From NCBI GenBank assembly GCA_963693095.2, contig OY843768.1:352001-416000 (forward strand): 64,000 nucleotides of DNA, written 5' to 3'. Both the position numbers and the translations under genes were made by a program. This DNA is from Cenarchaeum sp. GTDB taxonomy: Archaea; Thermoproteota; Nitrososphaeria; Nitrososphaerales; Nitrosopumilaceae. Below the pieces are notes generated by a model. The model ran no database searches. It worked only from the letters and a program-made list of their open reading frames with translations, and was not told the origin of the DNA. Each line of letters begins with the position of its first letter. Position 1 is the stretch's first letter. Shown here piece by piece: positions 1-64,000 of the stretch.

Positions 1-1
1 C

Positions 2-3000
2 AACGAGGCCCTTGATCCGACGGAGGCAGTAAAGCCGGAGAGATACACCGTCACGTCAGGCGGCAGCAGCGTCGCGCTGTCGACTGCCACGCCGCCGTTG
101 TATGCTGATGGCCCGCCGGTGACGGTGGTCCTCACGCTGGCCACGCCAGCAAGCGTGGCCGGCACCGAGTACGCAGTCTCGACTACCGTTCCTGACGCCG
201 TTGGCAACGCCGCCTCGGCCTCTGTCACGCTGCCATTCGCCCTGCCGACGATACTGTCGGCCCAGACGGCCTCATCCACGATAACGGTAGTCACGCTCTC
301 GCATCGCGTGACGGGATCCAGCGCGCCGGGAGACTGGACGGTCGATGGCAGCATGGCCGGAGAGGAGCCGATGGATGCCACGGGAATCGCCTCGGGTGCG
401 GTCACGAGCGTCACGGCAGGCACCACGGCGGTGTCCATCGACTCGAACCAGATCACGCTCCTCCACGGCCCCCTGTCGACGGCCTCGACGCCAAAGGTGA
501 CATACGAGAGGGGCACTGCAATGATCTCCACGCCGGCCGGCCCGCTGGCGACGGACTCTACTGGTGTCACCGCCGCTGACGGCGCGCCGCCGCTCGTCGC
601 CTCGGCCATCTTTGTGGATTCGGACACGGTGAGGCTCACCTTTACAGAGGCCGTCAACGTGCCGCCGGCGTCGGCGTTTGCGCTTTACCCTGCTGCCACC
701 GGCGGAACCGCGGCGTTCTCGGGGACGGGAACGCCGGTGCGCTCCTCGCCTGCCGGCGGAGCCGCCAACTCGGTCATCACGATTGACTTGACGCCGGCCG
801 TGTCAGGCTCGCAGGTGCGCCATCTTGGGATCACCGGCGCAGTCACGGACCAGGCCACGCCGCCATTGCCATACGGCAGCGCCGACAGGATCCCCATCGC
901 GTACAACCCACCGACGCTTGCCGACTCGTGGGTTTCAGGCCCCAGGCACGTGTCACTCGAGTTCGGCGAGCGGCTCAACAATGACCCGCCGCTGGCCTCC
1001 GCCGACTTTGTGGTGACCGCCGGTGATCCTGCCGTCGCGCTGTCGCTCGCATCCACAGACCCCGTCGCGTATGATGACGCCACGCGCACAGTCAGGCTCA
1101 CGCTGGAGGACGACCTCACGGGCTCGGCATTCTCGGTAACCCCTGTAGTCACCAGGCTTGACGGCACTGCGCTCTATTCCACTGCACACACGTTTAGCGG
1201 CTATACGCTGCTCTTTTCGGCTAGCACCCGCACCACTGCGGCCATGGTGCTCACGCTGCCCAGTGGCCTGGCAGGCTCCGTGGCCGCCGCCGATCTTGCC
1301 GTCACCGACGCCGCTGACACTACATCCAGGACGATCCAGGTGTCATCTGATGACTCGACCTATGGCTCGACGGCAACGCTGTCTGGCACGGCACTCTACA
1401 TCCTGCTCAGTCCAGCCCTTGCCTCAACTGGCTCGACTCCAGAGGTGACGTACACGGCTCCGTCACCTGCGGGCATCACCGCCTCGACTAGCATACCGAG
1501 AACATGGACGGTCATGGCGTCTGACGGCGTGGCGCCCACAATAGCAACTGCCGCGTTTAGTGCCGTGGACAAGATACGCATCAACTTTAGCGAGGCCCTT
1601 GATCGGACCGAGGCAGTAAAGCCAGCAAACTATGTCGTCAGGTTGGGCACCACCACAACGACCGTTGCGCTGGATGCCGACACGCCGCCGTCGTATGCCG
1701 ACGGCCCGCCGGCGAGCGTCACGCTGACCCTTGATGAGGACGCCGTGGACGGGACAACGTACAGGGTCACGCCCCAATCCGCGCTCACCGATGCCAGCTC
1801 TGTCGCATACGGCATAGGCGGTTCGGTGGACGTGACTTACGACACACCGGATTTCGCCGCCCCCGTGGCAAACTCGATAGTGTTCAGGGTGTACGCCGAC
1901 ACTGACACGGACGGCGCCGGCACGGACGACACGCTGGATGAGACCACGCTAAAGTCCGGCACCGGCGCGCTGCTCGCAAAGGCTGATGACACGATACGCC
2001 TAGAGCTCACGCTTGACGAGGATCACAATATCATCCCGCCGACGATAACGCTGGCCGGCAGGGGCATCACCGACGCGCCGATGGTGATTGCCGGCTCCGT
2101 CGGCAGGTCAATGTGGATCTACGACCTGATCGTGACGGATACCACTGTGGACACGGCGTCTGCGCCGTTTGCCTTTGAGATAGCCGTGAGGGATGACGAG
2201 ACAGTGCCCAACACGGGCACGATAACAGGGTCCATGGGCATAGTCGACGGTTTCACCGTCGAGTTTCCCACAATAGACACAACAGAGCCAACTGCCACTG
2301 CAGAGTTCACCGAGGCCGACACGATAGTGCTCACGCTGTCTGAGGCGCTGTCCAACACGCGCTCTGACATAGAGGGCTATACGTATACCGTGATGAGGGG
2401 GATCACCACAGTCGCGCTGGCCACGGCTGACTTGTCGGCCGACACGCCGGTAAGGCCAGTCGTCTACGATGCGGCCGAGCGCACGATCACGCTCACGCTG
2501 GCCGCCAACACGGTTCGGGGTGTGCCACACTCGGTGTCGCTGCCCTCCGCGCTGGCCGACGTTGTGGGCAACACGGTCTCGCAGGCCTCGGTGAGTGTGA
2601 CACTGCCCCAGTTTGCGGTGTTGACACAGACCCAGACGACGACACTCGTCACGTTCTATGAGGGCGTGCTAGGCGGCACGCTGGCCACGGCGGACTGGAC
2701 AGTAACGGATAACGACACGGACGGCGCCGACGTAGAGCTGACTATAGCGAGCATAAGCACCATGGTTGAGACGGGAAGTGTCACGGCGACACCGGAGACT
2801 GCGGCCGGAGCCAATAATGCAGTCGAGCCGATAGTGCAGTCAACCCCCGCTGTCACAAAGCTAGTCGTCACGCACGAGCCGCTCTCCTCGACTGCGGCCA
2901 CGCCGGCCGTCTCGTACATGCCCGGAGCGCTGACCGTGGCCAGCACCCCCGTGAGCCTCAACAACGTCGAGGCTGCCGACGGCGCGCCGCCGACGTTCAC

Positions 3001-6000
3001 GGCGCGCACGGTCACGACGACGACGATCGACGTCACGTTCAGCGAGCCGATACGCAACACGCTTAGTGGCGAAGTCCTGAAGGCGGACAGCTGGACGGTG
3101 AACGGCGCCATGCCGGGTGTGCCCAGCGCTGCCAACTTTACGCGGGCCGGCCTCCTGACGGAACAAGTCGACGAGGCATACACGGTCTTTACGCTCACAG
3201 TCGGCACTCCCTTTGGCGTGGACGCCACGCCCACTGTCGCCTATGTTCGCCCCAACTCGAACTACCTCGCCGACGCGCTGGTGGAAGGCGGTGGCGACCC
3301 TGACGGGAACAACCCTGTTCCGAACGGCGCGTCGACGATCGCCGCCGACGGCATAGCCGGCTCTGCGCCCCCGTTCGAGGCCTCGACTGCCAGCCTAACG
3401 ACGACGCTCGTCGACTTTGACGGCGTGCTGGCCGGCACGCTTGACGTGGACGACTGGACGGTCACCGAGAACGACGCGGCCAGCGCCGCGGACAACGTGG
3501 CGCTGGACATATCGCGCATTGCGACTGTGTTCAGCGGCGTCGCGTTGTCGACTGTGGCGACGCCGGCCGTGCCGGGCGGCGCGTCGGCACAGACGCCGAC
3601 GATCCCGCCAAGCCCGGCCGTCATGCAGCTCCTCATCACGCACGATCCGCTCTCCTCGCCGGCTGCCACGCCGGCCGTTGCGTACGTGGCCGGCGGCCTG
3701 ACCGAGGGCGGCACCGCCGTCGACAGCGGCGGCGCGGAGGCCTCTGACGGCGTGCCCCCGGCGTTCAGTGCGGAGCTCACGGCGGTGGGCACGGTGAGGA
3801 TCGTGTTCACCGAGCCGGTCACCGGCGCGACGATGGCCTCGGAGTGGGCGTTTGACGGCGCGTCGGACGGCAAGCTGTTGGATCGCCGCCTCGGCATGGC
3901 CGTGTCGACGGACGTCGATCTGCGCAACGCCGAGGAGCTCCTCATCACGCTCGCCTCCCCGCGCGCGCGCACGGACCTGGGCGACGGCGCCGGCGGCACA
4001 CTGGACGCCGGTGACATCACGTACACCCCCCGCGCCACGGGCGCGCTGGCCGACGCCGCGCTCAACGGGTTTGGCACGGCCGGCTCGCCCGTCGAGGCCA
4101 CGGCGCTGGCCGACAGGGCGCAGCCGACATTTAGCGCCGTGATCACCTCGCAGACCTCGATAACGGCGACCTTTAGGGAGCCCGTGACTAGCGAGTTGGC
4201 GTCCGAGGTGCCGGGCGGCTGGCTTGTGGAAGGGGGCGCCGAGAACCCTGTGATCCTCTCGGTCGCCTTTGACGACGACGACACGTACACGATCACGCTC
4301 TTGGCCACGGACACTAACCCTGGCGCGATCCTTGGCACGGAGTATGACATCACCGCGAGCGACAGTATCTATGACCTTGCCTCCCCGACGCCCAACAAGA
4401 TCGTGGACGGCACCGAGGCGACGGCGACGTACGCGCCGCCGACGTTCACGGCGACGCTCGACTCGCCGACGTCAGTCACCGTCACGTTCCCGGAGGCGCT
4501 CAACGGCAGCACGTCGCGCACGGAGTGGAGCGTCGCCGGCGAGACGCCCGAGTCCGTCACGGTGGGCACGGCCACGACGTCCGACGACAGCGCGATCACG
4601 ATAGCGCCGACAGTCTCCACGATCACGTTCACGCTCGCGTCTGTCAACGCGCAGGCCGCCGACGCGGCGCCGCCGGTGGCGTACACGCCCGCCGCCGGCG
4701 CGCTGCTCGACTCTGACGACGTCGCCATGCTACCGACGGGCGACAGCCCAGTCACGGCCGCCGACATGATCGACCCGTCCATCGAGTCGGTCCTGTTCAT
4801 GAACGCCATGAAGATATTCGTGGAGTTCACCGAGCCGGTGACAGGTGACACGTCGGAGGCGAGCGGAATCGGCTGGTCGGTGAGCGGGGGCCTCATGATA
4901 TCGACCGTGACATTTGAAGGCGACGACACGTACACAATCGACCTCTCGTCACCGGGCGCCACGGTCAGCACAGGATACACGATAGGCGCAGCCGACGGGA
5001 TAGCCGACAGGTCCCCGGCGGCCAACTCCGTGGCCGTCGGCGAGGCCGTGACGGAGGAGTACACGGGGCCGGACACCGACCCGCCGACATTCAGCGCAAG
5101 CCTCACGTCGGAGAGGGTGGTAAAGATCACCTTTAGTGAGGACGTCGACGGCACGACGGCTAGCGGCGAGTGGGCAGTCACCGGCTCGACTGTCGCGTCG
5201 CTCTCGCTTACGGACGGCGGGGCCGCCGCGGCCGGCGACCTGGTGCTCGACGACGTGGGCGAGCTCTTTATCACGCTCACCGCCGCGCGCGCGGGCACCG
5301 ACCTGGGCGGCCTGACCGCGGCGGGCGTCACGTACACGCGCCCGTCGACGGGCACCAACACGATCCAGGACGGCGTGGACAATCACCTTGCCTCGACGGC
5401 AGGCGACACGGAGGAGGCCACGGCGCTGGCCGACGGGATCCCGCCGACGTTCCGCGCCGAGCTCACCTCGGCGACCACGGCAAGGATAGAGTTCACCGAG
5501 GCCACCGGCGGCATGACGGCGGCCTCCGAGTGGGCGTTTGCCGACTCTGATGTCGAGTCGCTCTCGCTGACGGCCGACGGGACATTTACGATGGGCAACC
5601 TCGCGCTCTCCGGCACCAATCTCTTTGCCACCTTTGAGAGGGCCCGCACGTTGACTAGCCTGACAAACGGCGACGGCAACGGTGATGGCACCGTCGTGGC
5701 CGTCACGCGGGATGTCGTGACGTACACGCGCCCGTCGACGGGCCCCAACACGATCACGGACACCACGGGCAACGACCTGGCCGAGGACGCCGGCGACGAG
5801 GAGATGGCCACGGCCGTCGCCGACAGGGCACCGCCGACGTTCACGGCGCGCACGGCCACGGCGTCGACGGTCGACGTCACGTTCAGCGAGGCGATACACA
5901 ACTCGGGGGATCCAGAGAGCAAGGGTATGCGCTGGGAGAACGAGGCTCACTGGAGGGTGGACAGTGCCATGCCGACCGAGGTCATGGCGGCCAACTTTAC

Positions 6001-9000
6001 GCAGGCAGGCGCCCCGATAGGGGGCGGCGGTGCATACACGGTCTATACGCTCACCGTGGCGACCTTTGGCGCAGACGCCACGCCGTCGATCCTCTACGTG
6101 CGCCCCTCCGAGTTCTACCTCGCCGACTCGCTGGTTGGAGACGAGAATGACGATCCCGGCAACAACCCAGTCCCGTCCACGCCTGCCGGAACGCCGGTGG
6201 CCGCCGCCGACGGCGTCGGCCCGACGCTGGTGCGCGAGGCCTTTGCGTCTGGCGGCACGGCCGTGACGCTTCTCTTTGATGAGGCGATCGCCTCGCCGCT
6301 TCCCTCCACGCTTGAGTTTACCCTGTCGAGCGACACGCAGGGCGCGCCGACGGTCACGGCAGGCACACCGACAGTCTCGGGCAGCATGGTGACGATCCCC
6401 GTGACGCCGGCAGTCTCGACGGCTGGTGACGGGGCGGTTTACAGGCTGGTGATCGGCGGCGACGGTGACATTGAGGACGTCATCGGCAACGCCTACGCCT
6501 ACGATGGCGTCGAGTCGCCGATCGACGTGACGTACGACGCCACGCCCCCGACGTTCACCGCCGCGTTCACCGCCGCGCGCACCATCGTGCTCACCTTTGA
6601 CGACAGGCTCGAGCCGACGACAGTCGTGGCGGCCAACTTTGGCGTGACGGTGCCTGACGGCGACGACGATGGCAGCGACCCAGATGACGTCGCGCTGTCC
6701 TCTACTGACCCCGTGGCCTATGACGACGCCGCACTCACCGTCACGCTCACGCTGGACGAAGACGCGTCGTCGGCGATCCACACCGTCACGCCGACGGACT
6801 TGCTGACCAACACGGCACACCTGCCGTACGCCGCCGGTGGCGTTGCGGCCATGCGCGCCGCCGCGCCGACGGCGACTGCCGTGGGGTACACGGTCTTTGA
6901 TGGAACAACGACCAACGCGAGGCCTGCCCCGTACGCCTCCCAGGCGCGCGAAGGCGACACGATCAGGCTGTCGATCACGCTTGACGGCGAGGCGAGCTCG
7001 GTCAGCGTGCTCTTTGTGGGCAAGACTGACGATCCGGACACGACGGCAGACGACGCCAACACGGTGGCCATGACGCGCGTCGGGAGCACGAACGAGTGGC
7101 GCGCGACGTACGTCGTCGAGACTATGGGCTCCATAGACGGCGCGTTCACGTTTGACGCGACGGTGGCTACCTCCTCGGGCACGACGCGCGCGGTGGACGA
7201 GACGACCGTGCCGGCGACGACGCCGCCGACGATCGACCGTGGCGCGCCGACGGCGACGCTGACTGCGAGCGTGAGGCTTGAGGGCCAGGGCACTGATGCG
7301 GAATCGGGCACGATCGCCGGAATCGGCGACGACGTCCTCGTCAACGTCGCGGCCAGCGAGCCGCTCGTCACGGCAGTCGGCGACATTGCGCTCTTTGGGA
7401 CGTCGACTGCCGCCGACTCGGTGGACACTGCCGCAGGCAACGCGTACTCGTACGTGCGCACAATAGTCGCCTCGGACGCCAACGGCCCACTCGCGTTTAC
7501 CCTGACGATACGCGATAGGGCAGGCAACGAGGCGGCGCTCACGCAGGCCGTCGTGGACTCGAACGTGACAGTCGACTCTGATGCGCCGACATTCAGCGCA
7601 AGCCTCGCGTCGGCCAGCACGGTAAAGATCACCTTTAGCGAGGATGTCGACGGCACGACGGCTAGGGGCGAGTGGACAGTCACCGGCTCGTCCGTCGAGT
7701 CGCTCTCGCTGACGGACGGCGGGACCGCGGAGACTGGCGACCTGCTGCTCGATGACGCCGAGGAGCTCTTTATCACGCTCACCGCCGCGCGCGCGGACAC
7801 CAGCCTGGGCACCCTGATGGCCATGGACGTCACGTACACGCGCCCGTTGACGGGCACCAACACGATCACGGACGCCGCGCGCAACGACATGGCCGAGAGC
7901 GCCGGCGGCACGGCGAGGGCCACGGCGCTGGCCGACAGGGTGCCACCGACGTTTAGCGCAAGCCTCACGTCGGCGACCACGGCAACGATAACGTTCAGCG
8001 AGGCAGTCACCGGCACGACGGAGGCCTCCGAGTGGGCGTTTGCCGACTCTGATGTCGCATCACTCTCGCTTACGGAAGACGGGACGGCCCAGGAGGGCAA
8101 CCTCGAGCTCTCCGGAACCACGCTCTTTGCCACGTTTGCCATGGCGCGCACGTCGACTGGCCTGGCCGACGGCGACGGCGACGGGGACGGCACCGCCGTG
8201 GCTGTCACGCGAAATGTCGTGACGTACACGCGCCCATCGACGGGCACCAACACGATCCAGGACGGCACGAACCACCTCGCCGACGCCGGCATGATGGCCA
8301 TGGCCACGGCAGTCGCCGACGGGGCCGACCCGATGTCGGTTCGCGCGGCCTTTGCGTCTGGCGGCGCGAGCGTGACGGTGACCTTTACTGAGGCGCTGGC
8401 TCCGCTGCCCGCAGGGCTCACCTTTGCGCTGACAACCATTGTGCAGGGCGCGCCGTCGGCCGCGCTCGGCACGGTGAACGTCGAGGGCAGCATGATAACG
8501 ATCCAGGTGACGTCTGACATCACGGCTGCCGCTGACGGGACGGTCTACACGCTGACGATCGGCGGCATGGGCGCCATAGGGGACACTAGCGGCAACGAGT
8601 ATGGCGGGGCAGCCGTGGATGCCATATACGACTCGACGCCCCCGACGTTCACACTCGAGTTCACCGACGCGCGCACCATCGTGCTGACCTTTGATGACGC
8701 CCTGGCGGCAGCGACATTCACTGCTGACGACTTTGACGTGACGGTGCCTGACGGTGATGACGATGACACCGACCCTGATGACGTCGAGCTGGCCTCGACT
8801 GACCCCGTGGCCTATGACGCTACCGCACGCACAGTCACGATCACGCTCGCCGAGGCCGCATCCTCGGCGGCCCACACTGTCACTCCAAAGGACTCGCTGG
8901 CCAACGCGGCACACGTGCCGTACGCCGCCGGTGGCCTCGAGGCCACGTACACGCCACCATTTGCGGCCAGGACGACTAGCCTTGCAACCACGCTCGTCAC

Positions 9001-12000
9001 ATTTGATGGCGTGCTGACCGGCACGCTCGACGTGGACGACTGGACGATAACTGACAACGACACGGCCGACTCTGTGGACGTGGATCGTGTGATATCGAGC
9101 ATTGCGACTGCGCGCAGCGGCGCCGCGACGTCGACTGTGGCGACGCCGGAGACCTCTGCGGGAGCCGACGACGCGGCCACGCCGACAATACCGTCGAGCC
9201 CTGCGGCCATGCAGCTCATCATCACGCACACAAACCTCTCCTCAAAGTCAGCCACGCCGCACGTCGCCTACTCGGGCGGCAACCTGGTCGATGGCGGCAC
9301 CGCCGTTAACGATGACGGCGTGGAGGCCTCTGACGGCCTGGTGCCGCTTTTGGTGAGCATAAGCTTTACGGACGCGGCCACAGTCGATGCCATCTTTGAC
9401 GAAGCCGTCGTGCGGACAGACGATGCGACTCTGACCGTCCTCGATTTCACTGACATTTACGCAAGGAGCATCAGCGCCGAGGCCTTTGACCCTAGCGTCG
9501 GGGGCACGGGGCCAACCACCGGCATGAGGTTCACGTTGGATAAACCTGTGGTCTTGGACGAGCGCGGCTATAGGCTGATCACGCAAAATGTGAAGGACGC
9601 ATCCGGAAACAATTCGGGGAATCAGCTTAGGTTGAACGTGCAGTTCTCGGGGGCCGACTCGGCGCCGCCGAGGGCAACGGTCACCACGGCCGTAAGGCTC
9701 GCCGGCGAGACTGCCGACTCTGAGACGGTGACTACGGCTGTCATCGGCGAGCAGGTTCGCATTACCGTCTCGTCCCACGAGCCGCTCGTCACGGCCACAA
9801 CTGACGTTGAGCTCTTTGGCAGGGTGTCGCCCAACGTCGTCAACGCCGATTCTGTGGTTCCGGGCACGGGCAACACGTACACGTACGTGCGCACTATACT
9901 GGCCTCAGACGCCGGCGGCCCACTCGCGTTTACCCTGACGATAAGCGACAGTGCGGGCAACGAGACGGTGCTCACGCAGGCCGACGTGGACGGCACGAAT
10001 GTCGCAGTCGACACCGACGCGCCGGCGCTCTCCTCGGCTGCCACAACGTCGGCCACGACGCTCACAGTCACGCTCTCCGAGTCGCTGCCGTCCACTGCCA
10101 CGACGGCTGCCGGCGATTGGTCGCTCAGCTCGCCCTCGCCGACAGTCACGGACGCCGTGCTCTCCGGTGACACCGTGACGATAACGCACGGGGGCGCCGG
10201 CACGTCATTTACGCCGACGGTGACGTATATGGGCACGGGCCTGACAGCCGAAAACCGCAACGCCGTGCCGTCTGGCTCTGAAGTGACTGCCACTGACGGC
10301 GCGCCGCCTCTCGTCGCCTCGGCCATCTTTGTGGACTCGGACACGTTGAGGCTAACATTTACGGAGGCCGTCAACGTGCCGCCGGCATCGGCGTTTGCGC
10401 TCTATCCGGCGGCCACCGGCGGAACCGCGGCGTTCTCGGGCACGGGCACGCCGGTGCGCTCCTCGCCTGCGGGCGGAGTCGCCAACTCGGTCATCACGCT
10501 TGACTTGACGCCGGCCGTGTCAGGCTCGCAGGTGCGCCATCTTGGGATCACCGGCGCAGTCACGGACCAGGCCACGACGCCCGTGCCATACGCCAGCACC
10601 GCCAGGATCCCCCTGGCGTATGACCCGCCGACGCTTACCGACTCGTGGGTTTCAGGCCCCAGGCACGTGTCACTCGAGTTCGGCGAAAGGCTCGACAATG
10701 ACCCGCCGCTGGCACCTGCCGACTTTGTGGTGACTGCGGGCAGTCCTGCCGTCGCGCTGCCGCTCGCATCCACAGACCCCGTCGCGTATGATGACGCCAC
10801 GCGAACGGTCAGGCTCACGCTGGAGGCCGACCTCACGGGCTCGGCATTCTCGGTCACCCCTGTCGTATCTCGGATCGGCGGCACTGCGCTCTATTCCACT
10901 GCGCACACGTTTAGCGGCTATACGCTGCTCTTTTCGGCTAACACACTGCCAACTGCGGCCATGATGCTCACGCTGCCCAGTGGCCTGTCAGGCTCCGTGG
11001 CCGCCGCCGATTTTGCCGTCACCGACGGCACTCTCTCCAGGACGATTTCCTCCGTGTCATCTGACGGCGCGACCTTTGGCCCGACGGCAACGCTGTCTGG
11101 CACGAGCCTCTTCATGCTGCTCAATGCCCCCCTTGCCTCCGGGGCCTCGACTCCAGACGTGACGTATACAACGCCATCGCCTGCCAGCATCACTGCCTCG
11201 ACTAGCATACCGAGAACATGGACGGTCATGGCGTCTGACGGCGTGGCACCCACAGTGGACTCTGTCGCGTTTACTGCCGCGGACAAGATACGCATAGAGT
11301 TTAGCGAGGCCCTTGATCGGGCCGAGGCAGTAAAGCCGGCAAACTATGTAGTCACGTTGGGCACTGCCACCATTGCGCTCGATGACGCCACGCCGCCGTC
11401 GTATGACGACGGCCCGCCGCCGAGCGTCACGCTGACCCTTGATGAGGATGCCGCCGAGGGAACATACAGGGTCACGCCCCAGCCCGCGCTCACCGATGCC
11501 AACTCTGTCGCATATGGCGATGGCGGCTCGGAGAGCGTGACTCGTGTCATACCGGATTTCGCTGCCCCAATGGCAAACTCGATAGTGTTCAGGGTGTACG
11601 CCGACACTGACACGGACGGCGCCGGCACGGCCGACACGCTGGACCTGACCACGCTAAAGTCCGGCGCCGGCGCGCTGTTCGCAAAGGCCGACGACACGAT
11701 ACGCCTCGTGCTCACGCTTGACGAGGATCACAACAGCAGCCCGCCGACGATAACGCTGGCCGACAGGGGCATCACCAATGCGCAGATGGTGCTTGCCAGC
11801 GTCTCGGGCAGGACAATGTGGCACTATGACCTGGTCGTGACGGATACCACTGTGGAGACGGCGTCTGCGCCGTTTGCCTTTGAGATAGCCGTGAGGGATG
11901 ATGAGACAGTGCCCAACACGGGCACGATAACTAGGTCCATGGGCATAGTCGACGGTTTCACCGTCGCCCCTCCCACAATCGACACAACAGAGCCAACTGC

Positions 12001-15000
12001 CACTGCAGAGTTCACCGAGGCCGACACGATAGTGATCACGCTGTCTGAGGAGCTGTCCAACACGAGCTCTGACATAGAGGGCTATACGTATACCGTGATG
12101 GGGGGGAGCACCCCAGTCGCGCTGGCCACGGCTGATCTGTCGGCCAACCCGCCGGTAAGGCCAGTCGTCTACGATGCGGTCAAGCGCACGATCACGCTCA
12201 CGCTGGCCGCCGACACGGCTCGGGGTGTGCCGCACACGGTGTCGTTGCCCTCCACGCTGGCCGACCCTGCGGGCAACACGGTCTCGCAGGCCTCGGTGAG
12301 TGTGACACTGCCCCAGTTCGCGGCGTCGACGCAGAGCCAGACTACGACGCTCGTCACGTTTTATGAGAGCGCGCTAGGCGGCACGCTCGACACGGACGAC
12401 TGGACGGTCACCGAGAACGACGCGACCAACGCCGCAGACAACGTGGCGCTGGGCATATCGCGCATCGCGACGATGACTGCCGACGTGCTGAGCCAGGTCA
12501 CCGCGACGCCCGAGAGCACGACGGGGGTCGTTGCAGTCACGCCGACGATCCCGTCAACCCCCGCCGTCACGCAGCTCCTCATCACGCACGACCCGCTCTC
12601 CTCGACGGCGGCCACGCCGGCCGTCTCGTACACGCCAGGAGCGCTGACCGTGGCCAGCACCCCCGTGCGCTCCAACAACGTCGAGGCTGCCGACGGCGCG
12701 CCGCCGACGTTCACGGCGCGCACGGTCACGACGTCGACGATCGCCGTCACGTTCAGCGAGCCGATACGCAACACGTTTAGTGGCGAGGGCTTCCTGGACG
12801 ATGATCACTGGACGGTGGACGGCACCATGCCGGGCATACCCAGCGCTGCCAACTTTACGCGGGCCGGCCTCCTGGCGCCAGAAGGCAGCGAGGCGTACAC
12901 GGTATTTACGCTCACAGTGCGCACTCCCTTTGGCGTGGACGCCACGCCCACGGTCACCTATGTTCGCCCCAACTCGAACTACCTCGCCGACGCGCTGGAG
13001 GAAGGCTCCGGCGACGTTGACGGGAACAACCCTATTCCGAACGGCGCGTCGACGACCGCCGCCGACGGCATAGCCGGCCCTGCGCCCCCGTTCGAGGCCT
13101 CGACTGCCAGCCTCACGACGACGCTCGTCAACTTTGACGGCGGCGTGCTCGCCGGCACGCTCGACGTGGACGACTGGACTGTCACCGACAACGACACGAC
13201 AGACTCTGTGGACGTGGTTCGTGCGATATCGAGCATTGCGACTGCAGCCAGCGGCGTCGCGACGACGACTGTGGCGACGCCGGAGACCTCTGCGGGAGCC
13301 GACGATGCGGTAACGCCTACGATCCAGTCGAGCTCCGCCGTCACGCAGCTCCTCATCACGCACGATGCGCTCTCCTCGGCGGCTGCCACGCCGGCCGTCG
13401 CGTACGCCGCCGGCGACCTGACCGAGGGCGGCACCACCGTCGCCAGCGGCGGAGAGGACGCCTCTGACGGCGTGCCACCTACGTTCAGTGCGGAGCTCAC
13501 GGGGGCGGGCACGGTGAGGATAGCGTTCTCCGAGCCGGTCACCGGCACGACGAGGGCCCCAGAGTGGGCGTTTGACGGCGCGTCAGACGGCATGCTGTTA
13601 GAGCGCCTCCTCGACACGGCCGTGTCGACGGACCTCGAGCTGCGCGGCGCCGACGAGCTCTTTATCACGCTCGCCTCCCCGCGAGCGCGCACGGACCTGG
13701 GCGACGGCGCCGGCGGCACACTGGACGCCGGTGACGTCACGTACACCCCCCGTGCCACGGACGCGCTGGAGGACGCCGCGCTCAACGGGTTCGGCACGGC
13801 CGGCTCCCCCGTCGAGGCCACGGCGCTGGCCGACAAGGCGCAGCCGACATTTGACGCTGTGATCACCTCGCAGACCTCGATAACGGTGACCTTTAGGGAG
13901 GCCGTTACCCGCGTGGTGACGTTCGGGGAGGAGGGCGGCTGGCTTGTGGGCGTGGGCATCGGTTTCCCGGGCGTCGCGAGCCCTGTGGTCTCCTCGGCCG
14001 CCTTTGTCGCCCCGTCCACCTACACGCTCGGGCTCGCGACCCCGGGCGCGATCCCCGGCACGGGGTATGTGGTCAGCGCGGCTGACATGATCTACGACTT
14101 TGCCTCCATGGCGCCCAACCAGATCAGGGGCGATGCAACGGCGACGGCGACGTACGCGCCGCCGACGATAACGGGCGCCACGCTTGAGACGTCGACGACG
14201 CTCACCGTGACCTTCTCGGATGATCTTGACGGCAGCACGGCGGCGTCCGAGTGGACAGTCGACGACACGCCAGTAGAGTCCGTCTCTGCCGCCGGCGCGT
14301 CGACGGCCGGCGGCACGGTCACGATAAGCGGTGCGGTCTCCATGATCACGCTCACGCTCGCGTCTGCCAACGCGCAGGACGACGACGCGACGCCGGACGT
14401 GGCGTACACGCCCGCCGCCGGCGCGCTGCGCGACTCCGACGACGTCGCCCTGTTCCCGACTGGCGCCAGCCCCGTCACGGCAGCCGACAAGATCGCCCCG
14501 TCCATCGACTCGGCCATGTTCACGGCGCCCAACAAGATATCCGTCACGTTCACCGAGCCGGTGACAGGGGACACGTCGACGTCGGCGCCGGACGGAACCG
14601 GCTGGTCGCTAACCGCCACGGTGGGCACGCTTAACGTGCAGAGCGCCGCGCACTCGGGCAGCACGTCAACGCTCACGCTGGACGGCAACGCCGTGGACGG
14701 CAGGATGTACACGGTAAACGCGGCAGACGGGATCAGGGACACGTCCACGGCCCGCAACCCGATAGGCGCCGGCGAGACCGAGTCGGTGGAGTACGACGAG
14801 TCGCTGGTGGACACCACTCCGCCGACGTTCACGGCGCGCGTGTACAACAGCACGCATGTCGCAGTAAGGTTCAGCGAGCCCATCCAGGGCACGACGGTCG
14901 TGGCAGACTGGGCGATCACCCTGGCGGGCACGACAGTGCCGACGCTGACCGCGGCAAATCCAGATAAAGGCGCGACCAATACTGCTGGATCCAGATTCAA

Positions 15001-18000
15001 GGGCAGCGCCACGATACCGGCTACCCACGAGTTCGACGGCCTGCTCTACGTCGGCCATAGTGTGGCCCGAAATATTGCCACCCTCTTCCTGTCGGCTAGC
15101 TCCGAGCCCACGGTGACGTACACGCAGCCGGGCTCCGGCGGACTTACCGACGTGGCGCCCGAGGGCGGCACGCCCAACAGGATGCAGGGAGCCAGCGTGG
15201 TCGCCTCGGCCCTGGATGGAACGGTGCCCACGATCACGTCCGCCGAGTTTACGGACTCGCACACGATCACAGTCACGTTCAGCGCGGATGTCACGTTCGT
15301 GACGGCCGCCATGCACTATGCTACAGACGACGGGTGGTCGGTGACATCACCGAGTGGCGCCCTGACCGTAGAGTCCGCAGTGCGCACGTCCTCGGACACG
15401 TACACGCTCACGCTGGACAGCAGCGTTGACACCGTGCCTGACAGGGTGTACACGGTTGCCCCCGACGCACAGCTCGCGTCCTTTAGTGGCCAGCCTGTAT
15501 CAGGCGGCATCGCGTCGACTACCGCAGTGTACGACGGGCCGTTTGACGCCGAGACGAGGACGGCGACCACGACGCTCGTCACGTTTGACGGCGGCGCGCT
15601 CGCCGGCACGCTCGACGTGACAGACTGGACGGTCACAGACAACGACACGGCCGACTCGACGGACGTGGTGCTCACGCCATCGAGCGTGGCGACTGCCTCG
15701 GCCAGCGGCGTCGCGACTACGACTGCGGCCACGGCGGGCTCCCCGATTGCCATACCGGGCACCTCGACTGCCACGCACCTGCTCATCACGCACGGGCCGC
15801 TCTCCTCGACGGCGGCCACGCCGCGCGTCGCGTACGTAATGCCTGGCACCGAGCCGACCGGCGGGTTCCTCGCCGAGGGCACCTCTGATGTCGCCTCCGG
15901 CGGCGCCGCGGCGTCAGACGGCGCGCCGCCGACGTTCACGGCGCGAACGGTCACGACGGCGACGATCGACGTCACGTTCAGCGAGCCGATACGCAACACG
16001 CGCAATGATGCGGAAGTCCTAAAGGCGGACAGATGGACGGTGGACAGCACAAGGCCAGGCTTGGTCAGCGCGGCCAACTTTACGCGGGCAGGACTCCCTG
16101 CACCAAACGAAGGCGAGGCGTACACGGTATTTACGCTCACAGTGAGCACTCCATTTGGCGTGGACGCCACGCCCACGGTCGCCTATGTTCGCCCCACCTC
16201 GAACTACCTCGCCGACGCGCTGGAGGAAGGCGGCGGTGACGTTGTCGGGAACAACCCTGTTCCGAACGGCGCGTCGACGACCGCCGCCGACGGCATAGCC
16301 GACACTGCGCCACCGTTCGAGGCCTCGACTGCCAGCCTCACGACGACGCTCGTCACGTTTGACGGCGGCGCGCTGGCCGGCACGCTCGACGTGACGGACT
16401 GGACGGTCACCGAGAACGACACGGACGACTCTGTGGACGTGGTTCGTGCGATATCTCGAGTGGCGACTGCGCTCAACGGCGTCGCGACGTCGACTGCGGC
16501 CACGGTGGGCTCTACTGTGCCCATACCTGGTGGCTCGACTGCCACGCAGCTCCTCATCACGCACATGGGCCTCTCCTCGGCGGCGGCCACGCCGCGCGTC
16601 GCGTACGTAATGCCCGGCACCGAGCCGACCGGCGGGTTCCTCGCCGAGGGCACCTCTGATGTCGACTCCGGTGGCGAGGAGGCCTCTGACGGCGTGCCAC
16701 CTGCGTTCCATGCGGAGCTCACGGAGGCGGGCATGGTGAGGATCGCGTTCACCGAGCCGGTCACCGGCACGACGAGGGCCTCGGAGTGGGCGTTTGGCGG
16801 CGCGTCAGACGGCGCGCTGTCGGAGCGCCGCCTCGCTACGGCCGTGTCGACAGACTTTGATCTGCGCGGCGCCGACGATCTCCTCATCACGCTCGCCTCT
16901 CCACGCGCGCGCACAGACCTGGGCGACGGCGCCGGCGGCACCCTGGACGCCTCTGACGTCACGTACACCCCCCGCGCCACGGGCGCGCTGGAGGACGCCG
17001 CGCTCAACGGGTTCGGCACGGCTGGCTCCCCCGTCGAGGCCACGGCGCTGGTCGACATGGCGCGGCCGACATTTAGCGCCGTGTTCACCTCGGAGACCTC
17101 GATAACGGCGACCTTTAGGGAGACCGTTACTCGCGAGTTGGCGTTCGGGGATGTGGGCGACTGGCTTGTGAGAGGGGGCACCGAGGATCCGAGGGTCTTC
17201 TCGGTCGCCTTTGACGGCGACGACACGTACACGATCAGGCTCGTGGCCACGGACACGAACCCTGTCGCGATCCCCGGCACGGCGTATGACATCATCGCAA
17301 ACGACGAGATCTATGACCTTGCCTCCCCGGCGCCCAACAAGATCAGTGTCGGCACCACGGCGACGGCGATGTACATGCCGCCGACGTTCACGGCGACGCT
17401 CGACTCGCCGACGTCGGTCACCGTCACGTTCTCGGAGGCGCTCAACGGCAGCACGGCGCGCACGGAGTGGAGCGTCGCTGGCGAGACGCCGGCCTCCGTC
17501 ACGGCCGGTTCGGCCACGACATCCGGCGACGGCGCGATCACGATAGGGACGGCGGTCAACCCGATCACGCTCACGCTTGACCCCGACGACGAGCAGGACG
17601 CCAACGCAACGCCGGCCGTGGCGTACACGCCCGCCGCCGGCGCGCTGCTCGACTCCGGCGACGTCGCCCTGGCCCCGACGCGCACCAGCCCCGTCACGGC
17701 CACCGACAAGATCGCCCCGTCCATCGAGTCGGCCACGTTCACAAGGCCCAACATGATCAGGGTCACGTTCACTGAGCCGGTGAGCGGGGTTACCGAGGGC
17801 TGGTCGCTGACCGACACGGTCGGCACGCTTGACGTGCAGAGCGCGGCGCACTCGGGCAGCACGTACACGCTCACGCTGGACGACAACGCCGTGGACGGCA
17901 GATCGTACACGGTGAACGCGCCCGGCGGGATCGTGGACATGGCCGCGGCGCCCAACACGATAGGCGCCGGCGAGACCGAGGATGTGGAGTACGACGAGGC

Positions 18001-21000
18001 GTCCGTGGACACCACTCCGCCGACGTTCAGCGCAAGCCTCACGTCGGCGAGCACGGTAGAGATCACCTTTAGCGAGGACGTCGACGGCACGACGGCTAGG
18101 GGCGAGTGGGCAGTCGCCGGCTCGACTATCGCGTCGCTCTCGCTTACCGACGGCGGAGCCGCCGCGCTCGGCGATCTGATGCTCGAAGAAGCAGGCGAGC
18201 TCTTTATCACGCTCACCGCCGCGCGCGCGGGCACCGACCTGGGCAGCCTGACCGAGGCGGGCGTCACGTACACGCGCCCGTCGACGGGCACCAACATGCT
18301 CCAGGATGCCGTGGGCTACGGCCTCGGCACGCCCGGCACCGCCCTGCAGGCCACGTCACTGGCCGAGGAGATCCCGCCGACGGCCACTGCGTACTTTTCG
18401 GCCGCCAACACGGTCGTCATCAGGCTCTCTGAGGCCCTCGCCGGCACGCCCATGGCCATAGAGGGCTACACGTACGCCGTGACGGTGCCCGACGGTGACG
18501 ACGCTGGCACCGATCCGGATCCCGTGGCGCTGACTACGGCGCCCGGGGTAAAGCCAGTCGACTATGACGCCACTGCGCTCACGATCACGCTCACGCTGGC
18601 AGGCGACGCCGACCTTGGCATCGTGCACACGATCATGCTGCCGACTGCGCTCACCGACATTGCCAGCATCGCGTTTTTCTCGTCGGCCGTGACTGCCACG
18701 TACGCGGTGCCGGACACGACGCCGCCGGGAGTCACTAGCCTCACGGTCACCGTGGCCGACAATATTGGCGGCACATTTGTGGATCGCACGGGAGGTCGTG
18801 CGACATGGGCGAACGCCGGCGACAGGGTCACCATAGCCGTGACGTTCAACGAGGCCGTCGTGACATCGCCGGCGCCGACGATAACGGTGCCTGGCGCGCA
18901 CAGGACACCGACGGCCACGGCGATGGGCGACGCCGGTGACTCTGATGGCCTGACCTGGTCGCACTCGTTCATTGTGGATGCCGCTGACCGCGGTGGTTTC
19001 GGCCTCACCTTTACCATCGTGGCCACGGACACGGCAACTCCCACCGCAAACACAAACCCCGCAACTGGGACAGGATCGATAACACACTCACAGATCACGT
19101 CTGGCAACAATGCCCTGGTGAACGCGCGGCCGCTGGCTCTGTCCTCTGCAGAGTTTACGGGCTCAAAGACGATTCGCATGCAGTTTGACAGTACCATCGA
19201 TATGTCCACCGTCACTACGTCCAACTTTGGGGTCACGGCGCCTGATAACACGTTAACTCCCCATGACACGGACAACATGCCAGACGTGATCACCGTGTCG
19301 AGTGTTGCGCGTACTACCGCCTTTGTCGCCACGGCCACGCTAGGCGCCAATGCGATCCCCGGCGTCGCGTACACCATCGTGCCAACATTCGAAAACAGCT
19401 ATGGTACCCCATTTGACCCCACAACGTGCGCCGCCACGTGCGAACTGACGCACACGCCGCCGTTCAGTGTGGACAAGGTCAGCGCAACCTCCTTTGATGT
19501 GACTTTTAAGGCCAGGGCATCAGGCACGATTCGCGCGTCAGAGATCACCATCGTCGACGCGCCTCACTCCACGACGCAAATACCAGTTGACAGCCTTGGC
19601 GTTCCACCCATGGATCTGTCTAGCACGTACACGTTCACCAACAGGGACGACTTTGTCATTCGAATATCCTCTGCCAACTCCCTGGGGGGCAACTCTGCGC
19701 CGACGTTCACGTACGTCTCGCCGTCCACGGGCGGCCTCACGTTTGGCGGCACGGCACTGCCCGCCGGGACGTGGGTGATCGTCGCAGCTGACAAGATTGC
19801 CCCCGTCTTTAGTGGGGATCCGTCCATTAGCGCTGATGGCACGCGCATGAGCGCCATATTTGACACCCCAGTCGCCGCAGCCCCGACGTCCGTCTTTCGC
19901 GTGTTCACCGAGAGCTCCCAGACGGGGGCTGTCGCAGGCGAGGCCAGGGGCAGTGCCATCTCTGTCTCGTCGACCAACCCCAACGAGGTGTTCGCAACAT
20001 TGAGCCCGCGCCTCAAGAGCGGCACATACTATCCCCTTGTGCAGGCCATTGCGGACACGGCCACGCAGCCAAACCTCTCCGGGATGAGGGGCGGGGAATC
20101 GACAGTCGACTCGTCGGCCCCCGAGATCGACGAGGCGCGCGCGACGAGCGAGCGCACGACGGTCGTCAGGCTTGATGAGGCCGTGAGCGGGACGCTCCGA
20201 GCTGCTGACTGGAGCCTCAACGACGGGACGCTCGAGGCTCCCGTGCCCAGGGCGATCCAGTCAGTCAGGACCGGCGCGCACGGCACAGTCCAGCTGACGC
20301 ACACGCCAACAGTCACGCTCGCCTCGGCGACCGAGTTTACGCTGACGCACGAGGCGATATCAGACACCGCGTCGCCGCCGTACATCCTGTTCGCAAAGCC
20401 CGCGACGCTTCTGGTGGGACAGGCGGCCCTGGCCGACTCGGGCGGCGACCCGATCGATAGCGACCCGTTCACGAGGGCTGAGCTGAGCTCGGTCCCCTCT
20501 GGCACCCCGATACCGCCGCCAAAAAGGGTCATCGACGCCACTCCGCCGACGGCCAATGCGGACTTTTTGGCCGCCAACACGGTCGTCATCACGCTCTCCA
20601 GGGCGCTCGCCGGCACGGTCTCGGCCATAGAGGGCTACACGTACGCCGTGACGGTGCCTGACGGTGACGACGCTGGCACCGATCCGGACGACGTTCCGCT
20701 CGCGGACACAAACCCCGTCGACTATGACGCCACTGCGCTCACGATTACGCTCACGCTGGCGGGCAACGCCGGCCCTGGCATCGTGCACACGATCATGCTG
20801 CCTGCCGCGCTCACCGACACCGACGGCATCGCGTTCTCCTCGTCGACCGTGACTGCCATGTACGTGCCTGATGTGACGCCCCCGACGTTCAGCGCCGAGC
20901 TCAGGGACGCGCGCACGGTGAGGATCGTCTTTGACGAGGACGTCAGTGGCACGACGGCGCCGGCCGAGTGGGCAGTCGCCGGCTCTACGGTCTCCTCGAT

Positions 21001-24000
21001 CGCGCCGTCCTCGCCGTCCTTGGCCAGGGAGATCGTCCTCACGCTCGCCCCGGCGCTCGCCCCTGGGCGCCCCTCCACGGACCTGCGCGACCCCGACGGC
21101 GCCGGCCCGCTCACGGCGCTCATTCCGGCCAACGTGGCCTACACGCGCCCGTCGCAGGATGCCAACGCGATCACGGACCGCGAGGGCAACGACCTCACCG
21201 CCGCCGCCACGGCAGTAGCCGACAGGGCCCCGCCGACGTTCACGGCGCGCACGGTCACGACGTCGACGATCGACGTCACGTTCAGCGAGCCGATACACAA
21301 CACGCTTGGTGGTGCGGACTTTCTGGACGATGATCACTGGACGGTGGACGGCGCCATGCCGGGTGTGCCCACCGCGGCCAACTTTACGCGGGCCGGCCTC
21401 CCGGCGCCAGAAGGCAGCGAGGCGTACACGGTCTTTACGCTCACAGTCGGCACTCCCTTTGGCGTGGACGCCACGCCAGCGGTCGCCTATGTTCGCCCCA
21501 GCTCGAACTACCTCGCCGACGCGCTGGAGGAAGGCGGCGGTGACGTTGTCGGGAACAACCCTGTTCCTGACGGCGCGTCGACGACCGCCGCCGACGGCAT
21601 ACCCGGCCCGCCTCCCCCGTTCGAGGCCTCGACTGCCAGCCTCACGACGACGCTCGTCGACTTTGACGGCGGCGCGCTGGCCGGCACGCTCGACGCGAGG
21701 AACTGGACGATCACCGACAACGACACGGCCGACTCTGTGGACGTGGTTCGTGCGATATCGCGCATTGCGACTGCGGCCGGAGGCGTCCCGTTGTCGCAGG
21801 CGTCGGCGATCCCGTCAAGCCCGGCCGCCATGCAGCTCCTCATCACGCACGATCCGCTCTCCTCGCCGGCTGCCACGCCGGACGTCGCGTACGTGGCCGG
21901 CGACCTGACCGAGGGCGGCACCGCAGTCGACAGCGGCGGAGATGAGGCCTCTGACGGCGTGCCCCCGGCGTTCAGTGCGGAGCTCATGGACACGGGCACG
22001 GTGAGGATCGTGTTCACCGAGCCGGTCACCGGCACGACGATGGCCTCGGAGTGGGCGTTTGGCGGCGCGTCGGGCGGCTCGCTGTCGGCAGGCCCCCCCG
22101 TATCGGCCGTGTCGACGGACATCGAGCTGCGCGACGCCGACGAGCTCTTCCTCACGCTCGCCTCCCAGCGCGCGCGCACGGACCTGGGCGACGGCGCCGG
22201 AGGAACACTGGACGCCGATGACGTCACGTACACCCCCCGCGCCACGGGCGCGCTGGCCGACGCCGCGCTCAACGGGTTCGGCACGGCCGGCTCCCCAGTA
22301 GAGGCCACGGCGCTGGCCGACAGGGCGCGGCCGACCTTTGGCGCGACGTTCACCTCGGCGACCTCGATAACGGCGACCTTTAGGGAGCCTGTTAGCCGCG
22401 CGGTAACGTCCGAGGTAGTGGGCGGCTGGCTTGTGGAGGGGGGCACCGTGAGTCCGGTGGTCCTCTCGGTCGCCTTTGACGACGACGACACGTACACGAT
22501 CAGGCTCGTGGCTACGGACACGATCCCCGGCGCGATCCCCGGCACGGAGTATGACATCATCGCGAACAACGGGATCTACGACCTTGCCTCCCCGACACCA
22601 AACCAGATCGTGGCCGGCACCAGGGCGACGGCGACGTACGCCCCGCCGACGTTCACGGCGACGCTCGACTCGCCGACGTCAGTCACCGTCACGTTCTCGG
22701 AGGCGCTCGACGGCAGCACGGCGCGCACGGAGTGGAGCGTCGCCGGCGAGACGCCTGCCTCAGTCACGGCCGGCGGGACCACGACGTCCGGCGACGGCGC
22801 GATCACGATAGAGACGGCGGTCAACCCGATCACGCTCACGCTGGATCCCGACGACGCGCAGGACGACGACGCGGCGCCGCCGGTGGCGTACACGCCCGCT
22901 GTCGGCGCGCTGCGCGACTCCGGCGGCGTCGCCATGCTGCCGACTTCCTCGCCCCACGTCACGGCAGCCGACATGATCGCCCCGTCCATCGACTCGGTCA
23001 CGTTCACGGACGCCATGACGATATCCGTAGAGTTCACCGAGCCGGTGACAAGGGACACATCGACGTCGGCGCCGGGCGGGACCGGCTGGTCGGTGAGCGG
23101 GGGCCTCACGATATCGACCGTGACATTTGACGATGACGACACGTACACGATCAGCCTCTCGGCACCGGGCGCCACGGACGGCACAGGATACACGATAGGC
23201 GCAGCCGATGGGATAGCCGACAGGTCCCCGGCGGCCAACTCCGTGGACGCCGGCGAGGCCGTGACGGAGACGTACACGGGGCCGGACACCGACCCGCCGA
23301 CGTTCAGCGCAAGCCTCACGTCGGCGAGCACGGTAGAGATCACCTTTAGCGAGGACGTCGACGGCACGACGGCTAGCGGCGAGTGGGCAGTCACCGGCTC
23401 GACTGTCGCGTCGCTCTCGCTGACGGACGGCGGGGCCATCGCGACCGGCAACCTGGTGCTCGAAGACGCAGGCGAGCTCTACATCACGCTCACCGCCGCG
23501 CGCGCGGGCACCGACCTGGGCACCCTGACGGCCATGGGCGTCACGTACACGCGCCCGTTGACGGGCACCAACACGATCCAGGACGGCGCGGACAATCACC
23601 TTGCCTCGACGGCAGGCGACACGGAGGAGGCCACGGCGCTGGCCGACGGGATCCCGCCGACGTTTAGCGCCGAGCTCACCTCGGCGACCACGGCAAGGAT
23701 AGAGTTCAGCGAGGCCACCGGCGGCATGACGGCGGCCTCCGAGTGGGCGTTTGCCGACTCTGACGTCACGTCGCTCTCGCTTACCGACGGCGGGACGGCC
23801 CAGATGGGCAACCTCGCGCTCTCTGGCACCGAGCTCTTTGCCACGTTTGGCATGGCGCGCACGCTGACTAGCCTGGACGACGGCGACGGCAACGGTGACG
23901 GCACCGCCGTGGACATCACGAAAGAGAGAGTGACATACACGCGCCCGTCGACGGGACCCAACACGATCACGGACACCACGGGCAACGACCTGGCCGAGGA

Positions 24001-27000
24001 CGCCGGCGACGAGGAGATGGCCACGGCAGTCGCCGACAAGGCCCCGCCGACGTTCACGGCGGCCACGGCGACTACGACGACAGTCGCCGTCACGTTCAGC
24101 GAGGCGATACACAACTCGGGGGAGCCAGATTTCAAGGGTTTGCGCTGGGAGAACGAGGCTCACTGGCGGGTGGACGGTGCCATGCCGACCGAGGTCATGG
24201 CGGCCAACTTTACGCGGACCGGCGCCCCGATAGGCGGCGGCGGTGCATACACGGTCTATACGCTCACCGTGGCAACCTTTGGCGCAGACGCCACGCCGTC
24301 GATCCTCTACGTGCGCCCCTCCGAGTTCTACCTCGCCGACGCGCTGGTTACAGACGATCTTGACAATCCCGGCAACAACCCCGTCCCGTCCACGCCCACC
24401 GGCATGCCAGTCGTCGCCACCGACGGCATACCTCCGCTGGTCTCCTCGGCGGCCACGACGAGCAGCGAGACGACGGTAGTAACGTTTAGCAACACGCTCG
24501 ACTCCGGAACAACAGATGCCGCAGACTGGACGCTCATGCCCGGCCCAATCAGCGTCACCTCGCTGCGGGCCGGCATGCATGCCGAGGCCGACGCCACGCC
24601 GTCGACGACGCTGGACATGTCTGCAGTCACGTCGACTGACATGATAACGCTCGTACACCCCACCATAGGCACCGGCGTCAGGCCGATCGTGCAGTACGAC
24701 GGGACGGGAACGATAACGGCCTCTGGTCAGCCGGGCAACGTGCCGGCCACGCTCGACCCGCACATCACGGCCACAGACGGAGTCGCGCCGCTCGTGAGGA
24801 CTGCGACATACGCTGACACCAACCGCGAGATAACGCTCACGTTCAGCGAGGGCCTTGACGCGACTACGGCAGTGGCGGCCAACTTTGAGGTGCGCGGGTT
24901 CACCGAGCCCACGACGCGCTCGGACGCGCTGGCGCTCAACGCGGCACACGGCACGGCCGGAGTCCTCTACACGGCCGGCGACTCGGCCTCTGACCCCTCC
25001 ACGGTCTCGATCCGCCTGAACGCAGACGACACGTACGACGAGTACAAGGTCATCATCGATGCAGCAGTCACGGACACGGCGACTAACCCATACGTGCCCA
25101 TATCCAACCCTGACGGGGACGCGGCGACTGACGACAGCGACATCACGGTGCAAAAGACCGACATGACTGCCCCGCGGGCCATGGCCCTGTCCGTCGTCGT
25201 CTACGACGGCCCGCCGGGCGCGAGCACCGAAAAGACCGGCGATCACAGGAACTTTGCCGGCATCGGCGACACGGTTCGCGTGGACATCACGCTCGATGAG
25301 AACGCCGCCGGCGTGCCGACCATAGACATAGCTGGCGCGACGGGCATATCGATGGCCGACAGGGGAGACGGCTTCGCGACGACATGGCGCCATGACCTCA
25401 CCGTGTCGACCACGACGGCCGAGACGGCATCGCTGGACTTTACGATAAGGGTCACTGACGGTATGAACTCTGGCCAGATAACTGCCACGACAGGGCACGC
25501 GGAGACGCTGATGGTCAGCCAGCCGACCATAGACAGGACGGCTCCGACGGCCTCGTCGGTCACGACGAGCGTCAGGCTCGAGGGTGCGGGCGCCGATGCG
25601 GCATCAGGCACCGTGGCCGGCATCGACGACGAGCTTCGCGTGACGCTCACGGCCAGCGAGGCGCTCGACGCGCAGGCCACTGACATTGCGCTCTTTGGCC
25701 TGACAGGCGCCAGCATCGTCAACGCCGACTCTGTCGCAGGCGCCGGCGCCAACGCGTACACGTACGTGCGCACGATAGCGGCCACTGACGTCGACGGCCC
25801 GATCGAGTTCACCATCACGTTCCGTGACAGGGCAGGCAACGAGTCAGCCGCGGCGGCAACGCACACCACGGCGAGCCCGCGCGTGACAGTCGACGCCACG
25901 GCGCCGACCCTCTCGTCTGCCGTGACGGTATCGACGAGCACGCTCACAGTCACGCTCTCTGAGGCAGTCACGGGAACGTCCATGGGCGGACACTGGTCGG
26001 CAATCGACACGGATCCCGCCGTGACGGCCGCAATCTCCGCAGCCGACGTCTCGGGCAGCACGGTAACGCTCACGTACACGGCGATCGAGGACACGTCGTT
26101 CAGCCCAGAGGTCACGTACACGGCACCGTCCTCTGGAGCGCCGGCTGACGCGGCGCGCAACGCGCTGGGCGGCAGCCCCGTCACCGCCGCTGACGGCGTG
26201 AGGCCGACGGCCACGGCGGCCTTTGTGGGCAACTCTATCCTCATAACGTTCAGCGAGCCTGTCGACAACGTGATGCCGACGCTGAGCGTCAGGCAGCCCA
26301 ACGGATCGATCTCCCTGCGCAATGTCGTCCACACCGACGGCACGAGCACTGCGACAATACGCATCACCGATTTGACGATAGAGACCGGCACGTGGCAGGT
26401 CATCATACCGGCCAGGGTCACCGACGCGTCTGACAACGTGCGCGCCACGGAGACCGTGGATGCCATGCGCACCGACGCGCCGACGGCGACAGTGGCATAT
26501 GAGGTGCAGGACATGACCAGCGGCAACGCGAGGCCCTCGCCGTTCCAGAACCACGCGCGCGCCGGTGACGTGATCAGGCTCTCGCTCACGCTCAGCGAGG
26601 CAGTCACCATGGCACCGACTGTCCTCTTTGTGGGCAAGACTGACCTTCCGGACACGACGGCAGATGACGCCAACACGGTAACCATGATACAGGAGGGAAG
26701 CACGATGGAGTGGCGCGCACCGTACACCGTCGAGACTGCCATGCAGAACTCCAACCTAGTCGACGGCCCGTTCACGTTTGTGGCGACGCTCAGGGGCAAC
26801 ACGGGCGCGGTGGGCATGGTGACAGAGGCCTCGATGACGCCGCCGACAATAGACCGCATGGTGCCGACGATCTCATCGGCAGCGTTCACCGAGTCCAACA
26901 CGATCGTCATCACGCTCTCCGAGCCACTCGCCGGCACCGACTCGGCGATCGAGGGATACGACTACACCGTGACGGTGCCTGACGGTGACGACACGGGCAC

Positions 27001-30000
27001 CGATCCGGACGAAGTCGCCCTCGCGGCCACAGACCCGGTAAACTATGACTCCACGGCCCGCACGATCACCCTCACGCTCGCAGACGGCGCGGCTGCCGAT
27101 GTCGTCCACACCGTCACGCTGCCGACGGAGCTGCGCGACAGGGCCGAAAACGCGTTCACCACGAGCGCAGATGACGCGACGTACAGCCCGCCAGAGGCGT
27201 CTTCGCTCGCGTTCACCGTGAGGGCCGGCTCGCCGATCGCAGACAAGTCCGGCACGTACGCCAACGTGGCAGGCATCGGCAACACGATACGCATAACCCT
27301 CGGCCTCGACGCTGCCGTGACTGCGGCGCCGCAAATAACGCTGGACGGCAGGGACACGGAGTCGGTGGCCATGACCGCAGGCGCCGCCATGACGTGGAGC
27401 CACGACCACGTCGTGGACGCAACGCACGACAGCACCACGACCTCGGCCCCGCTGGACATCCTCATCGTAGCCACCGGCGCCAACGGCAACGTCGCCAGGA
27501 TAACGAACGAGGACGGCCTGGCCTCGGGCACGACAGTCACGCTGCCCGAGATCGACACGGCACGGCCGGCCCTCTCCACGGGCAACGCGCTGGTGACTGG
27601 CATCCAGTCGGCCACGCCAGGAACGCTCACGCTCAGCACTGCCGGCGTTGATGACATACTCGTAGTCAGGGTCTTTCCCACCGAGAGGCTCGTCGGCGAC
27701 GACCTCGAGGACGTCATGAACGCAGCAAGCCACTCCGACCCCGCGGCCTCGAGGATCAACCGCGACATGGCCTTCTATGCCAGCGCCACGGCGGCAAACC
27801 ACGGCTTTGAGCGGAGCACCTCGCCGTTCCAGTACGACTTTACGCGCCTCGTCGCTGACGGCGTGGACGCCGCCGGACCGGTCACGTTCTCGCTGACCAT
27901 GCGCGACGTCGCCGGCAACACGGCAACAGTCACGCACACAGACCTCGCGACAGTCATGGCACGTGACACGACGCCTGCTGACGCCGACGTCTGGGGCTAT
28001 CGCGCAACAGTCGACTCGAGCGTGCCCAGCATGACCTCGGCTGTCACGGCCTCAACGGGCGAGCTCACAGTCACGCTTTCTGAGTCGCTCCCGTCCTCGG
28101 CCGACACTGCCGTAGGCGACTGGACCGCCATCGACGCGACGCTGGAGCCTGACGTGACGGCCATGATCCTCACCGCAGACGTCTCGGGCAGCACGGTGAC
28201 GATCACGTACAGGACAGTCGAGGACACGTCATTTGCGCCGGTCCTCACGTACACGGGCGCGGGACTCGCCGACGCCGGCCGCAACGCCGTGCCCTCTGGC
28301 GCGCAGGTCACCGCCACTGACGGCGTCGCGCCGACGGCCATGGCGACCTTCCTGGGCAGCACGCTCACGATCACGTTCAGCGAGCCGGTCAACGGCGTGT
28401 CTGACACGCCGCTAACGCTCACCAGGCCAAACGGCAGCACGATCAGGCAGGCGTTCACGCACGACGATGGCGATCGCACGGCGACGCTGAGGATGCCCTC
28501 AACGCCGGCGACAGGCACGTGGGGCATCGCCATACCGGCGGCTGTCACCGACGTGACGGGCAACGCGCGCGACGTGGACTCGGCGAACATCTCTGCTGAT
28601 GCGTCTATCGCGCCGATGGCGACTGCGATATCGTACACGGTCTTTGAGCCCGGCGGCACGACACCGCGCGCCTCGCCGTACACAAACTATGCGCGCGCTG
28701 ACGACGTGATCGAGGTCTCCGTCACGCTCGACGAGTCCGTCAGCGGGACGCCGACGATCCTCTTTGTGGGTCAGACGGCAAGCCCCACACCGATGACACG
28801 CGTCGGCATGACTGACGAGTGGACCGCGCGGTACACCGTCGAGGCCGGCATGACGGACATTGGATTCACCTTTGTAATGTCAGTCACCGGCGCGGTGAGC
28901 GGCGCGATGGGCGAGATACGTGACACGACGCTCCCTGCTGTGACGCCACCCGCAATAGACCGCACGGTGCCGAAGATCTCGGCGCAGACGGCCGGCCTCG
29001 ACGAGGTCACCGTGTCCTTTAGCGAGGACGTGTCGGGAACCACAGGGGCCACCGAGTGGACAGTCGGAGGCACTGCTGCCGAGAGCATCACCTCTGACGG
29101 CTCGGCGCAGACTGGCGACCTGGCGCTCTCGGATGAGCGCACGATCGCACTCGGCCTCTCGCAGGCCGGCGAGCTCGTCGGCGGCGAGGCGAGGCCCGCA
29201 GTCGCATTCACGGCCCGCACGCCGCCGGCCCTCCATGACGTCGCAGGCAACCCGCTTGAAACCGCCTCGACCACGGCAATAGACCGCATACGCCCGAGCC
29301 TCGTCTCCATGGAGTTCACGGCGCCCAACATGATCACAGTCACGCTGAGTGAGCCCCTTGACGCCAACACGCTGGGCACGACCATCCCGCAGGCCAGCCT
29401 TAGCCCGCACCTCGGGGGAATCACGGTCAACTATGCGATCGGCGCCGAGTCGCTCACGCTGAGAACCGTCAACAGTGCGGCCGAGCGCGCAAGCCACTCG
29501 CTCACGCTGCCCGCGCGCGTGACTGACGTGGCCAACCCCGCCGGCGTGTCGCGCAACGCCATCTCGCAGGCCGCAGTGGCCGCCACGCTGCCGGACACCA
29601 CGCCGCCCACGTACACGGCGCGCACGTACAACGCCTCGCACGTCATCGTGACGTTCAGCGAGCCAGTCCAGGGCACGACGGCGGCCTCCGAGTGGACACT
29701 TGACGTGCCGACATCTGACCTGGTGACGCCAGATGGCGCAGGGCGGGCCGTAAACGCGGTGGCTGACGTGCCTCGCCCGCCCGAGGCAGATAGGCTCGAT
29801 GACACGATCGACGCGTCATCTGCGTTCACCGGCCCGCTCTATGTCGGCCACAAGGATCCCGTTGTTAACACATTCCCCGTCTGGGAACCGGACGCCACGC
29901 CGAACGTGAGGTTCACGATGCCGTCAAACGGCCTCACCGACGTGGCTCCGCCCGGCGGCACGGCCAACGCGCTGGAGACGACTGCCACCGTGACGGCCAG

Positions 30001-33000
30001 CGACGGCATTGCGCCCACGGTGACCTTTGCCGTCTTTGTGACGACGACTGAGGTTCACGTCACGTTCAGCGAGGACGTCACCGTCGAGGAGGGCGGCGTC
30101 TGGGAAGTCTCCGGACTCGGCGTCACCAATGTCATGAGCGAGTCAGACGACACCGTGGCGCTCACCGTCAATCCGCCGACCATCGCGGGCGAGGAGCACA
30201 CAGTCAGAGTTGCGCTCGCAAGCGTGCAAGACGGTGGCCAGAACACGCTCGTAGCAGACGCTAGCGTCGAGGGCGTGACATACCAGGAGACGATCGCTTT
30301 TGCGGCGACGACGTACAGGGACGCCTCTGGAGAGCACATCATGGTCGCCTTTGAGAGCGCCGTCACGGGCACGACAGTCGCCGGCGAGTGGTTTGTCGAC
30401 GTGGATGCCGACGGAACCGGAGGAACCGCAGTGGCGACTGTTGCGATACGGTGTGTGGTTGGGGCAGACCTCGTGACATGGTCGCCGCTCAACCTCGCCA
30501 ACCTCTGCTCTGGCGTAGAGGACGTCGAGCCGCACACGATCTACCTCGCGTATGACGCGCCGAACTCGGGCGAGACGCCGCGCGTGGCGTACAGGGCGCC
30601 GACCGGAGACGGCGCGACGCCCATCGTCTCGGAGCTCAGTACCCTGCCGGTATCCACACGCGCAGTGACGGCAGCAGACGGCCTGGCGCCGCTCTTCACT
30701 GCGGCGACGGCGAGCTCGAGGACGCTCACGGTGACATTTGACGAGGACGTCACCGCAGCGGCCGGAGGGCCGGACGCCTCGCGCTGGTTCCACTATGATT
30801 CGGCTGCCGACCCGCCCACGCGCGCCGAGCTCGACGCGGCGACCACAACGTTTGCCTCAGCCACGCTAGACGGCAGCACGCTCACGCTCACACTGCCGGC
30901 AGACTATGAGCCGGCAACCGGATGGGGATCCGCTGACACGGCTGCTGTCCCGCAGACGATAGGATACCGTGTGCCGGCCGGGGAGACGACGGACATACTA
31001 GATGACTCGCCGGCTGCCAACGGCCTGGCAGACGGCACGGCGGTTCGTGGCGTCATTGACGGCGCGCCGCCAGAGCGCGTCACGCTCAATGTCGTGGTCC
31101 TCGATGACGCCACGCCAAGGGTGCCAAAGACCGGCGACTATGCGCACATTGCCGGCGAGGGTGACGCAATACGCGTCACGCTAGATCTCTCCGAGCCGTC
31201 CTCGACTGGCGCGCCGCCGAGAATCTCGGCGCTAAACGTGCAGGCTACGATGGCGCTGAGCAACGGCGGCATGACGGCCACATCAGCAGACATCGCCGTG
31301 CCCGGCTCGTGGACGCGCGACGGGCCACTAGAGTTTAGCATAGTCGCCTATGACGTCGTGAGCATCATCAACGAGGCGAGATTCACGCAGGCGGACCAGA
31401 CCAACGATCCGCCGGCCCGCGTGGACGTCAACATGCCGCGCATCGAGGCCGTCCTGGTAACGTCACCGGAACTCGTCCAGCTCGTCTTCTCCGAGGACGT
31501 CACCGGCACGGACACCGTCTCCTCGAGTGCTGACTCGACGCCAGACCCTGCCACGGATCCGTCGGCCCCGCTGCTCATCAGGCCGGCGCCGACGGGCAGC
31601 ACGGCTACTGCCGCACTCACGCTCGCGCCGGGCACGTACATATTCACGATAGGGCCTGCCATCACAGACCTTGCAGGCAACGCGTTTGCGGCCCAAGAGG
31701 TCACGATCGGCGCGGTCGGGGAGATCGAGTCAGACACGCTCATCGTGCCGGCCGAAGACCCGATGCTCAACCCGATGCCCATCACGATCAGCGCGCCTGA
31801 TGAGAGCGGCAGGCCCGGCGCGCCAGTGAGGCTCCTCGTCGACGACCTGGTGGACGGTGACGTCGCGTTTGGTGCCGACGTGACAGTCAACCTCGGCGAC
31901 GTCCTGTTCACAATATACCGCGGGACCGAGATCAACGACGTCGGCCTGGCAGACGAAAGGAGGGCCGGCGACGACTATGTGCCCACGGATGGCACGCTCA
32001 TCGCCGAGCTCTCAAGACGCCTGGCCGGCGTGACGTACCACGGCGCGCCTGACGCTGATGACGAGGACGCGCAGACGGCCAACGAGCGCGCAGCGAGCGC
32101 AATCGACTCAAGGGAGCCGGCCGCACTGGCCACGCTGGGCAAGAGGGGTGACTCTGTACTCTTTTCGCAGCAGGTCCTCATCAGGCTAGACGGAGTCGCA
32201 GATGCAGACCACATATTCTACATGGAGCCAGTCCAGGTCGGAGACGCGCTCTACGTGGCCGGCGAGAATCGCGTGCGAGTGACGGCGATACCGACGTGCG
32301 ATGCTGCCGGATACGAGGACTTTGACCCCGAGACGGGACCGGACCTGGGAAGCGCAATGACAGAGGATGATGCGGACGACTGCCACGTGCGCGACGGCGG
32401 GGACATTGTCATCTGGACGAACCACTTTACGGACGTTGGAGCCATCGTGCCCGATGCCGGCGGTGGAGGGTGCGATGACTGCACGCCGCCTACACTTGGC
32501 ATCGACTCGACTGGCCTGAGGCGCGTCAGCAACGGGTTCTCGTACAACGGCGACACAATAGACGCCGAGTACTATTACACGCCAATGCCGCTCATCACAG
32601 TCGAGACGGGCATCGAGAACGTCGCTGTCATCAGGGTCTTTGAGGACAGTGGCCCGCAAAACATCAGGCACGTCGGCATTGGCTTTGGCCTCTCGCGCGG
32701 GCAGCACTTTGCCGAGTCGCAGGCAGAGATAAGGGTGAGCCTGCCCTTTGACGGCAGTGGCCCGACACCCTCGCTTGATGACCCCGAGAACGCCATAGAT
32801 GACGCCTCGCTGCGAGTTGCCTCGGAGATCGGTGAATGCATGGAGGGCTCGGCGGCCAGGTGCCTTGTCGTCACGATACACCACACGTTCCGCGCGCCGC
32901 TCAAGTTTGACGTCGTCTCGACGGTGGTCTGGGACGACAGGCGCAACTCGTGGCAGAACTTTTTCAACCACGGCGTGCACGTGGGCGGCGAGTCGCTAAA

Positions 33001-33490
33001 CCCGAGCCACGGCATCGAGGTCAACGGCGGCACGCTCACGCTATACCCGCTCATAGCCGGCAAGGTTGACTCTGATGGCGATGGCACGTACGACTATGAC
33101 GGGCGCCACGTGACATACATGCTGGACGCCGAGTTCCGCGTGTACCGCCTCACGCCGGCCGGCACGTACGAGCCGCTGCGCAACCTCGCCTCGCTCCACC
33201 ACGAGATAGACGAGTCAATGTATGACGAGGCCCGCCCCACGCAGCACGGGCCCATCCGCGGGACCGACAGTTTTGATGACCTCATCGCCGAACAGCGCGC
33301 CCTTGCAGCCGAGATACTCGCCTCGATGGGCATCGAGCAGCCCGAGGAGGAGGCCCCTGACGTAACGTCGCACTATTATGCGCCCGAGCAGGAGCGCCTC
33401 GAGATCCTCGGCGATGCGATAGCAGCCGAGATAAACACCGCCGAGCTCGAAAAGCAGACATTGTACCCGCTGATGTACAGGTCAGAGTGA
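2..33490 (+). CDS. Giant repetitive surface protein/adhesin (>11,160 aa, 5'-partial) of tandem Ig-like (SwmB/Big-like) domains
   Basis: Frame is open from base 2 (NEALDPTEAVKP...) to TGA at 33490, so the true start is upstream. T/A/D/V-rich, K-poor. Recurring ~100-aa units (PPTF.A...TI.VTF.E...W.V...TLT...P.V.Y...D...N...A.DG). C-terminal GGGGCDDCTPPTLG domain. Confidence 0.93.
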   Translation, partial: NEALDPTEAVKPERYTVTSGGSSVALSTATPPLYADGPPVTVVLTLATPASVAGTEYAVSTTVPDAVGNAASASVTLPFALPTILSAQTASSTITVVTLSHRVTGSSAPGDWTVDGSMAGEEPMDATGIASGAVTSVTAGTTAVSIDSNQITLLHGPLSTASTPKVTYERGTAMISTPAGPLATDSTGVTAADGAPPLVASAIFVDSDTVRLTFTEAVNVPPASAFALYPAATGGTAAFSGTGTPVRSSPAGGAANSVITIDLTPAVSGSQVRHLGITGAVTDQATPPLPYGSADRIPIAYNPPTLADSWVSGPRHVSLEFGERLNNDPPLASADFVVTAGDPAVALSLASTDPVAYDDATRTVRLTLEDDLTGSAFSVTPVVTRLDGTALYSTAHTFSGYTLLFSASTRTTAAMVLTLPSGLAGSVAAADLAVTDAADTTSRTIQVSSDDSTYGSTATLSGTALYILLSPALASTGSTPEVTYTAPSPAGITASTSIPRTWTVMASDGVAPTIATAAFSAVDKIRINFSEALDRTEAVKPANYVVRLGTTTTTVALDADTPPSYADGPPASVTLTLDEDAVDGTTYRVTPQSALTDASSVAYGIGGSVDVTYDTPDFAAPVANSIVFRVYADTDTDGAGTDDTLDETTLKSGTGALLAKADDTIRLELTLDEDHNIIPPTITLAGRGITDAPMVIAGSVGRSMWIYDLIVTDTTVDTASAPFAFEIAVRDDETVPNTGTITGSMGIVDGFTVEFPTIDTTEPTATAEFTEADTIVLTLSEALSNTRSDIEGYTYTVMRGITTVALATADLSADTPVRPVVYDAAERTITLTLAANTVRGVPHSVSLPSALADVVGNTVSQASVSVTLPQFAVLTQTQTTTLVTFYEGVLGGTLATADWTVTDNDTDGADVELTIASISTMVETGSVTATPETAAGANNAVEPIVQSTPAVTKLVVTHEPLSSTAATPAVSYMPGALTVASTPVSLNNVEAADGAPPTFTARTVTTTTIDVTFSEPIRNTLSGEVLKADSWTVNGAMPGVPSAANFTRAGLLTEQVDEAYTVFTLTVGTPFGVDATPTVAYVRPNSNYLADALVEGGGDPDGNNPVPNGASTIAADGIAGSAPPFEASTASLTTTLVDFDGVLAGTLDVDDWTVTENDAASAADNVALDISRIATVFSGVALSTVATPAVPGGASAQTPTIPPSPAVMQLLITHDPLSSPAATPAVAYVAGGLTEGGTAVDSGGAEASDGVPPAFSAELTAVGTVRIVFTEPVTGATMASEWAFDGASDGKLLDRRLGMAVSTDVDLRNAEELLITLASPRARTDLGDGAGGTLDAGDITYTPRATGALADAALNGFGTAGSPVEATALADRAQPTFSAVITSQTSITATFREPVTSELASEVPGGWLVEGGAENPVILSVAFDDDDTYTITLLATDTNPGAILGTEYDITASDSIYDLASPTPNKIVDGTEATATYAPPTFTATLDSPTSVTVTFPEALNGSTSRTEWSVAGETPESVTVGTATTSDDSAITIAPTVSTITFTLASVNAQAADAAPPVAYTPAAGALLDSDDVAMLPTGDSPVTAADMIDPSIESVLFMNAMKIFVEFTEPVTGDTSEASGIGWSVSGGLMISTVTFEGDDTYTIDLSSPGATVSTGYTIGAADGIADRSPAANSVAVGEAVTEEYTGPDTDPPTFSASLTSERVVKITFSEDVDGTTASGEWAVTGSTVASLSLTDGGAAAAGDLVLDDVGELFITLTAARAGTDLGGLTAAGVTYTRPSTGTNTIQDGVDNHLASTAGDTEEATALADGIPPTFRAELTSATTARIEFTEATGGMTAASEWAFADSDVESLSLTADGTFTMGNLALSGTNLFATFERARTLTSLTNGDGNGDGTVVAVTRDVVTYTRPSTGPNTITDTTGNDLAEDAGDEEMATAVADRAPPTFTARTATASTVDVTFSEAIHNSGDPESKGMRWENEAHWRVDSAMPTEVMAANFTQAGAPIGGGGAYTVYTLTVATFGADATPSILYVRPSEFYLADSLVGDENDDPGNNPVPSTPAGTPVAAADGVGPTLVREAFASGGTAVTLLFDEAIASPLPSTLEFTLSSDTQGAPTVTAGTPTVSGSMVTIPVTPAVSTAGDGAVYRLVIGGDGDIEDVIGNAYAYDGVESPIDVTYDATPPTFTAAFTAARTIVLTFDDRLEPTTVVAANFGVTVPDGDDDGSDPDDVALSSTDPVAYDDAALTVTLTLDEDASSAIHTVTPTDLLTNTAHLPYAAGGVAAMRAAAPTATAVGYTVFDGTTTNARPAPYASQAREGDTIRLSITLDGEASSVSVLFVGKTDDPDTTADDANTVAMTRVGSTNEWRATYVVETMGSIDGAFTFDATVATSSGTTRAVDETTVPATTPPTIDRGAPTATLTASVRLEGQGTDAESGTIAGIGDDVLVNVAASEPLVTAVGDIALFGTSTAADSVDTAAGNAYSYVRTIVASDANGPLAFTLTIRDRAGNEAALTQAVVDSNVTVDSDAPTFSASLASASTVKITFSEDVDGTTARGEWTVTGSSVESLSLTDGGTAETGDLLLDDAEELFITLTAARADTSLGTLMAMDVTYTRPLTGTNTITDAARNDMAESAGGTARATALADRVPPTFSASLTSATTATITFSEAVTGTTEASEWAFADSDVASLSLTEDGTAQEGNLELSGTTLFATFAMARTSTGLADGDGDGDGTAVAVTRNVVTYTRPSTGTNTIQDGTNHLADAGMMAMATAVADGADPMSVRAAFASGGASVTVTFTEALAPLPAGLTFALTTIVQGAPSAALGTVNVEGSMITIQVTSDITAAADGTVYTLTIGGMGAIGDTSGNEYGGAAVDAIYDSTPPTFTLEFTDARTIVLTFDDALAAATFTADDFDVTVPDGDDDDTDPDDVELASTDPVAYDATARTVTITLAEAASSAAHTVTPKDSLANAAHVPYAAGGLEATYTPPFAARTTSLATTLVTFDGVLTGTLDVDDWTITDNDTADSVDVDRVISSIATARSGAATSTVATPETSAGADDAATPTIPSSPAAMQLIITHTNLSSKSATPHVAYSGGNLVDGGTAVNDDGVEASDGLVPLLVSISFTDAATVDAIFDEAVVRTDDATLTVLDFTDIYARSISAEAFDPSVGGTGPTTGMRFTLDKPVVLDERGYRLITQNVKDASGNNSGNQLRLNVQFSGADSAPPRATVTTAVRLAGETADSETVTTAVIGEQVRITVSSHEPLVTATTDVELFGRVSPNVVNADSVVPGTGNTYTYVRTILASDAGGPLAFTLTISDSAGNETVLTQADVDGTNVAVDTDAPALSSAATTSATTLTVTLSESLPSTATTAAGDWSLSSPSPTVTDAVLSGDTVTITHGGAGTSFTPTVTYMGTGLTAENRNAVPSGSEVTATDGAPPLVASAIFVDSDTLRLTFTEAVNVPPASAFALYPAATGGTAAFSGTGTPVRSSPAGGVANSVITLDLTPAVSGSQVRHLGITGAVTDQATTPVPYASTARIPLAYDPPTLTDSWVSGPRHVSLEFGERLDNDPPLAPADFVVTAGSPAVALPLASTDPVAYDDATRTVRLTLEADLTGSAFSVTPVVSRIGGTALYSTAHTFSGYTLLFSANTLPTAAMMLTLPSGLSGSVAAADFAVTDGTLSRTISSVSSDGATFGPTATLSGTSLFMLLNAPLASGASTPDVTYTTPSPASITASTSIPRTWTVMASDGVAPTVDSVAFTAADKIRIEFSEALDRAEAVKPANYVVTLGTATIALDDATPPSYDDGPPPSVTLTLDEDAAEGTYRVTPQPALTDANSVAYGDGGSESVTRVIPDFAAPMANSIVFRVYADTDTDGAGTADTLDLTTLKSGAGALFAKADDTIRLVLTLDEDHNSSPPTITLADRGITNAQMVLASVSGRTMWHYDLVVTDTTVETASAPFAFEIAVRDDETVPNTGTITRSMGIVDGFTVAPPTIDTTEPTATAEFTEADTIVITLSEELSNTSSDIEGYTYTVMGGSTPVALATADLSANPPVRPVVYDAVKRTITLTLAADTARGVPHTVSLPSTLADPAGNTVSQASVSVTLPQFAASTQSQTTTLVTFYESALGGTLDTDDWTVTENDATNAADNVALGISRIATMTADVLSQVTATPESTTGVVAVTPTIPSTPAVTQLLITHDPLSSTAATPAVSYTPGALTVASTPVRSNNVEAADGAPPTFTARTVTTSTIAVTFSEPIRNTFSGEGFLDDDHWTVDGTMPGIPSAANFTRAGLLAPEGSEAYTVFTLTVRTPFGVDATPTVTYVRPNSNYLADALEEGSGDVDGNNPIPNGASTTAADGIAGPAPPFEASTASLTTTLVNFDGGVLAGTLDVDDWTVTDNDTTDSVDVVRAISSIATAASGVATTTVATPETSAGADDAVTPTIQSSSAVTQLLITHDALSSAAATPAVAYAAGDLTEGGTTVASGGEDASDGVPPTFSAELTGAGTVRIAFSEPVTGTTRAPEWAFDGASDGMLLERLLDTAVSTDLELRGADELFITLASPRARTDLGDGAGGTLDAGDVTYTPRATDALEDAALNGFGTAGSPVEATALADKAQPTFDAVITSQTSITVTFREAVTRVVTFGEEGGWLVGVGIGFPGVASPVVSSAAFVAPSTYTLGLATPGAIPGTGYVVSAADMIYDFASMAPNQIRGDATATATYAPPTITGATLETSTTLTVTFSDDLDGSTAASEWTVDDTPVESVSAAGASTAGGTVTISGAVSMITLTLASANAQDDDATPDVAYTPAAGALRDSDDVALFPTGASPVTAADKIAPSIDSAMFTAPNKISVTFTEPVTGDTSTSAPDGTGWSLTATVGTLNVQSAAHSGSTSTLTLDGNAVDGRMYTVNAADGIRDTSTARNPIGAGETESVEYDESLVDTTPPTFTARVYNSTHVAVRFSEPIQGTTVVADWAITLAGTTVPTLTAANPDKGATNTAGSRFKGSATIPATHEFDGLLYVGHSVARNIATLFLSASSEPTVTYTQPGSGGLTDVAPEGGTPNRMQGASVVASALDGTVPTITSAEFTDSHTITVTFSADVTFVTAAMHYATDDGWSVTSPSGALTVESAVRTSSDTYTLTLDSSVDTVPDRVYTVAPDAQLASFSGQPVSGGIASTTAVYDGPFDAETRTATTTLVTFDGGALAGTLDVTDWTVTDNDTADSTDVVLTPSSVATASASGVATTTAATAGSPIAIPGTSTATHLLITHGPLSSTAATPRVAYVMPGTEPTGGFLAEGTSDVASGGAAASDGAPPTFTARTVTTATIDVTFSEPIRNTRNDAEVLKADRWTVDSTRPGLVSAANFTRAGLPAPNEGEAYTVFTLTVSTPFGVDATPTVAYVRPTSNYLADALEEGGGDVVGNNPVPNGASTTAADGIADTAPPFEASTASLTTTLVTFDGGALAGTLDVTDWTVTENDTDDSVDVVRAISRVATALNGVATSTAATVGSTVPIPGGSTATQLLITHMGLSSAAATPRVAYVMPGTEPTGGFLAEGTSDVDSGGEEASDGVPPAFHAELTEAGMVRIAFTEPVTGTTRASEWAFGGASDGALSERRLATAVSTDFDLRGADDLLITLASPRARTDLGDGAGGTLDASDVTYTPRATGALEDAALNGFGTAGSPVEATALVDMARPTFSAVFTSETSITATFRETVTRELAFGDVGDWLVRGGTEDPRVFSVAFDGDDTYTIRLVATDTNPVAIPGTAYDIIANDEIYDLASPAPNKISVGTTATAMYMPPTFTATLDSPTSVTVTFSEALNGSTARTEWSVAGETPASVTAGSATTSGDGAITIGTAVNPITLTLDPDDEQDANATPAVAYTPAAGALLDSGDVALAPTRTSPVTATDKIAPSIESATFTRPNMIRVTFTEPVSGVTEGWSLTDTVGTLDVQSAAHSGSTYTLTLDDNAVDGRSYTVNAPGGIVDMAAAPNTIGAGETEDVEYDEASVDTTPPTFSASLTSASTVEITFSEDVDGTTARGEWAVAGSTIASLSLTDGGAAALGDLMLEEAGELFITLTAARAGTDLGSLTEAGVTYTRPSTGTNMLQDAVGYGLGTPGTALQATSLAEEIPPTATAYFSAANTVVIRLSEALAGTPMAIEGYTYAVTVPDGDDAGTDPDPVALTTAPGVKPVDYDATALTITLTLAGDADLGIVHTIMLPTALTDIASIAFFSSAVTATYAVPDTTPPGVTSLTVTVADNIGGTFVDRTGGRATWANAGDRVTIAVTFNEAVVTSPAPTITVPGAHRTPTATAMGDAGDSDGLTWSHSFIVDAADRGGFGLTFTIVATDTATPTANTNPATGTGSITHSQITSGNNALVNARPLALSSAEFTGSKTIRMQFDSTIDMSTVTTSNFGVTAPDNTLTPHDTDNMPDVITVSSVARTTAFVATATLGANAIPGVAYTIVPTFENSYGTPFDPTTCAATCELTHTPPFSVDKVSATSFDVTFKARASGTIRASEITIVDAPHSTTQIPVDSLGVPPMDLSSTYTFTNRDDFVIRISSANSLGGNSAPTFTYVSPSTGGLTFGGTALPAGTWVIVAADKIAPVFSGDPSISADGTRMSAIFDTPVAAAPTSVFRVFTESSQTGAVAGEARGSAISVSSTNPNEVFATLSPRLKSGTYYPLVQAIADTATQPNLSGMRGGESTVDSSAPEIDEARATSERTTVVRLDEAVSGTLRAADWSLNDGTLEAPVPRAIQSVRTGAHGTVQLTHTPTVTLASATEFTLTHEAISDTASPPYILFAKPATLLVGQAALADSGGDPIDSDPFTRAELSSVPSGTPIPPPKRVIDATPPTANADFLAANTVVITLSRALAGTVSAIEGYTYAVTVPDGDDAGTDPDDVPLADTNPVDYDATALTITLTLAGNAGPGIVHTIMLPAALTDTDGIAFSSSTVTAMYVPDVTPPTFSAELRDARTVRIVFDEDVSGTTAPAEWAVAGSTVSSIAPSSPSLAREIVLTLAPALAPGRPSTDLRDPDGAGPLTALIPANVAYTRPSQDANAITDREGNDLTAAATAVADRAPPTFTARTVTTSTIDVTFSEPIHNTLGGADFLDDDHWTVDGAMPGVPTAANFTRAGLPAPEGSEAYTVFTLTVGTPFGVDATPAVAYVRPSSNYLADALEEGGGDVVGNNPVPDGASTTAADGIPGPPPPFEASTASLTTTLVDFDGGALAGTLDARNWTITDNDTADSVDVVRAISRIATAAGGVPLSQASAIPSSPAAMQLLITHDPLSSPAATPDVAYVAGDLTEGGTAVDSGGDEASDGVPPAFSAELMDTGTVRIVFTEPVTGTTMASEWAFGGASGGSLSAGPPVSAVSTDIELRDADELFLTLASQRARTDLGDGAGGTLDADDVTYTPRATGALADAALNGFGTAGSPVEATALADRARPTFGATFTSATSITATFREPVSRAVTSEVVGGWLVEGGTVSPVVLSVAFDDDDTYTIRLVATDTIPGAIPGTEYDIIANNGIYDLASPTPNQIVAGTRATATYAPPTFTATLDSPTSVTVTFSEALDGSTARTEWSVAGETPASVTAGGTTTSGDGAITIETAVNPITLTLDPDDAQDDDAAPPVAYTPAVGALRDSGGVAMLPTSSPHVTAADMIAPSIDSVTFTDAMTISVEFTEPVTRDTSTSAPGGTGWSVSGGLTISTVTFDDDDTYTISLSAPGATDGTGYTIGAADGIADRSPAANSVDAGEAVTETYTGPDTDPPTFSASLTSASTVEITFSEDVDGTTASGEWAVTGSTVASLSLTDGGAIATGNLVLEDAGELYITLTAARAGTDLGTLTAMGVTYTRPLTGTNTIQDGADNHLASTAGDTEEATALADGIPPTFSAELTSATTARIEFSEATGGMTAASEWAFADSDVTSLSLTDGGTAQMGNLALSGTELFATFGMARTLTSLDDGDGNGDGTAVDITKERVTYTRPSTGPNTITDTTGNDLAEDAGDEEMATAVADKAPPTFTAATATTTTVAVTFSEAIHNSGEPDFKGLRWENEAHWRVDGAMPTEVMAANFTRTGAPIGGGGAYTVYTLTVATFGADATPSILYVRPSEFYLADALVTDDLDNPGNNPVPSTPTGMPVVATDGIPPLVSSAATTSSETTVVTFSNTLDSGTTDAADWTLMPGPISVTSLRAGMHAEADATPSTTLDMSAVTSTDMITLVHPTIGTGVRPIVQYDGTGTITASGQPGNVPATLDPHITATDGVAPLVRTATYADTNREITLTFSEGLDATTAVAANFEVRGFTEPTTRSDALALNAAHGTAGVLYTAGDSASDPSTVSIRLNADDTYDEYKVIIDAAVTDTATNPYVPISNPDGDAATDDSDITVQKTDMTAPRAMALSVVVYDGPPGASTEKTGDHRNFAGIGDTVRVDITLDENAAGVPTIDIAGATGISMADRGDGFATTWRHDLTVSTTTAETASLDFTIRVTDGMNSGQITATTGHAETLMVSQPTIDRTAPTASSVTTSVRLEGAGADAASGTVAGIDDELRVTLTASEALDAQATDIALFGLTGASIVNADSVAGAGANAYTYVRTIAATDVDGPIEFTITFRDRAGNESAAAATHTTASPRVTVDATAPTLSSAVTVSTSTLTVTLSEAVTGTSMGGHWSAIDTDPAVTAAISAADVSGSTVTLTYTAIEDTSFSPEVTYTAPSSGAPADAARNALGGSPVTAADGVRPTATAAFVGNSILITFSEPVDNVMPTLSVRQPNGSISLRNVVHTDGTSTATIRITDLTIETGTWQVIIPARVTDASDNVRATETVDAMRTDAPTATVAYEVQDMTSGNARPSPFQNHARAGDVIRLSLTLSEAVTMAPTVLFVGKTDLPDTTADDANTVTMIQEGSTMEWRAPYTVETAMQNSNLVDGPFTFVATLRGNTGAVGMVTEASMTPPTIDRMVPTISSAAFTESNTIVITLSEPLAGTDSAIEGYDYTVTVPDGDDTGTDPDEVALAATDPVNYDSTARTITLTLADGAAADVVHTVTLPTELRDRAENAFTTSADDATYSPPEASSLAFTVRAGSPIADKSGTYANVAGIGNTIRITLGLDAAVTAAPQITLDGRDTESVAMTAGAAMTWSHDHVVDATHDSTTTSAPLDILIVATGANGNVARITNEDGLASGTTVTLPEIDTARPALSTGNALVTGIQSATPGTLTLSTAGVDDILVVRVFPTERLVGDDLEDVMNAASHSDPAASRINRDMAFYASATAANHGFERSTSPFQYDFTRLVADGVDAAGPVTFSLTMRDVAGNTATVTHTDLATVMARDTTPADADVWGYRATVDSSVPSMTSAVTASTGELTVTLSESLPSSADTAVGDWTAIDATLEPDVTAMILTADVSGSTVTITYRTVEDTSFAPVLTYTGAGLADAGRNAVPSGAQVTATDGVAPTAMATFLGSTLTITFSEPVNGVSDTPLTLTRPNGSTIRQAFTHDDGDRTATLRMPSTPATGTWGIAIPAAVTDVTGNARDVDSANISADASIAPMATAISYTVFEPGGTTPRASPYTNYARADDVIEVSVTLDESVSGTPTILFVGQTASPTPMTRVGMTDEWTARYTVEAGMTDIGFTFVMSVTGAVSGAMGEIRDTTLPAVTPPAIDRTVPKISAQTAGLDEVTVSFSEDVSGTTGATEWTVGGTAAESITSDGSAQTGDLALSDERTIALGLSQAGELVGGEARPAVAFTARTPPALHDVAGNPLETASTTAIDRIRPSLVSMEFTAPNMITVTLSEPLDANTLGTTIPQASLSPHLGGITVNYAIGAESLTLRTVNSAAERASHSLTLPARVTDVANPAGVSRNAISQAAVAATLPDTTPPTYTARTYNASHVIVTFSEPVQGTTAASEWTLDVPTSDLVTPDGAGRAVNAVADVPRPPEADRLDDTIDASSAFTGPLYVGHKDPVVNTFPVWEPDATPNVRFTMPSNGLTDVAPPGGTANALETTATVTASDGIAPTVTFAVFVTTTEVHVTFSEDVTVEEGGVWEVSGLGVTNVMSESDDTVALTVNPPTIAGEEHTVRVALASVQDGGQNTLVADASVEGVTYQETIAFAATTYRDASGEHIMVAFESAVTGTTVAGEWFVDVDADGTGGTAVATVAIRCVVGADLVTWSPLNLANLCSGVEDVEPHTIYLAYDAPNSGETPRVAYRAPTGDGATPIVSELSTLPVSTRAVTAADGLAPLFTAATASSRTLTVTFDEDVTAAAGGPDASRWFHYDSAADPPTRAELDAATTTFASATLDGSTLTLTLPADYEPATGWGSADTAAVPQTIGYRVPAGETTDILDDSPAANGLADGTAVRGVIDGAPPERVTLNVVVLDDATPRVPKTGDYAHIAGEGDAIRVTLDLSEPSSTGAPPRISALNVQATMALSNGGMTATSADIAVPGSWTRDGPLEFSIVAYDVVSIINEARFTQADQTNDPPARVDVNMPRIEAVLVTSPELVQLVFSEDVTGTDTVSSSADSTPDPATDPSAPLLIRPAPTGSTATAALTLAPGTYIFTIGPAITDLAGNAFAAQEVTIGAVGEIESDTLIVPAEDPMLNPMPITISAPDESGRPGAPVRLLVDDLVDGDVAFGADVTVNLGDVLFTIYRGTEINDVGLADERRAGDDYVPTDGTLIAELSRRLAGVTYHGAPDADDEDAQTANERAASAIDSREPAALATLGKRGDSVLFSQQVLIRLDGVADADHIFYMEPVQVGDALYVAGENRVRVTAIPTCDAAGYEDFDPETGPDLGSAMTEDDADDCHVRDGGDIVIWTNHFTDVGAIVPDAGGGGCDDCTPPTLGIDSTGLRRVSNGFSYNGDTIDAEYYYTPMPLITVETGIENVAVIRVFEDSGPQNIRHVGIGFGLSRGQHFAESQAEIRVSLPFDGSGPTPSLDDPENAIDDASLRVASEIGECMEGSAARCLVVTIHHTFRAPLKFDVVSTVVWDDRRNSWQNFFNHGVHVGGESLNPSHGIEVNGGTLTLYPLIAGKVDSDGDGTYDYDGRHVTYMLDAEFRVYRLTPAGTYEPLRNLASLHHEIDESMYDEARPTQHGPIRGTDSFDDLIAEQRALAAEILASMGIEQPEEEAPDVTSHYYAPEQERLEILGDAIAAEINTAELEKQTLYPLMYRSE
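578..4860 (+). repeat. Large intragenic repeat, copy A (partner at ~10295-14580)
   Basis: GACGGCGCGCCGCC..CTCGTCGCCTCGGCCATCTTTGTGGA begins at both 578 and 10295, and the two stay colinear for ~4.3 kb. End points approximate. Confidence 0.9.
10295..14580 (+). repeat. Large intragenic repeat, copy B
   Basis: Colinear with 578-4860 at DNA and protein level. End approximate. Confidence 0.9.
15917..18300 (+). repeat. Third copy of the core multi-domain unit (DGAPPTFTARTVT...)
   Basis: The same unit starts at 2978, 12692, 15917 and 21221. End approximate. Confidence 0.85.
21221..24430 (+). repeat. Fourth copy of the core unit, colinear with ~2978-6210
   Basis: Shares e.g. RWENEAHWRVD and ATFGADATPSILYVRPSEFYLAD with 5930-6130. 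End approximate. Confidence 0.88.
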
Positions 33491-33548
33491 TGCGCGCCAC
33501 GCAGGCGCACGCCAAGACTTATTGGGCAAGTCGGGCACCGCGAGGGCC

Positions 33549-34076
33549 ATGCCGCGCACAGCAGTAATCGTCGCCGGCGCCATACCGGTGGCAGTGGCGA
33601 TTCTAATCGCCGTGCCGCTCCTCACACTCGAGCGCGTTCCGGCAACGACGCTACTGCCTAGTGACATGATTGACATTGAGCACACGATGCGCCGCATAGC
33701 CACGGTTCCGGGGGTCATCGAGCGCGAGCGCGCACTAGAGTCGCACGTTCTGAGGATCGACGCGTCTGGCAGCACAAGGCTGCTCGTCGCCACCGCAGAC
33801 GGGACGTCCGAGCGCGGGGACCAGCTTGACGCCGGCACGCTGCAGAGGGCGCGCGCGCTAATAAAGGAGACTGGCTTTATGTCCATAACGCCGTCCTCGT
33901 TTGTCCCCGATAGCCTTCCGGCAGAATACGAGCTCCACACGCTGCGCGTGGAGCTCAACGGGGACGAGCGCACGGTTCGCTGGTCAGAGCACGACTCGCA
34001 AGACCACCTCGTCCCGCCGATCATACTTGCGCTTCGCGAGGAGCTCGGCAAGATTGCCGACATGCTGGAGCCATAG
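33549..34076 (+). CDS. Membrane-anchored hypothetical protein
   Basis: ATG at 33549. N-terminal hydrophobic helix (AVIVAGAIPVAVAILIAVPLL) followed by a globular domain. Confidence 0.75.
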   Translation: MPRTAVIVAGAIPVAVAILIAVPLLTLERVPATTLLPSDMIDIEHTMRRIATVPGVIERERALESHVLRIDASGSTRLLVATADGTSERGDQLDAGTLQRARALIKETGFMSITPSSFVPDSLPAEYELHTLRVELNGDERTVRWSEHDSQDHLVPPIILALREELGKIADMLEP

Positions 34077-34113
34077 GCCGGTTGCGCCGCCGTGCGCGTG
34101 TGACCCAAAACCG

Positions 34114-34119
34114 TTAAAT
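34114..34119 (+). promoter_or_regulatory. TATA box of tRNA-Leu
   Basis: TTAAAT ~25 bp upstream of the tRNA, preceded by A-rich BRE-like CCAAAA. Confidence 0.6.
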
Positions 34120-34143
34120 CAAGAGCCCGGTGCGCCGTGCCGC

Positions 34144-34266
34144 AGGGGAGTGGTCCAGCCTGGCCAAAGTGGGGCAGTTGAATGCCCCTTGGTGACGCGA
34201 GACTTAAGATCTCAATGGGTGATCTCGTCTCTTAGGAGTTCGTGGGTTCAAATCCCACCTCCCCTA
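34144..34266 (+). tRNA. tRNA-Leu(TAA) with two introns (34170-34194 in the D-arm; 34209-34221 at 37/38)
   Basis: Acceptor AGGGGAG/CTCCCCT+A, T-arm GTGGG-TTCAAAT-CCCAC, long variable arm. After splicing the anticodon arm is CGAGA-CT-TAA-GA-TCTCG. BHB cores CCAA/TTGG and CTTA/TGGG. Confidence 0.88.
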
Positions 34267-34274
34267 TAACAGGG

Positions 34275-34661
34275 CTAGTTTGGGCGCTTTATGCCCTTGG
34301 AGCCGAGCATGTCATACACGTCAGGCATTGAAAACACAAATCCCACATGGACGCAGTCGGTGCTCTCGCACTGCTGGCAGGCAAGCTCGCCGTCGCGTAT
34401 GGCCACCTCGACTATGCGGTTGTTGACGTTGTCGCGCAGTATCACGCAGTCAGCCTCCACTGATATGCTCTTTATCCTAGGCGCGTGCCTCGCAAAGGTC
34501 TCGTCCTTTAGCATCTGCTCCTCGAGCATGTACGAGACATAGCCAGAAAAGCTCTTTACGCCCCTGCGGCTGAGATCCTCCTTGCTCTTTGTGTATGCCT
34601 CGTGGAATCGCTCATAGGCTGACTCGGAGACCGTTATCGACTTGAACCCTGGCTTTGGCAC
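34275..34661 (-). CDS. Small DNA-binding-like protein (RHH/antitoxin-like N-terminus, CxxC...CxH zinc motif)
   Basis: Probable GTG start at 34661 (PKPGFKSITVSE...). CQQCESTDCVH motif. Confidence 0.75.
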   Translation of the reverse strand: MPKPGFKSITVSESAYERFHEAYTKSKEDLSRRGVKSFSGYVSYMLEEQMLKDETFARHAPRIKSISVEADCVILRDNVNNRIVEVAIRDGELACQQCESTDCVHVGFVFSMPDVYDMLGSKGIKRPN

Positions 34662-34783
34662 CGTACAAACACCTACCGCACCCCCCCCGTACATGACTAT
34701 ATAACTGTTTAGCGATATCCGGCCGCCTGTGCCCCGCGCCACGCCGCCATCGCTTTATACGCCGGCACCACACGGCGATCGCC

Positions 34784-35647
34784 GTGCGCGGATATGACGA
34801 GGCCGAGCTGCGCGGGCGCCTCCTCGGCCTCCTTGGGGGTGGGGAGGCCATGACGGGCTCGGCGATATCCAAATCGCTTGCCGTCAGCCGCATCACGATG
34901 TCAAAGTACCTTGACGCGTTTGCGACTGCCGGAGTCGTGCGCCGGCGGCGCGTGGGCAACGCGACGCTCTGGAGCGTGGGCGACGCCTCGGTGCGCTTTG
35001 AGTTTCCGGCAGACTATGCGCGGGCCGGCTCGGCATACATGGACGGCATCACCGGCCTCGACGGCGCGCGCGCCGGCTCGCTCGTCGAGGCGTGCATTGC
35101 GCACGGCGCGACTCCGGCCGGGATGGTCCGCGAGGTCTTTGCTCCGGCAATAGAGGGCGTGCAGAGGATGTACAGTGACGGCAAGGCCGGCCGCACCGAG
35201 GCAGCCCTCATGCGCAGCGCCATCTCGGCATCGATGGTTCGAATGCGGGGCGATGACTCTGAGGATCCGACAAGGCATGCCGTGATGGTCGCCGACAGCG
35301 CCAATGGCGCACTGCGCGCCGAGGCGGCTGCGGCAGCACTGCGACATATGGGATGGAAGGCCATGTGCGTCGGTGACATATCGTCATCAATTGACGCGCT
35401 CCTTGACACTGACATTGAGCGACTTTTGGTCAGGGCACGCGCGCCGCGCGGCGGGGTGACAGTGACAATTGCGTTCTCCGAGACGGCTGACGGACTCGGG
35501 ACAATCGGCCGCGTCGTTCGCTCGGCGTGCTCTGGGGCCGCGAGGGGAACGCTCCTTGCGCTGTGCGGGCCGGACGGCCACGGCGTCGAGGCCGACGCGT
35601 CAGTCAGGGCTCCCTGGGACGCGGTCCACTGGGCAGCCTCGCTCTAG
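34784..35647 (+). CDS. Winged-HTH transcriptional regulator with B12-binding-like cap and degenerate Rossmann domain
   Basis: N-terminal HTH (GSAISKSLAVSRITMSKYL), helical cap (VFAPAIEGVQRMYSDG...E), C-terminal alpha/beta region (ALRHMGWK). Confidence 0.7.
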   Translation: MRGYDEAELRGRLLGLLGGGEAMTGSAISKSLAVSRITMSKYLDAFATAGVVRRRRVGNATLWSVGDASVRFEFPADYARAGSAYMDGITGLDGARAGSLVEACIAHGATPAGMVREVFAPAIEGVQRMYSDGKAGRTEAALMRSAISASMVRMRGDDSEDPTRHAVMVADSANGALRAEAAAAALRHMGWKAMCVGDISSSIDALLDTDIERLLVRARAPRGGVTVTIAFSETADGLGTIGRVVRSACSGAARGTLLALCGPDGHGVEADASVRAPWDAVHWAASL

Positions 35648-35652
35648 TTTTG

Positions 35653-35742
35653 TGGGCCGAGTGAGATTCGAACTCACGACCTTTCGATCTCCGAATTCGG
35701 CTTTATCAGTCGAACGCTCCAGCCAAGCTGAGCTACCGGCCC
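35653..35742 (-). tRNA. tRNA-Ile(GAT) with 15-nt intron (35689-35703) at 37/38
   Basis: Reverse complement GGGCCGGTAGCTCAG...TTCGA-CT-GAT-A[AAGCCGAATTCGGAG]A-TCGAA...TTCGAATCTCACTCGGCCCA. Confidence 0.93.
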
Positions 35743-35775
35743 TGAACGCCGGCGCGCAGATGGCATGATTTAAGT

Positions 35776-36330
35776 CTAGTTTTGGCGCCACTTTATCGAG
35801 CAGCCTATTGAGGGCTCAAAGTCGCGCTCTATGGGCCTGCCCTCGAGCATCGCGCCAATGTTGGCGATCATCGTCTTTTCAGTCGCCGTGTCCTCGGGCT
35901 TCATCGCGTTGTCGATTCGGCCGTGAAAGACGAGCCTCATCTGCGAGTCAAAGAGGAACGGGTCTGGCGTGCACGTCGCGCCGTACTTGCGCGCAGTCTC
36001 CTGCGTCTCGTCAACTAGGTAGTCAAAGGCGATTCCGCGCTCGGCGGCCAGGGCGACCATGGCCTCATAGCTGTCATCCGGATATTCAGCAGCATCGTTG
36101 CTGTTTATGCCCACGACGGCGACGCGCTCGCCGTACCTTGCGTGAACCTCCTTTATCGCCTCGACCTTTGCCTTTACGTAGGGGCAGTGGTTGCACATGA
36201 ACACGACTAGGAGGCCGTCGCGCTGGCCATAGTCGGCTAGCGTGTGCGTCTTGCCGTCTGTGCCCTTTAGCGCAAAGTCAGGGGCCGCATCGCCGGCCTT
36301 GAGCGACCTCTGCGACTCTAGGAGAACCAT
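35776..36330 (-). CDS. AhpC/TSA (thioredoxin-fold, PRX-like) protein
   Basis: Start MVLLESQ. Motifs APDFAL, FMCNHCPYV, ATCTPDPF, SIGCSIKW. Confidence 0.92.
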   Translation of the reverse strand: MVLLESQRSLKAGDAAPDFALKGTDGKTHTLADYGQRDGLLVVFMCNHCPYVKAKVEAIKEVHARYGERVAVVGINSNDAAEYPDDSYEAMVALAAERGIAFDYLVDETQETARKYGATCTPDPFLFDSQMRLVFHGRIDNAMKPEDTATEKTMIANIGAMLEGRPIERDFEPSIGCSIKWRQN

Positions 36331-36682
36331 GGGACGCTGCGGGCAGGCGTGGCAATAAAACCCTTGGGCTCGTGGGCAGCGCACGGGGCCTGAACCCTGG
36401 GAGCTGCGCGCGTCGGTCATGGGTGGGGGCAGGAGTCCTGGAGCATCTGTCCCGGGCTGCCCGCCTGCCGCGTGCGCAGCCATGACAAAGTCACCGGCGC
36501 AGCCATTCGTGGTGCTGGTCCTTCCATGATCGCAGCATGAACGGCCCTGCCACGGCATGTCGGCGCGTGGCGTGTGCCCATAAATGCGACCGGGGCACAG
36601 GATTAAAGTACAGTACCCCATGGCGCAGGATTGCAAATATGAAACGCGCCATGAACAGTGTCTCCTGTCTGGTGAGATCGCC

Positions 36683-37612
36683 ATGAGGAAAAAGGGCACA
36701 TGTGTCGAGCTGTGCGCCGGTGGTGGCGGATCCTCCATTGGACTGGAACAGGCGGGCTTTGAGCATGTCAGGGTGGTTGAGCGCAATCCGACATACTGTG
36801 AAACCCTCACGCACAACAGGCCAAAATGGGGGGTGGTCTGTGGAGACCTAAAGGACTTTGACGCACATGGGCTCGGCGACATTGATCTGCTCTCTGGCGG
36901 TTTGCCGTGCCCGCCGTTTTCTGTGGCGGGTCGCCAGCTGGGCTCCGAGGACATGAGGGACTGTTTTCCAATGGCACTCAAGATTGTTCGCGCCTTGCGC
37001 CCGCGGGCGATCATGTTTGAGAACGTGCCAGGTTTGCTGCAGCCAAAGTTTGAGCCGTACAGGAGGCAAGTGACGAAACGGCTTGCGCGGTTGGGATACA
37101 AGTCCAATTGGCACCGCGTCGTCTCCTCGGAGCTTGGCGTGCCGCAGTATCGGCCACGAACGCTCCTCATCGCGTTTTTGGGCATCAGTCAAGCAGACTC
37201 TCCGCTGTACAGGCCAAAAGGCAAGAGAACGGTCACCGATTCGATACATGATCTAATGGGACAGAACGGATGGGGCGGCCTGAAAAAATGGGCAAGGCTG
37301 GCCAACAACATTGCGCCAACAATTACGGGTGGTTCAGAAAAGCACGGTGGGCCTGACTTGGGGCCGACTAGGGCCAGAAGGGCATGGTCAGCCATGGGCG
37401 TTGACGGAATGGGGATAGCCAATGAGCCGCCCGCCCGGGACTTTGTGGGCATGCCGCGCCTGACGCTACGCATGGTTGCGCGCCTCCAGGCGTTTCCGGA
37501 CAGCTGGGCGTTCATGGGATCAAAGACTAGGCAGCACAGGCAGATAGGCAATGCGCTTCCGGCACCTGTCGCGAGGGCAGCGGGCAGCTTTATCCGGAGG
37601 CATCTGGGCTAG
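36683..37612 (+). CDS. Orphan C5-cytosine DNA methyltransferase, NaeI/NgoMIV-like
   Basis: Motifs I ELCAGGGG, IV GGLPCPPFS, VI ENVPG, VIII PQYRPR, X QIGNA. TRD segment APTITGGSEKHGGPDLGPTRA. Alternative start 36620. Lower GC than the flanks. Confidence 0.9.
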   Translation: MRKKGTCVELCAGGGGSSIGLEQAGFEHVRVVERNPTYCETLTHNRPKWGVVCGDLKDFDAHGLGDIDLLSGGLPCPPFSVAGRQLGSEDMRDCFPMALKIVRALRPRAIMFENVPGLLQPKFEPYRRQVTKRLARLGYKSNWHRVVSSELGVPQYRPRTLLIAFLGISQADSPLYRPKGKRTVTDSIHDLMGQNGWGGLKKWARLANNIAPTITGGSEKHGGPDLGPTRARRAWSAMGVDGMGIANEPPARDFVGMPRLTLRMVARLQAFPDSWAFMGSKTRQHRQIGNALPAPVARAAGSFIRRHLG

Positions 37613-37811
37613 GTGAGCCTGGAGTGTGATGGTTCATGCCTGGCTCCACGTGTGCCTAGTTGGCCTGGCCCGACTAGTGGGCGCATGGGAGCGGCATCGG
37701 CACTATGTGCGATCATGCCCATGCGGCAGAAATGGCCTGGATACTCTTGGGACCCCGTGCGTGCGACGGCCTGAAAGGCATAATAGCGCCGGTTGCGGGG
37801 CGCCTGCCGTA

Positions 37812-37888
37812 GGGCTGATAGTATAGCCTGGTAGTATACCTGCCTTGCACGCAGGGGGTCGGGGGTTCAAATCCCCCTCAGTCCACCA
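37812..37888 (+). tRNA. tRNA-Ala(TGC), no intron, CCA present
   Basis: GGGCTGA/TCAGTCC acceptor with G3:U70. Anticodon arm CCTGC-CT-TGC-AC-GCAGG. Confidence 0.96.
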
Positions 37889-37980
37889 TACCCCATCTGG
37901 CATCGCCTAGCGTCGCGTGCGCGCAGACTCGCTGCGATCACACGGTGGACTTAAATAGCCTGCATCTGTCGTCCTGCCGT

Positions 37981-38088
37981 ATGGCAAGCCCAGCAGAAGG
38001 TTGGCCCGTCTGGATCCCCCTCATAGTAGGTTTGGCTCCTGGTCTCGTGTACTGGTTCGTGATAACCGGTATGCGCAGGCGCAGATAG
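37981..38088 (+). CDS. 35-aa single-pass membrane microprotein (below the ORF-track cutoff)
   Basis: MASPAEGWPVWIPLIVGLAPGLVYWFVITGMRRRR*. TTAAATA box at 37951-37957. Confidence 0.7.
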   Translation: MASPAEGWPVWIPLIVGLAPGLVYWFVITGMRRRR

Positions 38089-38148
38089 CTAGGACAGGGA
38101 GACTACGTGCCCATAGAGTGGAAGATGGCAATTTTGCGCCCAAGAGGA

Positions 38149-39225
38149 ATGCACTCCATCGTGCGTCGAGTGGGGCTCATCGCAGTCGCATTGACAATTC
38201 TCGTATCGGCCGCCGGACTTGCGGATCGTGCCGATGCGCAGAACGTTGACACAGACCCAACGCTTGGGATAGAGCTGACGAGCACGCAGCCGACGCACTA
38301 TGTGGACGCCGAAGGCCACACGGTCATAGTCGGCGAGGTCGCAAACCTAACGGACTTTCCGGTGACTGACGTGCGCGTCTGGGCGGGGTTTTACGCCGAC
38401 GGCACAGCAGCGCCACTAGAGTCGCACATTGGCAGCACGCTGCTTGCCGTGATACCGGCCCACGGAACGTCGCCGTATGTCATACGGTCCCCGTCACCGG
38501 ACCTTGATGTCATCGGCGTATCAGTCAACCTCCTTGGGTTCACGTCATCCTCGGCCAAGCCGCAGAACCTCACAGTCAGCAAGCCTGCCGTCTCGGCGGC
38601 CGGCCTCCTCGGCGTGGACGGCACGATAGAGAACGTCGGCGACGGCCAGTCGGCAAACACCGTCGTCTATGCGCTCGTCTATGACTCTTTTGTGCCCCCG
38701 CGCCTCCTCGGGATCCATGAAAACGAGCCGGCAGGCCTGGCGGCCGGCGGCTCGGCAGACTATAGGTTCTCACTCGAGTATGGCGAGGAGGCCGAGCTCG
38801 TGCGAGTCATTGCCGAGTCGGACAACTATGCGTCAAATGTCGCCGAGTCGCGCGTGACGCGCGTGCCGACATCACCGCTCTCAATCCGCAACATTGCCGT
38901 AGTTGACGCGACTGGCACTCCAGTCTCGGCGCTCCGCGAGGGTGCCGCGTCGTACATTCGGAGCGCAATATCAGGCAGCGGCGCAGAGGGCTCCGAGTAC
39001 GAGTATATCGTGCAGGTGACGCGCTTTGGACACCTGCCAGTAGTAGAGTTTGTCGGCTCGACTAGCAGCGTGATCACGGCAGCCGGCCTCGCGCAGCCGC
39101 TCGTGGAGTGGACGCCGGACTCTGACGGGCTCTTTTACATCGAGACGTACCTGTGGAGCGCCTCGGCGACGCCGCTTGCGATGCCCGGCCCGCTCACGCT
39201 AGTCAACGTAGAGCCGAGACTGTGA
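38149..39225 (+). CDS. Secreted protein with FxLYD-type Ig-like domains
   Basis: Signal peptide. GEVAN...WAGFYAD and GTIEN...ALVYD repeats. Confidence 0.75.
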   Translation: MHSIVRRVGLIAVALTILVSAAGLADRADAQNVDTDPTLGIELTSTQPTHYVDAEGHTVIVGEVANLTDFPVTDVRVWAGFYADGTAAPLESHIGSTLLAVIPAHGTSPYVIRSPSPDLDVIGVSVNLLGFTSSSAKPQNLTVSKPAVSAAGLLGVDGTIENVGDGQSANTVVYALVYDSFVPPRLLGIHENEPAGLAAGGSADYRFSLEYGEEAELVRVIAESDNYASNVAESRVTRVPTSPLSIRNIAVVDATGTPVSALREGAASYIRSAISGSGAEGSEYEYIVQVTRFGHLPVVEFVGSTSSVITAAGLAQPLVEWTPDSDGLFYIETYLWSASATPLAMPGPLTLVNVEPRL

Positions 39226-39230
39226 GCGCG

Positions 39231-39695
39231 ATGCCCGAGTTCCGCACAGCCGCCGTGGGGGGGACGTTTGACACGATCCACAAGGGGCACGCCGAGCTCA
39301 TCGCCGCGGCATTTGACGCGGCCGACGAGGTAATCGTGGGCCTGTCGAGTGACGAGTTTGCCACTGCGTGCGGCAAGGCGCCGCGCAACACGTATGGCAC
39401 GCGCCTCGCGGCCGTCTGCGCACACATTGGGGCCAGGTTTGGCGCGCGCCGGCACGAGGTTCGCATGCTCGAGGCCGACTATGGTCCTGCCGCATACGAG
39501 GCCCGCGTTGATGTCCTTGTGGTCAGCGAGGAGACTGCCCACAAGGCAAGGCAGCTAAACGAGGAGCGCAAGGCGATGGGCATTGATCCGGTGGGCGTCA
39601 TTATAGTGCCCATGGCGATGGCCGATGACGGGGAGCGCATCTCGGGCACGAGGATACGCAACGGCGAGATAGACGCCGACGGGCACGTCATCTAA
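39231..39695 (+). CDS. coaD: Phosphopantetheine adenylyltransferase (archaeal/eukaryotic type)
   Basis: VGGTFDTIHKGH, VVSEET, RISGTRIR. Confidence 0.9.
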   Translation: MPEFRTAAVGGTFDTIHKGHAELIAAAFDAADEVIVGLSSDEFATACGKAPRNTYGTRLAAVCAHIGARFGARRHEVRMLEADYGPAAYEARVDVLVVSEETAHKARQLNEERKAMGIDPVGVIIVPMAMADDGERISGTRIRNGEIDADGHVI

Positions 39696-39761
39696 ATTGA
39701 CCCGCAGGCGCGTTTGATTCGAGCCCACAGCGTATATCGGCACGCCGCAACGCGCGAATCG

Positions 39762-40091
39762 ATGCCCGTGTTTGACTCGATGCTCCATAGGATAGGCGCT
39801 GACGTGAGGGACCTGCAGGACGGCCTTGACCCGCAGACGCTTGCGTTCTGGTACCACAGGATAATACGTGACGCGCGCGAGATGGCCCCGCCGTGGCTAG
39901 TCGACAAGATAAACGTCAGGCAGGACCCAATCCTCACGATGAAGTTCAGGCTAGACGTGTCGCGCCGCGCGATCCGCCACGTGATGGCGGCCATCGAGGG
40001 AAACCTTGGCGCCATGCCATACTCGACACGGCTCTATTTTTTGAGGGTTCAGGAATCCATCGAGTCCGAGACGGACAGGTCACTCGTCTAG
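39762..40091 (+). CDS. Hypothetical protein
   Basis: Native codon usage, protein-like sequence (QDPILTMKFRLDVSRRA, MPYSTRLYF). Convergent stop overlap with the next gene. Confidence 0.7.
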   Translation: MPVFDSMLHRIGADVRDLQDGLDPQTLAFWYHRIIRDAREMAPPWLVDKINVRQDPILTMKFRLDVSRRAIRHVMAAIEGNLGAMPYSTRLYFLRVQESIESETDRSLV

Positions 40092-40369
40092 CGCTTCTCC
40101 AGCGTGACGTACTCGCCAGACGCACCGGCTGATGCCATCTCGTGGGCACCCTCGTGGATGGACTGGACAAAGTCCGCTAGGGCCGCGGCGTTTTTGGCAT
40201 CGTGCAAGATGACGCTGTGGGCAGACGAGTCGCGCAGGGCCACCACGCACTCTTCGCCGATAACGTCGAGTATCTCGGTGAGCTGCGCAGTCCCGCCGTC
40301 CTCGGCGTACGCGATGCTGGCGAGCTTTTGGGCCTCATACGCGTCACGGCAGCGCACAGTCTCCCTCAA
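40088..40369 (-). CDS. Hypothetical protein coupled to trpS
   Basis: TTG start overlaps the trpS stop. 93 aa. Confidence 0.7.
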   Translation of the reverse strand: MRETVRCRDAYEAQKLASIAYAEDGGTAQLTEILDVIGEECVVALRDSSAHSVILHDAKNAAALADFVQSIHEGAHEMASAGASGEYVTLEKR

Positions 40370-41475
40370 GGCTCCAAAAGGTAGCCGTCAAGGCGGCCGC
40401 GCGCCTCCTCGCGCCGTGCCTGGTGCTCGCCCAGATACTCGACTGCGCGCTCGACTAGTATTGCCTTGAGCTCGCCGGTGAGCATGTCGCCTGCAGAGTA
40501 TGCGCCATGTATCTCGGCGAGGCGCGAGTCGTCTGGCTCAAAGAACATCCGCAAGTACTGGTATGACACGTCAATGTCCGGATTGCCCCCGAGGCGCCTG
40601 TGCTCGGCCACATCAGGCCGTCCGCCCGAGAACGCGTACTTGTTGACCTTTTTCCTGACGGCCTCTGGCGTATCTGTCGTGAATATTGCCGAGTTGGGAT
40701 CAGAGCTGCCCATCTTGCCGCCGGCGCCCTGCAGCGGGGGCATCATCATGTTGTGGATTAGGGCCGGCTTTGGGCGGCCTAGCAGGGGCGCCACGTCGCG
40801 CGTCAGCCTAAAGTGCGGATCCTGGTCAACACCGAGCGGAATCAGGACCGGCGCATCCTCGATATAGCACATCGCCGACTGGATTGACGTGTAGAATATC
40901 ATGCCAATGTTCGTCTCGCCGCCAAACCCGAATGTCGCCTTTGTGTTTGAAAAGTTTATGCGTTTTGCTATCTGCGCTGCCATGGGATAGAGGCGGTGTA
41001 TGTCCCTCGTGTCGATCACGACCCTTGTCCTCTCTGGGTCAAACCCGAGGGCGACAAAGTCGAGTGCGTTCTCGCGCGCAAGGCCGGCAGTGTCCTCGAG
41101 CGTGAGCTCCTTTTTTGCAAAAAACTTTTCGTCATCTGTGAGCTGAAAGTAGACCATTGTGCCAAACCTGTCCTGCAGCCACTTTGCAAACACCCATGGA
41201 ACGAGGTGCCCAATGTGGGTTGAGCCAGACGGTCCCCTCCCCGTGTACACAAAGAACGGCCTGCCTGCGGCATGCGCGTCAAGTATGCTGCCCATGTCGC
41301 GATGGGAGAAAAAGACCCCGCGCCTCAGCATAAAGTGGCTCTCGCCGGCGGCCTCCTCTATGCGCCTGAGCATGGGCGCGCCTATCCTCTGCGTCCCAAA
41401 GCGCTTGATGAGCTTTTCATAGTCTATCGAACCCTCGACCTTCCAGGGCGTGACAACAAAGTCCTCGCCGGGCAT
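40366..41475 (-). CDS. trpS: Tryptophanyl-tRNA synthetase
   Basis: VTPW, YTGRGPS, HIGH, DQDPHFR, KMGSS, KYAFSGG. Confidence 0.97.
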   Translation of the reverse strand: MPGEDFVVTPWKVEGSIDYEKLIKRFGTQRIGAPMLRRIEEAAGESHFMLRRGVFFSHRDMGSILDAHAAGRPFFVYTGRGPSGSTHIGHLVPWVFAKWLQDRFGTMVYFQLTDDEKFFAKKELTLEDTAGLARENALDFVALGFDPERTRVVIDTRDIHRLYPMAAQIAKRINFSNTKATFGFGGETNIGMIFYTSIQSAMCYIEDAPVLIPLGVDQDPHFRLTRDVAPLLGRPKPALIHNMMMPPLQGAGGKMGSSDPNSAIFTTDTPEAVRKKVNKYAFSGGRPDVAEHRRLGGNPDIDVSYQYLRMFFEPDDSRLAEIHGAYSAGDMLTGELKAILVERAVEYLGEHQARREEARGRLDGYLLEP

Positions 41476-41528
41476 TGGCGCGCATGAACTGTGAAGGTTT
41501 AAAAAGTCTTTTTGGGTTTTTGGTGCCG

Positions 41529-42929
41529 ATGCGGCCTGTCCTGCATGACATAGAGATAAAGATCGTCGACACGCTCCGGCGCGCGATGCCGACCCCGCTT
41601 GATGAGGCGGCCCTGGCGCGCGAGACGGGCCTTGGCGTGGACCAGGTTCGGCGCGGAACCGAGTGGCTGCGCCACAAGGGCCTCGCCGAGGTCAGCGAGA
41701 GCGTCACGAGAAGGGTCAGCCTAGGAGCAGCCGGCGCCATTGCCGCCAAGAGCGGCCTGCCCGAGAGGCGCCTCGCCGAGATGCTCATTGGCGGCCCAAA
41801 GGCCATGGCCGATGCGCAGTCCGAGCTTGGCGCGGACTTTGGGCCGGCGATGGGCGCTGCCAGGGCACTTGGGTGGATTGGCACGCGCGGACGGGATCTC
41901 GTCCTGTCCGGTGACGGGCCACCGGGCGAGGCGCCTGAGGAGTCAGTCATACGCGCAGCCTCGGCGAGCGGCGGCGTTGACGAGGCCGAGATTGCCAATG
42001 GCGGCGCACTCGCCTCGCTCCTGCGCAGGCCTGACATGCTGTCAGTCTCTGAGGCCACGACGCGCAGCGTCTCGCTGACGCGCAAGGGCCTTGATGCGGA
42101 TCCGGCATCGGCGCCAGGACAGATAGACGTCGAGGCTGACGCGCCGACGGTCTATCCGGCGCGGACGCATCCGCTAAAGGACACAATCGACGAGGTTCGC
42201 GAGATATTTGTCACGCTCGGCTTCGCCGAGGTCTCCGGCGCGCTCTGCCAGCCGGGATTCTGGAACTTTGATGCGCTCTTTACGCCGCAGGACCATCCGG
42301 CGCGCGAGATGCACGACACGTTCTACCTCGATGGCCTTTCGCACGTGCGCTTTGCGAGCGCGCGTGAGGCCTCTGCAGTCGCCGCCGAGCACAAGAGGCA
42401 CTGGGGAGGTGACTGGTCGTCTGCCGAGTCGCGCCGCAGCGTCCTGCGCACACACACGACGTGCGTGACGCTTCGGCACCTTGCCGAATCCAGGCCCGAC
42501 TCTGCGCGCGTCTTTTCGCTGGGTCGCGTGTTTCGCAACGAAAAGGTGAGCTACAAGCACCTCGTCGAGTTCAACCAGGTCGAGGGAGTCGTTGTCGGCC
42601 CTGACGTCACGCTGCGCGGACTCATGGGACTCCAGGCCGAGTTCTATAGGCGCATGGGCATGGAGAGGGTAAAGTTCTGGCCAACGTTCTTTCCGTACAC
42701 AGAGCCCTCGCTCCAGTCGATGGTCTACAGCGATGCGCTGGGCAAGTGGATAGAGCTCTTTGGGATGGGGATATTTCGCCCCGAGGTGACGCGCCCGCTG
42801 GGCATAAGGGGCCGTGTCCTGGCGTGGGGCGGGGGAATTGAGCGGATCGCGATGCTGAGGAGCGGCCTGTCTGACGTGCGCGAGCTGTATGCCAACAGGC
42901 TTGCGTGGCTGCGCGGGGGCGAGTCCTAG
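41529..42929 (+). CDS. pheS: Phenylalanyl-tRNA synthetase alpha subunit
   Basis: FWNFDALFTPQDHPAREMHDTFY, LRTHTT, FFPYTEPS, WGGGIER. Confidence 0.97.
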   Translation: MRPVLHDIEIKIVDTLRRAMPTPLDEAALARETGLGVDQVRRGTEWLRHKGLAEVSESVTRRVSLGAAGAIAAKSGLPERRLAEMLIGGPKAMADAQSELGADFGPAMGAARALGWIGTRGRDLVLSGDGPPGEAPEESVIRAASASGGVDEAEIANGGALASLLRRPDMLSVSEATTRSVSLTRKGLDADPASAPGQIDVEADAPTVYPARTHPLKDTIDEVREIFVTLGFAEVSGALCQPGFWNFDALFTPQDHPAREMHDTFYLDGLSHVRFASAREASAVAAEHKRHWGGDWSSAESRRSVLRTHTTCVTLRHLAESRPDSARVFSLGRVFRNEKVSYKHLVEFNQVEGVVVGPDVTLRGLMGLQAEFYRRMGMERVKFWPTFFPYTEPSLQSMVYSDALGKWIELFGMGIFRPEVTRPLGIRGRVLAWGGGIERIAMLRSGLSDVRELYANRLAWLRGGES

Positions 42930-44645
42930 TTGCCAGTAGTCGAGCTCGAGATATCGCGCCTTGCGCGCCTCTCGCGCATACACCGCGACGCGATACTCGA
43001 TGCGCTTCCGTACATTGGCCTTGACATCGAGTCAGTCGACTCGCGCACAATCAGGGCAGAGTACAGCCCAAACCGGCCTGACTATGCGACCGAGTACGGG
43101 ATTGCGCAGGGACTGCTCGGGCTGCGCGGGGGCGTGACGGGCTCGCCGCGAGTGGCGATACACAGGCGTGGCGCGTATGCGCTGCGCGCAACGCCGCGCG
43201 CGCCGCGCGAGAGGCCGGCAGTCACGGCGATAGCGGCGCGCGGGGATCGCCTCGGCGAGCGCGGCGTGACGCAGCTCATATCGATGCAGGAGGATCTCCA
43301 TGCCGGAATCGGCCGCCACCGCAAAATCTCGTCGATCGGCCTGCACAACCTTGACGCGGTGAGGTTTCCGCTAGAGTACACGGTGGTGCGGCGCGACACA
43401 AAGATGGTTCCGCTGGGATCAAAGACAGAGCTCACGCTAGATGCGATCCTCGAAAAGACTGACGTTGGCCGCGAGTACGGCGCGCTGCTAGAGACGCCGA
43501 CGAAAATGCCGGCCATACTTGATGCGCGCGGCGAGATTGTGTCGTTTCCGCCAATCATAAACTCGACGCGCACGGCCATATCGACTGACACGCGCGGCAT
43601 CTTCGTCGAGGTCACCGGAGTGGACAGGCGCTCAGTGGAGGATGCGCTCTCCATAGCGGCCACGACCCTCTCGGCAGCAGAGTTTGATCTCCATGAGGTC
43701 AGGATAACGGGCGGTCGCAACTCCACGCCGCGCCTTGAGCCCCGCAAGATGTCCCTTGATGCCGGGCTCGTGGGCAGCACGATCGGCGTGGATATGTCGG
43801 CCACCGAGGTCGCCGAGTGCATCCGCAAGAGCCGCATCGACGCCACGGTCTCCGGAAAGCGCGTCACGTGCATGGTTCCGCGCTACCGCTTTGACGTGCT
43901 CGGCGAGATGGATCTCGTCGAGGAGGCCGTTCTCGGGTATGGCATTGATGCGATCGAGCCGCTGCTGCCTCCGCAGGCGTCAGCCGGCTCGCCCTCGCGC
44001 GAGTCGGTCCGCCTTGGCGCAGTCTCGGCGTGCATGGTGGGCCTTGGATACACCGAGACGCTCAGCTCCGGCCTCGTCGGCGAGGACGTTCACGGCCTCT
44101 CTGATGCGGACAAGTCCTCGATGATCCACGTGGCCGCGCCAAAGAGCCGCGCCCACACGATACTGCGAGACTCGCTCGTGGCCGGACTCCTCGGCGTGCT
44201 CTCGCGCAACGTGCACGAGGCGTACCCGCAGCGCCTCTTTGAGACCGGCACGACGTTTGCGCGCGCCGAGCCGGTCATCGAGCACATGGCGATCGCCGGG
44301 GTGACGGCCCATGCCGGTGCGGGCTTTACGGAGGCAAAGTCCGTGGCGTCTGCAGTAATGCGCCTCCTCGGAAGGCAGATGTCCACTAGCGCAGCACAGC
44401 ATGCGCCATACGCCGACGGCCACTCGGCAGACATCACAGTTGACGGGGTGCGCGTGGGCACCATTGGTGACGTGCGCGCCGATGCGCTAGAGCGCCTGCG
44501 CATACGCGAGGCCGTTGCGGCCTTTGAGATCGACCTTGATGCGCTGCCTGCCGCACCGGGGAGCCCAAAGCGCCAATACCGGCGCCGCAAGGCCGCTACG
44601 GCCAAACGGCCTGCAAGGGGCACAAAGGCCAGGGCGGATCAATAG
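42930..44645 (+). CDS. pheT: Phenylalanyl-tRNA synthetase beta subunit, with basic C-terminal extension
   Basis: PNRPD, SFPPIINS, VPRYRFD, DLVEE, RLFETG. Confidence 0.95.
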   Translation: MPVVELEISRLARLSRIHRDAILDALPYIGLDIESVDSRTIRAEYSPNRPDYATEYGIAQGLLGLRGGVTGSPRVAIHRRGAYALRATPRAPRERPAVTAIAARGDRLGERGVTQLISMQEDLHAGIGRHRKISSIGLHNLDAVRFPLEYTVVRRDTKMVPLGSKTELTLDAILEKTDVGREYGALLETPTKMPAILDARGEIVSFPPIINSTRTAISTDTRGIFVEVTGVDRRSVEDALSIAATTLSAAEFDLHEVRITGGRNSTPRLEPRKMSLDAGLVGSTIGVDMSATEVAECIRKSRIDATVSGKRVTCMVPRYRFDVLGEMDLVEEAVLGYGIDAIEPLLPPQASAGSPSRESVRLGAVSACMVGLGYTETLSSGLVGEDVHGLSDADKSSMIHVAAPKSRAHTILRDSLVAGLLGVLSRNVHEAYPQRLFETGTTFARAEPVIEHMAIAGVTAHAGAGFTEAKSVASAVMRLLGRQMSTSAAQHAPYADGHSADITVDGVRVGTIGDVRADALERLRIREAVAAFEIDLDALPAAPGSPKRQYRRRKAATAKRPARGTKARADQ

Positions 44646-44757
44646 GGCTCGCCCGCGCACGGCTGTCGCCTCTGGGTTTTGCCGTGCCTGTGGCGCGCGT
44701 GATGCGGGGAGTGGCCGCTGAAGGGTTAATTATGCCCAGTGCGTCTAGTGTGCCATA

Positions 44758-45069
44758 ATGGCCGACGCGTGTGACGATCAAAAGGCGCTTGACGCGCTCC
44801 TCGATCCCGTCACGTCAGGACTTGTCTCCTCGCTGGAGGGCGGCTCGAGAACACTGGCGCAACTATGCGAGTCCTCTGGCCTTTCTGCAGCAGACATCAC
44901 CGAGAGGCTGTCATATCTATCCGAGCACGGGCTGCTGGACAGGACAGGCGAGGGCGACACGGTCACCTATGCGGTCAATGCAAAAAAGATTGATGCGGTT
45001 CTCTCCAGGTCAGGCCACTTTGATGGCGCGATCGACATGGTCACGCAGATGGACTCGTTTCTCAACTAG
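44758..45069 (+). CDS. Small winged-HTH (ArsR-like) protein
   Basis: LLDPV...TLAQLCESSGLS...RLSYLSEHGLL. TTAATTA box upstream. Confidence 0.75.
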   Translation: MADACDDQKALDALLDPVTSGLVSSLEGGSRTLAQLCESSGLSAADITERLSYLSEHGLLDRTGEGDTVTYAVNAKKIDAVLSRSGHFDGAIDMVTQMDSFLN

Positions 45070-45562
45070 CGCGAATCCGCCTTATGGCATATATCCCAAC
45101 AGAGGCCGCAAGAGCCACCATGCCGGCGATTATGACATACGAGCCAATGCTTGCGTACACGAGAACCTCGTCACCGGGCACGTACCCTATTGCGGCAATG
45201 ATCTCGGCGTCAGTCGTTCCGGCATTTTTCACCTCGAGCTCGTGCACTCCTGCCACGAGGATGTCAAAGCGCTCCTCGACAGAGTCGGTGCCCGAGTGCT
45301 CGGCGCCGAGCATGCCTCCCTCGGGCCATATGATGCGCACGTCTGCGTCCAAGTCGTTCCCGCCGACCTCGCGCAGCGCATAGACGCCGCCAGGCGAGAC
45401 GGCGGGGTCGAGCACGACTGCCACTGTGAGGGTCTCCTCGGCGCCGAGCACGCCTGCGCCCGTCTCCAGGCCCGCAGTGGCCGCCTGCGTTCCGACATAC
45501 GAGAGGGCAAGGCCACCGAGCATGATTGCGCCAGAGAGGGCAAAGAGCGCCATGGGCCTCAT
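45062..45562 (-). CDS. Membrane protein with N- and C-terminal TM helices flanking a beta-domain
   Basis: Two hydrophobic helices around FDILVAGVHELEVKN. Confidence 0.7.
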   Translation of the reverse strand: MRPMALFALSGAIMLGGLALSYVGTQAATAGLETGAGVLGAEETLTVAVVLDPAVSPGGVYALREVGGNDLDADVRIIWPEGGMLGAEHSGTDSVEERFDILVAGVHELEVKNAGTTDAEIIAAIGYVPGDEVLVYASIGSYVIIAGMVALAASVGIYAIRRIRAS

Positions 45563-45611
45563 GCGCGCACGCCTTGCGTGCCCCACAGTTAAGTCTTGGC
45601 GGGCTCCAAAA

Positions 45612-47127
45612 GTATGAGGTCAGCACCTAGACCGCACGCATGACCTCGGCCACCACGCTCTTCCCCATGGCCCTCCACGTCAGGAAGCACGTCAGGAGGA
45701 TAGACATGCGCCTGGCAGCCGCCGCGCCCCCCTTGAGCTGGCCGCTCACCTTGCGGCGCACGACCACGTCGCGCAGCTCCCTCTCGGCGGCGTTGTTCGT
45801 GGGCGCGACGCCGGCATGCTCGCAGAACGCGAACATCTGCGGCGCGGCGCGGCGGAGCCTGGCCACGGCGCGCGCCAGCTCCCCGCCCCCGCCGTCGTCG
45901 TGCCGGTCCAGCAGCGACGCCAGGGCATCCTCCATCGCGCGCCGCAGCTCCGCGCACGGCGCGACGGCGGTGTCCCTGGCGGCGCGGTACAGCGAGAGGA
46001 GGTCGGCGTGCAGCCCTGGCAGCGCCCCGCCGTGCATCCTGGCGGCGTGCTCCACGGCGCGCAGCTCGTGCGCCCAGCACCGCTGGTGCATCCCGCCGAC
46101 GTCGAACCTGTTGTACGCCGGGTGCCCGTCGGTTATCGCCACGCCGACGAACCCCGGCAGGATCACGTCGAGCACCTGCGCTCCCCTGCTCTTGCTGAAC
46201 TCCACCCCGACATGGCACCCGTGCTTCGCCGCCCACGTCCAGTGGCCCTCGCCGGAGCTTGGGAACCCCGTCTCGTCCACGTGCACGTGCGGCGCCCTCC
46301 TGATCTCCGCCCATATGCGCTTGGCCTCCGGCTCCAGCGCGTCGGCCACGTTGTCCCTTATGCGCAGCACGGTCGCCTTTGACATGGAGACCCCGTGCAC
46401 TTCCAGCATCTCGGCGGCGATCCGCTCGACGGGCGTCCGAGTGCGCACGGACGACGCCACGGTGCCGACGAGCCTCCTGCCGTAGGACCCGCGGGCCGGC
46501 AGGCCGGAGTCCGCCCGCCGCGTCGCGCCGCAGTCCGCGCACGTGGCCGACTCGACATAGTGCCGCGTCTCGACCGGCCGCGGGGGCGGGATCTCGATGA
46601 TGTCGCGCACCGCCGTCGTGACCTCCATGCGGCCGCCGCACTCGCACGGCCTGCGGTCGACGCGGTGCCGCTCCGTCTCGGTCGGCGCGTGCCGGCGCGA
46701 CGTGCCGCGGTGGCCGGGCCTGCCGCCGGGCGTCCCGTGCGGCGGGAGCTCGCCGCGCTCCCTCGCCCGCCGCAGCTCGCGCTTCCTCCTCTTGTGCTCC
46801 AGCGACGCCGACGACGGCGGCGTGTTGGCGTTCTGGTAGTACGACAGCGTGCGCCTCATCGTCTCGACCTCCGCCTCCAGCTCGGCGATCCTCTCGTCCC
46901 TCGACCTGACGGTGTCCTCCAGCCCGTGGACCTCCCCCTGCAGCTCCTTGACCTGCAGGCCCAGCGCCCTGGAGATCCCCTCGACGGCCCTGAGCCTGCC
47001 ATTGAGCTGTGCCAGCGTGCTGTCCTGCTTCCCGCGACCCTTCACGCCCCGGCGCGCGCCCCAGCGGTAAATGGATCGGTAGGATCGCGCCTATTTGACC
47101 AAATGGGCAGGGGTGCTGACCTCATAC
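45612..47127 (-). mobile_element. IS66-family insertion sequence (single-ORF, ISBst12-like organisation), 1516 bp
   Basis: Perfect 16-bp TIRs GTATGAGGTCAGCACC (45612-45627) / GGTGCTGACCTCATAC (47112-47127). 8-bp TSD CTCCAAAA at 45604-45611 and 47128-47135. Confidence 0.96.
45627..47045 (-). CDS. IS66-family DDE transposase
   Basis: Coiled coil + NTPPSS, GGRPGHRG, zinc motifs CECG/CADCG, HVDETG, ITDGHPAY, HQRCWAH, TNNAAERELR. Confidence 0.96.
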   Translation of the reverse strand: MKGRGKQDSTLAQLNGRLRAVEGISRALGLQVKELQGEVHGLEDTVRSRDERIAELEAEVETMRRTLSYYQNANTPPSSASLEHKRRKRELRRARERGELPPHGTPGGRPGHRGTSRRHAPTETERHRVDRRPCECGGRMEVTTAVRDIIEIPPPRPVETRHYVESATCADCGATRRADSGLPARGSYGRRLVGTVASSVRTRTPVERIAAEMLEVHGVSMSKATVLRIRDNVADALEPEAKRIWAEIRRAPHVHVDETGFPSSGEGHWTWAAKHGCHVGVEFSKSRGAQVLDVILPGFVGVAITDGHPAYNRFDVGGMHQRCWAHELRAVEHAARMHGGALPGLHADLLSLYRAARDTAVAPCAELRRAMEDALASLLDRHDDGGGGELARAVARLRRAAPQMFAFCEHAGVAPTNNAAERELRDVVVRRKVSGQLKGGAAAARRMSILLTCFLTWRAMGKSVVAEVMRAV

Positions 47128-47131
47128 CTCC

Positions 47132-47180
47132 AAAAAGTTAGACGAGGGTAAAAAAGTTAGACTAGGCTAAATCTTTAATA
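47132..47180 (+). promoter_or_regulatory. Tandem DtxR/MntR-like operators plus TATA box of the MCO-ZIP operon
   Basis: Direct repeat AAAAAGTTAGAC (47132, 47151). Palindrome TTAG-ACTAGG-CTAA (47157-47170) and degenerate TTAGACGAGGGTAA (47138-47151). TTTAATA at 47174-47180. Confidence 0.65.
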
Positions 47181-47206
47181 TGTGCCCCCGCCCTGCCCAC
47201 GGCAGG

Positions 47207-48226
47207 ATGGCAGTAACGCGCTCGATGGCGATGGCAATTGGGATCGCCGCAACGGCACTCATGGGCGTGGCCCTCATGATCCCGCAGGCCATGACCGAGC
47301 CTGAGGCGAGGGTCTTTGTGACGCACTCGGGCGCCGTGGTGAGGACGACCGGTGATGTCCTCGACCCCCTCTACACGTCCTCTGATGTCGAGTTTGACCC
47401 CATGGAGTACCTGCGCGAGTTCAACTATGGGGACATCTCGACGATGGCAGACGGGCGCACGCTGCGCGAGTTCACCATAGTCGCCGAGGACGACAAAATC
47501 ATGGAGATCTCGCCGGGAGTCTTTTACAACGTCTGGACGTACAACGGGACAGTTCCCGGCCCGACGATTCGCGCCACAGAGGGCGACGTTGTGCGCATCA
47601 ACTTTATCAACAACGGCGCCAAGGAGCACACGATCCACTTTCACGGAATACATCCGGCCGGCATGGACGGCGTCTTTGAGCCAGTCGGTCGCAACGGCGG
47701 GACGTTCACGTACGAGTTCGAGGCAGCCCCTGCCGGAGTCCACCCCTACCACTGCCACATAATGCCGCTCGAGGAGCACATCATCCACGGGCTCTATGGC
47801 GCGTTCATTGTGGATCCAGTGTCGCCTAGGGCAGAGGCCGACGAGATGGTCATGGTCCTCAACGGGTTTGACACTGACTTTGACTCTGAGAACAACTTTT
47901 ACGCCGCAAACACGGTTCCGTTCTACTATCAGCACCACCCAATAGAGATAGGACTGGGCGAGCTCATACGAGTCTATGTCCTCAACATGGTCGAGTTTGA
48001 TCCCATAAACAACTTTCACCTGCATGGCAACATGTACGACTATTATCCGACCGGAACGTACAGGGTTCCGTCAATGTTCACGGACATGATAACGCTCTCG
48101 CAGACAGAGCGCGGAATCATGGAGTTCACGTATGCCTATCCGGGCAAGTACATGTTCCACGCGCACAAGGTCGAGTTTTCAGAAAAGGGGTGGTCAGGCA
48201 TATTCCTGGTCAGCGATGGCCAATAG
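47207..48226 (+). CDS. Two-domain multicopper oxidase (type-1 Cu in domain 1)
   Basis: HTIHFHG, YHCH...H....L, FHLHG, MFHAH (no Cys in domain 2). N-terminal signal/anchor. Confidence 0.9.
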   Translation: MAVTRSMAMAIGIAATALMGVALMIPQAMTEPEARVFVTHSGAVVRTTGDVLDPLYTSSDVEFDPMEYLREFNYGDISTMADGRTLREFTIVAEDDKIMEISPGVFYNVWTYNGTVPGPTIRATEGDVVRINFINNGAKEHTIHFHGIHPAGMDGVFEPVGRNGGTFTYEFEAAPAGVHPYHCHIMPLEEHIIHGLYGAFIVDPVSPRAEADEMVMVLNGFDTDFDSENNFYAANTVPFYYQHHPIEIGLGELIRVYVLNMVEFDPINNFHLHGNMYDYYPTGTYRVPSMFTDMITLSQTERGIMEFTYAYPGKYMFHAHKVEFSEKGWSGIFLVSDGQ

Positions 48227-49385
48227 GGGGCAGCCGCGCTCCGCGATCCGGATCGCCCAGGGTGCAGTCCCGCTTGCCCTGGCGGCGGTCCTCATCGCCT
48301 ACGTCATCATCCCCGGACCCGGCCTTGAGCAGCCCGGCATGGTCATACTGCCCGAGATCACGATCGAGCGCATAGAGTTTGCCGACGGCGAGATACGCGC
48401 AAGCGTGCGCAACACGGGCCACCTCGACGTGAGCATCGCGCAGGCCGACATCAATGACCGCATACAGCCGTCTGCGGCCGAGCCGGACAAGTCGCTGGGC
48501 TGGCTAGAGTCAGCAACCGTTCGCATCCCGTACGAGTGGAACGCCGGCGAGCCCTATGAGGTTGGGATCACGCTCGATGACGGGACGCGCTTTGCGCGCG
48601 CAGTCGAGGCCGCAGTGCCGGCCCTGCGGGCCGACGGGCCGACAGTGTCGTACCTCCTGGCCATTGGCGCGTGCGTTGGCGTCATTCCCGTGATGATCGG
48701 CCTCATGTGGCGTCCGGCCATCGCGCGACTCTCGAGTGCGGCGCGCACGACAATCCTGGCGTTCACCATTGGCCTCCTCGCCTTTATCGCCGTGGACACG
48801 ATGCGCGAGGCACTCGACGTGTCTGCGGCCTGGGGCATTGATGCCGGATACAACGGGACGCTCCTTGCGGTAACTGCGGCGACCCTGGTCTTTCTGGCCA
48901 TGCGCTACGCATCCTCGGCGATGCGCAGGGCCGGCGCTAATGCGCCTGTCACGATCGCAATCCTCGTAGCCGCCGGAATCGGCCTGCACAACCTCGGCGA
49001 GGGCCTGGCCATAGGGGCCGCTGCCGCGCTCGGGCAGGCCGCATTCACGTCATTTCTCATAGTCGGCCTCGCGCTGCACAACCTGACCGAAGGCCTGGCA
49101 ATTGCGGCCCCCGTGGCCCGCTCGAGGGTGGGCCTGGCGAGGATGGCCGGACTCGGCCTCATCGCCGGCCTGCCCGTCATGGCCGGAACGGCCGCCGGCG
49201 GCCTACTCTTCTCGCCGGCTGCCGCAGTCATTCTCCTGGCCGCCGCCTCGGGGGCAGTCGTGCAGGTCATCGTCTCCATGGTCTCGTGGATGCGCTCGGA
49301 GGGCATGGAGATCAGCGGTGGGCCGGCACTCGTGGGCGTGGGGGCGGGTATGCTTGCGCTGTATGCGGTAAGCGTGCTGGCCTGA
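48216..49385 (+). CDS. ZIP-family divalent metal permease with N-terminal soluble domain
   Basis: GIGLHNLGEGLAIG and ALHNLTEG. Overlaps the MCO stop. Confidence 0.92.
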   Translation: MANRGQPRSAIRIAQGAVPLALAAVLIAYVIIPGPGLEQPGMVILPEITIERIEFADGEIRASVRNTGHLDVSIAQADINDRIQPSAAEPDKSLGWLESATVRIPYEWNAGEPYEVGITLDDGTRFARAVEAAVPALRADGPTVSYLLAIGACVGVIPVMIGLMWRPAIARLSSAARTTILAFTIGLLAFIAVDTMREALDVSAAWGIDAGYNGTLLAVTAATLVFLAMRYASSAMRRAGANAPVTIAILVAAGIGLHNLGEGLAIGAAAALGQAAFTSFLIVGLALHNLTEGLAIAAPVARSRVGLARMAGLGLIAGLPVMAGTAAGGLLFSPAAAVILLAAASGAVVQVIVSMVSWMRSEGMEISGGPALVGVGAGMLALYAVSVLA

Positions 49386-49467
49386 GTGGATAAGCTTTGG
49401 CCCCCTGCGGGGTCAATTATGATCCCACTCAATACATAAATACTTTGGAGGCCGCTAGGGGGCGTTG

Positions 49468-50547
49468 ATGGCGAAGACAGGGCGCATACTCGTCACCGGG
49501 GCACTCGTGGCCATCATGCTAATGTCAGCACCAATGGCCGCCTTTGCCCAGACAGCGCCACTGGCGCCACGCCTGGCAGTGACCGTTGACGCCGCCGGTC
49601 CGTACTCACAAGGGGACACAGTCACGGTATCTGGAACGATTCGAGAAGTGATTGACACGTCTCCGGATCTGACGATCAGGATACATCTCGTCCCCGAGGG
49701 AGAGGAATCTGCAGTAATACCGGCTCCAACCGGCCAGCGTATCCCGGCATTTGTAAAGGTGGCCCAGGTGCCAGCGTCCGAGCTAACCGACCTCTCGTTC
49801 ACCACAGAGATCAGGGTTGGTGGCCCGCAATGGAGCAGGTCTGGTGACTATATCGTATATGCGCAGTATGGCTCGTACAACGCACAGACGACGTTCAACT
49901 ATATCTCTGGTGCAGCATCCACACCAACGCCACCAACTCCGCCCGTCGTGGCGCCTGAACCAGAGCCCGTTGCGCCAGCGCCGCCGGCACCCGAGCCACC
50001 TGCGCCAGAGCCGATAATTCCACCGCCACCCCCACCGCCGCCGCCGCCACCACCACCGGCACCCACAACTGATCCACTCCCAACGCCAACATGCGGTCCG
50101 GGCACGTCGCTAGAGAATGGCGTCTGTGTTCCAGACGCAAGGCCTGGCGGCGCATGCCTCATAGCGACTGCGGCATATGGCACGGAGATGGCCGCCGAGG
50201 TTCAGATGCTGCGCGAACTGCGTGACACGACGCTGCTCGGGACGGGCTCGGGCTCGGCGTTCATGGCCGCGTTCAACGGCGTGTACTATACGTTCTCGCC
50301 GGCAGTCGCAGACCTCGAGAGGCAGAGCCCCGAGTTCAGGGAGGTCGTGCGCGCCCTCATCACGCCAATGATATCCTCGCTTGCGATAATGTCACTCGCC
50401 GACGGTGGCTCAGACGCCGACGTGCTCTCACTAGGCATGGCAGTCATTGCGCTCAATCTCGGCATGTATGTCGCCGCGCCGGCGGCTGCTGCCGTGGCGC
50501 TCAAAAAGGTCGCCTCTAGGCGCGCACGTGCGCACAATGCCCCCTAG
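49468..50547 (+). CDS. Surface protein with proline-rich linker and CFI-box-CTERM-like domain
   Basis: Signal peptide, poly-Pro run, CGPGTSLENGVC, GGACLIATAAYG...LRELRD, C-terminal TM + basic tail. Confidence 0.85.
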   Translation: MAKTGRILVTGALVAIMLMSAPMAAFAQTAPLAPRLAVTVDAAGPYSQGDTVTVSGTIREVIDTSPDLTIRIHLVPEGEESAVIPAPTGQRIPAFVKVAQVPASELTDLSFTTEIRVGGPQWSRSGDYIVYAQYGSYNAQTTFNYISGAASTPTPPTPPVVAPEPEPVAPAPPAPEPPAPEPIIPPPPPPPPPPPPPAPTTDPLPTPTCGPGTSLENGVCVPDARPGGACLIATAAYGTEMAAEVQMLRELRDTTLLGTGSGSAFMAAFNGVYYTFSPAVADLERQSPEFREVVRALITPMISSLAIMSLADGGSDADVLSLGMAVIALNLGMYVAAPAAAAVALKKVASRRARAHNAP

Positions 50548-50580
50548 ATTATTATACACGTCCCGTGGGCGGGGTGCCTG

Positions 50581-50904
50581 ATGAACATAGAGTACGAGGA
50601 GTTTGGGACCGTCGAGGACATCTTTCTCTACATGTCAGCGGCGGCTGCGCCGATGAAGAACACGATGCCAATAAGCTCGTACAAGGGCTATGTCATGTCA
50701 TTCATACCGCTCAGCCCCGCCACGGGCGGCTCTTACCTCATGATCTACACAAAGGGCGAGCTCGAGCCGGGCATCTATGAGTTTGACGTCTCGACAAAGT
50801 CGCACAAGGTCGTAAAGTCGATCGAGCGCGCGGACAAGGTCTACTTTGTGGTCGTAAATCCAAAGCGCAACACGATCGCCGACACTGCGCTAAAGGGCCT
50901 ATAG
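50581..50904 (+). CDS. Hypothetical protein
   Basis: 107 aa, native codon usage, TTATA box upstream. Confidence 0.75.
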   Translation: MNIEYEEFGTVEDIFLYMSAAAAPMKNTMPISSYKGYVMSFIPLSPATGGSYLMIYTKGELEPGIYEFDVSTKSHKVVKSIERADKVYFVVVNPKRNTIADTALKGL

Positions 50905-50978
50905 CCCCCAAACCTGCCTTGTGTACTTGCTGGACTGGAATGCATCCATCGCGCCGAGCCCATGCTCGCGCTGGAACC

Positions 50979-52562
50979 CTATAGCCTCTTTGTCTCTATC
51001 TTTGGGGCCGAGACTGACCTGCTACGGGCGTGCGACTCGATCACCTCATCAGGCGTCCGCCCGTTAAAGAGGTTCTTGCAGAGCCCGCGCAGGTAGCGCA
51101 GTATGGCCCACGTTCCGGCCTTTATGAGGCCGTACATGAAGACCTTCATCGGCGGCCCGTAGGACTTGTTTCGCAGGATTATGGGGATAATGTCGTTGAT
51201 CACGCGAAGGTTGTTCTCCCAGCACTTCCAAAAGAGCGTGAACTGCGCCTCATTGAGGTTGCCAAAGTGCATCGAGTTGCGCTCGCCAAAGTCCTGGTAC
51301 AGCAGGGGCGCAACGAGGCCCCTAAAGTCACTCGCCCTAAAGTCGGCCATCATGTCAAGCGTGTACTGGACGTCATCGGGAGTCTCATCGGGCCAGCCGA
51401 TTATTATCGTCGCTGCCGGAAACCAGTGGTTGGCGTTGAGTATGCGCGCGCCCTCGCGCACGACGCTGCCCCACTCCTCTGGCCTGAACGGCCGCGTCTT
51501 TACGCCAAGGTGCTTTTTGACCATGTCTGGCGAGACAGTCTCTATGCCGAGGTTCGTCGCAAGCCAGCGCCCGCCCTTGTCCATCTCGTTTATCCTAGAG
51601 ATGTCTGCCATTAGGTCGGGATCCGCCGCAACTGCAGAGAACGTCATGTGCGTCGTGCCGACAAAGTTTGCGCCAAGGCCCTTGAGGCCCGCCCAGAGGT
51701 CAGTTATCGCGTCACGGTTTGGCCTAAAGTCGCGGTTGTCGCACCCGTAAAGGAGCATCTCATCAGAATGGAGCCAGACGGAGTCAAACCCATAGTCGAG
51801 GTTTATCTGCGCCTCGCGCTGGAGCCTCTCGGGCGGAAGGTCCTTCTTTGAGCGCTTGTTGACGTCGCAAAAGTCGCACCCGCGCCCGCACCCGCGCATG
51901 GCCTCTATGAGCGAGTTGACAGTCGGCTTTTTTATCTCCGGGATGTTCTGTATGTTCTTGACAAAGCAGTGCATGATCTCCGGCGCACCGCCGGCCTCAA
52001 GGTCGTGAAAGAGGTCAAGGGCAAGCTCGTCGGCCTCGCCGACGACGACGGTGTCGATTCCATGGACGCGCATCCTGTCGGGCTTTGCGAGCTCCCAGGC
52101 GCCGTTGCCCCCGACGACGACGTGAAAGCCGTGCTTCTTTTTGAGCTGTATGATAGTCGCGCACATGCGCTTGAACTTCATCGCGATGTATGAGAGCTTT
52201 TCCGGGGACATCGTAGTCGTCACGGGAGCCATGCCGAGGGGATCCATGACGTTTATCCCGACGACCTTTGTGTTGGGCCCTATGGACTTTGTGAGCTGCT
52301 CGGGGTTTGCGACAAAGACCTCGTCCTTGTCGTAGCCCTGGTGGAGCGCGCTCTCGACCCTGCGCAGGCCGATCTGCGCAACCTTTGCCTCACCAGTCAC
52401 GGGATCCGTCTCGACTGCGGGGCAGAAGACCTTGTCAAAGACCCACTCGGGCAGAACCTCATATGGCCCGCACGCGATAAACCCGTACAGAAAGTTGCCC
52501 CGATAGTTGGTCATGAGGCTGCGGTCTGCAGTCAGGACTATGCGTTTTCCGTCCAACGGCAA
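50979..52562 (-). CDS. B12-binding radical SAM enzyme, GDGT ring synthase (Grs)-like
   Basis: RGCGRGCDFC (CxxxCxxC). N-terminal IVLTADRSLMTNY and GLRRVES; MDPLG; VVGGNGAWE. Radical SAM is certain; the Grs assignment is from recalled similarity. Confidence 0.8.
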   Translation of the reverse strand: MPLDGKRIVLTADRSLMTNYRGNFLYGFIACGPYEVLPEWVFDKVFCPAVETDPVTGEAKVAQIGLRRVESALHQGYDKDEVFVANPEQLTKSIGPNTKVVGINVMDPLGMAPVTTTMSPEKLSYIAMKFKRMCATIIQLKKKHGFHVVVGGNGAWELAKPDRMRVHGIDTVVVGEADELALDLFHDLEAGGAPEIMHCFVKNIQNIPEIKKPTVNSLIEAMRGCGRGCDFCDVNKRSKKDLPPERLQREAQINLDYGFDSVWLHSDEMLLYGCDNRDFRPNRDAITDLWAGLKGLGANFVGTTHMTFSAVAADPDLMADISRINEMDKGGRWLATNLGIETVSPDMVKKHLGVKTRPFRPEEWGSVVREGARILNANHWFPAATIIIGWPDETPDDVQYTLDMMADFRASDFRGLVAPLLYQDFGERNSMHFGNLNEAQFTLFWKCWENNLRVINDIIPIILRNKSYGPPMKVFMYGLIKAGTWAILRYLRGLCKNLFNGRTPDEVIESHARSRSVSAPKIETKRL

Positions 52563-52672
52563 AAAGCCCTCCGCGCATTCTATATATCACTTGCCTACGA
52601 TATGCACGCGTGGGCGCCCCCAGGGGAACCGCCGCCTCTTTAAATAATGGCGCTCGTGGGCGCCGCCCGCAG

Positions 52673-53224
52673 ATGGAGTACAAGACGCGCTACCCGCGGA
52701 CGGTCTCGTTTCTTGGGGACGTGCGCGAGCAGATACGCGCAGACCCAAAGACCGGCGTCGCGCAGCTCGAGCTAGTCGTCAGGAAGAACATCGACGAGCT
52801 CTTTGGGATATTTGCGAGCGAGGGCTTCAAGCGCGTCTCCCTTGAGCACAAGAGGCCCAACCAGATCGGCCATGGCCTCTGCCTAAAGCTCGCCAAGCCC
52901 TGGGAGCTCCATGTCCGGATGACGGCGATCAGGGACGGCCTCGTGGCGATACACTCTGAAGTCGAGGTCTCGCGCGACTATCTCCAGCACACGTTCAGCC
53001 AGAGAACGCACGTCATATACGAGGTCGCCGACATGCTCCAGAGGCACAGCGTGGAGTATCGCATATGGAGCCGCAGCCTCAAAAAGTACGTCGCTAGCGT
53101 GATAGACGACTATCGCGTGAGGCTCGCCTCGCCGGCATTTCCGGCCTTTGCGTGGAAGCCGATGCTCTTTGTCATCGCTACTGTGAGCATCATGTACCTG
53201 TGGAAGTACATCAACACGATATAG
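52673..53224 (+). CDS. Hypothetical protein with C-terminal TM
   Basis: MEYKTRY start, TTTAAATA upstream, PWELHVR and EVEVSRDY segments. Confidence 0.75.
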   Translation: MEYKTRYPRTVSFLGDVREQIRADPKTGVAQLELVVRKNIDELFGIFASEGFKRVSLEHKRPNQIGHGLCLKLAKPWELHVRMTAIRDGLVAIHSEVEVSRDYLQHTFSQRTHVIYEVADMLQRHSVEYRIWSRSLKKYVASVIDDYRVRLASPAFPAFAWKPMLFVIATVSIMYLWKYINTI

Positions 53225-53231
53225 GGTGTAG

Positions 53232-53324
53232 TGCCGGAGGTGGGTTTCGAACCCACGACCTCCAGATTATGAGTATTGCCTCTGGTGTGGACTGGCACTC
53301 TAGGCCAGGCTGAGCTACTCCGGC
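53232..53324 (-). tRNA. tRNA-Met(CAT), elongator-type, non-canonical 17-nt intron (53275-53291) at 30/31
   Basis: GCCGGAG/CTCCGGC+A. CCAG[TCCACACCAGAGGCAAT]A-CT-CAT-AA-TCTGG. BHB core TGCC/GGCA. Confidence 0.9.
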
Positions 53325-53377
53325 ACGATAGCGCGCGCGACAGGGTGGCAAATTAAACCATTCCCTCCCCCGCGCGG

Positions 53378-54943
53378 CTAGTACATGCGCTTTACCTTTT
53401 TCCAGGGGGTCTTTTCGTCCTGAACCCAGAGGAACTTGCGCTGGAGGGCGCCCGTGTAGACCTTTTCCCAGTTCGCGCCGACCTCGTCTATCCACGCCTT
53501 GAAGACACGGGGGTCGACATAGTTGCGCAGCGACGTTCCGAGGTTATAGTCACTCGTCCTCTCGGCCAGGTCGAGCTGCATCTTTAGGCGCTCTATCCTC
53601 TCGGCCTTTTTCTCGGCCTGCTTGGGTGTCTTTGTCGCCTTTGCCCTGGCGTTCTTGAGCGTCTCGCGCTTTTTCTCTAGCGACTTTGCAAACGTCTTGG
53701 GTATCGTCCTCTTGTGGTTTAGCATCTTTGCGGCCTCGAGGTTTGCCAGCTTTGCGTGATAGACCTTTGTGTTTGCCGACTTTGAGGTGATGTTGGCGTG
53801 GGCGGCGAGGTACGAGTTGACGATGTTGGAGCCCAGGTACGTCCTGAACACCTTGGCCGAGACGCCCTTTACGATGCCTGACAGGTACACATTGACGTTG
53901 CGCGACGTAATGCCGGCAAATATCTCCTCGCCGGCTCCCTTGCCCTCCATGAGGGACTTTAGGTTGTCGCGAAACTGCGTGTCATCGCCCACCTTTAGCG
54001 TCTCGGTCCACCTCACGCTGTCCTTGCCCAAAAAGTCAAACTCGATGGTGTCCTTGCCGACCTTTACGTGCTCCTTTCTGAGCGTCGTGGCGCCGACGGT
54101 GTCAGCCTCGTCTGAGTCCTTTTCGTCGCCGACCCTCATCGCCGTGCGGTATATGAGATAGCAGACCGTCGCGACGTTGCGAACCCTCTCGTTTCGGCTT
54201 GCCATGTCCTTTATCATGCTCTTCCTGACTGCGTCGATCTTGCCTGACAGCGTGACGGCCTTGTCGTACTTTGCCCTGTCACGATCCTGCTTTAGGGACA
54301 CGGTGTCGGCAAACCAGATGTACTTTGCCTTTTTTGTGAGGCCGTCGGTCCAGCACGCAAGCCATATCGAGTCTGGCTTGCAGACGATCTTTTTCCAGTC
54401 GCCCGGCGGGCGTGCTGCCTTTTTGCCCATGTTTAGCGTGACGTCCCTGTGCGAGATTGCGGCCTTCCACTTTCCCCTAAATGGGTGCGCGCCGCGCCCT
54501 ATGAATATGCCCGGCGGCTCGGCCATATAGTTGCCGACATCGACATCCTTGCCGTCAAGGACCGCCTTGCCATACTTTGCTTTTAGCTCCTCGCGGACGG
54601 CCTTTCTTCTCCTTGCGAGCTCCTTGCGCTCCTCCTTTGTCATGCGTTCACGGGCCTCCTTTTCGCCATCGACTAGCCTGTATGCGGCCGTAAAGTCGAT
54701 CTCGCCATACTTGAGGCCGCGGTACTCTGGTCCCAGCTCGCGCGCAAAGTCGGCCGTAAAGTTTTTCTGAAAGACGGCATCCTGCACGTACGGCGTGTCC
54801 TTTTTCTTGGCCCACTGGTATGCCATCTCCTCGGCAAGCGTTCCCAGCCTTGTCTCCTTGCCGCGAATCCTTACCGTGATCCCCTTTGTCTCAAATGGGG
54901 GCGGAAAGAGTATGCCGTTGTGCTCGAGCGTCTTCCACCTCAT
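53378..54943 (-). CDS. DNA topoisomerase IB (eukaryote-like)
   Basis: WKTLEHNG, EPPGIFIGRGAHP, MRVGDEK, DTVG, FDFLGKDS, AKVFRTY, LNH, SLRNYVDPR. Confidence 0.97.
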   Translation of the reverse strand: MRWKTLEHNGILFPPPFETKGITVRIRGKETRLGTLAEEMAYQWAKKKDTPYVQDAVFQKNFTADFARELGPEYRGLKYGEIDFTAAYRLVDGEKEARERMTKEERKELARRRKAVREELKAKYGKAVLDGKDVDVGNYMAEPPGIFIGRGAHPFRGKWKAAISHRDVTLNMGKKAARPPGDWKKIVCKPDSIWLACWTDGLTKKAKYIWFADTVSLKQDRDRAKYDKAVTLSGKIDAVRKSMIKDMASRNERVRNVATVCYLIYRTAMRVGDEKDSDEADTVGATTLRKEHVKVGKDTIEFDFLGKDSVRWTETLKVGDDTQFRDNLKSLMEGKGAGEEIFAGITSRNVNVYLSGIVKGVSAKVFRTYLGSNIVNSYLAAHANITSKSANTKVYHAKLANLEAAKMLNHKRTIPKTFAKSLEKKRETLKNARAKATKTPKQAEKKAERIERLKMQLDLAERTSDYNLGTSLRNYVDPRVFKAWIDEVGANWEKVYTGALQRKFLWVQDEKTPWKKVKRMY

Positions 54944-55009
54944 GCGCACATGCCATCCGTTGCCAACTGGCGAAAATTCGCCGACATTGCGTATATCAAC
55001 TTAGCGAGG

Positions 55010-55531
55010 CTAGGCGAGCTCGGCGCTTCCAAACAGAACACTGAACGGCTCGCACCATATGAGAACCGTGCCATACATTGAGATGTCAGTGCCCTCGGGT
55101 ATCTCATAGTTTTGGTTGCCGCGGTTGGCCTTGAGGTCCCCGAGGTCAACATAGTCCGAGGCCTCTGTGTCCACCGAGAGGTACACGCGAAGGCCCGGCC
55201 CGTTGGTGGAGAAAAAGTCCTCTAGCCTGAGTATCTCGCCGCCTGAGCCGGCCAGCTCGAGCACCTTGGCGGTCCCGCGCGCGTCATGGATGCCATCACC
55301 CACGCCCACGAACGTTCCCGAGTATGACGCCATGGGCCCATCGACCATGGGCTCGCCGGCCATCCCCTCAGTACCAATGCCCTCGGACATCTCGACCATG
55401 TCTGATGCCATGATGACATCGGGGAGCGCCTCGTCTATGGTCGACTCGGTAAAGTATGGGCTCACCGCATATATCGCGCCGCCCCCGACTGCTATTGCGA
55501 TAACTGCCGCAACTATGCCTGCACGCCTCAT
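55010..55531 (-). CDS. DM13 domain membrane-anchored protein
   Basis: N-terminal TM. H...G, LRLEDF, NGPGLRVYLS, LKANRGNQNY, IWCEPF. Confidence 0.88.
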   Translation of the reverse strand: MRRAGIVAAVIAIAVGGGAIYAVSPYFTESTIDEALPDVIMASDMVEMSEGIGTEGMAGEPMVDGPMASYSGTFVGVGDGIHDARGTAKVLELAGSGGEILRLEDFFSTNGPGLRVYLSVDTEASDYVDLGDLKANRGNQNYEIPEGTDISMYGTVLIWCEPFSVLFGSAELA

Positions 55532-55676
55532 TGCGCGCACGTGGGCCGGATTTGGATATAAACCAAGCGTGCCTGCGGCGCCATCTCCCTCCAAACCCCG
55601 AGGCCGCACGCGTATGGGGGCAGTCCGCAAACCAGCATAAACACAAATACCTAGCACCGTTCACGGCGGAATCAAG

Positions 55677-56624
55677 TTGATCCCGCTTCCCACCGCACCG
55701 CGAGGCCGCCAAGAGGGCAGGGCCGGCGAGCCGGTCACGGGCACGCCGCTCCTAAAGCGCGGCTTTGCGCACATGCTCAAGGGCGGCGTCGTCATGGACG
55801 TCACGACAGTCGAGCAGGCGCAAGTCGCCGAGCAGGCCGGCGCCGTCTCGGTCATGGTTCTTGACAAGCTCCCGTCTGATGTCCGCAAGGCCGGCGGCGT
55901 TGCGCGCACGGCTAGCGTTCGCGTCATACGCGAGATCATGGACTCGGTGACGATTCCCGTGATGGCAAAGTGCCGCATAGGCCACGTCCATGAGGCCGGC
56001 GTGCTCGCCGAGGCAGACGTTGACATGATAGACGAGTCGGAGGTTCTCACGCCGGCTGATGAGCGCCACCACATATGGAAGTGGAACTATGACACGCCAT
56101 TTGTCAATGGCGCGCGCTCACTAGGCGAGGCACTGAGGCGGATAGAGGAGGGCGCATCGATGATCCGCACAAAGGGCGAGCCCGGCACGGGCAACGTGGC
56201 CGAGGCGATCACGCACATAAAGGCGGTAAACGACGGCATACGCAGCATACGCGCAATGCTAGAGGATGGTGATGCGCAGGAGATCATCAGGGCATCGCGC
56301 GACCTTGGCGCCTCATACGAGCTCGTCGAGCAGACTGCGAAACTCGGTCGCCTCCCTGTCGTCAACTTTGCGGCAGGCGGAATAGCCACGCCGGCTGATG
56401 CGGCGTACCTCATGTCACTTGGCTGTGACGGGATATTTGTCGGCTCGGGGATATTCAAGGCCGAGGACGCCCTGGAGCGGGCGCGCGCCGTTGTCCTTGC
56501 GACCACGTTCTGGCGGGATCCCGCGCGCGTCCTGGAGGCCCAGGGGATGATCGACGAGCGCAGCTCGATGGCGGGCCTCGACGTCGCAAGCCTCGAGCTG
56601 CGCATGCAGGAGAGGGGCGAGTAG
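55677..56624 (+). CDS. pdxS: Pyridoxal 5'-phosphate synthase lyase subunit
   Basis: [44 protein letters not shown]. Confidence 0.97.
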
Positions 56625-57223
56625 TGGTGCGCATAGGCGTCCTTGCTACACAGGGCGACGTTGATGAGAACGTTGCGGCCGCACGCGATGCGCTCGGTGA
56701 CCCCGGCGGCGCCGTTCGTGTGGGCACGCCCTCAGAGATCGACACAGTGGACGCGCTCATCATACCGGGGGGAGAGAGCACGGCGATAGGCCCGCTCTCC
56801 GAGATCGCCGGCGCGATGCGCGCGATCGCGCGCAGGGCAGAGGCAGACTCGATGCCCATTCTTGGCATATGCGCAGGCCTCGTCCTCATTGGGGCCTCGG
56901 CGCGTGACCGCGTTGCGGGAGCCGGCGCGACGCCGCTTGGCCTCATCGACGTCGACGTTGAGCGCAACTCGTTTGGGCGCCAGCGCAACTCGTTTGAGGC
57001 GAGTGTGTCAATTCCAGGGCTGGGCATAGATGGTATCGTGGGCGCCTTTATCCGCGCGCCGACTGTCTCGCGCGCCGGTGACGGAGTTGAGGTCCTGGCC
57101 CGACTAGGCGAGAAGATAGTCGCGGTTCGCCAGGGCAACGCCATAGGCGTGTCGTTTCATGCCGAGCTTGGCAGCTCGGAGCTGCACCGCAGCTTTGCCA
57201 ACATTGCCGCAGGAACCGCCTAG
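56624..57223 (+). CDS. pdxT: PLP synthase glutaminase subunit
   Basis: IIPGGEST, GICAGL, RNSFGRQ, FIRAP, FHAEL. Confidence 0.96.
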   Translation: MVRIGVLATQGDVDENVAAARDALGDPGGAVRVGTPSEIDTVDALIIPGGESTAIGPLSEIAGAMRAIARRAEADSMPILGICAGLVLIGASARDRVAGAGATPLGLIDVDVERNSFGRQRNSFEASVSIPGLGIDGIVGAFIRAPTVSRAGDGVEVLARLGEKIVAVRQGNAIGVSFHAELGSSELHRSFANIAAGTA

Positions 57224-59541
57224 CGGGCCTGCAGGCCGTGCATGGGAACAAGGTCGGCTGCATATTTTGCGAGGTCGGCGGGAATCTCCATGTCTATTGT
57301 GTCCTTTAGCGAGAGGCCGCGGCGCTTTTTCTCGTTCCAGACTGACGAGTTGAACTCTGTTATGGCCCGCGTCACCTCGCGCATCGAGCGCGCGCCCTGC
57401 GGTGAGGGCATGGACTCTGTGTGTATGCTTTTGCTCGAATAGAGGCTGCGCCATAGGTGGTCCGTTATGAACGGCGTGATCGGCGCGAGGAGGCGCAGGA
57501 CCGTGGAGAGGACCGTGTGGAGGGTGTGGCGTGCGGCATCGCGCCCCGCGTCATCAAAGCCATCCCCATACGCGCGCGCCTTTGCCATCTCTACATAGTG
57601 CGCCGCAAACGTTCCCTTTACAAACTCCCTGACTGCAACTGCGGGAACGAAAAAGTTGTGCTCCGCATATGCGGAGGCGCACTCGGAGACGAGCGCGTCA
57701 AGCTCGCCGAGTATCCACGTGTCAGTCGCGCCTGCAGCGCCTGCGCCCTCGCCGGGGTCGGGGAACGCCGAGACGAGGCGCGCAACGTTCCATATCTTGC
57801 TGAGGGACTTTTTGGTCGACTCGATCTTTTCCTCATCGCACCTAAAGTCCTGCCCGTGGCCGGCCTCGCACGCGCTCCAGAACCGAAACGTGTCTGCGCC
57901 CACGCGCCTGATGAGCGGGAGGGGGTCGACGACGTTGCCGCGGCTCTTGCTCATCTTGCCGCCGCGCGAGTCGAGGCCATACCCCATCACCCATGCCTCG
58001 GCCCACGGGGCCTTGCCCGTCAGCTGGTCGCAGCGAAGGAGCGTATAGTAGAGCCACGTGCGCACAATGTCCTTGCCCTGCGGCCTCACGGCAGCCGGAT
58101 ATGCCGCCGCAAAGAGCTTTTCATCGCGCCCGTATCCGGCAATAAAGAGGGGCGAGACGCTAGAGTCCATCCACGTGTCAAACGTGCGCGTCTCGCCGGC
58201 GAGCGCACCGCCGCACCTTGTGCACTCTGGCCAGGGCGCCTTTTCTGCCCACGGGCGGACGTACTTGCCCGGCTCGGGGACGTGGGCCTCGTCGCATGAC
58301 TCGCAGCGCCATATGGGTATCTCGGTCCCATAGTAGCGCCGGCGGGATATGGGCCAGTCTATTGCCACCGAGTCAAGCCAGTTGTGGAGTATCTGCCTGT
58401 GCGACTCTGGCCTAAACGTGATCCGCGCGGCAAGCTCGCGCATACGGTCCAGCGCGTCGAGCTGCCGCAGGTAATACTCCTCGAGCGGGACTATCTCTAT
58501 GGGGTTTTTGGTGCGCTCAGAGACTGGAACGCTGTGCCGTATCCTCTCGCTCTTTGTGATCGTTCCGGCCTCCTCGAGGTCGGCAATGATCTTTGCGCGG
58601 GCCTGCTTTGGGCGCAGGCCGGCGTACTTGCCGGCCGCCTCTGTCATCCTGCCATCAAGGCCGATCGAGGCGACCTCCTCGAGGCCAAGCTCGCGAAAGA
58701 GCGCAACGTCGTTCTGGTCGCCATAGCTGCAGACCATGACGGCACCGGACCCAAACTCCGCCTTTGCTGACGGGTGCGCGAGAATCTTGACGGTGTTGCC
58801 AAATATCGGCACCGTCGCGCCCTTGCCTATGCTGCCGGCATGGCGCGCGTCCTCGGCGTTTACGACTATGGCGCGGCACGCGCAGAGGAGCTCGGGCCGC
58901 GTGCTGGCTATCGTGATGGACCGCCCGCCCTCCACGGCAAAGTCCATGTGAACCAGGTCAGTCTCGGCGTCAGCGTGCGCAACCTCGGCGTCAGCGACGC
59001 TAGTTCCGGCCACCCAGTCATAGTTTGTGGGCCGCGTGGCGATATAGACCATGCCGCGCCTCCACAGGTCTATGAACGTCGCCTGCGTGAGGGCGCGGTA
59101 CTCGGCCGAGTCGGTCCTGTAGCGCCCCGAAATGTCAGCCGATATGCCAAGTGACTCTAGCGTCATGGCCATCTCCTCCTCTAGGTCGTCAAGTGACTCG
59201 GCGCAGAGCCTGATGAACTCGCCGCGCTCAGTCTCGGCCATGCGGATTCCGTGCTTTTTCTCCGTGTACAGCTCGACGGGGAGGCCGTTGCGGTCTATGC
59301 CGAGCGCAAAATAGACGTTCTTGCCGGCCATGCGCTCGGTGCGCGCTATCATGTCGATCTGCGCATAGTGGGCCGCGGCCCCAACGTGCCATGGCCTGCC
59401 GGAGGGGTACGGGGGCGGCGTGTCAATGGTGTAGCACCTCTCGCCGGCCCTAAACTCGCATATGCGCTCGGCGGCCCATGCCTCAAGGAGCGGCGCCTCT
59501 AGTGCGGGATCCCACGCCTTTTGGCTGATGCGCGGCTCCAC
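57220..59541 (-). CDS. valS: Valyl-tRNA synthetase
   Basis: IDTPPPYPSG, HVGA, DWPISRRR, DTWMDSS, KMSKS. Confidence 0.95.
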   Translation of the reverse strand: MEPRISQKAWDPALEAPLLEAWAAERICEFRAGERCYTIDTPPPYPSGRPWHVGAAAHYAQIDMIARTERMAGKNVYFALGIDRNGLPVELYTEKKHGIRMAETERGEFIRLCAESLDDLEEEMAMTLESLGISADISGRYRTDSAEYRALTQATFIDLWRRGMVYIATRPTNYDWVAGTSVADAEVAHADAETDLVHMDFAVEGGRSITIASTRPELLCACRAIVVNAEDARHAGSIGKGATVPIFGNTVKILAHPSAKAEFGSGAVMVCSYGDQNDVALFRELGLEEVASIGLDGRMTEAAGKYAGLRPKQARAKIIADLEEAGTITKSERIRHSVPVSERTKNPIEIVPLEEYYLRQLDALDRMRELAARITFRPESHRQILHNWLDSVAIDWPISRRRYYGTEIPIWRCESCDEAHVPEPGKYVRPWAEKAPWPECTRCGGALAGETRTFDTWMDSSVSPLFIAGYGRDEKLFAAAYPAAVRPQGKDIVRTWLYYTLLRCDQLTGKAPWAEAWVMGYGLDSRGGKMSKSRGNVVDPLPLIRRVGADTFRFWSACEAGHGQDFRCDEEKIESTKKSLSKIWNVARLVSAFPDPGEGAGAAGATDTWILGELDALVSECASAYAEHNFFVPAVAVREFVKGTFAAHYVEMAKARAYGDGFDDAGRDAARHTLHTVLSTVLRLLAPITPFITDHLWRSLYSSKSIHTESMPSPQGARSMREVTRAITEFNSSVWNEKKRRGLSLKDTIDMEIPADLAKYAADLVPMHGLQAR

Positions 59542-59546
59542 CGGAA

Positions 59547-60356
59547 CTACCTCCGGAGACTCGATATTATGTGCGAGCCCTTGTTGTTGCCCTCGTATAT
59601 GTACACGCCAACTGCCTCGACGTTGTCTGGCAGGAGCGGCGAGAGACGGCGTATTATCTCGCTTGACAGGTTTTCAACAGTGGCCTCGCCGTCAAGCGCG
59701 TACGTCGTGTCCTTTGGAACGCGCAGGTCAAATGTTCCCTTTGGACCGTCAAACCCAACGCGATAGTGGAGATCGTCCTCGTCTGTCACATACTTGCGGT
59801 TTATGAAGAACTTGTGGTCAAATGCGCCAATGACGCCCCTGACCATCTTTTTTGCCTCTCCAAAGTCCATGAGCAGCCCGTTGCGCGTCTGCCCGACAAG
59901 CTCGACCATCACTGATGACGTGTGGCCATGGAGTATTGAGCACTTTTCGACTAGCGGGAGTATGTGCGCATAGTCAAACGTAAAGGAGCCGTCCTCTATG
60001 AATATCGATCCGGCATCCCCGCTGTCAGTCTGACCATATGACACAATGTCGTCTAGCTCTCCAGCGCGCGCTGCATGGCGCGCATGGCCTATGCCAAGAA
60101 CATTGCCAGAGCCGGACTCCTTTAGCGCATTGTACCTTGCGAGATCCTCGTCAGAGTCGATGACCTCGATGAGCCCGTGCTCTGTCACAAAGTCTGCCCG
60201 CACGGACCCGCTTGGCGTGTCGACATTTTCCCCGTACTTGTAGTCATGCCCCAAAAACTCGAGCATCCTCGCCACGGAGAGCTCTGTTCTCGACCTGAGG
60301 AGGTTCCCCTTTGCGTCGACATACCGAAAGTCCGAGTCTAGGACGGGTTTGGCCAT
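59547..60356 (-). CDS. queD: 6-pyruvoyl-tetrahydropterin synthase/QueD-like protein with extra N-terminal domain
   Basis: FDYAH, CSILHGH, MDFG, FDHK, TVENL, YEG. About 120 aa of additional N-terminal domain. Confidence 0.82.
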   Translation of the reverse strand: MAKPVLDSDFRYVDAKGNLLRSRTELSVARMLEFLGHDYKYGENVDTPSGSVRADFVTEHGLIEVIDSDEDLARYNALKESGSGNVLGIGHARHAARAGELDDIVSYGQTDSGDAGSIFIEDGSFTFDYAHILPLVEKCSILHGHTSSVMVELVGQTRNGLLMDFGEAKKMVRGVIGAFDHKFFINRKYVTDEDDLHYRVGFDGPKGTFDLRVPKDTTYALDGEATVENLSSEIIRRLSPLLPDNVEAVGVYIYEGNNKGSHIISSLRR

Positions 60357-60465
60357 ATCTGAGCGCACGTCCACATGCGTGCGCATATAAAGCCTGCCAC
60401 GGGGAGGCGCTTCGGCGCACACGTCCCGCATGACCGAGCGGGGCGTGTGTGCCGCCGGGCCGCCT

Positions 60466-60747
60466 TCAGGCGCGAAGGGCCTCGAGGCGCCGAGCAAGCT
60501 CGGTGTCGTTTGCCGTTATCCCGCCGGCGTCATGCGTCATGAGCTCGACTGTGAGGCGGTTGTAGACGTTGGCCCACTCGGGATGGTGGTTCATCCTCTC
60601 GATCTCCATGGACGCCCTGGCCATAAACCCAAACGCCTCGTTAAACGAGGCAAACTCGTACTCTTTGTGGAGCTTGCCGTCCCTGACGGACCACCCGTCA
60701 AGGTCCCTGACGGCCGCCTCGATCTCCTGCTCCGTGAGCCTCTCCAC
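60466..60747 (-). CDS. phhB: Pterin-4a-carbinolamine dehydratase
   Basis: NHHPEWANVYN, THDAGGIT. Confidence 0.93.
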   Translation of the reverse strand: MERLTEQEIEAAVRDLDGWSVRDGKLHKEYEFASFNEAFGFMARASMEIERMNHHPEWANVYNRLTVELMTHDAGGITANDTELARRLEALRA

Positions 60748-60942
60748 GGGCGCAGGGCAGGAGCCTTCCCTTATGTGCCTTCAGCCGCCCCCTGCGCCCA
60801 TGGGCAGGATTTTGCGATTCTGCGCATATAGGCCGCCATCGCCTGCGTGCTGCGGCGCACCACCCCGTTTTTATCAACTTTTTACAATATTTAGTCTAAC
60901 AATCCCAACCAATCCGATTTAAGAAAAATTAAGGACTCGGCT

Positions 60943-61965
60943 TTGCCATTGGCAAGGGCGAAAAAGGTCACAAAACGGCGCAAGGGCGCCACGCGCAGAA
61001 AGACGACTGCGCGTCGCAGGCCAGTACGCCGTGGGGCCACGACGCGCCGCCGGAGCGCCACTCGCAAAAAGGCGACTACCAGGAGATCAGCACGCCGTGG
61101 GGCCACGACGCGCCGCCGGAGCGCCACTCGCAAAAAGGCGACTAGGGGCAGCAGTGTGGCCAAAAAAAGGTATCGTTCGGCCATAGCGTACCGCCTCCGC
61201 GAGATTCCGATAAAGCAGGTCAAGGTGTGGCGTGACGCGCAGGCGCGCAAGCTAGACAGGGACGGCATTGCCGAGCTCGCAAAGTCGATAAAGCATGACG
61301 GCCTGCAAAACCCGCCAATGGTCCAAAAGAGCGGACCTGGCCAGTACCTGCTAATGTCCGGCCAGCGCAGGCTCGCGGCCCTAAAGAGGCTGCGCGCCAA
61401 GAATATACCCGCACTCGTGCTCACAAAACAGTCCGCATATGACCTCGGTGACGCAAAGGCCGCATCAGTAGTCGAGAACCTTCACCGCAGGGGCATGAAG
61501 TCTCGCGACATGGCGTCTGCGTGCGCGTTTCTCGCCGAGCGCATGCCAAAGACGCGTGCGGCGCAGATGCTTGGAATATCAATGCCGACGTTCAAAAAGC
61601 TCCACGGGTTCGCCGGCGTGCCCGAGGCGCTAAAGTCACTCACGCCAAAGACGATCTCGCGTGATGACGCCACAAACCTGTACCAGGTCGCGCCAAGCAT
61701 CGCCAATGCGATAAAGATCGCCGAAAAGATCACAAAGCTTGACGCGCCAACACGGCGCCGATACATAAAGGCGTACGCGCGCAGTCCGCGCTCCTCGCAC
61801 AAGACGCTCCTAAAGCGCGCGCGCGTCATGGTTGCGCAGCAAAAGGTTCGCCTACAGCTCACAAAGGGCAACGCGCGCAAGCTTGCAACGCGCTCAAGAC
61901 GCCAGGATGTGACTCCTGACGAGCTCGCCGGCGAGATTGTAGCAAAGTGGCTTCGTTCCCACTAG
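60943..61965 (+). CDS. ParB/Srx-domain protein with R/K/A/T-rich N-terminal tail
   Basis: ELAKSIKHDGLQNPP, SGQRRLAA, VVENLHR, then an HTH-like segment. Start may be TTG 60949. Confidence 0.88.
   Translation: MPLARAKKVTKRRKGATRRKTTARRRPVRRGATTRRRSATRKKATTRRSARRGATTRRRSATRKKATRGSSVAKKRYRSAIAYRLREIPIKQVKVWRDAQARKLDRDGIAELAKSIKHDGLQNPPMVQKSGPGQYLLMSGQRRLAALKRLRAKNIPALVLTKQSAYDLGDAKAASVVENLHRRGMKSRDMASACAFLAERMPKTRAAQMLGISMPTFKKLHGFAGVPEALKSLTPKTISRDDATNLYQVAPSIANAIKIAEKITKLDAPTRRRYIKAYARSPRSSHKTLLKRARVMVAQQKVRLQLTKGNARKLATRSRRQDVTPDELAGEIVAKWLRSH
61026..61144 (+). repeat. Tandem duplication: 53-bp identical core, 66-bp period
   Basis: ACGCCGTGGGGCCACGACGCGCCGCCGGAGCGCCACTCGCAAAAAGGCGACTA at 61026 and 61092. 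Confidence 0.95.
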
Positions 61966-62312
61966 AATATACCGAACTTGCTAGTCTCCATCTCTTCCTT
62001 TATCGCAAGCTTGAAGCGCGGGGACTTCTTGCCTACCCTGGTCTCTAGGAGCTTTAGGAACTTTTTGTCGGTTCCCTTTCCCTTTAGCGACTCAAAGTCG
62101 GCTCCCATCTGCCCGGCCACCCTGTGGACCATGTTCCTCGTGACGCTAACGACGAAAAAGTGCCATCCGAACGCAAACTCCGAGTCTGTTATGCGAAACT
62201 CGTCCTTTGCGTGGACCGACTCCTCTAGCATGCCTAGCTCTAGTCGCAGCGCCTTGCTCGTGGCGTCATAGTCGACTGCCGAGACGTTGATGTTCAGCGC
62301 GTCGTGCATCAC
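61962..62312 (-). CDS. Hypothetical protein
   Basis: 116 aa, native codon usage, TTTAA box upstream. Confidence 0.75.
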   Translation of the reverse strand: MMHDALNINVSAVDYDATSKALRLELGMLEESVHAKDEFRITDSEFAFGWHFFVVSVTRNMVHRVAGQMGADFESLKGKGTDKKFLKLLETRVGKKSPRFKLAIKEEMETSKFGIF

Positions 62313-62560
62313 GCAGGCGCGCCAAACGCGGCATTAAATTGCTTTGTGGGCATGCCTGCAGTGGCACGCCTGCCGCAGGCGCCGTGTGGACTCGGGCGGC
62401 AGGGGTATGGGCTCAGCACCAGCGGCTCATTTGGTCAGGTGGGCGCGATCTGGTCGTTCTACTAGTCGTGGGGGCACCTGCATGAGAATGAGCTGGAGTG
62501 ATGTCCGCCTTATATTGTGGGGGCTGAACATTTATTAAGTCCGTAGGGTTGTCTTGTCCC

Positions 62561-62710
62561 ATGGAAAACGACGAGTGCTCCAGCACTGAGTCTACGGTTG
62601 AGGCGAACCCTGAAAAACCTGAACGGCTAACGTTCGGCAAGATGAGGTTTGCAAGTGCCAAGGATCGTGCACGTCTTGCAGAACGCGCGGATAATAAATC
62701 AGGGTCGTAG
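62561..62710 (+). CDS. 49-aa hydrophilic small ORF
   Basis: MENDECSSTESTVEANPEKPERLTFGKMRFASAKDRARLAERADNKSGS*. TTTATTAA at 62531-62538. Ends 2 bp before the next ATG. Confidence 0.5.
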   Translation: MENDECSSTESTVEANPEKPERLTFGKMRFASAKDRARLAERADNKSGS

Positions 62711-62712
62711 CA

Positions 62713-63345
62713 ATGGCTTCCCAGGGTGATCCGAATAACGTGGAACGTTCCACATCTAGTGTTGTTCACCCATCTTTTTTCGAAGTGCTCTGGAGGGTCG
62801 TAGCGTTGGCTCAGTGGAATGTGGAGCGCATCAACGACAAGGCAAAGGCCACTCTTGGAACAGGGGCGACGACTTTGTCCATCCTTGTTATCGCGATAGT
62901 GGGCTTTGCGACAATTCTTGATGGGGATCTTTCCAATCTTGCCCCGCTTACCCAATTGCCCACGTGGGCGCAGAACCTTATCTATGGTTGCGTATTTTTG
63001 GGGGTGGTTTTTATCCTGCTGTCTGTAGGATTTGCTACTATGTCCCTACGTACATTTCAGGTATATGATCCTGTGGTCTATGAGGATTTTACAAAACATA
63101 GAACCGGTGATGGAGAAATTGATATCGACATTTTGAAAAAATATTCTGCGATGCCCCCTAATGTCGTTTCTGCAATACAAGAGGCGTATATTCGTAGATT
63201 GCGCGAGCTGGGAGCGAATATAGATAACATATCTCGACACCTTCACCGTAGCCAACGGCTCTTGCTCTTTGGCCTTACGGCAATTGGCACTTCACTACTG
63301 CTGATCTTGGGAAACCTGCTCGCAATTTCAATTTTTGGAACATGA
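62713..63345 (+). CDS. Low-GC three-TM membrane protein, Pycsar-effector (PycTM/DUF5706)-like topology
   Basis: INDKAKATLG followed by two TM helices, a soluble loop and a C-terminal TM. Visibly AT-rich. Family call tentative. Confidence 0.7.
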   Translation: MASQGDPNNVERSTSSVVHPSFFEVLWRVVALAQWNVERINDKAKATLGTGATTLSILVIAIVGFATILDGDLSNLAPLTQLPTWAQNLIYGCVFLGVVFILLSVGFATMSLRTFQVYDPVVYEDFTKHRTGDGEIDIDILKKYSAMPPNVVSAIQEAYIRRLRELGANIDNISRHLHRSQRLLLFGLTAIGTSLLLILGNLLAISIFGT

Positions 63346-63606
63346 TCGCCTTACCTGTGCGGCCTCTTGATGTCGACGCTTTCAGCATGCGACACACGGG
63401 ATTCTGGTGCGCTCTGCCCTGTCGCCTCTGGCAGGATGCCTGCTGATCTCGCGCGCATGGGCGGACTCTGCCGTGCTAGAGCCGGCATCACCATGGCACG
63501 AATCGGAGAGATTGCGCCTATCTGACCAAAAAGCGCATGGATGCCCTGCCCCGTGCCCACGCATGGCCGGAAAGGGATTAATACGCCATGCCCGTGCGCC
63601 TGACGC

Positions 63607-64000
63607 ATGGCGCCTGTCTATGAGGATCCCTTCATCAAGATCGCCACGATGATAGGGGGCGACGAGTACCACAAGGTGGCCCGCTCGCTCCTAAAGTCGA
63701 TCGACGCGACTGACGAGGAGATTGCGAGCTCGACTGGCCTGAGGATAAACCTTGTCCGCAAGATACTCTATGACCTATTTGGCAAGTCGCTCATAAGCGG
63801 CGTGCGCGTCAAGGACGAAAAGAAGGGCTGGTTTGTCTACCGCTGGCGCTCTAGGCGCGAGGAGGTCGAGGGGTTCATCGAGAACCAAAAGAAAAAGATA
63901 GTCGACCGCCTCGAGCACCGCTTTTCATACGAGAGCGGATCAGAGTTTTACCACTGTGGCAACGAGGACTGCCGCAGGGTGACCTTTGAGGACGCGCTGG
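63607..64000 (+). CDS. tfe: Transcription factor E alpha (3'-partial)
   Basis: MAPVYEDPF...ATDEEIASSTGLRINLVRKILYDL...KGWFVYRW...FYHCGNEDC zinc ribbon. ATTAATA upstream. Confidence 0.93.
   Translation, partial: MAPVYEDPFIKIATMIGGDEYHKVARSLLKSIDATDEEIASSTGLRINLVRKILYDLFGKSLISGVRVKDEKKGWFVYRWRSRREEVEGFIENQKKKIVDRLEHRFSYESGSEFYHCGNEDCRRVTFEDAL

Follow-up and report, generated by a model that had tools for sequence, protein, structure and literature searches.

Tn10 and Tn9 are classical composite transposons, in which each of two flanking elements contributes its outermost repeat. Mobile insertion cassettes of the MIC231 type are organised in another way, with passenger genes lying between one pair of IS-type terminal repeats and no transposase encoded. 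The joint use of the outermost terminal repeats of two flanking elements is also described for Tn5 in the accessible part of a 2024 review of prokaryotic MITEs, and that part names only few archaeal MITE hosts (PMC10969869). In Acinetobacter, pairs of MITEs flank passenger DNA in an arrangement that is called 'comparable to a composite transposon' in the accessible sections of the source; in the examples given there, class 1 integrons are enclosed by two 439-bp MITEs and a 76-kb mer region by two copies of MITE-297 (PMC6382973). MITE-flanked composites are a known kind of structure in bacteria and have rarely been documented in archaea. No literature on such composites in ammonia-oxidising archaea was found in the full-text collection that we searched. 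To our knowledge, the mobile elements of ammonia-oxidising archaea are poorly catalogued.

Here we analyse a 64-kb stretch of DNA (hereafter the window) corresponding to bases 352,001-416,000 of the main contig of a 2.0-Mb genome with a GC content of 60.4%. Since the genome encodes an archaeal AmoA, the host is an ammonia-oxidising archaeon. The window contains a small gene cassette bracketed by two decayed MITEs, and a related structure is present at 237 kb of the same genome. If both are regarded as composites, they would resemble those of Acinetobacter in that the transposase is supplied in trans, and the classical ones, Tn5 among them, in the shared use of the outermost terminal repeats (PMC6382973 and PMC10969869, in the parts accessible). 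The differences from the Acinetobacter composites, as far as these are covered by the same part of the source, concern the host (here an archaeal ammonia-oxidiser), the parent (a single-ORF IS66-family element), the arms (unequal or decayed) and the cargo, which is one small membrane-protein operon and not resistance genes; moreover, the window copy has neither a target duplication nor an empty site (PMC6382973). The arms are inverted (window copy) or direct (237-kb copy), as in classical composites, and the length of the duplication is likewise typical of the flanking IS. Unlike those of Tn5, Tn10 and Tn9, however, the flanking elements encode no transposase. They also differ from the ends of MIC231-type cassettes, because every arm is in itself a full small element and has an inner repeat as well.

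The genome harbouring the window (G000) was compared with four others of the same genus. One of them, G004, is the complete genome of a sister species, whereas the assemblies of the remaining three (G001, G002 and G003) are fragmented.

The resident IS66-family element and its derivatives

The autonomous partner lies outside the cassette:

45612-47127, minus strand: IS66-family insertion sequence, autonomous partner; 1516 bp, 16-bp perfect terminal repeats, 8-bp duplication, single 472-aa transposase ORF at 45627-47045

The terminal inverted repeats (GTATGAGGTCAGCACC) agree at 16/16 positions and the 8-bp target duplication CTCCAAAA is found on both sides. The transposase has the IS66 DDE domain (PF03050, E 7.8e-37, 127.7 bits against a cut-off of 23.1). 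This agrees with the preliminary description of the locus, which had used the element as its IS66 reference; its true span is 45612-47127. The zf-IS66 domain scores 25.2 bits, slightly below the cut-off of 27.3. Canonical IS66 carries accessory tnpA/tnpB ORFs, and members with a single ORF constitute a recognised subgroup. In the resident element these accessory ORFs were not found, and the single long ORF that fits the IS (472 aa) was taken as its gene; we therefore assume that the element belongs with the single-ORF subgroup.

The transposase gene is present in the genome in four full-length intact copies (95.6-100% amino acid identity), so a matching transposase is available in trans. The window IS is absent at the syntenic site of G004, which is empty. 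The insertion is thus recent, having occurred after the split from G004, and the IS family has been active recently.

A genome-wide nhmmer search with the 100-nt transposase-proximal ('left') end of the IS produced 58 matches at E <= 10, compared with 23 for the other end. Inspection of the flanks revealed that most of the 'solo left ends' are complete elements of ~113 bp, and these account for the surplus. In such a MITE the IS left end is retained for its first ~88 nt, through the start-codon region, and the terminal ~23 nt then recur immediately in inverted orientation. The MITE consensus CATGAAC carries a vestigial start codon, which makes the ATG a feature of the family. We built a MITE profile of 113 positions from 18 clear copies. 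The main contig has 70 nonoverlapping IS66-derived loci (E <= 0.01), and 23 MITE copies are near full-length. An 8-bp duplication matching at no fewer than 7 of 8 positions is kept by 5/23 single copies, as against 1.7% of random pairs. There is also a larger derivative, a 328-bp internal-deletion form that joins IS positions 1-262 to 1446-1514. Throughout the genome the MITEs cluster in variable, lower-GC regions. G004 has 32 matches to the family, and no MITE of this IS66-derived family was found in the fragmented assemblies of G001-G003.

The window cassette and its two bordering MITEs

The following features make up the locus, which lies between a conserved 116-aa gene and tfe:

62405-62517, plus strand: MITE A, a decayed, near full-length ~113-bp IS66-derived MITE (profile envelope to 62515)
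62531-62540, plus strand: AT-rich box ATTTATTAAG, read from the sequence; the ATG of the small ORF follows after about 20 nt
62561-62710, plus strand: small ORF, 49 aa, with its stop 2 nt ahead of the cargo ATG
62713-63345, plus strand: cargo gene, 210 aa, helical membrane protein with three long hydrophobic helices; GC 0.47, GC3 0.46
63464-63556, minus strand: MITE B, an incomplete and heavily decayed member of the family to which A belongs (envelope 63556-63464)

The preliminary description had pointed to similarity between 62405-62450 and the transposase-proximal end of IS66. The similarity is real: copy A matches this end in 38 of 47 columns with one gap, and the 100-nt IS end recovers it genome-wide at E 0.0026 (nhmmer, 18.9 bits, spanning 62406-62490). 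The match extends to the ATG at 62488, aligned with the transposase GTG, just as had been described. However, the stop at that position corresponds to the start of the inner inverted repeat of a MITE and not to a gene swap. In a genome-wide search with the MITE profile, A is detected at E 1.5e-12 and 48 bits (positions 2-101 of 113); with 48 bits for the MITE versus 18.9 for the IS end, A fits the MITE consensus much better than the IS. The outer repeat of A, GTATGGGCTCAGCACC, is preserved at 14/16 positions, and the inner one has decayed to about 6/12. In G004 the counterpart of A differs by 1 mismatch and aligns with profile positions 2-112 (E 6e-16). The predicted fold of MITE A is a long hairpin (z -1.9), which is expected of every MITE and hence uninformative.

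A second, inverted copy had been placed at 63510-63556, and it too could be substantiated. The stretch GATTGCGCCTATCTGACCAAA matches at 19/21 positions in the orientation opposite to A, and the MITE profile detects copy B genome-wide at E 0.0027 (positions 14-86, aligned at 63544-63473), compared with E 0.14 for the IS end alone. Neither terminus of B is recognisable, the terminal repeat agreeing at about 6/16 positions by eye. The weak G004 counterpart of B has E 0.002 in a 3.6-kb search. The IRR-like TGCTGATCTC reported at 63441 is attributable to chance: it matches the terminal repeat at 10/16, and the 64-kb window has 118 such matches in that orientation (~1.8/kb). Judged by their sequences, both window ends can be firmly assigned to the IS66-derived MITE family. 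They are inverted, with the left ends outermost, and face inward around the cassette. The search for an 8-bp target duplication around A (best 6/8), around B (best 5/8) and around A..B (5/8) gave only values at chance level (60% of random pairs reach 5/8). Considered as twin arms, A and B are not mutual nearest relatives among the 54 family copies (ranks 37 and 48 of 53), and no feature identifies them as a matched pair. Rfam gave no match in 61500-64000.

The preliminary description had explained the locus as one IS66 copy in which the transposase was replaced by passenger genes, leaving two left-end repeats and a unit that could still be mobilised (a cargo MITE or mobile insertion cassette). 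That A resembles the IS as far as the transposase start codon, and that both outer ends are of the left-end type, would fit this model. Nevertheless, the profile match of A continues past the start codon into the inner repeat, and in G004 it covers nearly the whole profile. The IS has one left end, and therefore two left ends would need two source copies; B is without a terminal repeat, and the locus is fixed in two species. All this makes the replacement of the transposase, which the profile alignments contradict, highly improbable. Instead of a swap, A is a near-complete MITE with an inner end and B a separate MITE relic, so that two small elements and not one emptied IS make up the ends.

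As had been stated before, the DNA between A and B is AT-rich (GC 0.50 versus 0.604 for the genome). The box at 62531-62540 may be an archaeal TATA-like promoter of the cassette; AT-rich boxes of the TTTATTAAG type occur downstream of other MITE copies too. The 49-aa ORF shares 71% amino acid identity with its G004 counterpart (dN/dS 0.48) and has no Pfam or PADLOC match. For the cargo gene, dN/dS relative to the G004 orthologue is 0.33, indicating that it is a real gene under purifying selection. The 210-aa protein is modelled as entirely helical, three of the helices being long and hydrophobic (mean pLDDT 73.8). No solved structure matched this model at E <= 0.001; at the sequence level there was no Pfam match under E 0.01 and no PADLOC match. 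A word-index search with the protein found just 2 close relatives, and a profile search of 1.84 billion representative proteins found 153 at E <= 0.001. Twenty of these 153 were scanned, and no consistent Pfam domain was common to them. A scan of genome contigs with the cargo family found nothing.

This genome has 6 members of the cargo family, of which one is a weak match (E 0.1). In a comparison of 41 related genomes, matches were confined to this genus: 12 in G001, 8 in G002, 3 in G004 and none in G003. The GC3 of family members is 0.43-0.62, with or without flanking MITEs, compared with 0.71-0.80 in three core neighbours. Since low GC is common to the whole gene family, including the MITE-free copies, it does not by itself show that the window copy was imported.

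Divergence of the locus from the sister species

G004 is collinear with the window, with a mean identity of 92.7% over 150 segments of 250 nt. At the locus its order is the ParB-like gene, the 116-aa gene, MITE A, the small ORF, the cargo orthologue (64% amino acid identity), an extra 194 nt, the weak B and tfe. The same arrangement at the same site means that the structure predates the split of the two species. The preliminary description had named cargo without the IS ends in a relative as evidence that would speak against it; G004 has both ends. The similarity between the two species is interrupted as follows:

62579-63596, no strand: block of strong divergence between G000 and G004, with a 194-nt indel and an identity of 55-82% in 60-nt steps; flanks 93-100%

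Identity is 95-100% up to about 62578 and 93-98% again at tfe. The edges of the block are sharp. On the left it begins within the small ORF, some 65 nt from MITE A towards the cargo; on the right it ends just upstream of the tfe start. MITE A sits in DNA that is 99-100% conserved with G004, whereas B is inside the diverged block. Two segments of the cargo are the most diverged of all 150. Because the block begins within the unit, the present difference between G000 and G004 does not stem from transposition of A..B, and the fates of A and B have differed since the two species separated. The difference looks like an exchange of alleles by homologous recombination or a much older coalescence.

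It might be argued that the cassette is simply a variable locus, the alleles of which are swapped by homologous recombination in conserved flanks, with the MITEs as bystanders. The cargo dS between G000 and G004 is 0.69, that is, 3-8 times the values for the flanking genes (0.10 for the ParB-like gene, 0.08 for the 116-aa gene and 0.22 for tfe), at a dN/dS of 0.33. Together with the sharp block edges, this is what such a locus would be expected to display, as is the presence of just two cassette types, that of G000 and that of G004, each within conserved flanks, in the contigs of 4 out of 13 public runs. Recombination accounts for the present difference between the species and is compatible with a composite origin, but it explains neither the position of the gene between two IS66-derived elements nor the flanking of 3/6 paralogues considered below. 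As an account of the locus as a whole it is quite improbable.

An empty site between the 116-aa gene and tfe, which the preliminary description had proposed to look for in relatives, was found neither in the 4 genomes of the same genus nor at 12 loci from other genera. The G004 site is filled. Upstream of tfe there is a TPR-like gene in G001 and a helicase gene in G003, and in G002 the contig starts 89 nt ahead of tfe. In the 12 other genera the 116-aa gene is not within 1.5 kb of tfe or of the ParB-like gene. The homology of G001 to the window begins at 63570, 10-14 nt beyond the projected outer end of B (63556/7), a closeness that would favour a unit ending at B. In the 4 public runs none of the contigs joins across A..B, an absence that carries no weight as it concerns contigs only. 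With B lacking termini and no duplication at the locus, the unit cannot be mobile now, and its origin must be argued from elsewhere.

The sister composite at 237 kb and the origin of the window cassette

A related structure of the same genome contains another member of the cargo family:

genome 237,239-238,650, both MITEs in the same orientation: sister composite, consisting of a 328-bp MITE (237,239-237,566), a paralogue and a 113-bp MITE (238,538-238,650)
genome 237,826-238,290: 189-aa paralogue in the sister composite

G004 aligns at 96% on both sides of this block and is without the 1.4-kb insert. Both flanks align to G004 up to the junction, resulting in a clean empty site: the left flank ends with GGGGGCGCCCCG, the right flank starts with GGCGCCCTGCAG, and G004 reads GGGGGCGCCTGCAG once. 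The composite is surrounded by direct repeats (GGCGCCCCG / GGCGCCCTG) of 8-9 bp with one mismatch. They agree at 7/8 or 8/9 positions, and 7/8 is reached by 2.7% of random pairs with the same slack. Neither of the two MITEs has a target duplication of its own. The cargo begins directly after the inner end of the 328-bp MITE and has only 70-76% DNA identity to any other copy in the genome, and thus it is not a recent local duplicate. That the block moved by unit transposition of a MITE-gene-MITE composite is well supported by these sequence features; a precise deletion in G004 is the less likely alternative. A sister structure with both a duplication and an empty site implies that this genome uses MITE pairs to move genes.

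The arrangement recurs within the gene family. IS66-derived elements occur within 700 bp on both sides of 3/6 paralogues, on one side of none, and the other 3 are without any. Two-sided flanking is seen in 0.45% of random intervals, and 3/6 gives P about 2e-6, the window finding included; if this finding is left out, 2/5 paralogues remain and P is about 2e-4 (calculated by hand from the 0.45% rate). The third flanked paralogue has 213 aa, and a DUF4145 gene (E 3.7e-13) comes after it. It is bordered on one side by the left terminus of an IS fragment and on the other by the right terminus of a second fragment (1,916,382 and 1,917,764). At this site G004 has 677 nt of other sequence. Speaking against a general rule, none of the 5 best paralogue loci in G001, G002 and G004, the orthologue excepted, has a MITE within 1.5 kb, and there is none near the G004 paralogue locus at 820 kb.

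Blocks bounded by the inverted repeats also exist around unrelated genes and are absent from G004, in line with what the preliminary description had proposed to look for. A 2.7-kb block at 186,104-188,777 is bounded exactly by the terminal repeats. It encodes two unrelated ORFs (440 and 178 aa), for neither of which a Pfam family was found, and replaces 232 nt of G004; there is no duplication. Another block bounded by IS66 repeats (1,673,274-1,675,158) holds unrelated genes and is absent from or different in G004, the difference at 1,673,274 beginning within 4 nt of the MITE outer end. Other MITE pairs of the genome (113 kb, 1328 kb, 1635 kb, 1665 kb and others) have no duplications, and the 1328-kb pair is common to G000 and G004. 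A 186-aa gene of an array at 780 kb was considered as a possible Panacea/SocA-type antitoxin; this had no Pfam support and was dropped.

By analogy with the 237-kb composite, and given the all-or-none pattern of flanking, we suggest that the window islet may be a fossil MITE-flanked composite transposon, the most likely of the readings considered here, to which we assign a probability of roughly 0.5. An IS66 transposase acting in trans would have recognised the two outermost terminal repeats of A and B; the structure at 237 kb suggests that it can use outermost repeats belonging to two distinct small elements. The whole block would have moved between the conserved 116-aa gene and tfe before G000 and G004 split. 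Afterwards the element would have died, with the B termini lost and the target duplication gone. The comparison with G004 shows that the cassette and B later diverged, or were exchanged by homologous recombination, while A and the adjoining intergenic DNA stayed almost unchanged.

A serious contender, which we hold to be quite possible, is that two old MITE insertions took place independently beside a resident, fast-evolving accessory gene and that the block never moved as a unit. The bracket would then reflect the build-up of MITEs at sites that tolerate insertions, and the clustering of MITEs in variable, lower-GC regions throughout the genome is consistent with this. So are the resemblance of A and B, which does not exceed the family level, the lack of a duplication around the pair and the location of A in conserved DNA and of B in the diverged block. 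Moreover, A and B are both just outside promoter-like boxes, as are many single MITE copies, and three paralogues have no MITE nearby. On the other hand, independent events would be expected to yield more one-sided cases than the none observed among the six paralogues, and unit transposition is seen at 237 kb for the same gene family. Neither A nor B has a duplication of its own, so that what speaks positively for independent insertion is the absence of evidence for the other reading.

With regard to a fossil composite, two further proposals of the preliminary description can be retained in part. Mobilisation in trans by the resident IS66 agrees with the four intact transposase genes and with the movement of the 237-kb copy, but it does not apply to the window cassette at present, given the state of B, the missing duplication and a site common to G004. 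Similarly, MITE pairs as a route of gene import are supported by the duplication and empty site at 237 kb, whereas the window copy provides neither.

A broader proposal is that the three-helix protein is a habitual passenger of IS66 MITE pairs. In this genus, shuttling driven in trans by the IS66 transposase would then import and reshuffle a variable protein of the envelope or defence type, and MITE A, with 150 nt of adjoining intergenic DNA near-invariant, would have been co-opted as a regulatory element of the cassette or a small RNA. We regard this extension as unlikely, although conceivable.

The genome offers an example with three parts: an autonomous IS66 parent, its 113-bp and 328-bp derivatives, and a gene-carrying pair with a duplication and an empty site. 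With these three parts at hand, the idea that MITE pairs import genes in these archaea becomes testable. The window copy would represent a later stage of the same process, in which the element is dead and its cargo lives on as a fast-diverging locus.

The resident IS66 element and gene blocks bounded by IS66 termini

The window carries a resident 1516-bp IS66-family element (45612-47127), the parent of the MITE family with the ~113-bp profile. Alignment with the complete genome of the sister species (G004) revealed that this copy is missing there. The two G004 alignment blocks meet at genome positions 397,611 and 399,129 and overlap by 7 nt in G004, which indicates that the site is empty there and the insertion recent. 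The GC3 value of the transposase gene is 0.96, that of the neighbouring core genes 0.71-0.80. Elsewhere in the window, at 14065-14080, the terminal repeat of the element is matched at 13 of 16 positions (GTATGTGGTCAGCGCG).

On the main contig of the genome (C1), two further gene blocks bounded by IS66 sequences differ from G004. The edges of the first (C1:186,104-188,777; positions 3105-5778 of the extracted stretch L043) coincide exactly with IS66 terminal repeats, and its content consists of ORFs of 440 and 178 aa, neither belonging to a known family. G004 is devoid of this block and has 232 other bases in its place. No target duplication was found around the block, which may represent an insertion plus a deletion or, alternatively, an exchange between elements. 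In the second (C1:1,916,057-1,918,033; stretch L002), two IS fragments whose termini face each other enclose a DUF4145 gene and a paralogue of the 210-aa membrane-protein gene carried by the cassette upstream of tfe; the G004 counterpart has a different 677-nt filling beside the same right-end fragment.

Small, partial and tandemly arrayed derivatives

Additional members of the family are located on C1, outside the window:

C1:780,400-786,800: tandem array of five to six ~1.19-kb units
C1:1,328,037-1,328,093: 57-bp mini-derivative, both terminal repeats with only ~25 nt in between
C1:225,889-225,969: partial MITE match, profile positions 5-85
C1:227,623-227,702: partial MITE match, profile positions 36-113

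Every unit of the array comprises a deletion derivative of IS66 of ~330 bp, the termini of which are altered (GCGGGAATCGGGCATTCC...), and a low-GC 186-aa gene, to which no Pfam family could be assigned. The MITE-gene units seem to be amplifying in tandem at this locus. The 57-bp derivative is the smallest IS66-derived member observed. The two partial matches share the same orientation and are separated by 1.65 kb of GC-rich (0.67) DNA; they may be the parts of a single MITE interrupted by an insertion, or else a pair of truncated MITEs.

DNA flanking the cassette upstream of tfe

The intergenic region at 62330-62578, which includes the decayed MITE left of the cassette (MITE A, 62405-62517), shows just 2 differences from G004 in 249 positions, compared with a synonymous divergence of 0.08-0.22 in adjacent genes and a mean identity of 92.7% for the region. 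Two readings would account for such near-invariance: the region is strongly constrained, as a co-opted MITE, a small RNA or a promoter region, or it is a recombination tract of very recent origin.

In public run X1 (window 62113-63631), word depth is 838 for the unitig left of the cassette versus 405 for the G000-type cassette unitig, approximately a twofold difference, and contigs of this run break at 62528-62557. This may mean that a second cassette type or form coexists in the sample, although contig depths are a poor measure.

On the other side of the cassette, synteny upstream of tfe is lost at the same point (63567-63606), immediately beyond the promoter box of tfe (GGGATTAATAC), in three lineages (G000/G004 and two further genomes of the genus, G001 and G003). 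This point is one of recurrent rearrangement within the genus.
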